NCBI GenBank assembly: GCA_048013815.1
Contig: CM106586.1
Coordinates: 13,020,001-13,084,000 of the forward strand
Length of the DNA stretch: 64,000 bases
DNA from: Setoptus koraiensis
Lineage: Eukaryota; Animalia; Arthropoda
Direction: 5' to 3'
Below the pieces are notes generated by a model. It searched no databases. It was not told the DNA's origin and worked only from the letters and a program-made list of their open reading frames with translations. The position numbers were made by a program, and so were the translations under genes. Shown here one piece after another: positions 1 through 64,000 of this stretch (its first letter is position 1; every line of letters starts with the position of its first letter).

Positions 1-159
1 CTTGTCCATGTCGGGATTTTTCACCAGGGAGGCAAGTGTCAATACGGTACACGTCAGCTTGAAGATGAGCTCCAGATGTAAGTATAAGGTGTAAGATTCT
101 TTCAATTCGTTCCATTCAGAGCATGCTATCGTTATCATTTTAATCAGCGTAGAAAAGCG

Positions 160-880
160 ACCCTTCTTGGTCGATTTTCTAACCGTCGCTCTCCCTTCGG
201 CTCACCTCTCCAAATCACCCGGGGCTCTATTCCTTAAATCAAATGTTCAACATTGTTAGTGCTCCTAAACGAAAGCCACGGGGCTTGCTGCGCATCTTTA
301 ATCGAGCTGGCTCGAGATCGATCAAAAGTTTTCGACAAAGAGAAATTGTTAAGACAAGCAGATATTTTTTAACGATTCATTTTGTGATTTTTATTGTGAA
401 CATGAAAACAATATTCAACAACTGTTTGCATCGATTGGAATCGGCATACATTGTGTAGGGATAGTGGATAATCGTTGCCCAACTATCATACAGCATCATT
501 GTCGATTGTTTCAAAGTCCGGGGATTGGTATCCGCTTATTCTCTTGGAGTGCCTCTCTTGGCCTCAACTGATGCACTACCTGCAAGTGCAAGCATTGCCA
601 TAACGACCAAACTGGCGATGATTTTAACGTTGACCTTCATTTTTGCTGATTGATTTTTGTTGCTTGTTAAGCTTGATTGTAATTAGTTGATTAATAGTTG
701 GTTTTTTATTTTATTGAACTGGATGGAGAGAACACAATATGCTGTCCCTTATATACTGCGACGTGTCTAACGACCCGTGGTACTGTTTACTGGCTCGATA
801 TTCTAGCCTCATATTCTGTCAACAGACAGAAAATGTCATCAATAGATCAAGCCTGTTTATTTGTTCGCTCTACTTAATAG
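160..880. repeat. Copy 1 of a ~720-bp direct duplication (copy 2 at ~2037-2758, offset 1877)
   Basis: The two stretches align almost base for base (e.g. cttggtcgattttctaaccgtcgctctccc ... gttcgctc[t/c]acttaatag) with scattered substitutions. Weaker homology continues at 989-1048 vs 2769-2827. Confidence 0.95.
536..640 (-). CDS. Putative 34-aa secreted micropeptide MKVNVKIIASLVVMAMLALAGSASVEAKRGTPRE (copy 1)
   Basis: Hand translation; below the ORF-track cutoff. It has a basic N-terminus, a hydrophobic core and a VEA cleavage-like site. Context: A-rich Kozak (gcaaaaATG), TATATAA at 749-755, Inr-like CCAGTT about 30 nt downstream of the TATA, AATAAA at 390-395. Confidence 0.55.
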   Translation of the reverse strand: MKVNVKIIASLVVMAMLALAGSASVEAKRGTPRE

Positions 881-1294
881 CAATGAACTTAAGGGGGTAA
901 TATAGTCAGTCATCTCATCTATCTTCAAAGCTGGATTGCAACCTTGAAGCTTTGCAACAACAACTAAAATTTATCCACTAGTTCCGACAGCATTTGTAGT
1001 CAAAGTTTGTTTGTTTGTTTCTGTTTTCATTGCAATGGTAACTAGTCTCGCTTACGCCAATCTACAATGATGCATTATTACATGACTCAATATTGCATAT
1101 TTTTTTACAATTGCTGGAGATTTCCGATAGCATTGAGACAACGCAACACTTTTCGCGTCACTCGGTATAGTCGACGTGCCATCAAATGATTTCGCTCGTG
1201 AAAGTGAATTTTCGACCTCAATTCTATCAGGTTTCGTTGCATTTATAACTGATCTACTGGATAAACCTTAGCGTATGACTGATTGGAGATGCCG

Positions 1295-1762
1295 ATATTG
1301 AGAGGTGAAAAAACATTTTGCACTAACTATGGTTAGAAGTCGGCATATTTGTTCACTTTTCGAATGAATCGCAAAATTTATAGAGCAGTCCCCCGACAAT
1401 GGCAGGCCGAGTTTGAGTACAGTTCGCCATCATAACCCGTTGCACGATGATAACTGGTGTAACAATATTGTAACATAGCTGCGCAACGACTGTTCTCCAA
1501 CAAGATTGATTTATTCTCGTCGCTCTCGCTACCAGCCACCAGAATTCTTGGTTTGTTTGTATTGCCGAGTTTGTATTTTGTACCAACTACTTGCGTGTGG
1601 ATATTGAAAGGTGAAAAAACATTTTGCACCTACCGTGGTTAGAACCATGGTTGTTCTTTTTCCGAATGGATCGCAAAATTTATAGAGCGATCTCCCGACA
1701 ACGAATAGACGATCGTAAGCCAAGTTTGAATACAGTTTGACATCACAACCCGTTGTATGGTG
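1295..1762. repeat. Degenerate ~170-bp direct repeat pair (about 1295-1452 and 1601-1762)
   Basis: Shared blocks gatattga[g/a]aggtgaaaaaacattttgcac, cgaatg[a/g]atcgcaaaatttatagagc and catca[t/c]aacccgttg. Confidence 0.8.
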
Positions 1763-2412
1763 AAATAATTGCTTGTTTTATTCAAATACATAGTATATAC
1801 TAGTTGACATTAGCAGTTGGTCATCGTTGCTCGACATTATACATTAGGATTAGACACAAACATACAATTCAGGAGATCGCATTTACACAGATTATCTAAT
1901 AATAATCAGATATATCGTTTGATTTGTTTGTTCGCTTTGTGTATGTATGCGTATATTTATATTCGCAAAACTGATTTTCCTTTCTTAGCACTGAGAAGTT
2001 ATGGTTGTGGGTATCGCTAGGTAGACTGGCAAGCTGACCCCTCTTGGTCGATTTTCTAACCGTCGCTCTCCCTTTGGCTCACCTCTCCAAATCACCCGAG
2101 GCTCTATTCCTTAAATCAAATATTCAACATTGGTAGTGCTACTAAACGAAAGCCAGGGGAGTTGCAGCGCATCTTGAATCGAGATGGCTCGAGATCGATC
2201 AAAAGTTTCCGACAAAGAGAAATTGTTAAGACAAGCAGATATTTTTTATCGATTCATTTTGTGATTTTTATTGTGAACATGAAAACAATATTCAACAACT
2301 GTTTGCATCGATTGGAATCGGCATACATTGTGTAGGGATAGTGGATACTTGTTGCCCAACTATCATACAGCATCATTGTCGATTGTTTCAAAGTCCGGGG
2401 ATTGGTATCCGC

Positions 2413-2517
2413 TTATTCTCTTGGAGTGCCTCTCTTGGCCTCAACTGATGCACTACCTGCAAGTGCAAGCATTGCCATAACGACCAAGCTGGCGATGATT
2501 TTAACGTTGACCTTCAT
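2413..2517 (-). CDS. Putative 34-aa secreted micropeptide (copy 2)
   Basis: Same peptide as copy 1. The only difference I see in the ORF is synonymous (AGT vs AGC, Ser10). TATA and polyA signals are also conserved. Confidence 0.55.
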   Translation of the reverse strand: MKVNVKIIASLVVMAMLALAGSASVEAKRGTPRE

Positions 2518-3735
2518 TTTTGCTGATTGATTTTTGTTGCTTGTTAAGCTTGATTGTAATTAGTCGATTAATAGTTGGTTTTTTGATTGGATTGAACTGG
2601 ATGGAGAGAACACAATATGCTGTCCCTTATATACTGCGACGTCTCTAACGACTCATGATACTGTTTACTGGCTCGATATTCTAGCCTCATATTCTGTCAA
2701 CAGACAGGAAATGTCATCAATAGATCAAGCCTGTTTATTTGTTCGCTCCACTTAATAGAAGTTCTTTTAGCATTTGTAGACGAAGTTTGTTTATTTGTTG
2801 CTGTCTTTGTTTCTATGGCAACTAGTCACAACAGGTGGTTTTTTTGCTTGGATGGGGTGGCAATAATATCTCGTATTGGCCTTTGTCCACGATTGAAACA
2901 ATCAATATTATCAGTAAATACCACGTATGTATTGTATAAGTAATTAGATATATATGCAGCACAAATATTTGCCATATCTGGCACAAATGAGTTGAGAAAC
3001 GCAAACAATATAAGAGTTGTTTATCTGCCCCATTCGAAATGACATTTCGACACCTTACAACAACAATCATGATCGATTGCTGTCAGGTGCCAGGCTGGCT
3101 CTTCAGTATGTCAATGATGGGCCGGTTGATTCTAGTTGTTCTAGAATTGCCCAAGATAATGTCGTCATGATTGTAACCAGGCAGCACAATATCCCTAAAG
3201 AGTGAAACTCTAGTGATATCAATGATGATAATGTTGGCGTCATGAAATGCAAGTTGATCAAAAAGTTAGCAGGGTGAAGAGAGAAAGCGCCAAAGTATCG
3301 TCTCTATAGCGACACAAGCAGGCTCACCTCTCAAAGATCTTATTAGATGGTGGTAGAAAAAAAATTGTCGGGCGAACGAATCAGCGCTATTGTTGTGAGA
3401 TTGAGGCACTTCAAGTCATAATGTCTACTGTCGTTGCGATTGGATTGGTGCACTTTCAACGAGTTATCAGTGAACATTTCGAATCGGCCAGTGAGACTAA
3501 TCTGGCCAAAATGAGCTAGCGACTTTAGGCTGGTCTGTTGCATCCTATGCGCAAACAAGTTGTCACTCTGTTTTAAAGTTTAGGGATGAAGTTTATGATC
3601 AATGCACAAATAAACTCACTAAATCATCTATGTGATTAGCTACTGCACAAACTGTAACATGTGCCAGACTTACCAGCGATGTTTCTCGACGGTCAAAGCC
3701 CAATGATCGGCATATGAGCTCGTTTATCAATGGCA

Positions 3736-4235
3736 NNNNNNNNNNNNNNNNNNNNNNNNNNNNNNNNNNNNNNNNNNNNNNNNNNNNNNNNNNNNNNNNN
3801 NNNNNNNNNNNNNNNNNNNNNNNNNNNNNNNNNNNNNNNNNNNNNNNNNNNNNNNNNNNNNNNNNNNNNNNNNNNNNNNNNNNNNNNNNNNNNNNNNNNN
3901 NNNNNNNNNNNNNNNNNNNNNNNNNNNNNNNNNNNNNNNNNNNNNNNNNNNNNNNNNNNNNNNNNNNNNNNNNNNNNNNNNNNNNNNNNNNNNNNNNNNN
4001 NNNNNNNNNNNNNNNNNNNNNNNNNNNNNNNNNNNNNNNNNNNNNNNNNNNNNNNNNNNNNNNNNNNNNNNNNNNNNNNNNNNNNNNNNNNNNNNNNNNN
4101 NNNNNNNNNNNNNNNNNNNNNNNNNNNNNNNNNNNNNNNNNNNNNNNNNNNNNNNNNNNNNNNNNNNNNNNNNNNNNNNNNNNNNNNNNNNNNNNNNNNN
4201 NNNNNNNNNNNNNNNNNNNNNNNNNNNNNNNNNNN
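3736..4235. other. Assembly gap (500 N)
   Basis: Run of N directly abutting the TTCGAA repeat block. Confidence 1.
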
Positions 4236-4830
4236 TTTTCGAATTTCGAAATTCGAAGTTCGAATTGTGACCATCGAACATCGAACTCTGACCATCGAAC
4301 TCCGACAATGCAGCTGAAACTATCATTGAGAATTCAAATTTTCAATTTTCGAAGTTCGAAGTTCGAATTGTATTCATCGAATTGTGACTATCGAACATCG
4401 AACTCTGACCATCGAACATCGAACGAGCGGCTGTAACTCTTATCAGAAATCTGAATTTTCAATTTCGAAGTTCGAAGTTCGAATTGCGACCATCGAATTG
4501 TGACCACCGAACTCTGACCATCGAACATCAAACGAGCAGATGAAATTCTTATAAGAAATTCGAATTTTCAATTTTGAAGTTCGATTTGTCACCACCGAAC
4601 TCCGCACAAATGTGACCTAGTCAAATCTCAATAGAATTGCATACAAAATATTTTCGAGTGAAGCGATCATAGACCAAGTCGAATCTACATAGGAATACAT
4701 GTGTTATGTCTAGCAGGATTCTCACAAATTTGACTAAGTCAAACCTCCATAGGATTACATAGTCACGTGAATAAACGTATCCAACATCACTACCCCAGTA
4801 GCTACTTAATTAAAATTAAGCGCTAAAAAT
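4236..4830 (+). repeat. TTCGAA/TGACCATCGAAC-rich tandem repeat (~120-bp units) plus ~230-bp tail, block 1
   Basis: Recurring tcgaattgtgaccatcgaac...tcgaacgagc...gaaattcgaattttcaatt units. The tail (4620-4830) recurs at 7150-7358. Confidence 0.9.
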
Positions 4831-6302
4831 CAGTATTACTTGTTCTAATTATCTCTATCTTTGGTGGGGGGTGTGTGTGGTTTTTTTCATTTTTGGTCAT
4901 CGGCGTTCAATTTGATTCCGTTGTATTATATATCATTCAGAAGCTCTTTTATAGGAGTATTTTTATGAGCTGTCGAATCTCTGGGCGGACATTCTTGGGG
5001 CCCCACAAAATCGGGCCAAAGTTTTCCTTTGAATTTTTTTTGGACTTGGATTCGAGTCTTGGGAAAAATCATACTCTCTAAAGACGCATCTCCCAAAGAT
5101 CTATTCAACGAAACCAAGAACGTGTCTCTATGACAAAGGACTGGGGCCCCGGAGGCCCCCAAAGCGAAAAACAGCAAAGCCGCCTACTGGCTAAACGTCG
5201 TACTAAAGGATGATGCAACTGGTATATTCGTGATCAGAAGGCTTTGGGGCTTCTTTAGAAAGACGACACACCCCAATTTGGGTATTTTGGGTATTATCGG
5301 GAAGGGTATGATGCCCTGATACCGGAATGGGTATTCCGGAAGTGCGGAAATGTCCTGTACCCGAGATACCCGAGGTACCGCATTCTGGGTATTCGAGGGT
5401 ATTTGAGGGCACATTGACGGTATAATCGGCCGTACCCACCCGCACGGACATCGGGTAGGGTACCAACGTCTTCATTCCGAGGGTAGATTGCACCTAGAAG
5501 CCCCAGAAGCAGAATAAAATCAGTTCAACTCAAGAGGCGTGACCAATAGATGCGGCGCGGAGCGGAACTGCGCCCGCAGATAGTGCGACCACACACCGAG
5601 TCCTTGCGCGTGCATAATTACTTTTTGCTACCAGTTGCGCGTGCTTTATTCATGCTTTCATTCCAGGCCGGAGGAGGGGTTCGGCCTCCAGTCGTCCACG
5701 CCTACGGCCTGCGGCCTCCGGCGGGACGACTGACGGCCACCAAACCAAAAAAGATTCTTCCCGAGGACTGGGAGTCGAGTGGGCGGGGCCCGCGATCGGA
5801 CCGGGTTTCGTTCATTCTTGTGTATGAGTTGCAATCCTTATCTAGCAAAAGAGCCGACCAAACCAGACTAAGTGCGATATTTCTCAAACCGGAAGTGACT
5901 GATGAGGTAATTAATGAATATCCAGCGAACCGGCTGTCACTCATCTTGATATTGACAACAATCACAATGCTCCTATCGAGATCTATACAGACATGCAGAA
6001 ATTTCAGGTCTGAGGCTCCTCTGAGGCCCGAAAAATGCATTTTTCTATATTTCCGGAAGTAGGAATTTCCGCACTTCCGGACTATCGAAAACGTTCTTTG
6101 GGGCCCCTTAAGGGCCCATGTGTTGAGTTTCATCGAAATCGGAGTGTGTCGTCTTTCTAAAGAACACCCAAGGCTTTTCCGATCACGAAAATACTATATT
6201 CATGTATGTCAGACCAGTTTGATTCTGGAGACCCTAAATGCAAGAGGTCCTTTTAATTAAGTAGCTATTGATGTTGGTCGGATGGATACGTTTATTCACG
6301 TG
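4764..6302. mobile_element. Non-autonomous DNA-transposon-like insertion with imperfect terminal and internal inverted repeats and a GC-rich core
   Basis: Inverted repeats at 4764-4815 vs 6251-6302 and at 5228-5270 vs 6145-6188. GC-rich hairpins at 5666-5730. No transposase ORF or clear target-site duplication seen. Confidence 0.5.
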
Positions 6303-6639
6303 GGTTGAACAAATCAGTGCTTTTTTTATCTAGAAACAAGTGATACTGATTCTATCAGTATCTCGAGCGCTTAATTTTTTGGATAGACGAGTATCGTTGG
6401 AATATTAATGCGAATATGTGACAACATGTCGTAGATAAGCATCTATGCCTGTCAGATCAGAGTAGCCGAAAAGATGACAGAATAATTATAAGTTCTCCAA
6501 ATTTCTATCGCAGCATGCTACACATGTTGATTGCTTGCGTACAAAATTGATCAAGATTCTAATGGTCAGTTTCGTCACAATAAGAAATTAAGTTAGACAC
6601 ACCAATTGGTCAATGGCGCACACTGTGTTATAGTGCATC

Positions 6640-7358
6640 AATTTCAAATTTCGAAGTTCGAATTGTGACCATCGAACACTGACCATCAAACTCTGACCAT
6701 CGAACTCTGACCATCGAACATCGAACGAGCAGATGAAACTCTCATCAGGAATTAGAATTTTCAATTTTCGAATTTCGAATTGTGACCATCGAACACTGAC
6801 CATCGAACATCGAACGAGCAGCTGTAACTCTTATCACAAATTCGAATTTTCAATTTTGAATTTCGAATTTCGAATTTCGAATTTCGAATTTCGAATTTCG
6901 AATTTCGAAGTTCGAATTGTCACCACAGAACTCTGACCACGGAACACTGACCATCGAACATCGAACGAGCAGATGAAACTCTCATCAGAAATTCGAATTT
7001 TCAATTTTCGAATTTCGAATTGAGACCATCGAACACTGACCATCGAAGTCTGACAATGCAGCTGAAACTATCATCAGAAATTCGAATTTTCAATTTCGGA
7101 TTTCGAAGTTCGAATTGTCACCACCGAACTTCTCACAAATTTGACCAAGTCAAATCTCCATAGGTTTGCATACGAAATGTTTTCGAGTGAAGCGATAATA
7201 GACTAAGTCGAATCTGCATAGGAATACATGTGTAATGTCTAGCAGGATTCTCACAAATTTGACTAAGTCGAACCTCCATAGGATTACATAGTCACGTGAA
7301 TAGATTAGCAATAAACATCAAACCAATAGCAACTTAATTAAAATTAAGCGCTAAAAAA
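6640..7358 (+). repeat. TTCGAA-rich tandem repeat block 2 with a (TTTCGAA)n run at ~6860-6910 and the same tail as block 1
   Basis: Same units and tail as 4236-4830, same orientation. Confidence 0.9.
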
Positions 7359-7773
7359 AGCACGGTGAAGGCTGTACTTTGAGGAACAAGGTGAAAGTTC
7401 GAGAAGAACTCAAAGTTCTCAACTAGAAGTAGAAGAAATGGGGTGATATACATCGAGGTGCTCTCGTGCGGCGCGCGCATCTCTCTCGAAAAGAAATGGT
7501 TGGTTGCGAACGCTGCACTTCTTGCGGCGCTCCGTCGCAATCGCGAGTTCGCGATTCTCGCAACTTGCGACGAACTTGCCATTCGAAGCAACAAACGATG
7601 ATTGTCCACACCATTCGGGTCTCTGTCTATCGGTGGCGTGCGTTCGTGTTGCTGCCGGCCGTAAGCCGCGACGAGAGTCTCTAATAGAATGGACAGCGAT
7701 GGGTAGGGGAGATTGTAATCAGCAGCAAATATCAGAGCAGCAATCTCTTGGCTCTTGGGCCATCAGATACAAA

Positions 7774-7776
<3 letters not shown>

Positions 7777-7802
<26 letters not shown>
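7777..7802. repeat. (AG)n microsatellite; a second one at 9316-9350
   Basis: Direct inspection. Confidence 0.95.
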
Positions 7803-7807
<5 letters not shown>

Positions 7808-9314
7808 TCACAAAGAATAGCACAAGTGATTCGTTGCTTGCTGTCGGCCGGCCAGTCGCTATTGCCAGTTGGTAATTGTACACTGGACACAAACACGACC
7901 AACATGAAAACCTGTTGAGCTAGCGCTGGCAAACAAACAGGCGCTCCGACCAAATCGCCTCCCATTTTCGAATGGGTACTTATTTCGGGTTGGCATGAAC
8001 AGCGCCACGCCATGGTATGATGGTACCCGGCCGCTGCTAGGCTGCTAGCAACAATACCGACGGGCATAATTGGTAACTTGCACGCCTAGCACATCAAACA
8101 CGCCCTTTTCTCGTGCAACCACCTAGAGCAATTTAGCAATTTTACATGGATTCTAGAGAAGAAAAAAAAAACGATGCCAATGGTCGCCCCCGAGAGTCGA
8201 CTGGCCGTTGGGCGTGCTCATTTAACCGTCGGTTGCTGGCCCATTGGCAGTGCGGCTCGATTGGCTTCGAAAAGACAGGGTGCGGGTCTCGTAGCGACCG
8301 AATCTTTGTGCTTTCGCCACCAGATCTCACAACTGACCGATAGTTTTCGGCACCAATTGTCAATTGCAGTTTCAATCACGTGCCTCGCATCTCTGCAGGC
8401 CAGCATTGCGAGCACTGCAAGTGGTGGCGATGCCGGCCAAGAACTGGCTGTGACGCAACGTCCCCGTCTACAATATAGTATACATATATGCAGTTTGTAC
8501 TGTGTGTATGCATATAATCGCATCTCTGGCCATCGCTTGTCAGTGTCGTGATTTGAGTCTGCGACCGGCGCTTGTAATGAGCTCGTGCCGCCGCTGCCAC
8601 AGTGTCCCACTGAGAAGCCGTTGTGTCGCAACCGGCCATGGCTGGCATTTCGCGACCGGCCGGCGACCGGCCGGCAACCAGCGCGAGGGCCGCAGCGCGA
8701 GGGCCAACACGACTAGAGGGCTCTCAATCTTCGTCAAGTGGTGCGTGTTGCCCGATTGGCAACTCTGCGAACCAACGACAAAGAGCGCACAATGGTGCAC
8801 AATGAAAGAAATTCGAAAGAAATTCGCTCGCGCATTCGAAAGAAGTTCGCTCGCAAATTCGAAAGAAACTCGGACGAAAAGAATAATGACTATAACTGTG
8901 AGCCAGCACAACACAAAGGGCCGGCTTCTTCTTGTTGTTGTTGCTCGTTTTCTTCAATATTCTCGTCGTGTTGTCTCTCGCTGGGTCGTGTTCTCATTAG
9001 AGCCGGCCATGCTTGCTCGCGTCCAATCAATCGCTCGCGTTGCGCCCTCTCTCTCGAAGGCCCACACTGCACCACTGTGGCCGGCCTTGCAACTTGCAAG
9101 CTCGGACCAACGCCACTCGACTTGCTGCTGTAAGCACCATTAACGGCCGGCAATAAAATCAAGTGCTCCAACCAGCAAGTGATGCAACCTGCCAACGGCA
9201 CAAGCATCGCTCGATGTTGCACTGGTGCGCCGATGCAGCAGCGTCCGCTCCGTTCGGGATAAATTCGCGGCCAATAATACTCTACAGGCAACGAATCGGG
9301 TCTGGTCTACTGTT

Positions 9315-9355
<41 letters not shown>

Positions 9356-12300
9356 GAGAATAATTTATTCGCCGTGCTGCCCGGCTATATAAATTGCGTA
9401 TCGGGCATGGTGTGGAGATCGTTCTCCATCACGCCGGCCAGCGCATGCCGGCTCGCACTGGCCGGCGTGCATCATCTGCCCTGGACACGCCAGTGGGATG
9501 GCCGGCGCACCAAGTCGTACAATACAATATAGCCGGGCGGGTTCGTTCGTCCGCTTCGCGATTCGGATGTCGAATTTGGACGTTCGGCGTTCGAACTCGG
9601 ACGTTGGACGTTCGACTTTGGACGTTCGACGTTGCAGGCTCGAATGGAGCGGGTCGCCCCGATTGAGAGCGGCCGAGTGAGTCGACAATTCACGGCCATC
9701 ACCTAGCGCGCTGATTGAGCATAGCAGTGAAGCACCATTAGTTTCGTCGGTCGCGCCATAATTATTATCGTTATTGTTCGCCTTGTGTCTGTGAGGCGAT
9801 CTTTGTGATTAAAAGAAGCCCAGGCACACTTGTTGCTGTTTTGCCTGCCGGCCTGTGAGTCGACGGGCGGGTGCCGGCCGACCAACACGCTCTTACGCAC
9901 CGGTCAGCACGGGCCCAACTAATAATAACAACTGATGGGCGCTCGTTCGCTGCCTGTTTGACTTCACCAGGTGAGCTGGACGCAAATTGGCAGCTAGCGT
10001 GCCGCTCCAATTGCCGCTACACTGTGACCATCATCGTTGGACATTGTGTGTCGACCAGCGTTTCCATTGTATGGTCACACAATATACAATATGTATAATA
10101 TGTATATGGTATGACAAACTGACCCATGGCATGACATTCCTGGCCTCTAGTTGCACCAACGACGCCATTTCTGCCGCCGACGCGCCACGCACAATATCCC
10201 GGCCCCACATGCTCGATAAAAAGCGATTCGTGTGTACGGGGGACGAACCAAGTGAGCGTGGTAATTTATTTATTTATATTCAAATGCACGCCAGTGCAAC
10301 AAACTGACTGCGACTTTGCCTGGGAGGACGAATCTTGAATACGTGACAGGCGAACATTGTTGTGTTTTAGTGAGCCGAGACGATTTGCATACGAGTCGGA
10401 TGAATAATTGCCGCCAGCTCTCTTGCTCTCTCTCCCTTTTAATGGCCATGTGACGGGCATATGCTCCCTGCGAATATGTGCAATACGCGGCCTTGTCAAC
10501 CAGAAAAATTGCGCACCTCCATGAGCAGAGGCATCCGTGGAGGGTATTCTGGTGGCTGGCAACAACAAGAGGCACGCAATAACTTGTTGCTGTTCGCGAC
10601 CCATCGGCGACAATGGTCGATCGGTAACGGGCCCCAATGGCTCACTGCCAACAAGAATGTCCGACGAGTGAGGCCGCTGTAAGAGTTGAGGCGAGGGGCG
10701 AGCGCGAAATGCGACTAGGCGGCTGCTGGTAGCACTGCAAAATGGATATAGTGGAGCCAACGATAATGGGAATAAAAATAAAATAAAAAGTCGACGCTAA
10801 TGATTGTAGCCGGCTTTCGTGCGCCCCCGTGCCTGGCTGGCTGGCTGTTGCTGGCAATGTTGTTGCCGACAACTCAATTAAGACAGCGGCCTCTATCTCG
10901 CTGGGATTGAAAAAAGGCGATAAGTAAAAATAAGTTGGGGTAGCTACGAGTTTAGCGTACGAGTCAGAGCGAGCCAGTCAGCCAGTCAGTCAGCCAGCCA
11001 GCCAGAGAGCGAGAAGGCAAAAAAGGATAATAACAGGGAAACAGCATGATGGTTGCAATTGCGATTGTGAGTGCCAGCGCAAATGTGATGCAATTGCGAC
11101 TCGCATTCAATTCAACTTTTCAACTTTGGATTGCGACTGCGACGGCAACTGCTACGTTCGGCTCTGACTTACACTTTGACTTTCTGAGTTTGGCTTTGCC
11201 TGTTTGGAATTAAACTGCTCGCAAGCCAGCTTCAACTTTTGCCCAACATGAAATTTGCCTTTGCCATTTCCAGTGAATTGAGCCTATTATTTGCTGGCAT
11301 GGCTGTCGTCGTTAGCCAGCCAGCAAACCAGCCAGATTATTCGTGTTTGGATTTCTTTGGCTGCTTGCTCGGCTGGCTGGATGGCTGGCTGGCTGGCGAA
11401 CAACTGGGCAGAGTTGGCAAGCGCCAGCCAGCGATAAAAAGCCGGCCAGAGCTCGTTTCGAAAGCGATTGTGCCAACATACGAATGAGCCAACAACAACA
11501 TCCACGGCAACACAGTCTCTGGCCGTGTGTTTCCACCGGCTCCGACTTGCACAGAATTATCGCCCGAATAATGCATGCGAGCGCCGTTCGAACGCTCTTC
11601 GAATGCTGCTCGAACGCTGTTCGAATAGCGTGTGTGTAATGATAATGATCATGAAAGTAAATTGTGTGTCGCTGCAGCGACAGCCAGCGACTCGCGAAGC
11701 TTTGTTGCGACTCAGAACTCATTACTCCCACCATCGCCGGCAACGGCAACCTGTTGCAGCCGGCCTGGCGTGTCTGCCGGTCCGCCAGCCAGCCAGCCGA
11801 TGAGCCAGCCAGCCGGCGAGCCGGCCAGCCAGTCAGTCGCTTGGTTGCGCCCGATGAGCAAACTGCCTACGGCTGTGGCCGGCCGAAGCTTCGCTACCTG
11901 TCCGCTGGCCGGCCGTCTCCAGTCGCTAGAGACTAGTGCGACTTGAGCGCCGGACTTAAGTCGCAAGTTGGTCGGTTTATGCGTTGTCGGCAGTTTCAAA
12001 TCGCCGTAATTGCCAGCGCCATTCGCCGCTTGCAACAGATAAAAGTTGGCAGCGAAACTTTCATCTGCAGATTTGTTGCAGTCTCGTTTGTGGGGGCGTC
12101 AGCGGCTCAGCTCATCAATCATGCCTGCATTAATGGAGCTAACAGAGGGGGCAGGCAGGCAGACCAGGTAGAGGCCAACCGTCGGCGCTGACAAGTCGCT
12201 TTCTCGGCTTGTGATCGGCTTGCGATCAGCTGAGCTTAGCGCTGCGCTTCGAAGCCACTCCTCGCCAGTAGACAAACAATAGATAAATAAAAGGAAAATA

Positions 12301-15300
12301 AAAGGGATAGGTGCGCTTGTTGTATTGGAGTCGCTAATGCCATCGCCATTACCATTGGTGTGACTATTGTTGTCATTATTGTGTGTGCCGATTGTGTTAG
12401 CGGCACGATGGTATCTCTATAACATGGGCGGCGTCTCGGACTTGTATTGCAATGGGTAATTTTCTTTTACTGCCTACCCTTTCTGCACCACCTTTGCGAA
12501 CACACACACGCATGCCGAACAACACAACAGGTTGCTGCTGTCGCCTGTTACACCCAGGTGAAGCCAGGTGAAGGTTGGCCAGAAGAGCGCTTAGCCATGG
12601 CGAGCGTTTGCGAGCGCGAAAAACGACCAACAAGCCGGCAAGTGAACAAGCCAACGAGCCAACAGGCCAACAAGGCAAAAGAATCAAAGTCAAGATCAAG
12701 TGTGCATTTGTCTCGAAACTAGGCTACTCTCCCTTTCGAGACCGACAACAACAACGGCAACAACAACAACGACGGCAACAGCGACAACAGCAACAGCGCT
12801 GCCTTGTCTGTTCAGTTGTTGTAACTCGCTTGCCAGTGCCGTCGCCGCCATCCAGCCAACAGTGAAATTTCAAGGTTAGCTCAGGTTATTAGCATCAAAA
12901 AGTGCTTGCCATAGTCGTCATTGCTCGCTGCCTTTATCCTTTTATTTATCCTTGTGTGCGTGTGTGTAAGAGTGTGTGTGAGTGTGTGTGTGTATGTGCA
13001 TATCGGCTTATTTGGTCGCCTCGCTATCTATCCAATAGCCGAGTCTGATCGAGAGTGTATCGACAGGGATTTCTCTGCGTTTCGTCGATTTCACTGCTGG
13101 CTGCCACTGGTCCGCAGTCAGCATCCAAAATCTCGACAACTCGGATCCCCGTTTGTTTGCAGGCTGCTGAGGCGACTCCGGTCACCCGCATTGGGCCCAC
13201 AATTGGGCACGACAGCGCGACAGAGTGAGCCCAGACCGACACAACAATAACAAGTTGCCATGGCAACAAATGGGGCCTGATTGCAAGCCGAGTATTGCAC
13301 ACACACACTCACCAAACTGACAACAGTTTAAAAATACTTGTGCACCACTACAAGTCACACAACACAACCTGTTGAACAATCCACTCTATTTAACAGAGCC
13401 TATTGGCACTCTCTTAATTTATATATGACATCAAGGCTAACTAACCAGCCAGTCAGCCAGCCAGTGAGAAATGCTTTTTTAGGCTCACTGGCTCTAATCT
13501 TTGCATGTTGTTGTTGTCGTTTTTGCTGCCAGCTCGGCTTGTTGTAGCGCGTGTACGCATTGCATGGATTGCGCATTTGGTTTGTTTTGGTTAGTCAGGG
13601 AAATGAATTCACACTAGATTAGCTAATCAAGTGTAGTTGTGTCTCTATTTGGAAACAACTACTAAAACTAATAGTCATAAGCAATGGGCAAATCATTGCA
13701 CTTATGTGTATAAATGGCGCCTAAGTTCAAGTTCATGATCAAATTAATTAAATACACGCCAAAATGGATGGAAACTGTACGAGTTGTCTCGTGTTTAGCT
13801 CGCAAAAATAAGCTTCGATCAAACCAAACTAGCTAGACACATCGACAAAAGTTGCTGGCGTCAGCCAATCGAACAATTCCGCTCGTTAGTCACCAACTAA
13901 TAGTTAGTGCGTGTGTGTGTATGTTAACCCAAAACTCACAGCTCACTTCCGTTACAAGCACGTTATTCGTTGGTATCAGCAGCTGCATAGTTTGGTATTT
14001 GGTTGCGAGAAATAAATTTATTTACCAGTGAGTATTGAGTGGAAAATAGAGTAAATACCCAAGCGCAACAACCTGTTATTATGATACCACTGTCAATACT
14101 ATAACTAGTTATACAAGTGCCCAACTGGTAATGATATTAGTAATATCTGTGTCGTTAGATTATGATTTTATTGGGACAACCCTCAACTTTGAGCCACTAT
14201 TACCAAACAACAGGCATTACATTATTATTATTATCTGTAATGATGTCTCGCTCGCCCTCTCTCTCTCGCTCTATTCACGCTCGGATATGTGTCCATGTTG
14301 CAACGTTTTGCTGGCCTGTTCGATCATCAGCACTTGACGTTCATTCGGGTGTCATTTGGGCGACCTCCAACAACCGATCGAGTTCACCAGAGCAGCTGAC
14401 TCAAATGTCACAGGCCTGTGTCGAAGTTTTGTCCTGTTGACAACAGCCTGTCTCTGTCAACAACTGGCGTTTCATCAATGTCACTGTTGTGTCATCTATG
14501 ACATATTCGCCATGCAACTATAGTCTATAGTTATAGACGGATTATGCAGCAAGCATAATTGTTGCATTGATTGGATTTTCAATTCACGACGACGACGACC
14601 ATAATACGGCCACCATAATGCGACAGCCGTGACACAACGACGACGTCGACTAATAAATCACGCACTCAGCCTTGCTCGACGGGGCCATCTATTTGGCTGG
14701 CATTTGGAACATGTGACCGGTATTTGTGTACAGTAGAAGTGGGCTAGACCGCGGATAAATTATGCGTCCGAGTGGCTTGGCGTAATTGATCAGTGTGTCG
14801 GCCTAAAAGAAGCAGACAAACGTCAACGATGTTATGCAATAACTGAGCAACCAACGAAAATCTTATGTGCCTCTAATGTGTCTCGATGGCTACAGCTATG
14901 GTTGGCTTGCGTGAACAAATGCTCACAAACAAACCAAAGTTTCAGCAGATACAAACAAACATACCTGGGCCGGCGCCGACCAAGGAATTGTTGCCTCTCG
15001 CCAGAAAGCCATCGAGACAACAAACAATTAAAATGGCCCAGACTTAGAGAGAGACGGTGGTCTGTTGGTTAGCTAAATGAACTAGTTTCTATGCCCGGTT
15101 GCGTCATAATGACAATAATAATAATGACAGCGGCAGCAGCAGCAGCAGCAGTACCAGTGGTGATGGTGGGGGTGGCAATGGTTATAACAAGGCCGCTGCT
15201 GTTGCCACTTGTTGCTCCACAGAGTTCCTGAACGTTGTTCCAAACGAAGTTCCTATGTTCCTCTATCTGTCCAATGTATCCAGGTAGAGATATACTATTT

Positions 15301-18300
15301 CGCTGTTGTTGTTGTTGTTGCTGTTCCGCTGTCTTGGCCACTCTCTGGCTGTGTGTGAGTTGCTGGCTGTCTAAAGTCGACCACTTTTCTGCAACAACAA
15401 CAACGACAGCAGCAACCTAAAGTCTAAAATGGAAAAGTCCAACTCAATGGAACAGTTTCCGCGGCTTGTTGTATTCGCCGCACTAGTTATAGGGAAACAA
15501 CAACAACAATATCATGCGGCGACAACATGATTGGGTACTGTATTATTACATGTTGTCGTTGTTAGACATAGCAAGAGCATCTATCAACTGGGCAACTTTT
15601 TCTAGCGAAAGCTTTGCCAGCCGACCATGTTTTTTTGCCAAAATTCGAAAGTTGTTGTCGTTGAACGAACGCCAGCGAGCCAACAATTTGTAGTTGCTGT
15701 TGTAAATGCGCCAACAACGACAACAGCGACAACAACGACAACGACAACAACAGCAACAGTGACTAACGTTCGACGGTCGCCAAAGAAACAATTTGCAAAC
15801 AATTCCAATGGTTCGACGAGGAACAAGTTCGACAGGCAACAACTCAAGGACAAGTGGCAACAGCAACAATAATAATAACAAAGTGTTACACTTGTTCTCT
15901 CCTTGTACACTAATGGATATTTGCCAATTTGACCCACCGTTCTTGACTATACCAGAAGTGACTGGGCAAGCCCTCAAGTTTCTACACAAGCGGTTGCTAC
16001 ACACAACGGTATTTTGATGTGATATCCAGCTGTATTTTTGGCCCGCCAGGTACAGTTTGGGGCCGCGCTGGTGAGCGATCGCGGTGTAATTGTTGGCTTG
16101 ATTGGACGATATAAGTAAACATTTTGGCTGAGCAAGCGGTGGCTTCGAACGAGCCTCCGTCCGGTTTTCAGTCAATCCCTGTACTGGACGTCCAATTTAC
16201 CCTGCAATGCGTTCGATGCGACTGAAACTTCCAGATGAAACTCTCCTCCTCTCGCTCTCTCTAAATATATATATATATATGTAATCCTCAGTCAGCAACA
16301 CTTGCTACATGCGATCTGGCCATGTGAGCTGCGAGCGAAAGTTTATCTCTCTGTAATCTGTAGATTTTAGATTTCAGATGCATTCTAGATATATTTTATA
16401 TGGAAGCCATCAGATGGAACTGAACTAGCCTTGCAAACGAGGCACACATCGAGAGAACACAGCAACGGCAACAGCAACAGCGCTCATGTGCAAGTTGAAC
16501 CGAAAAGAATTATCTGTCGAATTATTTCGTGAAGAAGGGAAACGATGGCTTCAAGTAAAGTGTGTGAGTGCACATCTCACATGAGTTGGCTGGAATTCTC
16601 AAGTTGATCTGAGTTTTCACGATAGAGCGAAGATTTCTGGAAAGAGCTCGGCTTAGCTCCAAGGCTTAGCCGATAAGACGATTGCAATAGATTAAAGACG
16701 ATGCATGGGCAGCACTTTTGCTTGTTGTGTGTCCATCAACAACAGCAATGACAATTTTGTTTGGCCAACTATCGCTCGAGACAAACCCTAAATAATAAAT
16801 GTTGTTCGTCGTATCGTGCGGACAACAACGTCCATTTCCTCCAACCGTCGAGCCTATTTCGGTATGCCAACCCGTTTTTGCAACCAACGTCTATGTGGGT
16901 AACCAGCACCCTCGTTCGCGTCAATATTTCACAATGCGACGAAATTTTAGACTTTCTTGTGCCAACGAAACAGGGCTTCACATCTTACAGGCCCTTCCCC
17001 GGCCCCTGCCATAGAAAAATGTACAGCATTCGTTGGGACAACGATTGCAACAAGCAGATTATTCAACGACAAAGAGCGACGAATCTTTGAGAAGAATAGC
17101 CAAGATGTAGAAAATCATTGGTAGGCGAACAATTTACTCGGATATTTATGCAAAGAGTTGCCATGGTTGGGCCGAAAGTCGGCGACTATTGTCGACGCTC
17201 GACCGCTTCACCAGTGGCAGTTCGAACTTCGAAGGGACCAGGCCAGCGAAATAACTGGCATATCGATATAACTGGCATGTATGCGAGGCGATAAACCTCA
17301 CAAGGTAAAGCTCCTCGGGCTCGTTGGCAAACTCTTGAAAGCGTGTATGCTGAGGCGAGCACAAGACTTTGCGACTCGTAAATTGCGAGCAAACGATCGC
17401 GATTGTGCCATTCCAGTTCGAAATTCCAAGCTGGAATGGATCGGCGGGGCATGAGGAGCCTCCGCCGACTCAGGCCCTGCCAACGGTTGGACGAAGAGAA
17501 CGAAATTGAGCACCAAAAAGTGCCAAAGAAACGGCCTCCCCTCCTTTCCCACACAATGCATCGGTGACGCATCAGTCATGCAGACCCCTCAACTTTTCGC
17601 AGCTCAACATGGGCTTGCGCTGTCGTGCTCAAGGATGTTGAGGCAGAATCGTATGCTGGCAACAATTGTTTTATTTGCCAGCATACAACCAGCAACCAGC
17701 GGCTAGCAACCAGCGACCGGCGACCAGATTTAAACGATTTGCCACACTGTGGCACCAGGCGGGGTTCAGCGCGAATCCGCTAGGGCGGCGCGCTGTTTGC
17801 TTACAATTGGCAGTGTGAGCGAGCAGCAGTGCAAAAAATTGCTGCCAGCAGTATACTGCGGCACACACTGCCAGCGCTATTATTAAGCGCTGTTCAACAG
17901 TGACTGTTGTTGTTGTATAAACTAAGGCAGTGTGTGTGTGTGTGACTCACGAGCGGCCCGGTCTCAAGTCGCCAGGCCAAATGGCTCGCTCAAATGGATC
18001 GGCGCGCTGTTGTGTGTGTGTGTGTGTGTGCTGTGGTGCGCCGCTCTGTGCCCGGAGCGTTGGAATTTGCAAGCGGTGCGAGTAGTGGGTATTGTGAGTG
18101 GCACCATTGTAGTAATGCATAAAATATGCTGGCTATAATGATAAACAGCGGCACAAACGCGGCAAATGTGCCCCACCGACACGCTTTGTGCCCTTGAGTC
18201 GGCGCGCAGTCGCACACCATTGATGGTGGCAGTGGGAGCGCACACAAATTCCATGATACCGACAGAGTCTGTCGGACAGAGCGCCGGCCGAATGAATAGA

Positions 18301-19540
18301 ACGAACAGATTCTAACGCACACACACACATGAATAGAATGAATAGAACAACGAGACTCAGCCACTTGAGTCGCCGGTTGAGTATGGCGGCGCCATTACAA
18401 CTGGCACGAACGTCACTGCTAGATATGGTGCGGAGATAAGCCGCTCTCACACTGGCACTGGCAGCGCGGCGCTCGCAGTTAAATAGCATCACACAGCGAC
18501 AGCATTCGCCCAACGACTGTTGTGTGTGTGTGTGTGTGTCGGCCCGGCTCGCCCGGCCCGGCCCGGCCGGGCCGTGTTTGTTCGCTGTTGAGTCGCGCTG
18601 TTTTTGTTAGTTCGACTCACTCGCTTTGTGAGTGCGTGTGTGTGTGCTGGCTAGCTGCTGCTGCAAGTTCGATGGTTCGTTCGTCGGTTCGTTTCGTTAG
18701 TTCGTTTCGCTCACACACACACACACACACACACTCGCTTGCACGCTAGTTATTTGTGCGCTGCGATGGTGGTGCAAATGGTAGTATGGTGGTAGTGTGG
18801 TAGTATGGTGGTGGCAGTGGTACCACTCGCTCGCATACGCACAAACTCGCACTCATGCACCAGCTTTGGCAGCACACTAGTTTAAACAGCGCTAGCAAAC
18901 AGAGCGCACACACACAAGTTTGGACGCCGCCGTCGCCGTCTAAACTTTCTACTTCAACTCGCGCGTTCATCCTCCCAACGTCGACGCTCCACTCCAATAG
19001 CAGCAAGCTAGCAGCAGCAGCACATTAAACATTCGCTATTTGATCGTCTGGCAGCAACAACAACAACAACAGCAACTCCAACAACGGCAACATTTCCCCA
19101 GAAACAATCGTCGTTGCCAATAGTAAACATAACACAACAAGAAATATTTATACACACACACACACACACGAATATTTTAGTAAATCGTCTGTCCATCCCC
19201 AGTTAATATCTGGCAGATATATATATATATTATTACGACATTATATATTAATCACACAATTATTTAGCAGCAGCAAAATAATAATATCAGCAGCGGCAGC
19301 ATTGTAATCGCCAGTATTGTGTCGTATCTCAACGCCAGCCAGACCGACCGACAAACCGACAGACGCGTTGTTGCAGTGCGTTTGTCTCCGTGTAGCGCAA
19401 GTGTATCGCACACACACAAGCAACCAACCGAGGAACAAGAAAAATTCACGAGAACAGGACCGACAGCCAAGCAGCCCTCTCACAGAGGCTATATTCATGT
19501 CTTTTTTCTCATTACATAGCCACCAAACAAACCCTGTCCC

Positions 19541-21331
19541 ATGTCTGCGTACCCCCCAGCCCCTTATTGTAGCTGCTGGACAAACTTAAGTTTGCAGCAA
19601 CAACAGCTCATCAACCACCATTTGGCCAATACTGCATTAACTCAACAGATAATAAATGATGCATCCTACCTCAATCCCACCATGATTGCCACTCCGAACC
19701 ACCAGCATTATCTGGCAAGTCAGCAACAACAGCATCAACAACAGCAACAACAGCACCAACAACAACACCAAGAGCACCAGCACCACCAGCAACAACAACA
19801 ACAACAGCAACAACAACAACAACAACAGCACCACCACCACCATCATCACCATCAGCATAACCACCATCACCTTCATCAGAGCCAGCTAGACCAATCCGAC
19901 CAACAGCAGCAAAATATACGCCGCTTTCAACAAATTCAATTTCGTCAACTACAACACTTACAGCAACAGCAACAACAACAAGCGTCATCGCACCTACACC
20001 ACATTAGTAATAGTAATTGTAATTCAGACTCAAATATCAATGTAAACAATAATAGTAATAATAGTAACAACGTTAGTAGCAGTAATACGAATAATCATAG
20101 TAATAATAATACTAATAACACCAATGTCACTAATGGCAGCAGTAATGTTAGCAGGGTGCGGAATGTCTACCACCAGAGTTACAATCAGCACAACAACCTC
20201 CCTCTATTATCCTACCAAGGACACACCGCTAGTGGAGCTAGTCAGCGTTCCAGCCCATACCCTCTGTCTTCTTCCGGTCATCCACATAGAACCTCAAGAA
20301 GAGTGCTTCCACACAGAGAACATACTATTGCCAATTATCAGATATCTTATATTGCTAACAATGGCAACCAAAACCAGAACCATCACCAACAACCTCCCAC
20401 CCAACAACAACAACAACAACTTGGTAATAACAACATATCTCAACAAACTACATCAACAACCACCAATACCAATGGCAACACAACTAATTGCCTAACCAGT
20501 GAACTGCCTAATACTGTTATCACTTTTGGTAATATTATCGGTAGTGCCTCCAACTATTTACCAGTGCCCTTAGCTGCTCATCAACATGATATCAATAATA
20601 TGAACACCAGACTAGATAACATCAACCAATTTCAGAGTCTGCAACAACAACCAGCTCAACACAACCGTCATGTGCAGCAAATTAATCCTGGAAACAATGG
20701 CAATAATATTAGTACCTTAAATATCGACCATAACAACATTTCAACATATCATAGCACTAATTTGAATATGCACCAACAGCGGCACCAATCAAGCCACAAC
20801 GTGCTCCCACCTCAACCTATCGTGAATCATCACGCAAACCATAGCATACCCAATCTAAATCATAGACTCAATGATTTTGTCGCGGCTATGGTAGCCCAAC
20901 ATCAACAACCTCACATGCACATGATGTTGGAAGCAGCTCTAGCGATGCAGTTATCCAATGGAATTGCTCAACAAGCAGCCCAATCAGCCGCTATGCAGCA
21001 AGAGATGGCGGAGACAAATGATTACGACACGTTGAGCATTTCGGAGAGATTGGGTGAATCTAAGCCCAGAGGCTTAACCAAGCCCGAAATCGAACAATTG
21101 TTATCTTACACACTAGAAGAAGTCAATGAAAAAGATCCCAGTGCCTGTGTCATATGTATGTGTGATTTCGAAGTTAAATCTAGGATTAGGACACTTTCTT
21201 GTTCACACGAATTTCATGCTAAATGTGTCGACAAATGGCTGAAAGCTAATCGTACGTGCCCTATATGCCGACGTGACGCCTCAAAGGCTCAAGTCGAATG
21301 CCGTAGCGACAAAAGATCTCGACATCATTAA
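19541..21331 (+). CDS. RING-H2 E3 ubiquitin ligase, RNF38/RNF44 family, with polyQ/polyH/Asn-rich N-terminus (596 aa, intronless)
   Basis: C-terminal ERLGESKPRGLTKPEIEQL...CVICMCDFE...LSCSHEFHAKCVDKWLKANRTCPICR matches the RNF38/44 signature. Confidence 0.9.
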   Translation: MSAYPPAPYCSCWTNLSLQQQQLINHHLANTALTQQIINDASYLNPTMIATPNHQHYLASQQQQHQQQQQQHQQQHQEHQHHQQQQQQQQQQQQQQHHHHHHHHQHNHHHLHQSQLDQSDQQQQNIRRFQQIQFRQLQHLQQQQQQQASSHLHHISNSNCNSDSNINVNNNSNNSNNVSSSNTNNHSNNNTNNTNVTNGSSNVSRVRNVYHQSYNQHNNLPLLSYQGHTASGASQRSSPYPLSSSGHPHRTSRRVLPHREHTIANYQISYIANNGNQNQNHHQQPPTQQQQQQLGNNNISQQTTSTTTNTNGNTTNCLTSELPNTVITFGNIIGSASNYLPVPLAAHQHDINNMNTRLDNINQFQSLQQQPAQHNRHVQQINPGNNGNNISTLNIDHNNISTYHSTNLNMHQQRHQSSHNVLPPQPIVNHHANHSIPNLNHRLNDFVAAMVAQHQQPHMHMMLEAALAMQLSNGIAQQAAQSAAMQQEMAETNDYDTLSISERLGESKPRGLTKPEIEQLLSYTLEEVNEKDPSACVICMCDFEVKSRIRTLSCSHEFHAKCVDKWLKANRTCPICRRDASKAQVECRSDKRSRHH

Positions 21332-21421
21332 TTATTTTAATAAATGATAATGAATATAAAATAAGAGTTAATGTGTTTCAAAATCCTTCATCTTGTATAT
21401 GTTTCGGAGTGCGAAGACAAT

Positions 21422-22158
<737 letters not shown>

Positions 22159-22528
22159 ATGTATTTGATAACTGGTACCGTTCACACGCACTCGCACAAA
22201 CTCGCACTAGCGTTAGATCAAACGGCGAAACACACAAAGAGCAGGCAAACAAAGCGCACGCACACACAAGAGGTTGGTCGTCGTCTAAACTTTCTGCTTC
22301 AACTCGCGCTTTCATCCTCCTAACGTCGCGACGCTCGACTCCGATGGCAGCAAGCTAGCAGCACAGTGATCATTTGCTATCTGATTGTCTAGTAGCAACA
22401 ACAGAGACAACATTTTGTAAACATACGAATAGTATCGTCGACCATCTCTATCTAGCTTCGAATATATATTATATATTTGACAATATCACAGAGCAATATA
22501 TTAGATAGCCACCAAACAAAGCCCATCC

Positions 22529-23635
22529 ATGTCTACGTGCCCCGCAGCCCCTTTTTGTAGCTGCTGGACAAGCCTAAGTCTGCACCATCAACAGCTCACG
22601 AACCAACATTTGGCCAATGCCGCATTGAATCATCCAGCCTACCTCCTTCCCACTCTGGACCACCAACATTACCAGCAACTCTCACAACAGCAGCAACTGC
22701 ACCACCACCAACACGAGCAATACCAGCAACACCAGCAGCAACACGAGCAATACCGGCAACACCAGCAGCATCACGAGCAATACCAGCAACACCAGCAACA
22801 GCAACACCAGCAACAGCAACACCAGCAACAGCACCTGCAGCACCTGCAGCACCAACAATACCAACAATATCAACAGCGCCAACAATACCAACGGTATCAA
22901 GAGCACCAGCAACAACGGCAGCAGGAGCAACAGCAGCAACAGCAGCAACATCAAAATATACGCCGTCTCCAACAAAATCAATTTCGACCACAGCAGTTGC
23001 AGCAACAGCAACAACAGCATGCCTATAGTCCATACCCTCTGTCCTCTGGCCATAGAACCTCAAGAAGAGAACGTACTACTGGTAGTTATTATTATATCGC
23101 AAACAATGGCAACCAATCAAGTCACAACGTGCCTAACGTCCCGCCACAACCTATCTTTGATAATCAAGCAAATTTATATCTCAATGATTTTGTCGCATCT
23201 ATGGTTGTCCAACCTCACATGCACATGATGTTAGAAGCCGCATTGGCGATGCAAATGTCCCCTGGGGTTGTTCCAGCACCATCTCAATCAGTCGCTTTGC
23301 AACAAGAGATAGCGGAGACAAATGATCGCGACATGTTGAGCATGTCAGAGAGATTGGGTGAACCTAAGCCCAGAGGCTTAACCAAGCTCGAACTCGAACA
23401 ATTGTTATCTTACACACTAGAAGAAGTCAATGATAAAGATCCCCGTGCCTGTGTCATATGTTTGTGTGATTTCGAAGTTACATCTAGGATCAGGATACTT
23501 TCTTGTTCACACGAATTTCATGCCAAATGTGTAGACAAATGGCTGAGAATTAATCGTACGTGCCCTATATGCCGATGTGACGCCTTGGAGGATCGAGTCG
23601 AATGTCCTAGGGTCAAAAGATCTCGACAGCACTAG
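22529..23635 (+). CDS. RNF38/RNF44-like paralog 2 (368 aa), RING-H2 intact, Asn-rich segments deleted
   Basis: N-terminus MSTCPAAPFCSCWT matches copy 1 MSAYPPAPYCSCWT. All RING-H2 ligands are retained (CVICLC...CSHEFHAKC...CPIC). Confidence 0.88.
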   Translation: MSTCPAAPFCSCWTSLSLHHQQLTNQHLANAALNHPAYLLPTLDHQHYQQLSQQQQLHHHQHEQYQQHQQQHEQYRQHQQHHEQYQQHQQQQHQQQQHQQQHLQHLQHQQYQQYQQRQQYQRYQEHQQQRQQEQQQQQQQHQNIRRLQQNQFRPQQLQQQQQQHAYSPYPLSSGHRTSRRERTTGSYYYIANNGNQSSHNVPNVPPQPIFDNQANLYLNDFVASMVVQPHMHMMLEAALAMQMSPGVVPAPSQSVALQQEIAETNDRDMLSMSERLGEPKPRGLTKLELEQLLSYTLEEVNDKDPRACVICLCDFEVTSRIRILSCSHEFHAKCVDKWLRINRTCPICRCDALEDRVECPRVKRSRQH

Positions 23636-23754
23636 TTATTTCAACAAATGATAATAAATAGAAAAGAGTTAATCCATTTTAAAATCTTTCATCTTGTATA
23701 TGTTTCAGTTTAATCATTTTAGAGTGACATAATTGTAGTTCATGTAAAGGCAAT

Positions 23755-25452
<1,698 letters not shown>

Positions 25453-26728
25453 TTAATTGAGCTATGTAATAGTGTGAAGTTGTAAATGTCGAAATGGGAG
25501 TCGTGTGACGATTATATAGTATATTTAATACGGCCTATAGTAAGTCTGTTTCGAATGCCCGCCAGTATAGCAACACGATTTTGGAGGGTGTATGAATTAT
25601 GCCGGCACTCTGGAAACACACCATTCGCTGCGCACAAGCACAGAACGTTCAGCAGATCCGTTTGTGCTGCTTGTTTGCAGTCTCGTGTGTGCTCTAGATG
25701 TGCGATTGAGTTGCGGAATGTGTTCAGCGCTGAATGTACCGACGTACGATCTGTGCTCAAGTTGCCGACACTGTTCATTTCAAAAAATGCAGTTTAAGAG
25801 GCAAGGTAGCTTCAACAGTGAATACTGTGAGACTTGATCGGTAGGCCTTTTAGAGAAGTGCAAGAGTGCTTGTGCGTCGGTGTGTTGGTGCGTTTGTGTG
25901 TGTGTCTGAGCACCATCGGAAACCCGTGGTATCCATACAAGCACAGAAGGCAACACATTCTTGTGTGCGCTGCTTGCCTACGATGTTTTATGTGTTGTAG
26001 ATGTGCAACTATGTTCACGAGTGAATATTCGTGGCAGCGTGTGCTGACTCACGTTCTGTGCTTGAGGAGGCATCTGCTCGTGTTCGCAGAAAATGCATGG
26101 ACGAAAGGCAAGGAGTAAACAGTGAAAAGTACAAGACTCACCGCTTTCACCCTGTACAACTGCTACTCTCTCATTCGAGCCCTGCGTCCTACGTGCACTC
26201 TCTGCAATCTATACATCGGGTCCACCAGGGGCTCTGGCATCGCACAGAAAGTGTGCAGCCGAGGGCAGACTGTTTCGTTAAACATTTCCTTTTTCTTATT
26301 GTTTGCTTCAGCCTGCTCTAAACGCCTATTTGCCTATATTTGCCAGCCTGTAGCCGCTGCTCGCTCACACTGCCTCTAGTAATCCGAGTAGCGTTGCTCT
26401 GTCGTATCTTTTTTGAACTAAGCTTGAAAGCATTGGATAAACCTCACACTTTACCGTAGTGGCAGTTCTTCTATTCCACTGTGGGCACCCTACACGCAAA
26501 ACATCACCAAGAATAGTGATAGTATGCAATACCCAGCGGGTACCACTGAGAACACAGTTGCGTCACCCTCGCGGATTTTTTTCGTACTTGGAAGCGCGTC
26601 GCCTAGCGAAAAAGCGCTCGCTAACACGAACATTTTCGAGTTTCTTTTTGACGTTTATCGAATTCGAGAACAATTACTTTTGGCCCTAGCTATTATTACA
26701 ATTAGCAAAAATTTACCATCACGGATAA

Positions 26729-27610
26729 ATGGAATCTACATTTCAAATAGGCATGGACAAATTAAATACTAGGGTGCTCATAAAGGAGCCACGCGGTTTT
26801 ATTAGGTTGCTGCAAATGTTATTCTGTATTATTGTTTGGTCCACAACGGCAGGATTCTCAACTATAACCGAATTGCAAATTGATTGCCCTGGTGATAATA
26901 ATACTTACAGTGTGGAATATAAAGTGGAATATCCTTTTGACGCTCAAGAAAATAAGGTTGAAACACCAGCTAATTGTAGCGAAGAGACTTATGTTAATAC
27001 GCAAACCTTCCCTCTTGATTTCTCATGTAGCGCCATGTTATTTGTGCTAGTATGTGCACTAAGTATGTTTTACGCGCTAGGTTGTGCCATCCTTTATTCC
27101 GTTTATTCTTTAAAATACAGCTCCAATCCACTATTGCCCATGGTCGATTTAAGCATAACACTATTGCTGGCCTTGGTTTGGCTTGTTATGACATGTATGT
27201 GGGCGCTCAATGTTTCCGATCTGAAACATTACACGCACCCAAGCTACATTAAGAAGTTCGTATCAATTTGCGATGATCAAGTGTCAAATTGTGTGCCGGC
27301 TCATCCAGGAAAATGGTCCTCACTAAATGTATCGGTGGTGGCGGGATTCACCTGTGTTCTTCTTTGGGCCGCATCGTTGTGGTTTGTGTTCAAGGAAACG
27401 ACATTACACAAAGGCCAAAGCCAAGTGGTGACAACCTCGGGAGTTGCAGACTATAGACAACAGACATATTGTCAGCCAGGTCCTTCGGGTATTCAGCAAC
27501 AACAACAGATTCAGTCCCAACAATCGCAGCCGCCAATGATGAATAATCAAAATTATGCACAGTCACAAATGAGATCCAATAATCAATTGGCAGGCTATGC
27601 GGGCGAGTAG
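26729..27610 (+). CDS. Synaptophysin/synaptoporin-family MARVEL 4-TM protein (293 aa)
   Basis: KEPRGFIRLLQMLF, YKVEYPF, DFSCSAMLFV, SSLNVSVVAGF, WFVFKET motifs; four hydrophobic segments; Q/G-rich tail. Confidence 0.92.
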   Translation: MESTFQIGMDKLNTRVLIKEPRGFIRLLQMLFCIIVWSTTAGFSTITELQIDCPGDNNTYSVEYKVEYPFDAQENKVETPANCSEETYVNTQTFPLDFSCSAMLFVLVCALSMFYALGCAILYSVYSLKYSSNPLLPMVDLSITLLLALVWLVMTCMWALNVSDLKHYTHPSYIKKFVSICDDQVSNCVPAHPGKWSSLNVSVVAGFTCVLLWAASLWFVFKETTLHKGQSQVVTTSGVADYRQQTYCQPGPSGIQQQQQIQSQQSQPPMMNNQNYAQSQMRSNNQLAGYAGE

Positions 27611-27911
27611 CTTATCTGCAGGATTACGAACAGGGTAGTGAAGCATTTGAAAAAAGAAACATTCCAGTCTTGACTGCACACCCTGTACACACTGCCCTAT
27701 TTTAACAATACTACATGTGTTCATTATACAATATAGTATCATTATTACTACTATCTGTATTATTATTATCATCATCACGCGTACTATTATTATTATTCGT
27801 ACCACTCTGATTATTATCATTATTATTATCATTATTATTCATAATATTTTATTTATTATTGTCAATGGTATTATCATAAATATTGTCATTATTATTTATT
27901 TCAAAATCAAA

Positions 27912-28313
27912 ATGTCGGGCGCACTTAAAACCCTCGGAGGGGCCGTAGAACTAGACAAATTGTACAGATATATTTACCTTAGATGTCGTTCTCATGACAA
28001 AGCCCTAATAGATAGTTACGACAAATTCGTTGTTCAAGCTGCCAAGCATTTAGATATAGCTCATGTGGGCACAGAGCACCCCTTTAGACAAATTCACCGC
28101 CGGACTTTACTTGCATCCAGGCACGTGCACAAAAAATATCGGGTCCAATATGAATTTAGAACGTACCTGAGTGTTTTGCAATTTAAAAATTTAACTGGTT
28201 CAACGGCGGACACTTTCCTTGAATATGTTGAGAGAAACTTGCCAGAAGGTATGGATTTGACAGTCACAAAGCATGAGCTTGGCGCTCTGCCCTTTGATCT
28301 GTTCACGTTCTGA
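27912..28313 (+). CDS. MRPS10: Mitochondrial ribosomal protein S10 (133 aa)
   Basis: DKLYRYIYLRCRSHDKALIDSY, RTLLASRHVHKKYRVQYEFRTY, TGSTADTFLEYVERNLPEG. The ORF-track extension from 27717 is a poly-Ile read-through of an ATT repeat and is excluded. Confidence 0.93.
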   Translation: MSGALKTLGGAVELDKLYRYIYLRCRSHDKALIDSYDKFVVQAAKHLDIAHVGTEHPFRQIHRRTLLASRHVHKKYRVQYEFRTYLSVLQFKNLTGSTADTFLEYVERNLPEGMDLTVTKHELGALPFDLFTF

Positions 28314-28443
28314 TCAGTATCTTAATCTTGATAATGTTCAATTTAAGTTATGGCAGTGTACGTCTATAGAGAAATTATTAATAAAGATCAATTTATTAGT
28401 TTGATATAGTCTAGTCTATTATACCTATCCTCGGTGTGGTGGT

Positions 28444-31400
28444 ATGTATATTTATATTTTATATATAGCTACTAGGATGGCTAGCCTTAGGCCATTCTGC
28501 AAGAATATAACTAATAAACAAGGTAATCAATATAATATAGTTACAATTAGGACGTCAGCCGTTTCCTACTGCTATACCGCATCAGATATTTACGTTTTAT
28601 TTGCATTATCAATACTAATGCTTGAAAGCTCCAGCCATATTGATGCGCTAATAATACCCCAGATAAGTCCCAAGTTTTGTGAGAACCTGTTCTCCAAGAT
28701 AAATTTCTCTACGCCTGTTGAGGTTTACACTTCCACTATTTCCTTGGAAGATGGAGCAAAGTATCCGTTTTGGATACAGTGCCACAAGGCCAACAATAAC
28801 ATCAATAATAAGGTACCTGTTCAGAATAATGTGTCAAAGGCACCGACATTACAAAGCCTTACATCATGGAATGGACAAACTTCGCAACAATTAACCAAAA
28901 ACTTTAATGTTAATCAGGAGACGATAGGCAAGACTTCAGCCAAGAAATTTGATGCAATCAATCAAATTACAAGCTTGATATCGGAGGCAAAGGTACCATC
29001 GATTGCTGACTCTGCAAATACTACTTCAATCGTGTCCAAACCATCAGTTGGATCTAGCCTCTATGATCAGGCGCTACAAGATGCTACAGTAGATCACTCT
29101 CAGTGGGAAACATTGAGACACACAAGCATTGGTTACGATGGGTCGAGTGAGAAAGCATCTCTAAAAATGCCTCAAGAGGTCCAAGAATTCAGTGATACAA
29201 AAAATGAGTACATATCTAATATAACTCGAGTATGTGAAAACTACTTCACGAAGAAGTGTCAATCTTTCAAGATTGGTCTGCTAACTCAAAAATCAGTCAA
29301 ATGTCCTACTTGTGGCCTCGGTGATATGAACTGTGATAATCTTCATCATTGTCTTAGTGATTGTGGCCAGATCAAATCGGTTAATTATCCATTGAATTAT
29401 CCGAATAACCATAGATGCCGCTGGTCTATCAGAGCGCCGGAAAATCAATACGTCAATCTGAGCATAATAGATTTCGACATACCAAGCTCAACAAATGCCT
29501 CAAAATTGGGCACTTGCATATTTGACTATCTAACGCTGATAGACGGTTATACTGGAAAAAGATTAGGCGGTTTCTGTAACGAAAATCTGCCACCACCTTT
29601 CATTATTTCACCTTGGAACGAGCTTATAATACAATTCAATACAAACGGTGAAACTACTGGCCGTGGTTTCTACTTTCAATACGAGTTCAAACAGTTAGAA
29701 TTGAAAGAAGATATTAAGGTTCAGTTGGAGACAAATACAGACAAATACTCCGACGTTTGTCTACCAGGCTGGCAATACTTCAAAGGCCATTGCTATAAGG
29801 CTTATTTTGAGCATGAAACTTTACAATGGTACGATGCCGAGGCCAAATGTAATCAACATGGAAAGGGTTTAGATGGTCATCTAGTGAGCATACTGAACAA
29901 GGATGAAATGTTGGCCATTCACTATATGTTGACCAACATTTGGAAATCGCCTAGGTACAAAGATTTCTATATTGGGCTCATCGATGTTTCGCGCGAAGGC
30001 TTCTATCGGTGGAGCGACAACAATCCCATGAGTTACACCGATTGGCAGATAAGGCCAATTCTTATGGAGGAGGATTTGCCAGCACAACCAGACGGTGGAG
30101 CCTACGAGGATTGCACCATTATTAAATTCAATTCATTATCACAAACATCGAATTGGCACGATATACCCTGTTCACTGGGTAAACATATTCATTTAAGGAT
30201 GAACTCGTATCAGAGTAGATTGTGGGATTATGTTGATAGTTACATTTGTAAAACGGACTGTATTCCTGGTAGTAATCCCGTTCGTTGTGGTCTACATTCC
30301 GTTAGGAGGCCATTATTTTCAAATGAATTCATCCCATCAGCACACCAGCCAACTGGCTCATCGGCGCATTTAACACTAAGCAACAACAACCTAACAGGGA
30401 CTATGTCACCAGCCAACAACAAGACTACAAACAATAATATTGTCGCTTTTCAATCGCCAATGAAATATCAAGCAGGTCTCAGTGAGTCAGGGCGATCAAA
30501 CAATAGACAATCTAGATCGCATTCGGGCACCTTTTTAGATGACAACCGATATTTTATTTGCGACAATCTAGAAGTAATCAGTGTAGTGCTACGTTGTGAT
30601 GGTATTGCAAATTGTCGCGATGGTAGCGATGAATTGCGTGATTGTCACCACGATTGTTTAGATTGGCAATTCAAATGTGCAAATGGACGTTGCATAAGCA
30701 TTGGCTATTATTGTGATTTTGTCGATGATTGTGGCGATGGTTCCGACGAGAGTCATTGTGAACGGCATCGATGCAAACTGAATGAATTTAGATGCCAAAA
30801 TGGTCAGTGTATACCACTGAGCCAACGCTGTGATCTACTTACTGACTGTCACGATGCCTCTGACGAGGGTCGTCTGTGTAACATTGGTAGTAATTGCAAT
30901 ACAAATACAACTTTTCAGTGCTACTATGGTAATTGTATACCCATTTATGCAGTTTGTGACTACCAAACCGATTGTCCTGGAAAGTTTCGCGAAGACGAAG
31001 ACAGGGCTAGATGCGATCAATTTATAAAATCAATGCAGCCAGTTTATAATTATCACATGGCCTCGACGAACCAAAGATCTTACCCGGAAAAGACAGGCTA
31101 CGAGCTACAATTGTCTCACTTGAAAAATTATTCGAGACTATTGGATTGCGGTCAGTACCCCAGCAACCATGACAACGCTGCATTTAATATTGAAGATGGC
31201 TCTCTGAGTTATAGTTCTACTTCATCTACTATTGACGAAACGGAATTTTGTATCAGAGTGTTTGACAAAAGTTCTCCTATTACGCCTGCCATACTAGAAG
31301 ACATTGTGTACGTTTGTCAGAATTATACACTGCGGCATTGCCATGATTTATATTATTATAATAATATCACAAAAGATGGCTATTACGACATACAGCCCGA

Positions 31401-34400
31401 TCCATTCGACAAGACCTCACCTGTGGAATGTAAATTTGAGACTGTAGTAAATCGAATCAGTGGCAACAAGAGATCAACTATTACCGTTGCCAACACCCTC
31501 GTACATCACGATTCGGAGTTCATCATTCTATATCTACCTAAAACGACGACATCTCCGGTGAATGTGAACACTAAATTAGCCACCAGTAGTGGCACAATAT
31601 TGCCACCATCTACATCAATTAGAGCCTCGACACCTCTAAGCCAACAACAAGTGCTAGGTGGTAACGGCAGAAGTGTGGGCCTGTCAGGCAGTGCAATCAA
31701 CATAGATTTCCCGGTTAGCTACGACACTTCTATGGATGTGATCTCGTCGTTAATAAGCCAATCGAGACATTGTCACCAGTCTATAAAATGGAAATGTTTT
31801 ACACATAGCGGCCACCAGGTTAGCTGTCTAGATCAAATAGCCACAGTATTGACAAACAATTCGAATGTGCGTGTAAGAATGCCTATAAAATCTGGCACTA
31901 CCACTAGTGCCTTTTTGGACTTGTCTTTCAATAATCCGTCAATGGATAACAATAACAATAATAATAATAATTACAGCAGCAACTATCAGCAGCAATCATC
32001 GTCACAATACACCAATACTAATGGATTTTACGACAATGGCGTCAGCCAGAGACAGTTTCAAGGCGCTAGCACCTATGGGCCAAACGGTATGAATGTGGCT
32101 CCAATCGAGATGGGCATCATCAACGTAACAGGCAAGAATGTTTCTCAATTGCGTAAAGAACGCATTCAATTGTTCCTGAGTGAATCTATTCAGACAAGCA
32201 GCAAACATAACTCAACAAATAACAGCACCTTGCATAATAGCACTGCTGCAAGTGGCGACGTCTCTCCATGGTCTTTCATGATTATTAGAAACAAAAACCG
32301 CTTGCCTATAGTCAAGGCCATATTCAAGACGCAGATATATCTAGTGCCGGCGGTTGAGCATAATTCTATACAAAACCAGACTGTGCCGCCACCTCTATCA
32401 TCAACCAGCACCTCGTCGCCAGCGCCACCTTTGTTGACAACGCCACCTATGCCTGGAAAGACCACCCAGTTACCGGTGCCCATCTTCAAAGTGGAATATA
32501 TTATCGGCCCACTGGAGTGTAACGGTGCTGTTAAAATAGGCAAGGGAAGGAACGCATCGTTAGATGAACTGCAAACTGATAAAGCAACAACTCTTTCGAA
32601 GGAGGCCCTCGCAAATCGAGCTAACCAGCAACCTGTTAGTGTGTTTGATCCCTTCAATGGTGTTCGCGGACAACCGCAGAAACCATTGCCGCCGGAAGTC
32701 ATGTATAAATTCGCTAATAGTTTCATTGAGAGACACGAACTGAAGAATCAACCTCAAATGATTCAAGGCAAACCTGTCGAGGAGGAATTCGCCAAGTTAA
32801 TTGAAGCTGGCACTGACAATAGTGGAGTGCCATCACAACAGAGTCATCCGAAAAAGCCACCAGATACCACTAGTACTATTCTCTCGAATTCTACATCAGC
32901 AGACAATCCATCTGGTAACGATGACGAGATTGATGCCGTTGTTGAGAGTTCCGACACAAATGACGAAGATATTAGCCAAGATCCGATGGACACTAGCAAC
33001 AACAGTAACGCACCAGACGATATTGCCGCCGCCCTTCCGTCGCCTGTAGAAACAACAGAGACCAATTCCCACCTATTGAGTATTATCTCAAAAAAGGGGC
33101 CAGAAACGATGCAAGAGGCGACTACAGCGTTAACAAAGACAGATCCGCACACGAGAACCGGCGTAGATATTGATGATGTCGACTTTTACGACCATAATAC
33201 AATCAGCAGAGTTTATAGTGAAATGATTGATGGCAATCAACTTATGGAGGCTGTTTGCGAGCCCAAGAAGCAAGAATATTTTCGATGCAAATCGGGCCAC
33301 CTAATCGACAATAGGTTTCGTTGTATCTATGAGTATGACAGGTACAGCTATCAGATAGGTTGTCGTGACGTCACTCATTTGATAGACTGTCACGAATTTG
33401 AGTGTCCGCCACGCGATTATGTGAAATGTCCTAATTCTTATTGTATACCTAGGCGTTATATTTGCGATGGAAAATGGGATTGTATTGCCGGCGATGATGA
33501 GGTTGGTTGCGCTCGTTACATCTGTCCGGGCCAATACAAATGCGCCAATCAATCGTCTTGTATATTGTTGCACCAATTGTGCGATGGCTTCCGTCAATGT
33601 CCAATGGGCGACGATGAATGGTTCTGTGATTTATTGTGTCCGAAACGGTGCGATTGTATCGGCCAATCAGTCAATTGTCACAATGCCAACCTAACCAATT
33701 TACCATCAAATTACATTTCGAAATCTGTGCGAAAATTAGATCTATCTTATAATAGTTTGGGACCAAATCTATTGGACACAGATTTTAGCGCCTATCACGA
33801 TCTAGGCGAGCTTATATTGCATCACAATGGTATTGAAGTTTTGATACCGCGCAAATTTCATCAATTGAGAAATCTCTACAAATTGGATCTGAGCAACAAT
33901 CAAATACATTCGGTTAAGCGTGGCGCATTTGCCGGATTGCGGCGAGTCACGCAACTATTGCTAGAGTCAAACCCGGAATTGGTTGTACTAGAGCCAGAGG
34001 CCTTCTTGGGTTTGTCGTCGTTGCAAATTCTCAATATATCATCGTCTAGAATACACATACTCAAAAAGAATACATTCGACGGATTGACTTCGCTGAGGCA
34101 TCTGCTATTGCGAAGCAATTTAATCAACGAGATAGAAGACGGAGCCTTCCGAAGTCTCAACTCGCTTGTGAGCTTGGATATGCGCGGCAACGATATCAGA
34201 TATTTCACCAAGACAGTGTTCAGTGATTTGAAATCGTTGCGCAATCTGTCGACGGACGCATTTAAGTTTTGTTGTCTCATGTCGTCGCAAATACCCGCCG
34301 ATAGGTGTTTACCGTTGCCAGATGAAATATCGGATTGTGAGGATCTGATGAGTTCCGTTTTGCAGCGTAGCTGCATCTGGGCCATAGGTATAATAGCGTG

Positions 34401-35769
34401 CGTGGGCAATTGTGTTGTTATCACGTGGAGATATCGTGAATACCAGAAAAGAAACTATTACAGCCGAGTCAATTCAACATTGTTATTATCGCTTGGTTGT
34501 TCCGATCTACTCATGGGCATATATCTGATTATCATAGCCGGAGTGGATGTCTATTACAGAGGCTGCTACATAGAGAATGCTGATAATTGGCGCCAGAGTT
34601 TTCTTTGTAATGTCTCTGGCTTCATATCGACCGTTTCCAGTGAGGCCTCTGTATTCACGCTAGTCTTGATTGCCCTAAACAGATGCTTCGAGTTGTGTAA
34701 ACCCTTGAATTTCAAGTATAAATTCACAATGAGATGGACGCATAAACTCATAATGATTTCATGGATTATGGCCCTAATAATAGCCACATTACCCCTAGTG
34801 ATCAAGCCATATTTTCGAGATGAATTCTATTCAAGATCGGGCGTTTGCCTGTCATTTCACATAACCAATCAAAAACCAGCCGGATGGGAATACTCAATAG
34901 CCATTCACTTGTGTGCTAACTTGGCGGCATTCATAATAATAGTGGCCTGTTACACAGCCATAACTTTTGAAATTAAACGCTCCAGTTTATCACGCCAGGA
35001 ACAAGAAACAGTGCCAGTAAAGGTGAGGAATAGTAACTAGTCGCTTGATTGTTTGTTTGCTTGTTAGATTGATTATTCATCGCTTAATCATGGTTGCCAC
35101 TGTTCTCGATACCCCACACAGAGTATACGAATGATAGCCGCGATTGTTTTTACAAATTTCTTTTGTTGGTCGCCTACCATGTTTATGAGCCTTCTCTCCC
35201 TATTCGGATACAAATTTCCGGCCGCCTGGCTCTCATGGATAGCAGTCTTCTTTCTACCCGCCAATTCCGCCATAAACCCAATGATTTACACTATACCAAC
35301 CATCAAGAAGAGCATATTGACACTCATGACAAATCATCGATCATCATCTATGAGAAAAAACAACACGCTAAGCAAGTCTCACAACGGCTTGAATCCGGAA
35401 ATAAACAATCTAAAGCTTCCTGTGCCACCAGGTTATAGGCGCCTAAACAAGTATTTATCGGAGGATAGAGGCACCCCAATGGAGGCAAGGGAGCTACTGA
35501 AAATACTATACAATATTGCTCAATTGATCCAATCTAAACATAGCCTTGGACAGGCTTACGGTACAATACTCAGCATAGACAATATCTTTGTTTCTGACAC
35601 AGTTATTCCAAATAAATTATCATTCTATTTGCCTGATTATAATAAATTTCCAGCAAAGCGAGAATTACAAACTAATGACATTCAACAATTTGGAGATATT
35701 TTACGTGAAATTTTAACATATCCGAAACTGTATCCCATGAAACGTAGCCAAAATAACACGATGCACTGA
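28444..35769 (+). CDS. Giant GRL101-like (LGR type C) GPCR: CUB, C-type lectin, 4 LDLa, fibrinogen-like module, 3 LDLa, LRRNT/LRRs, 7TM, kinase-like tail; exons 28444(or 28477)-35022 and 35068-35769
   Basis: CUB ~29362-29690; CLECT ~29758-30255; LDLa 30555-31015 and 33256-33627; LRRs ~33637-34250; hinge FCCL...EISDCEDL; NSAINPMIY in TM7. A 45-nt phase-0 GT-AG intron (35023-35067) joins the two ORFs in frame. The start codon is uncertain. Confidence 0.9.
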
Positions 35770-36054
35770 GATCAACCTACTTCTGGCTCCAAGAAACTAA
35801 ACTTGAAAAAGATCCATCAAGAAAATCCACTGTATGAGGCCGTGTTTGACATAGACAGTACCTTAGGAAAATAATAACTACCAACTTTTGTATCGATGTT
35901 AACGAAAGCATTTCTACTACATTTAAGTTTATGTGAGTGCTTATTTTCGCCAAGAGAGATGAGTGTGTTCACTAGTCAATAAATTTTAAAATCTATCAAT
36001 TCTAAATTTAATATGATGTGCAGATAGTATCAATGCAAATAGCTTGACCCCGTG

Positions 36055-37058
36055 TCACTTCTGAGTGTCCATATCAAGCGATTTGCGAGTTAAAGCCTTA
36101 ATCATATTTTTTTGTTGCTTAATGATTACATCTTTCATTTTTAGTTCGTCGTCATATTCTTTCTTGACATTGTTCATTATGATTGTATTATTCATCTCTA
36201 GAGTTTTCTCATTTCTGGCGCAATCTTCAATTTGTCTATTGAGTAGTATCCGTTCTCGTTCCAAACATTTGACCTATAAATGATGATAGGGAATTGTTTG
36301 AAAATTTATCACAATGGCAATAGTAACACTTGCTAGTGTTGTGGGAAACTTACCCTCTCTTGAGCTTCTGAAAGTAGCTCGTCGTTTTGGATGGCTTTTC
36401 TCACACCAAAAGCTACTCCACTTTCGTAGATACTTCTATATGCTCTGAGAGTCATCTTGAGTTCATTTCTCACTTGAAACAACAGCAATCCTTGCTCACT
36501 ACAACTTATGGTCACCTGTCGAATAAGTTCGTCTGCAATGAATATTTTATTTGTTTGTTTAGTTTCACTGGTTAATTGTCTAGCGTAGTTTTAGCTCGGG
36601 CACGCATTCATATTGATTTCAAAACTTACCAAACAATTGGTCGTATATAACTCTCCTGATTGGACACAGTCCCACCAGTTTCGCCTGATGTGTATCTGTC
36701 AGAGCTGAATGGAGTTTGAGCTTGAGGTTGGTGAGTTCATGCCTAGTATAGGGTAACGAAGATACTCTCAGATTAACCTGGGAACCGTCTTCTAGTGTTT
36801 CAACTCTAGTGTATATAACAATATATCCAGAATGAGTTCGAAAAAGAAAAATTCAAATGATGTTTCTCTTCTGATTATTACTTATTATATTACGACTTGA
36901 AACTAGTCCAGATACAAAATATGATAGACTCACCTGGGCGGAAACATTGAATCAAGTGTTGACTGAAGTTGATTCAGAGCCCCACCATTGACACTTTTAG
37001 TCTTGACATATTTTAGCAAATTGCATTCTAAATTCACGGGCTTCGAATCCATTTTCAT
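36055..37058 (-). CDS. DNALI1: Axonemal dynein light intermediate chain p28, 4 exons: 37058-36934, 36805-36630, 36532-36354, 36273-36055
   Basis: Spliced translation gives LLKY...SMFPPR|VETLEDG..VSSLPYTRHE..GLCPIRRVIYDQLF|DELIRQVTISCSEQGLLLFQVRNELKMTLRAYRSIYESGVAFGVRKAIQ, matching the p28 core CPVRRELYSQCFDELIRQVTINCAERGLLL. All junctions are GT-AG with consistent phases. Confidence 0.92.
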
Positions 37059-39582
37059 GCAACAGTAGTCGATTCATACTCACTTACGACATTGAAAATA
37101 GAGAATATGTAGTTTTTTGCAGTCGTCAGCACGAAATAGATTCAAAGAGGCATTTAGTCCACAATAAGACATGGGCTCCATAAAGAATAGAGATCTGGGG
37201 TGCCTACCCCCTCCAGGGCGGTAGGAGAAAGCAGGGGGCCAGGGGGCCTGGGGGAGGGGAATCAAGTAGAGGCAGTAGCAGCAAGGGGCACCTAGGGAGA
37301 GCATGGGTGGGGGGTCCCCGCGGGGAGCAGGATTCCTGCTGCGCCCTCTTCATGATTGGAATTGAGTGGCACGCAGGGGGATCTGTTTCATTTGACTTGA
37401 TTTTGTGATTGGTCATTTATCCTATGGAAGCAGTTGAAATGTAATCGTAGACTCGCAATCATATTACTATTATTATTACAAATTGTCTCCAGGAAGCATC
37501 ACAATTCATATCGAGACAAGCCAAGAATTGGTCAGGCATCAACACAATCTCAAGTCGGATGATAACTAACAAAACAATGGCCCCCAAACGAGCTGGCAAA
37601 CATTACAGACTTTGGGCCATACCTGGCGATAGAGTCTCAGAAAAAAAATTGGCTGAGCAATACACAATGAAGTTACACCGAGGCATCAATGCCGGCTTCG
37701 ACGAAGACCGTACAATTTGCTCTTTATTAGAGGGAACTATGATTATCACGGAACAAAGATATTATTCCGACCGAAGCGATCCTATGATTGATTAAATCTA
37801 TAGCTCAGAGGACCACAATATGACGCCTTCATTAGAAACATATATTCATGTCCTATCCCACATGATGATTCCAGAATTTAAGCTTGTAGACGCGATCCGG
37901 ACCAGACGCAAAGTCCCGGTTCATCAATATTAGTAAGGACACGTATCCATTGCTATATAAAGTTGATTGTTGTAAATATGAGTAATATTAGCAGAAGTGC
38001 ATAGTTTCTCTCAGAGGACTATTTGGTTTGATCATATCATTGGGATTATCATGAGGATCGACTTGAAGACTAGCACCACTGCACGGGCTGTCGGTTTACA
38101 ACTTGACTTTGTTCGCAGATATTAATGACAATCGGGCCCCGCAAGCATCTAGGTGATCATATCTGACCGGCATAGAAATTGACTGAGAACATACGGCATA
38201 AGTTTGGCATATAGAGCATTTGATTGTTTGGGGCTCCTCCATAGTGTAACAGAAATCATATCTAATCACATGATAATGAGATGGACGTGAAGTACCGCTC
38301 TGGCAATAGGTAGAAATCTTCCTCCTTTGGGCTAATGATTATGTCATCGACTACTATACTAAGGCTCGGATTCTCTAAACTTACCTGAGATTGATGTTGC
38401 GAATAAAATAACCGGAAGAGGCGCATCCTGTGTCGTTCTTCAACTATGACGAAAAGCACGAATTTTGATCGAGGTATAGGTATCAATTAGAAACGCGTCT
38501 AATTTACTGAACTCGAGCTTTTTCACTTGGTCAAATTGGTCTTCACAGACTGTCTTCACCGAAAAAGATCTTGGTTGAAAGATAATTGTTTCCGTCCTTG
38601 TGGACATGCAGTAATTCTTTCATCATTTCATCGACCCTACGAACTATCTCATCATTGCTACTGTCTCGAATCTTGATCGATGTGACATACTAGAGAAGAT
38701 AGCCACCGCATTTTTGCAACATATGCTGCTGTAGGCGAATTTGATGATCAGAGTCGAGATGAGTCACGTCACAACCTGCCAACATCACAACAGGAACTTT
38801 ATTATCAGAACCCTCGTCCGCTTTTAGATGACGTTGGCTCGGATTGGTCATGTCAGGGGTCTAGAGTCCTCTGGATGAGTACTAGCTGCATGAAAGTGGC
38901 ACTAATTCCAAACAATCGATCGCTCACATACATGTAATGTACCGAGATGTAAGTTATGACGCTGAAAGTTTTCAATCGTCGATATATCCAGCATGGGATG
39001 AGTCAGCAAGTTGCATCTTGTTGCTATGCAATATGCCAGTACAAATCGTTCTTTTCCGATGCTACAAAGAGAATAAGTTGACAACCATCCTTAGTTTTAC
39101 TTTCTTTTGAACAAATAGAATAGCTTGGATTGTTTTTGCGTCATTTTAAGTTATACTGGATACTTTATTGCTAGTTTGTTTTTTAAACTTGTAACCAATA
39201 GGATCAAAATGTAAGAGTATTAACACACATGTGATATCCAGATTATATATAAAAAGATGGTTAAAAACTCAACTTGTGGATTATCATTTCGCTTTAGCTA
39301 ATTCAATAAACAATCAGACTAAAGCTAAATCAATATGTGACTATCATTATGCATTGAGGTCATGGACAAGTTCAATTGGACATTAAATCTCTAAATAATA
39401 TCATGACCCACGATTCTATCGCTTCTAAAAATATAATTCATACATAATAACTACCAAATAAAAACTCTATTTTAAAACTATTGTTTTTTTTCCTGTTTTT
39501 CCTGTGATGGTTTTTGCTGAATAACATTAATAAAGACATCCGGTTATTTTGATTAATGAGTAGTAAGAAAAAAAGAACGAAT

Positions 39583-41037
39583 TTAAGCAAATGGTCTCAG
39601 GTTTGTATCCTCTTTTGGTGGAGTATGTCCGAGTAGTTCTAATTGTATTTGTTCGCTGGAGCGGCCTTTAGTTTCTGGCAAAACAAATACTACGAACGCA
39701 CAGGATATTACGCAAATGGCACCAAACAGATAATAGGCGTTAGAATCCCCGATGCTGTTCATTAGGCTCTTCACAAAAGCAGTTACAATATAGACGCAAG
39801 TCCAGTTGAAAGCTGTGGCAATAGAGGCTACGAGAGATCTAACTGATGTTGAAGATAGTTCGGGAATCATCATCCACGGTATGGGTCCATAACCAACTGA
39901 GAATGAAATAATAAAAATTATAATGCTAGTGACCGCTACCCAGGCGTATGATTCGCCAAATTTGGCATCGGTGGAACCCATGTACGAGTACCAACCAAAT
40001 GTAACTAATGCTATTGCGTGGCCAACACCCGATGCAATAAGTAACATACGTCTACCAAGACGGTCCACAAGTAAACTGCCACCTATTGTTGCTACAACCT
40101 GAGCGACACATACCAATATTGTGGCCAATGATGGGTCTAATTGTGGTGCGGCCTTCTTGAAAATGTCTGTCTGATAGAATAGGATGGCGTTAATACCTGA
40201 AAATTGTTGAAAGAACATGAGGGCTAAGGCTAACGTTAAAGGCTTAGTGAACTCTCTTTTCTTGATGGTTTGCCACGAGTATTGACTGGCCGTTTCTTCT
40301 CTAGCTTTATTAGCCGCTTGGGTCATCATGTTGAATTCTTCATTTATTTGTCCTTCTCTCAATGTTCTCAATTGTTGTTCGGCCTCAGTTTGACGATCTT
40401 TGGTAAGTAGCCATTGGGGCGTCTCGGGCATACCCAGCATCAGTATAGACATACCGGCCCCAGCTACAATAGATACCAAGGCTAATAGTTGCCACGACAT
40501 AAACACACCAAATACGGCGGCCAACAAAATACCCAGGGTTACCATGACTTGAAAGCAAGTTCCCAACATTCCTCTGATATTTGGGGGTGATATCTCAACG
40601 ACATAAGTGGGCGCAGTGCAACTAATAAGACCGCAACACAATCCGGTGAGCAGTCTGCCCACCACTATTACCTGGTAGCTTTCGGCAACGCCTATGAGTA
40701 TCCAGCCCAGTGTAAATGGAATTCCGAAGGAAATTAAACTCAATCGTCGGCCCAGGATTTTGTTTGCCGGTTCGGCTAATAACCCGCCAACAAGTGCACC
40801 AACGGCGAGCATACTTCCGATAAGACTCTTCTCTCCTTCTTTGGTGATTTCATCTTCACTAAATATTGATGAATTTTTGCCTTGATGGTTGGTACAGTCG
40901 TAGTTTGGACACAAATCCGTTTCCATTTTGACGTAAGCAGGCGCCGAATAGCCGAGCGCCAGGCCCATAGCGAGCGCACCCAATAGGGCCGCAAACGAGG
41001 CCATATACACTTTTGAGGATGGTGTCACAGAGTCCAT
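39583..41037 (-). CDS. MFS sugar porter, facilitated trehalose transporter Tret1-like (intronless; start may be 41106 or 41037)
   Basis: LGRRLS, GRLLTGL, PTYVVEISPPNIRG, PETPQWLL, QQFSGINAILFY, DRLGRR, GYGPIPW, PETKG sugar-porter motifs. Confidence 0.95.
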   Translation of the reverse strand: MDSVTPSSKVYMASFAALLGALAMGLALGYSAPAYVKMETDLCPNYDCTNHQGKNSSIFSEDEITKEGEKSLIGSMLAVGALVGGLLAEPANKILGRRLSLISFGIPFTLGWILIGVAESYQVIVVGRLLTGLCCGLISCTAPTYVVEISPPNIRGMLGTCFQVMVTLGILLAAVFGVFMSWQLLALVSIVAGAGMSILMLGMPETPQWLLTKDRQTEAEQQLRTLREGQINEEFNMMTQAANKAREETASQYSWQTIKKREFTKPLTLALALMFFQQFSGINAILFYQTDIFKKAAPQLDPSLATILVCVAQVVATIGGSLLVDRLGRRMLLIASGVGHAIALVTFGWYSYMGSTDAKFGESYAWVAVTSIIIFIISFSVGYGPIPWMMIPELSSTSVRSLVASIATAFNWTCVYIVTAFVKSLMNSIGDSNAYYLFGAICVISCAFVVFVLPETKGRSSEQIQLELLGHTPPKEDTNLRPFA

Positions 41038-42334
41038 GTTGACTGTTTTAGTCCCGTTTGAATTAGTCGGTTTATGTTTGTTGATAATATTTGTAACGCT
41101 ATGCATCCGTAGGAAAGTCAAAGTTAATCTAAATGGTCCATTTCATCAAGTTAACGATGATTGTGATTTCACGCAGCTCGAGTGCGATGAGCGTTTTTTT
41201 CGAGGGTGTCTCAATCAAGCGACGAAGTTTATACAGATTATGCCGCGCTGCCTTCCACAATGCATTCGCTTGAATGCACTGTCAATGCTACACAAGCACA
41301 GAGTGTGCACAAGCACGCAGTGCTCCCGTAACCGAACGCGACTTTTTGTGCAGTACAACTCAGTGCACGATGCTCGCACATTGCACGTTCTGTGATTGTG
41401 TGCTGCACAGGCGCTTTTATACCTTGGTCGCTTGATTGAGACACCCTCCAAGTGCGCTCACTCTTTTTACAGTATAATGCATGCACTTATAAACGATAAT
41501 CAAGCGATATCTTATCTTGATAATTTCTTCTTTCTATCAGCAGTAAATAAACTCACACTTGAGCTGACAACACAAGCGAAGTGGAAGCGATGTTAATCTT
41601 GCAGCTCGGGCTACAAAGCTGTTCCAGTGGCACTAACAACATAACACATGTGATACAAACATTTGTAATGATACACCAATAATATAATAAGAAAAATAAT
41701 ATATTAAAATGCATATAATGCAAGATAGTAGCAGCCGAACAAAACAAACTCTGCTGCTACCAAGCCAATACTCCCACTATTATTTGCGTGTGACTGCGCG
41801 AAACAACATCTCGTACAACAACACTGCACTAGGTTTGCATTGGTAAATAACCATTTCGCCTCTCTATGATGCAGACGATATCGCCTATGGCAAGCTGCGT
41901 GTGAGCTCATAGATGCCTACGTCAAGCCTCCGATCTGCGCAGCTTCGTGCGAGGACCCCCAGCTTGGAATGTCCCCTTTGCTGTGACTTGGGCTGGTGGG
42001 GCTGCTGCTGCTCGTTGTTGCAGTTGCAGTATCACCCGACAGCTGACTGTCTGACTGACTGACTGACTGAGTTTTGTTTGTTGATATGGAAGAACACACA
42101 CACGTCTCGAGTTATGTTGCTCCACTTTCGCAACATCACTTCAACATTCTTGATTAAGTTGTTTGTGAAAAAGTTGCCTGTCCTTCGTTTTTCGTCTTTT
42201 GTTTGCAATCCATTGATTACAATGGCTGCTTATCTTATTACAGCATCTACTATGGATAAAATGTTAATGACGCAATTGCGCCATGGCGCCATGTTGTGGC
42301 GCGCCTCCCATTTGACACCTACCATCGGTATCGC

Positions 42335-42442
42335 TGGAGTATAGTTTCGCTGGAGTGTAGTTTTTGTGGAGTGTAGTTTCTGTAGAGTGTAGTTTCTGTG
42401 GAGTGTAGTTTCTGTGGAGTGTAGTTTCTGTGGAGTGTAGTT
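42335..42442. repeat. Minisatellite, 16-bp unit TGGAGTGTAGTTTCTG, ~6.5 copies
   Basis: Direct inspection. Confidence 0.95.
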
Positions 42443-42645
42443 GCACTTTGGTGTGGGTGTGCTGCACAACGAAGGGCACAAAATCGTCAAGTCGATTCGA
42501 GCACAAGTGATATTGGACCGATTCAAATGATATCAAATGAGTGCTATTCAAATCGAGCGGACTTGTGCTCGGCTCGTGTATTGGAAGCGCAAACTCTCTC
42601 CAACTCCTGCCCAACTGTTACATAGCAACGGGACAAAATTGAACG

Positions 42646-43050
42646 CTATGACGGACGATCGTCTGACTTTTTTTTATTTTCACTTTCCAGTATACAAGCT
42701 TTAAAAGGTTCGCGCATTTCTTGTGGCAGTTGCATTATGCGAAACTGAATTATCTCAGACAATAAAACATCTATCAGTTCCTTGCTGATATCGGCCTGCT
42801 TTTCATCACTGATATTGAAAAATTCGTGTCGCCTCTCTATGTCCTCTTTATTGTTAAATTGACAATATTCCAGTAGTTTATGAAAATCTTCGGGCCTATT
42901 TCTGTTGAAGTCCAGACGCTCTCTGTGACATTTGGCGGATAGTTCTCGATTCTTTTTGTTCCTCAAATGAACCACGGTAATTAGGTGCTGGCGTAGCTGA
43001 CTGAAACTATTCAGTTCCAGGCCGCCACAATATTCACATTTATAAACCAT
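42646..43050 (-). CDS. Small protein with an N-terminal matrin/U1-like C2H2 zinc finger (134 aa)
   Basis: MVYKCEYCGGLELNSFSQLRQHLITVVH (C-x2-C...H-x5-H) followed by a charged helical region. No orthologue recognised. Confidence 0.7.
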   Translation of the reverse strand: MVYKCEYCGGLELNSFSQLRQHLITVVHLRNKKNRELSAKCHRERLDFNRNRPEDFHKLLEYCQFNNKEDIERRHEFFNISDEKQADISKELIDVLLSEIIQFRIMQLPQEMREPFKACILESENKKKSDDRPS

Positions 43051-43628
43051 TATAAACGAGCTAATAAGTTGTTGTCGATCACTGCATATAAACTTTAAGT
43101 TCGCGGACGAGTGTCGATAAATCCGCATAAAATATTATACGGTATTTCGAAATGTTTTCAATAGAGTAGAATATTTCGATAGAGGGCGGCTCATTTGAAT
43201 TTCGCAAATGGTGCGGTCAAGAAGTCTTCTCCCCAGGCGGCAGGGCAACGTAGGATGGGAGGCTGCAGTTTCTGTGCGGGATGCTTCCAGTCTCTCGGCC
43301 TCACCACAGTATCTGTTATGGGAGGTTGTTTGTGCCACTCCCAATTTATGGAAGCGCAACACATGTCCCATGAAATTCCACTACATCTATGGGGGTACGT
43401 CAGGCTCTCTCTGAATCACTCACAAGTGCCACCCGGTAGAGTAATCAATCATGACGGAAATTAATGAGATCATGATCATCTTTGCCATTTACTTACAATG
43501 AATTTACTTTTCATCAATCTATACTCGATTTTCCATTTCAGGAAGAAGATGGCCTCTGTACATATTTTATCACCTTCACTGACCATACGTGCAATTTAAA
43601 TACGTCTTATATTTAGCTACTGCAGGAC

Positions 43629-45689
43629 ATGTACCTCACACCCATACTGTCTCTTTGCCATTTTTGTGAGATTCACGGACCCAGTACTGTCTTCTCAACT
43701 CAAAGCCTCAATGATAACATTTCGGCGCAACATGATATCGCCCTTCAATTCCAGGGCCAAGATGATCTCAAGATATGCGAAGGATGCAGCCTGACACCAA
43801 AGTCACTTTTGAAGAAGAACGCCGTACTCTATAAGGGTTATGTTACCAATGATGACACACTAAATCGTAAATATATTACCACCAATGAACCAATCTGTTA
43901 CAGGACCCTTATCAGGCAATCGTGTGTCAGAAGTCTCAGTTGTGAAACATACCCCCAAGAAAAAGAGGGTGCAATCTATTTTGGTGATGATGTTAGATGG
44001 CACAATCTTAGTTGGTTATTTGTTTTAAAAGATAGTAAAGCAAGAGGATTCAATCGAACATACAGTATAGTTATCAGTCATCCAACTAAATCGTACCTAT
44101 TGTCTTGTTGGAAGTTTTACAGCGAACATGTTGACTCGATTATTGCTAAACTGAAACAAAAATCAGCACAAATATTCAAGGACGAGATTGCTATGCTCGA
44201 TTGTAAACAACAACGATGGTCGATAAGATTGGATCGAGTATCCCAGTTTGGTTATCCCAGTAATATGAATAGTAACCTTATGAATAGAGTTGCTCGTTAT
44301 AATAACCCAGCTAGGTCTCCCTCTGCGGTCTATGCTGGATTGAATAGTAATCAACCATCTAGCTTATCAAACATGGAAGACTCCTCAGATGATAGATCTT
44401 TATCAGACATCGATTCAACCCATGGTACGACCGGCAATAGTAGAGAACCTAATTTTTTAAAATCGGCCACAACAGCTAGCAGCAGTGGAATCAGTAGCGG
44501 AAGTAAAACAACATCGAACAGATCAGCATTTAGTCAGGCATCCACTAGCAGCACTATTAAACTACCTGGAGGACGTGCTTCAACTAATACTCAAAGAGTT
44601 AATAGTGAAGCTCGTTCATTAGTCGATCTGACCCAGGATGAGCTGATATTTGCAAATCTTCATCTGCTCTTTTGTCGTATACTTAAATTGTCTGCTGAGA
44701 GACAGTTGACACAACTGAGCCCACAATACCATGTTGATCGACTATCTTCCTTGATCAATAGACGGTCCGAGAAAGGAGCGGAAGGTCCAATCGATACCAA
44801 CAATAGTGTTAAACAGCCACATAATGTCCGTCAGCAGAACTTTGAAGTCTCTCATGAGGTAGAATCCAATTTTCCAAGCTTAGCCTCTTCCTCTAGTCAA
44901 ATAATACAATTAGATAAGAGCAGCCTGAATGGTTATCCAGCATGGGGTGATGCAAAATATTTCACTTCGTTGAGGCGTATGTATACCCTTCTAGGGCGAG
45001 ATAAATTCAAAATCATCAGTTACCACACAATAGTAGGGAGTAATATTGTTATCATATGTAAATATAGGAATTTATTATTGGAGTTTATGAGATGCTTGGC
45101 AAAATTACTTCCAACAGAGCGTATGCAAAATTTGACCGAGCCTGGTACACCTTATGATAGTTGGAAATTAAATATACTGGGTGTGGTGGGAAACAAGCTT
45201 CCTAGTAATATTCATGAATTCAACTATCAACTTTTGATCGACATAAGTGATAGAAATACAATTTCCTTTGTCCAAGGGACCAATGCTAATAATAGCGTCC
45301 TAACACCTATTCGGCAATACCCCCAATCAACTGCAACTCGTACATCACTTAAAACAGATAAAAAGCTTGAGTCAGACTCAAGTTATCGAATAACTCTACA
45401 TAGCAAAGAAAAGATGCCAGTGAATTTGCCTCAATTTTTAACTAATCTCATAGAGAAAATAATGAATGTCCTCTATTCCGACGACTGTCTAGAAGAATAT
45501 TTGTTAGCAACAAAAGAGGAATGGTTGACTAACGCTAAAATGGTTTGGGCTATAGCGAGAAAAAATTTGCCTTCCGACATGAATCAGATCTATAATTTGT
45601 TCAGAATTGAGGATTGTGACCGAAAGCTCATTCATTATTGGTCCGATGCCGACACCATGTTCAAAGCAAAGGCAATGAGTCTAGGCTAA
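43629..45689 (+). CDS. FLCN: Folliculin (686 aa) with a Ser/Thr-rich insertion
   Basis: ILSLCHFCEIHGPSTVFSTQ, RQSCVRSLSCE, IYFGDD...DSKARGFNRTYSI, EARSLVDLT, KEEWLTNAK are folliculin signatures. Confidence 0.95.
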   Translation: MYLTPILSLCHFCEIHGPSTVFSTQSLNDNISAQHDIALQFQGQDDLKICEGCSLTPKSLLKKNAVLYKGYVTNDDTLNRKYITTNEPICYRTLIRQSCVRSLSCETYPQEKEGAIYFGDDVRWHNLSWLFVLKDSKARGFNRTYSIVISHPTKSYLLSCWKFYSEHVDSIIAKLKQKSAQIFKDEIAMLDCKQQRWSIRLDRVSQFGYPSNMNSNLMNRVARYNNPARSPSAVYAGLNSNQPSSLSNMEDSSDDRSLSDIDSTHGTTGNSREPNFLKSATTASSSGISSGSKTTSNRSAFSQASTSSTIKLPGGRASTNTQRVNSEARSLVDLTQDELIFANLHLLFCRILKLSAERQLTQLSPQYHVDRLSSLINRRSEKGAEGPIDTNNSVKQPHNVRQQNFEVSHEVESNFPSLASSSSQIIQLDKSSLNGYPAWGDAKYFTSLRRMYTLLGRDKFKIISYHTIVGSNIVIICKYRNLLLEFMRCLAKLLPTERMQNLTEPGTPYDSWKLNILGVVGNKLPSNIHEFNYQLLIDISDRNTISFVQGTNANNSVLTPIRQYPQSTATRTSLKTDKKLESDSSYRITLHSKEKMPVNLPQFLTNLIEKIMNVLYSDDCLEEYLLATKEEWLTNAKMVWAIARKNLPSDMNQIYNLFRIEDCDRKLIHYWSDADTMFKAKAMSLG

Positions 45690-46394
45690 AAATAGTCCAC
45701 CACATTGTGAAATATAGTAATATTCTTGTGTCATACACTCAAGTAGATAATCCAATAAAATAATAACACATAATCAACGATATGGCGATCTTGAAAACTT
45801 CTGGAATTTTCCTGGCAATTCGAACTAGCGCAAGCTATTCATTTCTAAGAGTGTGTTTTTTGAATCTCTCCTTTCTTCAAAATTGTTGAGAGTCCATCTC
45901 TTACCTAAAGCACCCCTTGTTTGCAGGGGGATCAACTCATCCTGATGCATCTTCAGTTGTATATCCCGCGACGGTTACTCAGTCCGCTATCTGTCAAAAG
46001 ATAAATCGGCTATTGCTCCTAAGATAATACTAATAGAACATATGCAAAGAACTTGCTTGGGGGACTCACACACAAGTCGGATTAACACAAGTCAAAGTTT
46101 CGATAAGACATGATTTGCTCAAATTACCCACATATTCAGTAGGAATATCTGTAACGGTTAGAATATGAGATGATGATTTGTATCTAGTTTTTTTGTAAAA
46201 CTTCGTCAGTTGGTTACCAACAAATTCACTCTACGTAGCGATAGAGACGAGAGTCAATTCTCACTTTCAAGCCTAAATTGTTAGTATCGATTCTCCAGGG
46301 ATGAGAATTTATACTTTACATGAAGATTTCTTGGTCGGTGCTCATTGAAGCAGCTTCACTGAGAAGAAAAATATGATTTACGGTTGACAAAAAC

Positions 46395-47345
46395 TTATTT
46401 TTTGCAAAGTCGCCATACGATAATGACGAATCCCAATAATAGATAGAATCTCCGCGCGCCAATCGATGACGGACGACGGTCAACATGATGATGGGTCGCG
46501 TTTTGTTGATTATAATAAGTCGAAGACGACTGATTATGATTGTTCACATGAACATGTTCTGTCCTTCGAGTCGAATACGACTGATTGTAATTGTTCGCAT
46601 GAGGATATTCTATTCTTCGAATCGAAGGTCTCGGAGGGAACCCTGCTCTAGAACGCTGCCTGTTTGTATCATCTCCGCCCACGCCATATATAGGGATCAT
46701 TGTGTCTGTACTTATTATGGTGTTACATAGGGGACAATGATTACTACCAAGTGAATATGTTCTCAACCATTGATATATACATGGCCAACAAAATAGATGA
46801 CCACAAATGCTAACAACGGCATCCTTGGCAGTGTCGAGGCAGATAATACATTGGAACACTCGAATGTCAGCATTGGTCGAGCTTGTAGTTTGTTGGAGTT
46901 GTCGTTGTTGCTGTTGTAATTGCTGGACATTCTGGCGTAGCTGTTGAGCAAGTTGTTGATCTCGCTGTTGCTGTTGTTTCAAATCTTTAAATTTATCTCG
47001 CTCTTGCCGAAGCTCTTGTTGCAGTTGCTGGATCAGCTTTTGCTTTTGGTCTATCTGTAGATGCGACAGATTAAATTGATCTTGCCATGCTACAACCTGC
47101 TGTTGTAGTTGCTGGATCAGCAGTTGCTTTTTTGAAATTTGTCGTTGCAGCTTTACTTCCAACTGTTGTTTTGCTTCTTGGTATAGCTGTATCTGTTTTT
47201 GTTGCTTTGCGTGTCTGCCTCGCCATTCCAATACCTGTTGACGTAGGCCTTGTGTCTTCTGTATTTGCACCTGAGGCTTTTCTTGCTGTTCCAATGTATG
47301 GTTATTAGTACCTGTGCGGTTGTAGAAATTACGGGGTTTGTACAT
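46395..47345 (-). CDS. RNF5/RNF185-derived E3, paralog A: polyQ coiled coil - RING-HC - TM
   Basis: [31 protein letters not shown]...CPLC...IPIYG; C-terminal FYLLLGFVIIVW. Confidence 0.88.
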   Translation of the reverse strand: MYKPRNFYNRTGTNNHTLEQQEKPQVQIQKTQGLRQQVLEWRGRHAKQQKQIQLYQEAKQQLEVKLQRQISKKQLLIQQLQQQVVAWQDQFNLSHLQIDQKQKLIQQLQQELRQERDKFKDLKQQQQRDQQLAQQLRQNVQQLQQQQRQLQQTTSSTNADIRVFQCIICLDTAKDAVVSICGHLFCWPCIYQWLRTYSLGSNHCPLCNTIISTDTMIPIYGVGGDDTNRQRSRAGFPPRPSIRRIEYPHANNYNQSYSTRRTEHVHVNNHNQSSSTYYNQQNATHHHVDRRPSSIGARRFYLLLGFVIIVWRLCKK

Positions 47346-48614
47346 GGTTTTTGGTAATGATTATGACGATGGCAAAATCAATTAGATAGTTATTGCTATT
47401 CGTTGTGGGTGGACGCTGTTGTCTGTTGCTATTACAACGATCGCTAAATGTCAGCCGTTAGCATAAATTTCTCAACAGAAGTGGGATAGTGTGCTTTTTC
47501 TCTGGCGAGAAACCGAGCGCTCAACTTGAAAATACATTTTTTTCAAAAATTTTTTTTTTATATGAGCACGGGCATTTGAGTGCGCATAGATCGCTGAAAT
47601 TTATGGCCTTCGGAACTCGTGTATTATTGCCGAATGCTCTATGTGCTGATGACATTCTAGAAAACACTGCGCATATAATGGACAAAACTGGATGATCTCC
47701 CTCCTTCGAATGGGCGACGCAAAATCTGTCGGAATCTCCATCTCTCTGTTGCCAATATTGTCTACTCTTATTGGTACCGTTTCATTTACGAAAAAACGAC
47801 TCATTCCCCATCATTTTTATGTTGAAAATTATCTGCTCGTGTAACATTAGTAAAACGCTGGCGCGTGTTACACACTACATTTTATAGAGATGCTGGCATC
47901 TCCAACAATTCAGATCCTTCAGGATCTAGCTCTTTCGAAGTTGCTTATCTGTAAACATACAGTTGATTTCTGCCGGTTCTGTTGAAAACGAAGATGGTGT
48001 TTTCGCGCAAATTCTGCTGCTATTTCAAAACAACTAAAATAGTATCCAAATATATATGTATATACACTAATCTCAGGTCAATCACCGCAGCACTTTCAAG
48101 TTGATGTGATTTTGAGTTCCCCAATGACAACTCGTGTTAGTGATTGTACATCTCGATTCGACTCAACAGCCAAGACCTCCGCGTGAACTCGAGCAGTCTC
48201 AATGGAGAATAACTAGCTGCCTGTTGTAACCAGAAGCGATCATTCCAATTTTCAACTTATCTTCAAGAAATGTAGAGGAATTCCACCTACTTCGACCATT
48301 GTTCATAAGAATATCTATGCAAACAACACAGTCATGCGAGACGTACGCTAAGCTGATTTGGGTCATAGACATAAGATTACCTCCTGTTACACCGTTGAGT
48401 TATATTTATAATTTTGATGAGAAACAAGTCGGCTCGGCTAGCACGTGCAAATTTGTATATTGGCTCGTATTGGTCGAGATGCGGTTGATTGTGGAGATAG
48501 ATCGATGGATGGTTAGCAACACCAGGTGGCACTTGTGATTATAGTCAAGAGGATTTATTAACGAAGTAATATTAAAAAAGATTCGTTGTAACTGTGTCGA
48601 ATATGGACCTAGCG

Positions 48615-49457
48615 TCATGGGTGTGTATGATGGCAGTTTTGGACAGACAAGGAACGCGTAAGAGTTATTTTATCTCTTGGGTCTTGCCTATTTATATTAT
48701 CTTCACCTTGGCCGTAAACAGGAATTACTTTATCTTTACTTATGGCTGCCTTACACACTGGACAGGAACGATTTTGTGCGCCGGCAGCCGCTGGATACAG
48801 CCATTTACTTAAACAGGGCCAACAAAATAGATGACCACACATGCTAACAACGGCATCTTTGGCAACATCAAGGCAAATATTACATTCGAATCCTCCGGTG
48901 TTTTTATTTGATTCATCGCTGGTGGCATTGGCCGATGTTGAGGGTTGTTGGATTGGCCGTTGCTGTCGCTCCTCTAGTAGCTGCTCATATTTTTGTTGTA
49001 ATTCCTCATATCGTTCCTGTTGTATTTGTTGTTCGTGTGAGTGTCGATATCGCTCTCGCCGGATCTCCATAAACAGAGTGTGTTGTAATTCGCGGCATTC
49101 TTCCAGCTGTTCTTCCAACTGTTGATTGCGATCGGATTCTCGCTGCAGTTTTTTATGTTTCTTTTGGTGTCGCCCTCGCCACTCTAGCACCTGTTGTTTT
49201 AGGTCTTGCTGTTTGTGGGGGTCTCGTCGTTGTTGTAGCTGTTTCGCTAACAGTTGATACTGTTCCTCAAGCAGTTGATAGGCTTCTTGTTCTTGCAGCA
49301 GTTGTTTGTTATGATCTCGCCGTATGTTTCGTCGCAGATTTTTCTGTTGCTTTCGCTGTTGCACTAGCTCCTGTTGCAGATCTTGTATTATCTCTTCTTG
49401 TTGTTCAATCTGCTCTTGAAGCTGTTGTTGTCGCTGCCTGTTGGAATTACGATACAT
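48615..49457 (-). CDS. RNF5/RNF185-derived paralog B: polyQ coiled coil - RING-HC, no TM
   Basis: [31 protein letters not shown]...[18 protein letters not shown]; shares [10 protein letters not shown] with paralog A. True ATG at 49457 (49475 is TTG). Confidence 0.85.
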
Positions 49458-50291
49458 GGCGATTACGACATGCAATCAGATAGTCTTGCTGATGATTATT
49501 ATTATAAATATCAGCCGTAATATTGGTCGCTGCTGCCACTTGTATCTGTTGCTGTGATTGGTGATCGATGATTGGCTCGTCTAATATTTTTCTTTCTTGA
49601 CCGGAGAAAATAATTGTCACCAATTTATCTTGTCTTTTTACAATGTACATCAACGGCAATATTGTGACCAAAAATACGTTATCGAGATACACAGCAGTGA
49701 TATATCGAGTGCGTCTGCATTGGGCGCATCGGCTGCAAAGATAATGAGCCATCTCACTGAAAACACTAATTGACGTGGCCTTTGTGACATGACAATTTGT
49801 TCAGTCACCGGACTGCGCATGGACGATAAATCAAAAACAGAACCTCTTGTTAGTATCAACGTCATAGTATCGGCGTTCATGTTGGCGCGAAAAAATGCCA
49901 ATATAAGATCCCCATAAGATGCAGCCTTCGAAAGATAACATCACAGTGTTATTAAGTCGAGAATATTGTTTGAAAAACACGCGCCCATGCGACAGAAACA
50001 CTTGTCAGGGTTATAAAACGACAGGTTAGTTTTATTTCGAATTTATTGATGCACAAACTTTGTCAGTGTCCAGTGATCATCGAACAGTGTTTGCTGGCAA
50101 TAAAGTAGAAACCAACTGTACATATAGCTGATTCGAACATGCAAACCGAATGTAGGGGTGCCGATTCCTACAATCAGCTCTTGCAATCGGAGTGGCCGCT
50201 AATAATCACGAGAATAGATGAAATGGTTTTCTTCGGATTAACCACTTGTGACATAGAAACTTTACTCCATCATGAATACAATTTATTTTCG

Positions 50292-51173
50292 CTAATCCCC
50301 ACATAGAGGTACAAATATTTTGTGGAGACTCGTTCTACTACTTGTGCTGGTAGGACGATGCTCGATACAGGACGTGCCGTCGCCAATAACACCTATACTG
50401 CTCTCATGACGAGCAGCTAATCGTTGTAGTTGTTGAAGTTGTTGCTGTAGATCTTGTGCGAGCTGCCTCTGTTGCTGTAACTGTTGCTGTAAATCTTGTC
50501 CGAGCTGCCTCTGTTGCTGAAACTGTTGCTGTAAATCTTGCCCTAACTGCTTCTGTTGTTTTAGCTGTTGCTGAAAATCTTGTCCTAGCTGCTTCTGTTG
50601 TTGTAGCTGGTGCTGTAGTTGGTAGAAGAGAGTTTTTTCGCGTCGAAGCTGTTCTGGCGGTTTAGTTTGTTGTAGCTGTTGTTGCAATTGTTTGACTAAA
50701 AGTTCCTCAGTAGATAGTCGCTGTTGTAACAGGTCATACCGCGCTCGCTCTAGCTGTAGCTTTTGTTCTAGATCGTGTTGTCGCAGTCGTTGCCATTTGC
50801 TGCAGTCATCTAAATCTAGATCGCCTATATCTATGAGAAATGCTTCATCTTCACTTAATTGTGTCTTACATACTGGACAAGAACTTTTTTGTGTGCCATG
50901 AGTCGTCAATAACAGATCATTTATACAGAGGCCACAAAATAGGTGACCACACATGGTAATAACGGCATCTCTGGCAGTGTCGTGGCATACATTACATTGG
51001 AACGGTCGAGTAGCCGAAATCGGCTCGTCACTGCTGCCCTTTGTCGAGCTTTGTGTTTCTTCGACTGGCTTCTGTTGTGGCTGTTGCTGTTGTTGTGGCT
51101 GTTGCTGTTGTTGCGGTTGCTGCTGTTGTTGTGGTTGCTGCTGTTGTTGTCGCTTTTTGTTTTTACGTGCCAT
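50292..51173 (-). CDS. RNF5/RNF185-derived paralog C: short polyQ - divergent RING-HC - long polyQ coil with four 14-aa repeats
   Basis: FQCNVCHDTARDAVITMCGHLFCGLCINDLL...CPVC; 42-bp repeat at 50441-50610 (LGQDLQQQLQQQRQ). True ATG at 51173. Confidence 0.82.
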   Translation of the reverse strand: MARKNKKRQQQQQPQQQQQPQQQQQPQQQQQPQQKPVEETQSSTKGSSDEPISATRPFQCNVCHDTARDAVITMCGHLFCGLCINDLLLTTHGTQKSSCPVCKTQLSEDEAFLIDIGDLDLDDCSKWQRLRQHDLEQKLQLERARYDLLQQRLSTEELLVKQLQQQLQQTKPPEQLRREKTLFYQLQHQLQQQKQLGQDFQQQLKQQKQLGQDLQQQFQQQRQLGQDLQQQLQQQRQLAQDLQQQLQQLQRLAARHESSIGVIGDGTSCIEHRPTSTSSRTSLHKIFVPLCGD

Positions 51174-52317
51174 GCTAATGAGTAACTGCACGATTAGTTA
51201 GATGATGGATTTCTATTGTCGCCTATTATTATTGTTGTCGGTATTGTGGTGCTATGGACCTGTCGGAGTCACAAACACTGAAACATACTCCACTATCACC
51301 CCCTTTTTCGAGTTTTGATACAATTTTTCTTGACTCGAGGAAGCGAACAAAATCAAAAATTAGATCCAACACCAATTTATTCTGTTTTTTTTTTGCAATA
51401 TGTCGACGACTGTACTTTACAGTGACCAAGGAAGGATTATTGTCTGTAACAGATCTAGATAGATTATAGTGTCAACAGCGGCGTATATTAGTCCCCTGCA
51501 ACGATGATAAAGACTGATGAAATTATAAAAACATTTCGCAACGTGAACTCGTGGATATAATAATAATCTTTTATAAAAATCAGTGATGTGCACTGCGGGA
51601 GAGAGATTGAGAGAGGCCAAACAGAACGTATGATGGGGTTCCCATAGCAGTTCGTGGCATCTAGGCTCCAAAAAACTCCATATACCTTAGAAAAAACTCA
51701 AATTCTTGTGTTAAATACCACAGTTGTTAGAATACACCATATACGACACATATTGTAACGGCCTTGAGAGTAATCTGATGGCGGTGGTTGCTTCATGGCG
51801 TGATTCGCAAGGAGAACAGAACAAAATGATGTGAAAGATAGATAAGAGGGGCGATGGAGACAGTAGCATGTGCTACTGTCTTGCATATCTTTAGGAAACG
51901 TCTTATTCTAAAATTTACACAGTGATTATCATTGCTTGAATACAATACAAAAATATTAATAGGATAAAAAGAAAAGTTATCATTCTTCACCAATCCAGTT
52001 TCTGAGTTTGTTTAAAGTTCCGGCGTACTCCGCCTCAATATGCAGAAAAAACACCGGTGAAGGTTATGCAATATGTCACTCTTGATGTAAATTTATTGAT
52101 GCACAAACTGTGCTAGCGATCATTGAACACTCCTCATGATTAATTAAAATTCTTAATAATAAGATAGAAACGTACTCCACCCGATGTAGACGAGCATCAA
52201 TTATCACATCCGAACGTTTTGGCGTAAATTCTTCGGTCGGTTCTCACATTAACGGTGGTTGTAAGTAATCCTTTGCAAATAAATTTCTGGGCTGATGATG
52301 GGTCATTGGAATAATGT

Positions 52318-52743
52318 TCATCTAAACAAACTTGGCTTATACTCGTTATACTCGTGACTCATCAGTAATATTATGGATTTTACAGATTCATCATTCATAT
52401 AAGCAAAAATGGCAAATCCTAGAAGCAGATATAATTTCCAAGGTGCAAATATTTTTCTAATAACTTTTCCAATAAAACCAAAGAATTTTCCAATATAACT
52501 TCCACCACCGTTTCGTTGAGAGCTATGGTCATCTGTCCAATAATCATCAGTCCAATACTCATCAGGGTAGGGGTATGGATCATACATGGGCGCTGCATTT
52601 TGGCGCTCTCGCATCAAATCATCTAGGAGCCGTTCTTCTTCTAGCTGTTTTAGCTGCTCTAGCATCTTATCTATTAGGAAATGATTTTCTTCTTGTAGTT
52701 GTGCATGTTCTTGGATCGTGCATTTGCCGACACGTCGAGACAT
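52318..52743 (-). CDS. RING-less member of the array (paralog D): short coil, acidic PDEYWTDDYWTDD, C-terminal TM
   Basis: Shares the leader context (cagttgctcatcaccATG), the YLLLGFAIF TM motif and the 3' flank (aatttattgatgcacaaact at 52090 vs 50041) with its neighbours. Confidence 0.6.
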   Translation of the reverse strand: MSRRVGKCTIQEHAQLQEENHFLIDKMLEQLKQLEEERLLDDLMRERQNAAPMYDPYPYPDEYWTDDYWTDDHSSQRNGGGSYIGKFFGFIGKVIRKIFAPWKLYLLLGFAIFAYMNDESVKSIILLMSHEYNEYKPSLFR

Positions 52744-53056
52744 GGTGATGAGCAACTGCAATCAGATTCCGAATCCGTTAATGATGGTGATGAATATTCC
52801 TAATATCAGATGTGATAATATTGTTGGTTAATAGTGACGGTTGTTATCAGTGCCGATATGTTTTGCTGTGACTTGTATCGTTAACCGCTGACAAATATCT
52901 ATATTATATTATAACAAATAAGCAGACATTATAATTACATATTTAAACGTGAGCAGATTTTCAATGGCAAAGAATCGGGCGATGAAATTGAGATTTAATT
53001 CGGGAGACAATGATATACTGCGCTCGATCACATTGGGTATTCAAGAGATTCACGAT

Positions 53057-53516
53057 TAAAGATGGGGCAAATTTGTAGTTTGCACATGCAAAAATTTTCT
53101 GTGCCGATTTGCAAAATGTGCAAAGATGTAATTTTTTTTTTTGCATGTGCAAATTGCAGCAAATGTGCAAACCATTTGCACACATTTGCACATTTGCACG
53201 TGCAAATGTGTGCAAATTGTGCACATTTGCAGTGGACTATGTGCAAATTTACAAATTTTCAGGTGCAAATTTACAATTTGCACGTGCAAATTCTGCTGCA
53301 AGCGGACAGAATACCGAAACCCAAAATATAACTGCGACTGAAATTTGCACATGCAAGTTACAGTTTGCACATGCAAAGTGCAAATGTGTATGTGCAAATG
53401 ATTTGCACATTTGCTGCAATTTGCACATGCAAAAAAAAAAATTACATCTTTGCACATTTTGCAAATCGGCACAGAAAATTTTTGCATGTGCAAACTACAA
53501 ATTTGCCCCATCTTTA
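53057..53516. mobile_element. 460-bp MITE with ~125-bp near-perfect TIRs (TAAAGATGGGGC...) and an 8-bp TSD TTCACGAT; hAT-like
   Basis: TIRs are identical for ~115 nt. TSD at 53049-53056 and 53517-53524. The interior is built from TTTGCAC/GTGCAAA repeats. Confidence 0.93.
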
Positions 53517-54579
53517 TTCACGATCAAGACCGAGATCGGGCTCAGCTAATAATTGGGGCTCTATTGGGATAGCAATGAAATCACACAGGCAGGTTCCTCT
53601 CAGTCGACATGCAGCACTCTGCTTCGAGTGCTTGATACTTCAACGGCTTTAGATGCAGTTGCCGTCTCGACTATGGCGCCAATGATCGTGCTCGATATGA
53701 ACGAGAGCGACGTCACGTGCTTCTTCTCGTCGAGAAACCGGGCGCTGAACTTGAATTCTTGAATTTTTTATTTTTTTGCTCTCATGAAATATCAGATCTA
53801 TTTTCGCTTTCATGCAATATTATTGAGCGGAAATAATCCGTATAGCATTGATTGAGACCAACTACTGTGACTCCACAAGACTGGAAGCAAGCGCTCCAAC
53901 GGTTTTGATGAACAGAGACTCAAAGCTTTCGGTTTCGAACGACATCAAACTGGCTTCTATTTCCACAGATCTCCACGAGACAATGTTGCTAATACGATTC
54001 TCTGAAAGGATACCTGTTGACATCCAAATGAGGTGGCTCGAGCGGTAGAGAGGCAATATCTGCCAGCAGATACATCGATAGATCATAAATTATCAATGTC
54101 TACATTTGAAAAGGAAGTAGGCTTTAGTTACTTCCTTCATGTTATGTCGCGAGATGGCCTAGGCGCAGTCAGTTTTTCTACTGTTGAACAACTTGTAGAT
54201 TCATGTTCTTGAGACAACACTCACAAGTTGTCTGTGGCATTTATTCTCAAAATATAATACAAATGTGTGCAGCGGTCACGAGATGCATTACATATTTTAA
54301 ACGCACTCCAACTTAGGAGCCTCCAATATTCCGATGATCCTGCCCAACAGATGCTAAAATATAGTGGAGAAACGTTCCTAGACCGAATGACAAGCCCAAA
54401 CCTCCACATTCTATTCAGACAACCACTGTCAACATCACCGAAGGTCTATCCTCTATCGCAGCTATTCTCTACCACCTTTGATCAACCGGGGCTGCCACCA
54501 CTCCAAATCATCACGATCAGCATGAAGAGTCAAGAAAACCCGAAAAAAGGGAGCAATCCAAAATATCAACCAAGTTGCT

Positions 54580-55176
54580 CTAATCAAACGTGCAACTGAA
54601 AAGCATATACGATATCATAATAATATATAATAACATGGTAATAACAAAAATAATTAGACCATAATCTCCATTATTCTGGCACAAATGATTAAGATCGGCT
54701 CCCGATGCTAGCCTATTGTCACCGTCCATATCGGAAGGCTCAATCCTTTGGCCTGGAGGTCGGGGAGGTAATTTATCTCTAGGGTCCTGCCTATTTGTAT
54801 CATCTCCACCCCGACCATATATAGGAATCACTTTATCTCTACTTATTGCTGCCTTACATACTGGACAAGAGCGATTTTGAGTGCCATCAGCCGTTGATAA
54901 CCATTGATGTAAACAGGGCCAACAAAATAGATGACCACACATGCTAACAACGGCATCTTTGGCTGTGTCAAGGCAAATATTACATTCGAACACTTGATTA
55001 TCTGGACTTGGTTCATCATTGCTGGCTTTCGTTGAGCTGGATGTTTCTTGGAGTCGCTGTTGGAGTTGTTTTCTTGACTGTTGGTTGCATCCTCTCTTTT
55101 GTTTAAGTTGATTATTAAGTTTTTGCCATCGCTTCCGCCGTTGTGGCTGTGATGACCCCACTCCTGCATTATCCAT
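54580..55176 (-). CDS. RNF5/RNF185-derived paralog E: RING-HC with a novel C-terminal TM (198 aa)
   Basis: RING and [14 protein letters not shown] are identical to paralog F; the C-terminus is replaced by [22 protein letters not shown]. Confidence 0.88.
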
Positions 55177-56877
55177 TCTGCGTGTTAATTATTGTTGTCG
55201 TTGCTGCCGAACTCATCGCTGGCATCTATTGCTGTTGCTAACAAAAACACCTATTCGACCAACCAACCGCTAACCCTCTTTATATGCTTTCTTTTATTTC
55301 CGAACCCACAACTCACTCGGATAAAAAAGAGCTGTAGCTACCACCGATTTTTTCTGTGCTTCACGGTGGCCAACAAATCACTACCTTGAAAAAGATCACG
55401 ATAATAGTGTTGGGGGAAAATGGATCCCACGCATTGGAAACCGGGAGATGTCTCCTGGGTAGAAATTTCATGCTTGGACATCCCATTTCTCCCAGTCTCC
55501 CGTGGGGCCTCCCGTTGTCCTATTTTCTTCCAGTCTCCCGCGCGCTCTTGTACAGGATGAAAATAAAAACATAAACATAAAATAGACAAAAAATGACATG
55601 AATACAGACACAAAAAATATCCAGTATTGAAGAGACACGCCGTAAAAATCGACCTATAGACAATCTATTTACACAAAGTTCCCACCAAACTGCAAACTTT
55701 TTTTCTGAGTGACTTTCTATGCACACGGCAGGTAGCTTTTCTTCCAGAGAATATTAGTCAGAGGTAAGGGTTGGCAAGGATTCCATCATTACGCGCCATG
55801 ATAAGTTTGGATACATTTCCATTGGCAAAGAACCACTTTCGCTGAATTTTGACGGGAGAATCAGTTTTGCATTGAAAATTCTACTTTTAATTATGTCTAT
55901 AGCGCTGCATACAATCATGGAATCTTTGCCAACATTATGCGAAGATACCTGGTTCAACGGAAATTCTTTTTCCGACCATCACTTTATCTACCGATTAACC
56001 ATACGGTAGATACGAATAACACTAACTGAGTCTTCGAAGAGTTTTCCCAGCACCTGATTGGGTACGTTAGTTGATACGTCAAAACATGTTGAAAGACGAT
56101 TGAACAATCAATCAGATAATGGTGATGATTCTGTCTCTCACGATCGCAAAAATAAATTTACTAATCGCGTTGTGCTTTTTTCTCTAGCGAGAAAACGAGC
56201 TCCCAACTTGAAAGAAACTTCTCTACAAAACTGTTCAAAACTCATAGATTCATGTTCGGAACGCATCACTCAATAGCATTTATTTACAAAATATAGTCCA
56301 CACATCTGTAAAGGTTATATCATGAAGTACATATTTGATGTTCAAATTATGAACTGAGATTGACTATACACAAACTATCCTAGTGATCATCAAACTTTCT
56401 TTTTGTCATATAATTCCATCACCATTATAAACCAACTCTACTCAAGTGAGGGTTCAGACGAGCATCGATTCTCACATGCGGACTAAATGTGTCAGTGTCT
56501 ATTAGTTCTTTCGATTGGAATCGAAAATGATACTTCATAAATAGATTGGTGGCGTGGTGGTCATTGAAGTAGCCTCAGTCCTGTTTTTAGATTCATAATG
56601 TGAGTTACTTGTCCCCATGATCGATATAAATTATATACAAATTCTCTCGCCGCCCTCCTTTAGAATCGTTCGATATGATTTGTTTTGATGCCACTAGTTT
56701 GTATAAAATATAGTTGATATGCATGGAGATTTTACAGTGTCATCTAGGTACACCTTTTTTCTCATACTAGATACGTGCACCTGTCATAACATGGGCATGC
56801 ACAATTCTTGCATAGTCAATGGATGTGCCTGCATATTGTACAGTATATGTGACAATTTAATGTATCTTATGATATCA

Positions 56878-57495
56878 TCAAAATATCATAAGAAGCCATG
56901 TGATAAAGGCGAATCCTAATAACAGAAAAAAATGCTCCCTCCAAAAGTCACCGTCGCGGGGACTTCTAAGATTACTGTAATCTTGCCAAACAGAGGCTAT
57001 AGGTGCAAATATGTTGTGAGGGAAAGTTCCTATACCGAATGACATGTGAAAGCCTCCATCACCGAACCCGAAAAACGGTCCACCGTTGACACCACCAAAG
57101 GTTCCCCACGGCCCATTATAGCCGCCCATATCGGGAGGCTCAGTCCTTTGGCCTGGAGGTCGGGGAGGTAATTTATCTCTAGGGTCCTGCCTATTTGTAT
57201 CATCTCCACCCCGACCATATATAGGAATCACTTTATCTCTACTTATTGCTGCCTTACATACTGGACAAGAGCGATTTTGAGTGCCATCAGCCGTTGATAA
57301 CCATTGATGTAAACAGGGCCAACAAAATAGATGACCACACATGCTAACAACGGCATCTTTGGCTGTGTCAAGGCAAATATTACATTCGAACACTTGATTA
57401 TCTGGACTTGGTTCATCATTGCTGGCTTTCGTTGAGCTGGATGTTTCTTGGAGTCGCTGTTGCTGATCATCCGTCTTCTTTGAATCTATTCGCAA
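56878..57495 (-). CDS. Canonical RNF5/RNF185-like ERAD E3 (paralog F, probable parent); 5' end unresolved
   Basis: [27 protein letters not shown] and [15 protein letters not shown] are typical of the family. No in-frame ATG upstream of the RING (57495 is TTG). Confidence 0.88.
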
Positions 57496-57649
57496 TTGTA
57501 GTCGTTCATAAAGGTTGTTTGTTATGTAATGTTCATGTATTTATATATTTATATATATATGTGTATGGATATCATAAAGAAAAGAGAGAATTAAAGATAA
57601 AATTTCATGATTAAATACTTTGTTAATGTGTACGAGAAATAGATTAGCT

Positions 57650-58660
57650 TCACGGAGTTTTATTTGGTTTTGCAACGAAAGAGTCCCAGTTTTCTGGATT
57701 CTCGGGCCTCATAGGGTTCAATGAATCAATGAGCTCTTTTATATCTACTTCGCGAAATGTTTCATAATCAATGATATTCCGCATGTTGATTGGACTGTCC
57801 TCAGTTGCACTCTTTAAATTGTATGATACGACGGCTATATGTCTCTCATCTAGGGCACATTCATCGAATAGCCAAGTGGAATCTTGTACGAGTCTACCAT
57901 TGTTAGCCCAGTCTACCTTGACAGTTGTGTCTCTCAGTGGCTGCCTAACGAAACTGTCAGTGTTGGAAATGTCAAGTGGCGAAAGACAGCTAAATGAGAT
58001 TCTATTTAAACCAAAAGATAGACCAGATCCTTCCGCTTTAATGAAGCTCTCTTTTAAACTCCACAATCTTGTGAAATTTATGCATTTCTCCAAATTTGTT
58101 TTAGAATTAACCACTAAACTCCATTCGTCTGGCAGGAATTCTCTCCTTGACATTAAAGTGAAGAATCGCGATAGTTCTTGTTCGTTCTTCTTTCTAAAGA
58201 TTTGTTGAACATCAGCACCAACAACAATCTGGTAGCGTTGATCGTTGTCGTGATAGTTGCCACTAGACAATGGACCATCAAACCTAGTCATTATGCCGGC
58301 CAATATACAATAATCGCCCGAATGGGATATATTGAAATCCAACGAGTTCACTGAGCGTCTTTGAGCAACTTCTTCGAAGAACTCAGGTAACAATATTGGC
58401 CTGCCCTTAGTTGTTCTGGTGAACCTAACTAGGTCTGATGGTACCCATAATTTTCGACTGACAAAACTGTGTAGTAAGGCTTGTCCAATGAGGGTGCTCT
58501 TGGTGTCCTCCTTAAAGACAAATTTATTTATTCGTGTTAGCTCTTCACTAGGGACGCTGGAGGTCAATTTGAGCCACTGCTCTCTTGTTGGATGCCATAT
58601 TGAGGTATTGATGTACCATTTGATGCATTCTATTATCATTCTATTATTCATTATTATCAT
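57650..58660 (-). CDS. AASDHPPT: Sfp-type 4'-phosphopantetheinyl transferase (AASDHPPT/Lys5)
   Basis: TLIGQALL, RTTKGRP, DFNISHSGDYCIL, VGADV, RLWSLKESFIKAEGSGL motifs. Confidence 0.93.
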   Translation of the reverse strand: MIIMNNRMIIECIKWYINTSIWHPTREQWLKLTSSVPSEELTRINKFVFKEDTKSTLIGQALLHSFVSRKLWVPSDLVRFTRTTKGRPILLPEFFEEVAQRRSVNSLDFNISHSGDYCILAGIMTRFDGPLSSGNYHDNDQRYQIVVGADVQQIFRKKNEQELSRFFTLMSRREFLPDEWSLVVNSKTNLEKCINFTRLWSLKESFIKAEGSGLSFGLNRISFSCLSPLDISNTDSFVRQPLRDTTVKVDWANNGRLVQDSTWLFDECALDERHIAVVSYNLKSATEDSPINMRNIIDYETFREVDIKELIDSLNPMRPENPENWDSFVAKPNKTP

Positions 58661-59970
58661 GAACTAACCTGATCTGATGGACATGGTATCGTCTTATCTA
58701 ATAACAATATTTCGCTAGTGCCTGCCGTTCGTCTATTTTATGTGTCTTATTTTGTGCTGATGTATATAATTGATTCCAGCAATTTAAAATGGGTCAATGA
58801 TAGTATTATTTCAATACAATAATAATAATAATGGCGCCCTCAATTTGCTATTCTTCTGTGTATGTGTGTAATAAGATGGTGCGAAAATTAATATTATTAA
58901 TAATGATAATAACAATGTACAAACAATCAAGTGATTATTTTTATAGGATCATCTTGTTAAATGTTCACCATTTCTCATTGTAAGAGACATATTTGAAATG
59001 ATATATAAATAATAATAATAATAATACATGAAAATTAACAAGTTGCAAGAAGCTGCAGCGCACAGGCTCCGCTCCATTATTTTTGTTGTTGTGCACAGAA
59101 CCACCATATGATTTTAATTATAAATAAAACAACGCACAGTTTTACAGAAATGCCCAAATCAAATACCACTCCACAACATTCACTCGGATATAAATTAGTG
59201 GATAATTATTAGATTCAGGCAAATATTATCTCTGCACTTCGGCCAGACAGTACAGACAATAGCCCTATCTGGGACACAAGATTTGAAGGTGCGTACCGGC
59301 GGAACAAAACAATCAAATTGACGAAAGATATTAGATAGGCCCTAAAAAAGACGTTGTGAAAACAAATCAAAAACCTCGAGGGGTCCGAATCAGCCTTGTC
59401 ATTCTTATCAGTCAGCATTGCTTTTGCGGATCAGTCCTGCGACTGATCCTCTTTCTATGATTGAAATCCAAAAACAGCCTTCTATTCAACCTCAAATATG
59501 ACCAAATTCTTGTCGTAGGATGTGCAAGTCGCAAGTTACATGTATTGGTATCAACGTATAAATTGTTATCTTTAATACTTGTATCTTAAATTACTATTCT
59601 TATGATATATACTTCTATATCACCTATGTCTACGAATTGAACAGAAAGTTTAGGACCACGTTAGAGCGAACAAATGCTGTAATGACGCAGTAAACTCTCT
59701 GTTTGACACGCTAATCATCACAGATAGGGTATTGTATAAAGCTTCCTCCTGAAGATCTTGGTCACTTGAATTATATATAGTGTGGTCATTGGTTTGGCAG
59801 ATCATGGTCATAATATAGTGTACTAATAATACTCTCTAATTGTATGTCCATCCAATTGACAGGTAGCCTTGGCCAGGCACAACATTTACATAACATGATG
59901 AGATATTTTTGTTGACAATATGTTGCTAACTGCCAAGATATTCTGCCTGGTCGAATACATGTTGCGCAAT

Positions 59971-61706
59971 TTATATGTCATTCACGAAAGGCTTCAAGCC
60001 ATCCAAGTCGCTACGTCTCTTCTTGAAGACAATCAGCACCAAGGTTGCAATTATGATGACTGTTGAGATGGTCAATCCTAAACATATAACTGTTAGCGCC
60101 CATATTGGTAATTTTATGAAAGAGTTCTCAACCAATCTGGTATAATGATCAGAGGAATGAACGGAAACATCCATATCATGGATATTGTTTTTGATGTTGT
60201 ATTTGTTAGGAGATTGAAGTCGACTGGGGCTCAAAACAAATGTTTCTTTTGGCCGAACATGGCGGATCTCCGGCACGCCTAGATCGACAAAGTGAAAACC
60301 ATAGACTGTTGGTGTCTCTACTATCAGCACACCATCACTTTCTGGTCTTTGACTATTGATACAATTGTCCAGGTAGCTTTGTTGTGTTGATTGAGATATG
60401 TCAATACTAGACAGAGATCTCCTTTTAATGTCACTGAAAAAGAGACGACCTTTGATCAGTTTCATAGAGAACGGTTCTAGTAGATTGCGTCTTGATTTCA
60501 ACTGAGTGACACATCTTCTATCGGTACCTTCGTATGTGCTAGACAAAACCGTTCCCCCTCCAGTGATCCAATAGATTCGTTTGGCCTCTTTGTCCATGGT
60601 GAGCGTGACAGGTAGGTCGTTGTCATCTATGACGCTATTGAGATGACGCCTAAGGCCAGTCTTTAAATTGATAACATTCATTTTGGAGTACTTGTCCAGG
60701 AAAGCAATCAAGTTGGCTTGATAGTCCACTTGTAGAGAAGTTGCCGGGCCTTCGCTGAGTGCATAACATCTTTCGGGCGTATTTATGTCTGTCAAACTCA
60801 TCAGACACAACTGATGACCAAGTGAACTCTTGAAACTAACAAAGAGTTTCTTGGCGGCCCTGTCAATGGTGAAATCATAGGCACTAATGTTTCTCTGCGA
60901 TAGGTGAGATCGAGAGAATCATAGTAAAATGGAGGTTAGACTCGCCGATGACAACAAGGAAACATCAATGAGACAGTCTACTTATTATGCAATGTGCGTC
61001 TTACCTGCGGTATGATAGAGCGATCGTCATGATGTAGAATTGGATTTAATTTGTGTCTTGCATTCAGATTGATGGGAGTTCCTCTGTAAGTAGAATACGA
61101 AGATGTTGAAGTTGACGCTGATGATTTCAGTAGTTCGTTAGTGTGATGTGTGTGGCCAACGGCTGACTTGTAGATATTTTGAGAATTTGTGTCGAGCCAT
61201 AGAACAGTTAATTGAGCTGCCAGTGGCAATTGTTGGCTAAGTGTGCTGTTGTTATCATTGTTGATAGGTGTCTCATGATAGTAATCAATGGTAGTTATCC
61301 ATTTATCATAATCACTGATACCATTGTTTGACGACGAATCTCTGAGTAAGCGATTATTGTTGTTGTTACTTGAGCCAGATGAGGGGGGCGCCCCGACAAA
61401 GATTTTGATATCGTTTCCAGTTGACAAGAGGATAGCTAAATGGTGAAATTGACGAAGATAAGTGGACAATGGATTAGCGAAATGATTAGCGAATGGACAA
61501 TAATTATAATGGTTAGGTAGCGACAGTGGTGACACTGTTATAGCTGGTGTGTGTGTACCTTTGCCCTCTAGTTCATTGATGATACTGCTGCTGCTGCTGC
61601 TGGTTGGTGTTACCGCTGACAGGTATTCCGGCTTGTGACATATTAATAGTAGGAGGAAGCTGGCCAGAGCTGCAAATGTGCTACGATCAATAGTTGTGGC
61701 ACGCAT
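59971..61706 (-). CDS. Type-I membrane protein with a degenerate YWTD/LDLR-class-B propeller; exons 61706-61005 and 60894-59971 (~541 aa)
   Basis: Signal-like N-terminus; phase-0 GT-AG intron (CAG|gtaaga ... cgcag|AGA); MDKEAKRIYWIT, SSTYEGTDRR, GRLFFSD repeats; TM IWALTVICLGLTISTVIIIATLVLIVF followed by KKRR. Confidence 0.7.
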
Positions 61707-63190
61707 AATAATGTCGAGGATGTGCCCTGTTAGCTGGCGATGGCTACAGTGATTAACGGCAATTGTGTCTCGAGTTGGCCGGCTCTTTAGTTTGAGTGAT
61801 AGGTAGCGGGAATGTCGTTGGCCGGCCTAATTGACGCTCGTTGATTGTGTGGCTCGATTATTGATTCTGGGTCATTCGATCAACTAGCGGACCGTTTGCC
61901 ACACACAATAATCAGACTAATCAGAATGATATGGACGGAAAACTGGTTTCGCTGACACACTCAAATCAATTGCCTAAGGTGGCCGTGTATCAATCTTTGA
62001 TTGATGTGCGATGTGCGATGTTCGGTTTCGACTGACGATATCAGTTTAATTCCGATATTTTTGATACTTTCGACGATTTTGAATATTTCGATATTTTTGA
62101 TAGTGTCGATAATATTGATAATTTTAATCTAATAAATTTAATTTCGAATTGATTCAAATAGTATATCAATGGCATACAGCGATGTCTGCGGGGGCGTACA
62201 AATGCTCGGAGTGGTTACATGAATGATCGCTGCTTCGAGACAATGAGAACCATAGAGGTCGCGTGACACATATGCACTTGGTTGGCTCAAGTCCTTCACC
62301 ATGCGACATATAGCGAGTGTGTTCGGCGTGCCGCGACAGAATTTCTGAATTATATCTGAATAATGTGAATATTGTGAATATAGCGAGCATTTGCGCTGGG
62401 CAACACACAGTGAAAACGAAGCCACATAGGCCAATTCTAATTATAAATAGGCGGCTTGCGAGCGATCATGTTACGCAAGAGTAGCATATATTTGCATTTT
62501 GGCGCACAGATTGCGCACACCTCGCACACCATTTGACACACGTATATGGTACACACATAGCATGTAAATGTTTGGCAAGACCGCCTCTTGTGAGCCTGAG
62601 TCGCTATGCGACCGGCACTGGCACAGGCTCAGGCACACTGGCACAGACGCCGGCACAAATCGAGCTGGCTGCGCGCAATCTTGTCGTAGATCTAGACACT
62701 ACCCTATTCTAGATATATATAGTCCTTGTGTGCAGTCGACAGGCGCAAGTGAGCCAAGGGCAGTCATAGGACAAACTTGTGGTCACGTTCACTTGTAAGT
62801 CATTTCAATCGCTACACAGTCAAACGCACTGTGTGATACAATAACGATATAAAATGAATTATCATAAGTTACTTTTTCTCTTCTTGTTGTTACGTAAGCG
62901 CCATTGTGCGCAAACTCGCACCCTAGGATTAAGGCGGCAAGCGCCTAGCTCCTGTGAGTCACAGACCTAGCCATCGCGATAAGACAGCGAGTCGGGCGCC
63001 AAATTTGAACTGAATTCGACTTGAAGTCGACGGCTTCAAGTCGGCGACTTGGCCAAGGGGGCCAATCTTGACAATGGAAACAGAAGAGGCCGACAAATCT
63101 GCAAAACGGTTGCACGGAATATACTTCAATTGATTTTATTCACTATGTTTATATGTACATATATATTATAATAGTGTGTCGTAAATCTAA

Positions 63191-64000
<810 letters not shown>

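What the first reader, a model, noticed from the sequence alone, without database searches (positions are those of the whole stretch)
35437..35718. Apparent pseudokinase fragment fused to the GPCR cytoplasmic tail
Seen: after TM7 the tail reads RLNKYL...ELLKILYNIAQLIQSKHSLGQAYGTILSIDNIFV...FYLPDY...NDIQQFGDILREILT. Established: kinase subdomains V-IX read L..YL...~L.IA..IA.GL.YLHS.G.VHGDL...NILV...DFG...SDVWSFGV.L.EI.T. Inference: a catalytically dead kinase C-lobe with no N-lobe, no HRD Asp and no DFG, acting as a built-in scaffold. With the huge ectodomain this would be a lectin-adhesion-LGR-pseudokinase hybrid receptor, the best candidate here for an undescribed signalling system.
Basis: partly seen in the sequence, partly recalled or inferred. 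Interest (0 to 1): 0.78.

Follow-up and report, generated by a model that had tools for sequence, protein, structure and literature searches.

The report
Dead half-kinase on a GPCR tail
The cytoplasmic tail of this mite's giant GRL101-type hormone receptor ends in a small folded domain that is a catalytically dead remnant of a protein kinase, conserved from mites to molluscs and starfish, and I found no paper describing it, so it may give this orphan receptor a signalling handle beyond G proteins.

Summary
Window 35425-35715 (+) lies in the same exon as TM6-TM7 of a GRL101-type (type C2) LGR of an eriophyoid-like mite. It encodes a ~100-residue module homologous to the core of the protein-kinase C-lobe.

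Evidence:
- The single sequence finds nothing in Pfam or PDB.
- The tail is conserved in about 70 orthologues: mites, ticks, spiders, scorpion, sea spider, molluscs, hemichordates, echinoderms.
- A 12-row profile of it hits only kinases in PDB (VRK3 pseudokinase, E 3.6e-6).
- It hits kinases in a 1.84-billion-protein library and, apart from itself, only kinase genes in its own genome.
- The AlphaFold model (pLDDT 86.5) matches only kinase-fold chains (Z up to 10.7).

What is kept: hinge/alphaD, alphaE, a catalytic loop without its Asp (0 of 46), beta7-beta8, a degenerate DFG whose Asp is mostly kept, and alphaF with its Asp and Gly.

What is missing in every orthologue: the N-lobe, the activation segment/APE and alphaG-alphaI.

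It is not a KIND domain. Function is inferred, not shown: a non-catalytic docking or regulatory domain. The papers I could search do not link GRL101 or LGRs to a kinase-like tail. The scan's earlier notes hold no such finding on other DNA.

The parts
28444..35022 (+). Exon 1 of the GRL101-type LGR: CUB, C-type lectin, six LDLa, LRRNT + LRRs, TM1-TM5
   Evidence: 2198-aa open frame. Pfam on 28444-35022: Ldl_recept_a 8e-32, LRR_8 2e-29, CUB 1e-18, 7tm_1 1e-17, Lectin_C 6e-9. Orthologues named GRL101.
35023..35121 (+).
   Evidence: Sequence read. The 99-nt model gives 25 residues between the TM5 Cys-Tyr motif and the start of TM6, within the 21-35 I counted by eye in three orthologues printed. 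The 45-nt model adds 18 residues, giving 43.
35122..35289 (+). Start of exon 2: TM6, TM7 up to NPMIY (35275-35289)
   Evidence: Translation; 7tm_1 profile positions 202-260; alignment with orthologues.
35290..35424 (+). Helix-8/linker region, 45 residues, Ser/Asn/Lys-rich, not conserved
   Evidence: Alignment columns without consensus. Linker median 54 aa in 61 orthologues, too short for a kinase N-lobe.
35425..35715 (+). Kinase-derived module (model residues 7-103): the conserved, folded half-kinase
   Evidence: AF2 pLDDT 86.5, pTM 0.78. Foldseek and VIA-align top hits are all kinase folds. Profile hits to kinases.
35425..35460 (+). PPGY motif and alphaD-like helix (kinase subdomain V / hinge equivalent)
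   Evidence: P, G and Y invariant in 37 of 37 arachnid sequences. Helix 13-18 in the model. Aligns to kinase positions just after the hinge.
35485..35544 (+). alphaE-like helix ending in the near-invariant His (35539-35541)
   Evidence: Helix 27-46. His in 44 of 46. Aligns to the ...LH of kinase subdomain VIa in VRK3, PhK-gamma and B-Raf.
35557..35583 (+). Catalytic-loop remnant YGTILSIDN: HRD replaced by YGT (one extra residue), the loop Asn retained
   Evidence: HMM alignments to HRDLKxxN of kinases. No Asp at the catalytic-base column in 46 of 46 sequences; Asn column N in 15 of 46.
35587..35643 (+). beta7-beta8 hairpin and degenerate DFG (PDY-N; Asp at 35635-35637)
   Evidence: Strands 61-67 and 70-74. 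The Asp aligns with the DFG Asp of B-Raf and of the genome's own VPS15-like kinase. D in 34 of 46.
35659..35715 (+). alphaF-like helix with near-invariant Asp (35677-35679) and Gly (35692-35694) = kinase subdomain IX (D..FG)
   Evidence: Helix 85-103. D in 43 of 46, G in 42 of 46. Aligns with SDVxSFG of the genome's own tyrosine-kinase-type genes, with about 22 residues of activation segment/APE missing.
35716..35769 (+). Short unstructured C-terminus and stop codon (35767-35769)
   Evidence: pLDDT 52 for the last block. A median of 12 residues follows the module in orthologues, so there is no room for alphaG-alphaI.

Best explanation
Window 35425-35715 encodes an independently folding domain of about 100 residues, tethered by a ~45-residue flexible linker to TM7 of a GRL101-type (type C2) leucine-rich-repeat GPCR. 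The domain descends from a protein kinase. It keeps only the structural core of the C-lobe: hinge/alphaD, alphaE, catalytic loop, beta7-beta8, the Mg-loop and alphaF.

It cannot phosphorylate anything. It has no N-lobe and hence no ATP site, no catalytic Asp, no activation segment and no substrate-binding alphaG-alphaI subdomain.

Shown: homology, fold, loss of catalytic parts, and conservation across chelicerates, molluscs, hemichordates and echinoderms.

Inferred: it works as a non-catalytic docking surface. It would hold a cytosolic partner at the receptor, or release it on activation, much as KIND domains and pseudokinases act as protein-protein interaction modules. This would give the orphan receptor an output or a regulatory input besides G-protein coupling. 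The faces normally covered by the N-lobe and by alphaH/alphaI are the likeliest binding surfaces.
For: Conservation:
- The tail aligns end to end with the C-termini of orthologues from mites, ticks, spiders, a scorpion, Haliotis, Argopecten, Ostrea, Mercenaria, Saccoglossus and Acanthaster.
- A profile built in the script finds the module in 70 of 120 LGR hits, 61 of them over most of its length. In the coordinates printed it lies at or near the C-terminal end.

Sequence homology to kinases:
- A3 profile against PDB: 637 hits at E<=10; the best 60 are all kinases (VRK3 3.6e-6, PhK-gamma 6e-5, B-Raf 1.3e-4).
- 1.84-billion-protein library: 443 hits at E<=1e-3. 9 of 9 non-LGR hits checked are Pkinase proteins.
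- Own genome: itself plus four kinase genes only.
- hhalign against the genome's own VPS15-like kinase: Prob 92.8, E 4e-7. Against its own tyrosine-kinase-type gene: Prob 81, E 1.2e-5.
- Pfam Pkinase positions 85-134 hit by the Argopecten exon alone, E 4.3e-4.

Fold:
- AF2 pLDDT 86.5, pTM 0.78.
- Foldseek top 50 nearly all kinases, probabilities up to 1.0.
- VIA-align over 48,161 chains: top 50 all kinase-like folds; Rad53 Z 10.7, rmsd 2.5 A over 95 residues.

Dead and truncated:
- No Asp at the HRD column in 46 of 46 sequences.
- Linker median 54 aa; 12 aa after the module.
- Activation segment deleted.

Structural anchors kept: His 44/46, alphaF Asp 43/46, Gly 42/46.
Against: - No experiment or expression data; the function is pure inference.
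- Foldseek E-values are weak (best 0.025). Single-sequence Pfam scores stay below the gathering threshold (20.2 against 31.7 bits).
- A C-lobe core stripped of alphaG-alphaI and of the N-lobe would expose hydrophobic faces. It may not be stable alone and may instead pack on the receptor, the membrane or a second copy.
- No partner is known.
- AlphaFold may be biased towards the kinase fold once the alignment carries kinase-like motifs.
Confidence: 0.78

Rival explanations
1. The module acts within the receptor rather than recruiting a partner. It either docks on the intracellular loops or G-protein cavity as an autoinhibitory or bias-setting plug, or it pairs with the same module of a second receptor to drive dimerisation.
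For: - A flexible tether of about 45-55 residues in orthologues would let the module reach the receptor core.
- The truncated fold lacks the helices that normally bury alphaE/alphaF, so it needs something to pack against.
Against: Nothing tested here distinguishes this from partner docking. No co-variation or multimer modelling was possible with these tools.
Confidence: 0.25
2. It is an ordinary, unstructured GPCR C-tail, and the kinase resemblance is chance or a short-motif artefact.
For: - The window sequence alone gives no Pfam hit at E<=1 and no PDB sequence hit at E<=10.
- Foldseek finds no match at E<=1e-3.
Against: - Conserved over four phyla.
- Confident AF2 fold.
- Profile hits are exclusively kinases, over 50-72 aligned residues, at E down to 3.6e-6 in PDB; one non-LGR hit that I did not check reaches 3.7e-16 in 1.84 billion proteins, and the best one confirmed as a kinase reaches 6.1e-15.
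- The alphaF motif aligns in register after a clean deletion of the activation segment.
Confidence: 0.03
3. [quoted passage not shown]
For: Same general idea: a kinase C-lobe without an N-lobe and without catalytic residues, used for protein binding (KIND literature listed).
Against: - No PF16474 hit at E<=10 in any of 12 tail sequences.
- hhalign of the tail profile against this genome's own KIND region gives Prob 0.1, while kinases of the same genome give Prob 81-93.
- The module is about half the length of the KIND profile (197 positions) and lacks alphaG-alphaI.
Confidence: 0.03
4. It is a decaying relic of an ancestral receptor-kinase fusion with no present function.
For: Every catalytic and substrate-binding part is gone. 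The module is absent from the pancrustacean and Aplysia GRL101-like tails examined.
Against: The structural-core residues stay near-invariant (H 44/46, D 43/46, G 42/46), and the module keeps its length and position from mites to starfish. That is not expected of neutral decay over this time span.
Confidence: 0.05

Closest known systems
[quoted passage not shown]
   Same: A kinase-derived module lacking the N-lobe and catalytic residues, used as a protein-protein interaction surface. It is the only established precedent for a C-lobe-only kinase remnant (papers listed).
   Different: No detectable sequence relationship. The KIND profile is about twice as long (197 positions). From my own knowledge, KIND keeps the alphaG-alphaI part and sits at the N-terminus of cytosolic scaffold proteins. 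This module keeps only alphaD-alphaF, has lost the activation segment, and ends a GPCR.
Full-length pseudokinase domains (VRK3, TYK2/JAK JH2, PAN3, STK40, KSR; also the kinase-homology domain of receptor guanylyl cyclases, the last from my own knowledge)
   Same: Kinase fold with a degraded catalytic site. VRK3 is the best PDB sequence hit, and its catalytic loop reads HGN, as in the scallop orthologue. PAN3, JAK and STK40 pseudokinases appear among the structural matches.
   Different: Those are complete two-lobed domains. Here the N-lobe, activation segment and alphaG-alphaI are absent in all orthologues examined.
GRL101 / type C2 LGR receptors (Lymnaea GRL101; arthropod LGR5)
   Same: The whole gene is a member: many LDLa repeats, LRRs and a rhodopsin-type 7TM. 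Its best named relatives are annotated GRL101. The family is described as an orphan, with a proposed IGF-type ligand, in bioRxiv 10.1101/2021.04.15.440029 and in PMC4079206.
   Different: In the passages mentioning GRL101 that I read in those two papers, nothing is said of a folded or kinase-like cytoplasmic tail. The module occurs in the large CUB/lectin-bearing branch, but not in the pancrustacean or Aplysia GRL101-like tails I looked at.
GPCR-PIPK and other protist GPCR-kinase fusions (PMC5784254, seen by title and the start of its abstract)
   Same: A seven-transmembrane receptor with a kinase-type domain fused to its C-terminus.
   Different: From my own knowledge, those carry a complete, presumably active phospholipid kinase and occur outside animals. 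Here the remnant is of the protein-kinase type, incomplete and dead, in bilaterian animals.
Minimal protein-kinase-like enzymes (RIO2, Bud32/KEOPS, WaaP/Kdo kinases)
   Same: Their C-lobes also lack the alphaG-alphaI subdomain, and they appear among the structural matches (Z 8.3-8.8). The module therefore corresponds to the universal kinase-like C-lobe core.
   Different: They keep an N-lobe and catalytic residues and are enzymes.

Membership tests
Protein kinase superfamily (homology) | Statistically significant sequence similarity to protein kinase domains in the correct register | tested here: met
   - Profile against PDB: best 60 all kinases, E 3.6e-6.
- Kinases hit in 1.84 billion proteins.
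- hhalign Prob 81-93 against own-genome kinases.
- Pkinase profile positions 85-134 matched.
Protein kinase superfamily (homology) | Kinase-like three-dimensional fold of the matched part | tested here: met
   The AF2 model (pLDDT 86.5) matches only kinase-fold chains: Z up to 10.7, rmsd 2.5 A over 95 residues. This rests on a predicted, not a solved, structure.
Active eukaryotic protein kinase (Pfam PF00069 / PF07714 domain) | Score above the Pfam gathering threshold | tested here: not met
   The window tail has no hit at E<=10. The best orthologue exon scores 20.2 bits against a cut-off of 31.7.
Active eukaryotic protein kinase (Pfam PF00069 / PF07714 domain) | N-lobe (Gly-rich loop, VAIK Lys, alphaC Glu) forming the ATP site | tested here: not met
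   Only 45 non-conserved residues lie between NPMIY and the module. The median is 54 in 61 orthologues. All profile and structure matches start at the hinge/alphaD.
Active eukaryotic protein kinase (Pfam PF00069 / PF07714 domain) | Catalytic Asp of the HRD motif | tested here: not met
   The column holds G/S/T/K/L/Q/I/R/N and never D in 46 sequences; the window has Thr.
Active eukaryotic protein kinase (Pfam PF00069 / PF07714 domain) | DFG Asp (Mg-binding loop) | tested here: met
   The Asp of PDY aligns with the DFG Asp. D in 34 of 46; the Phe and Gly are not kept.
Active eukaryotic protein kinase (Pfam PF00069 / PF07714 domain) | Activation segment with APE, and the alphaG-alphaI subdomain | tested here: not met
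   About 22 residues are missing between the DFG-equivalent and alphaF relative to the genome's own kinases. Only a median of 12 residues follows alphaF.
KIND domain (PF16474) | Match to the KIND profile or to a bona fide KIND sequence | tested here: not met
   No PF16474 hit at E<=10 in 12 tails. hhalign against the genome's own KIND region gives Prob 0.1.
GRL101 / type C2 LGR (the receptor as a whole) | Multiple LDLa repeats + LRR ectodomain + rhodopsin-type 7TM, and closest relatives being GRL101 receptors | tested here: met
   Pfam: six LDLa stretches, LRR_8, LRRNT, 7tm_1. Relatives annotated GRL101 from Tetranychus, spiders and molluscs at E down to 1e-198.
GRL101 / type C2 LGR (the receptor as a whole) | Ligand and G-protein coupling typical of LGRs | not testable with these tools
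   The receptor family is an orphan; an IGF-type ligand is only hypothesised.

The most novel reading that the evidence does not exclude
The half-kinase is the surviving stump of an ancestral bilaterian LGR-protein-kinase chimera, and it still signals by pairing with a real kinase or pseudokinase partner, as KSR-RAF or HER3-type allosteric pairs do. That would give GRL101 receptors a G-protein-independent, kinase-coupled output. It would also physically link the GPCR and kinase-receptor branches of insulin/relaxin-like peptide signalling, which the literature treats as separate.
Probability: 0.12. Interest if true: 0.9.

Novelty: new variant of a known kind. Interest (0 to 1): 0.7.

Why it matters
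GRL101-type receptors are widespread orphan GPCRs of invertebrates: ticks, mites, spiders, molluscs and echinoderms. They have been proposed as second receptors for IGF-like peptides.

A conserved, folded, kinase-derived domain on their tail means these receptors probably do more than couple to G proteins. It gives a concrete handle of about 100 residues, with three near-invariant anchor residues, for pull-downs, deletion mutants and structural work.

For kinase evolution it adds a second, independent example, after KIND, of a C-lobe-only kinase remnant kept as a module, and a smaller one. It shows that the alphaD-alphaF core can persist without the N-lobe, the activation segment and the alphaG-alphaI subdomain.

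It also shows why annotation misses the module. Single sequences stay under Pfam thresholds; only a profile of orthologues or a structure prediction reveals it.

Tried and rejected
- **Single-sequence searches of the window tail.** Pfam at E<=1, PDB at E<=10 and a six-frame search of the own genome found nothing but the tail itself.
- **Alignment A2.** The C-terminal exon pieces of the two molluscs and the starfish were misaligned onto beta7. I dropped those rows and used A3.
- **KIND membership.** Tested and rejected.
- **PPGY as a WW-binding PPxY motif.** Rejected by eye: ticks, spiders and the scorpion read PHGY, which does not fit PPxY, and the position matches kinase subdomain V.
- **A specific origin from VPS15.** VPS15-like genes are the best own-genome hits, and their 'TDFASYKP' resembles 'PDYNAYKV'. 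This is suggestive only: the PDB search puts VRK3, PhK-gamma and RAF first, so I make no claim.
- **Look-ups that failed.** P0046 and P0027 were not on record, and P0064 gave no DNA because the gene is too long.
- In my own scripts I used annotated orthologue proteins as returned by the search.
- **Human DNA.** Nothing in the window looks human.
- **Not done.** I did not survey cnidarian, annelid or other LGRs, and I could not consult InterPro or CDD.
Full report
**1. What is in the sequence**

Window 35122-35769 (+) is one open frame. The stop is at 35767-35769.

Upstream lies a 2198-aa open frame, 28444-35040. Up to 35022 it carries CUB, C-type lectin, six LDLa repeats, LRRNT/LRRs and TM1-TM5 (Pfam). 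The two frames are separated by a gt..ag intron, 35023-35121 (99 nt).

The 99-nt model gives 25 residues between the TM5 Cys-Tyr motif and the start of TM6, inside the 21-35 I counted by eye in three of the orthologues printed. The 45-nt model gives 43. Either way the frame into the tail is kept. The tail shares its exon with TM6-TM7, so it needs no splice of its own.

Everything was searched exon by exon, by reference. Nothing here looks human.

**2. Whose gene it is**

The LRR-7TM part finds 565 proteins:
- a 99% identical protein from an unnamed assembly;
- a series of relatives at 68-77% identity, the only named one being Fragariocoptes setiger, an eriophyoid mite;
- then Oppia, Halotydeus, Tetranychus ('G-protein coupled receptor GRL101'), ticks, spiders, a scorpion and Sarcoptes;
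- at about 40% identity, molluscs, hemichordates and echinoderms.

The gene is therefore the GRL101-type (type C2) LGR of an eriophyoid-like mite. The family is an orphan; an IGF-like ligand has been proposed (bioRxiv 10.1101/2021.04.15.440029; PMC4079206). None of the 120 listed relatives carries a precomputed Pfam kinase domain.

**3. The tail alone is silent, but it is conserved**

The window tail gives:
- no Pfam family at E<=1;
- no PDB sequence match at E<=10;
- no second copy in the 48.8 Mb available of its genome.

BLAST of the last exon against the 120 relatives nevertheless aligns right through the tail. This holds in mites, ticks, spiders, a scorpion, Haliotis, Argopecten, Ostrea, Mercenaria, Saccoglossus and Acanthaster.

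A profile built in a script finds the module in 70 of the 120. In the coordinates printed it lies at or near the C-terminal end. Three further echinoderm paralogues have weak versions. The pancrustacean and Aplysia 'GRL101-like' tails have none.

The consensus has these landmarks:
- P-x-G-Y (P, G and Y invariant in 37 arachnid sequences);
- L..(F/Y)L;
- a helix ending in His (44 of 46);
- a Gly-rich loop;
- (V/I)-F-V;
- Y-L-P-D;
- D...FG, with D in 43 and G in 42 of 46.

**4. It is homologous to protein kinases**

I built alignment A3 from 12 by-reference rows. They are the whole tails of the window, Fragariocoptes and Sarcoptes, plus exon pieces from Argopecten, Haliotis, Rhipicephalus, Tetranychus, Oppia and Acanthaster.

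- **PDB sequences.** The profile matches 637 distinct chains at E<=10, and the best 60 are all protein kinases. Top hits are the pseudokinase VRK3 (3.6e-6), phosphorylase kinase gamma (6e-5), then B-Raf/C-Raf/KSR (from 1.3e-4). The alignments cover 50-72 residues from just after the hinge to the DFG.
- **1.84-billion-protein library.** There are 443 hits at E<=1e-3. The top ones are GRL101-type tails. From about rank 24 they are long proteins matched in several stretches, and all nine that I scanned are Pkinase proteins.
- **Own genome.** The profile finds itself (1e-39) and four other places: two VPS15-like kinases and two tyrosine-kinase-type genes.
- **hhalign.** The tail profile scores Prob 92.8, E 4e-7 against the VPS15-like kinase (66 columns). 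It scores Prob 81, E 1.2e-5 against a tyrosine-kinase-type gene.
- **Single exon.** The Argopecten exon alone touches Pkinase profile positions 85-134 at E 4.3e-4, below the gathering score. That sub-threshold score probably explains why routine annotation does not mark it.
- **Language-model look-alikes.** These include a cluster of kinase fragments at 0.92. This is a lead only.

**5. The predicted fold agrees**

The input was the window tail as first row plus 45 orthologues (A1; the register was checked). AlphaFold2 without templates gives mean pLDDT 86.5 and pTM 0.78. The elements are helix 13-18, helix 27-46, a loop, strands 61-67 and 70-74, and helix 85-103.

Foldseek against PDB returns almost only kinases in its top 50: WEE1, LCK, MK2, ULK1, PAN3, TYK2 JH2 and LRRK1. 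Probabilities reach 1.0 and TM-score 0.63, but E-values are no better than 0.025.

VIA-align against 48,161 representative chains gives 43 chains at Z>=8, and the 50 entries listed are all of the kinase-like fold. The top matches are:
- Rad53: Z 10.7, rmsd 2.5 A over 95 residues;
- RNase L pseudokinase: Z 9.8;
- TBK1: Z 9.6;
- JAK and P. falciparum FIKK13: Z 9.5 each;
- PAN3 (Z 8.6), RIO2 (Z 8.5) and Bud32 (Z 8.5) lower in the list.

The tool's own note says unrelated models typically reach a best Z of 7-8. The weight therefore lies in the exclusivity of the hits and in the agreement with the sequence evidence.

**6. Anatomy in kinase terms**

This mapping comes from the HMM alignments and the counts.

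| Kinase element | Window coordinates | State |
|---|---|---|
| Subdomain V / alphaD (PPGY..L..YL) | 35425-35460 | kept |
| alphaE, ending in the conserved His | 35485-35544 | kept |
| Catalytic loop (YGTILSIDN) | 35557-35583 | HRD is YGT; no Asp at the catalytic-base column in 46 of 46; loop Asn kept in the window, N in 15 of 46 |
| beta7-beta8 | 35587-35628 | kept |
| DFG (PDY-N) | 35635-35643 | the Asp aligns with the DFG Asp, D in 34 of 46; Phe and Gly lost |
| Activation segment with APE | - | about 22 residues absent |
| alphaF (D..FG, subdomain IX) | 35659-35715 | kept |
| After alphaF | 35716-35766 | 17 poorly predicted residues; median 12 in orthologues, so no alphaG-alphaI |
| Before the module | 35290-35424 | 45 residues; median 54 in 61 orthologues, so no N-lobe in any orthologue |

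The domain cannot bind ATP in the kinase manner or catalyse phosphotransfer.

**7. What it is not**

It is not a KIND domain. No tail hits PF16474 at E<=10. hhalign against this genome's own KIND region (a Spir-type gene at G000:C2:24.11 Mb) gives Prob 0.1. The same test with kinases gives 81-93.

It is not a gene-fusion artefact either. It lies in the same exon as TM6-TM7 here, in Fragariocoptes and in Sarcoptes. Elsewhere it is split by an intron at a conserved place, after beta7.

**8. How it probably works (inference)**

What remains is the hydrophobic scaffold of the C-lobe: alphaE and alphaF, tied together by the alphaF Asp and the catalytic loop. It has been stripped of everything that binds nucleotide or substrate.

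Conservation of exactly the core-forming residues over this evolutionary distance argues for a folded, selected domain. By analogy with KIND domains and pseudokinases, the most likely role is a docking surface on a flexible tether. It would hold or release a cytosolic partner depending on the receptor's state.

A close rival is intramolecular docking on the receptor core, or module-module dimerisation. The truncated fold would expose faces that are normally buried, which favours that view. I put homology and fold at about 0.9, 'non-catalytic' at about 0.95, and partner docking as the main function at about 0.5.

**9. Novelty**

Searches of 8.1 million PMC papers and 0.36 million preprints found no paper holding both GRL101 and pseudokinase. 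A combined search for GRL101 with kinase-domain or tail terms listed only unrelated papers among its top 15 of 5,231. Searches for LGR/LDLa with pseudokinase, and for a GPCR tail with C-lobe and pseudokinase, returned only unrelated work. In the two GRL101 papers I opened, I read only the passages mentioning GRL101; these discuss the ectodomain, the 7TM and phylogeny.

The scan's earlier notes hold nothing similar on other DNA. I could not check InterPro or CDD.

The closest precedent, KIND, is a different and larger C-lobe remnant in cytosolic proteins. GPCR-kinase fusions known from protists (PMC5784254, seen only by title and the start of its abstract) carry, from my own knowledge, complete lipid kinases. 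I therefore class this as a new variant of a known kind: a kinase-derived non-catalytic module, in a new minimal form and a new context.

Noticed in passing
window 35023-35121: The TM5/TM6 intron has two plausible in-frame acceptors, after 35067 (45-nt intron, adds 18 residues to ICL3) and after 35121 (99 nt). The ICL3 length of orthologues favours the 99-nt version, but alternative splicing is possible.
   Followed up: partly
L002:18671/20082, L003:32537/32742, L004:64099/65288, L005:5344/5428, L006:10112/10169, L007:34566/36441: An intron sits at the same place inside the module (just after beta7) in scallop, abalone, tick, spider mite, oribatid mite and starfish. It is absent in the window, Fragariocoptes (L008) and Sarcoptes (L009). 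This looks like an old intron lost in some mite lineages.
   Followed up: partly
L009:9898-10413: The Sarcoptes scabiei orthologue carries an insertion of about 55 residues, rich in Lys, Glu and Asp, between beta7 and beta8 of the module.
   Followed up: no
G000:C2:10135092-10135250 (-) and G000:C2:10182768-10182980 (+) (L014, L013): Two VPS15-like kinase genes lie about 47 kb apart on opposite strands, in open frames of 460 and 1242 aa. They are the best non-self matches of the tail profile in this genome. Their 'TDFASYKP' after beta8 resembles the module's 'PD(Y/F)NAY(K/R)'.
   Followed up: partly
window 31330-33360 (about residues 960-1640 of exon 1): The best Pfam stretches lie at 304-812 and 1732-2188 (one search prints only the best stretch of each family). 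The ectodomain between them is rich in Asn/Ser/Gln runs. Another first-stage note (s1-318785) proposes a fibrinogen-like module there; I did not test that.
   Followed up: no
window 23910-25335 (-), 26729-27610 (+), 27717-28313 (+): Neighbouring genes read, by eye only, as a WD40 histone-binding RBBP4/Caf1-like gene in two exons, a four-TM synaptogyrin/synaptophysin-like gene with a Gln-rich tail, and a mitochondrial ribosomal protein S10-like gene just upstream of the receptor's start codon.
   Followed up: no
G000:C2:24113434-24114816 (L010, L011): This is the genome's own KIND-domain gene (Spir-type; PF16474 at 75 bits), with the KIND match split into two pieces about 730 nt apart.
   Followed up: no
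window 35557-35583 and L008: The window and Fragariocoptes share a one-residue insertion in the catalytic-loop remnant (YGT-I/T-L) that no other orthologue in the alignment has.
   Followed up: no
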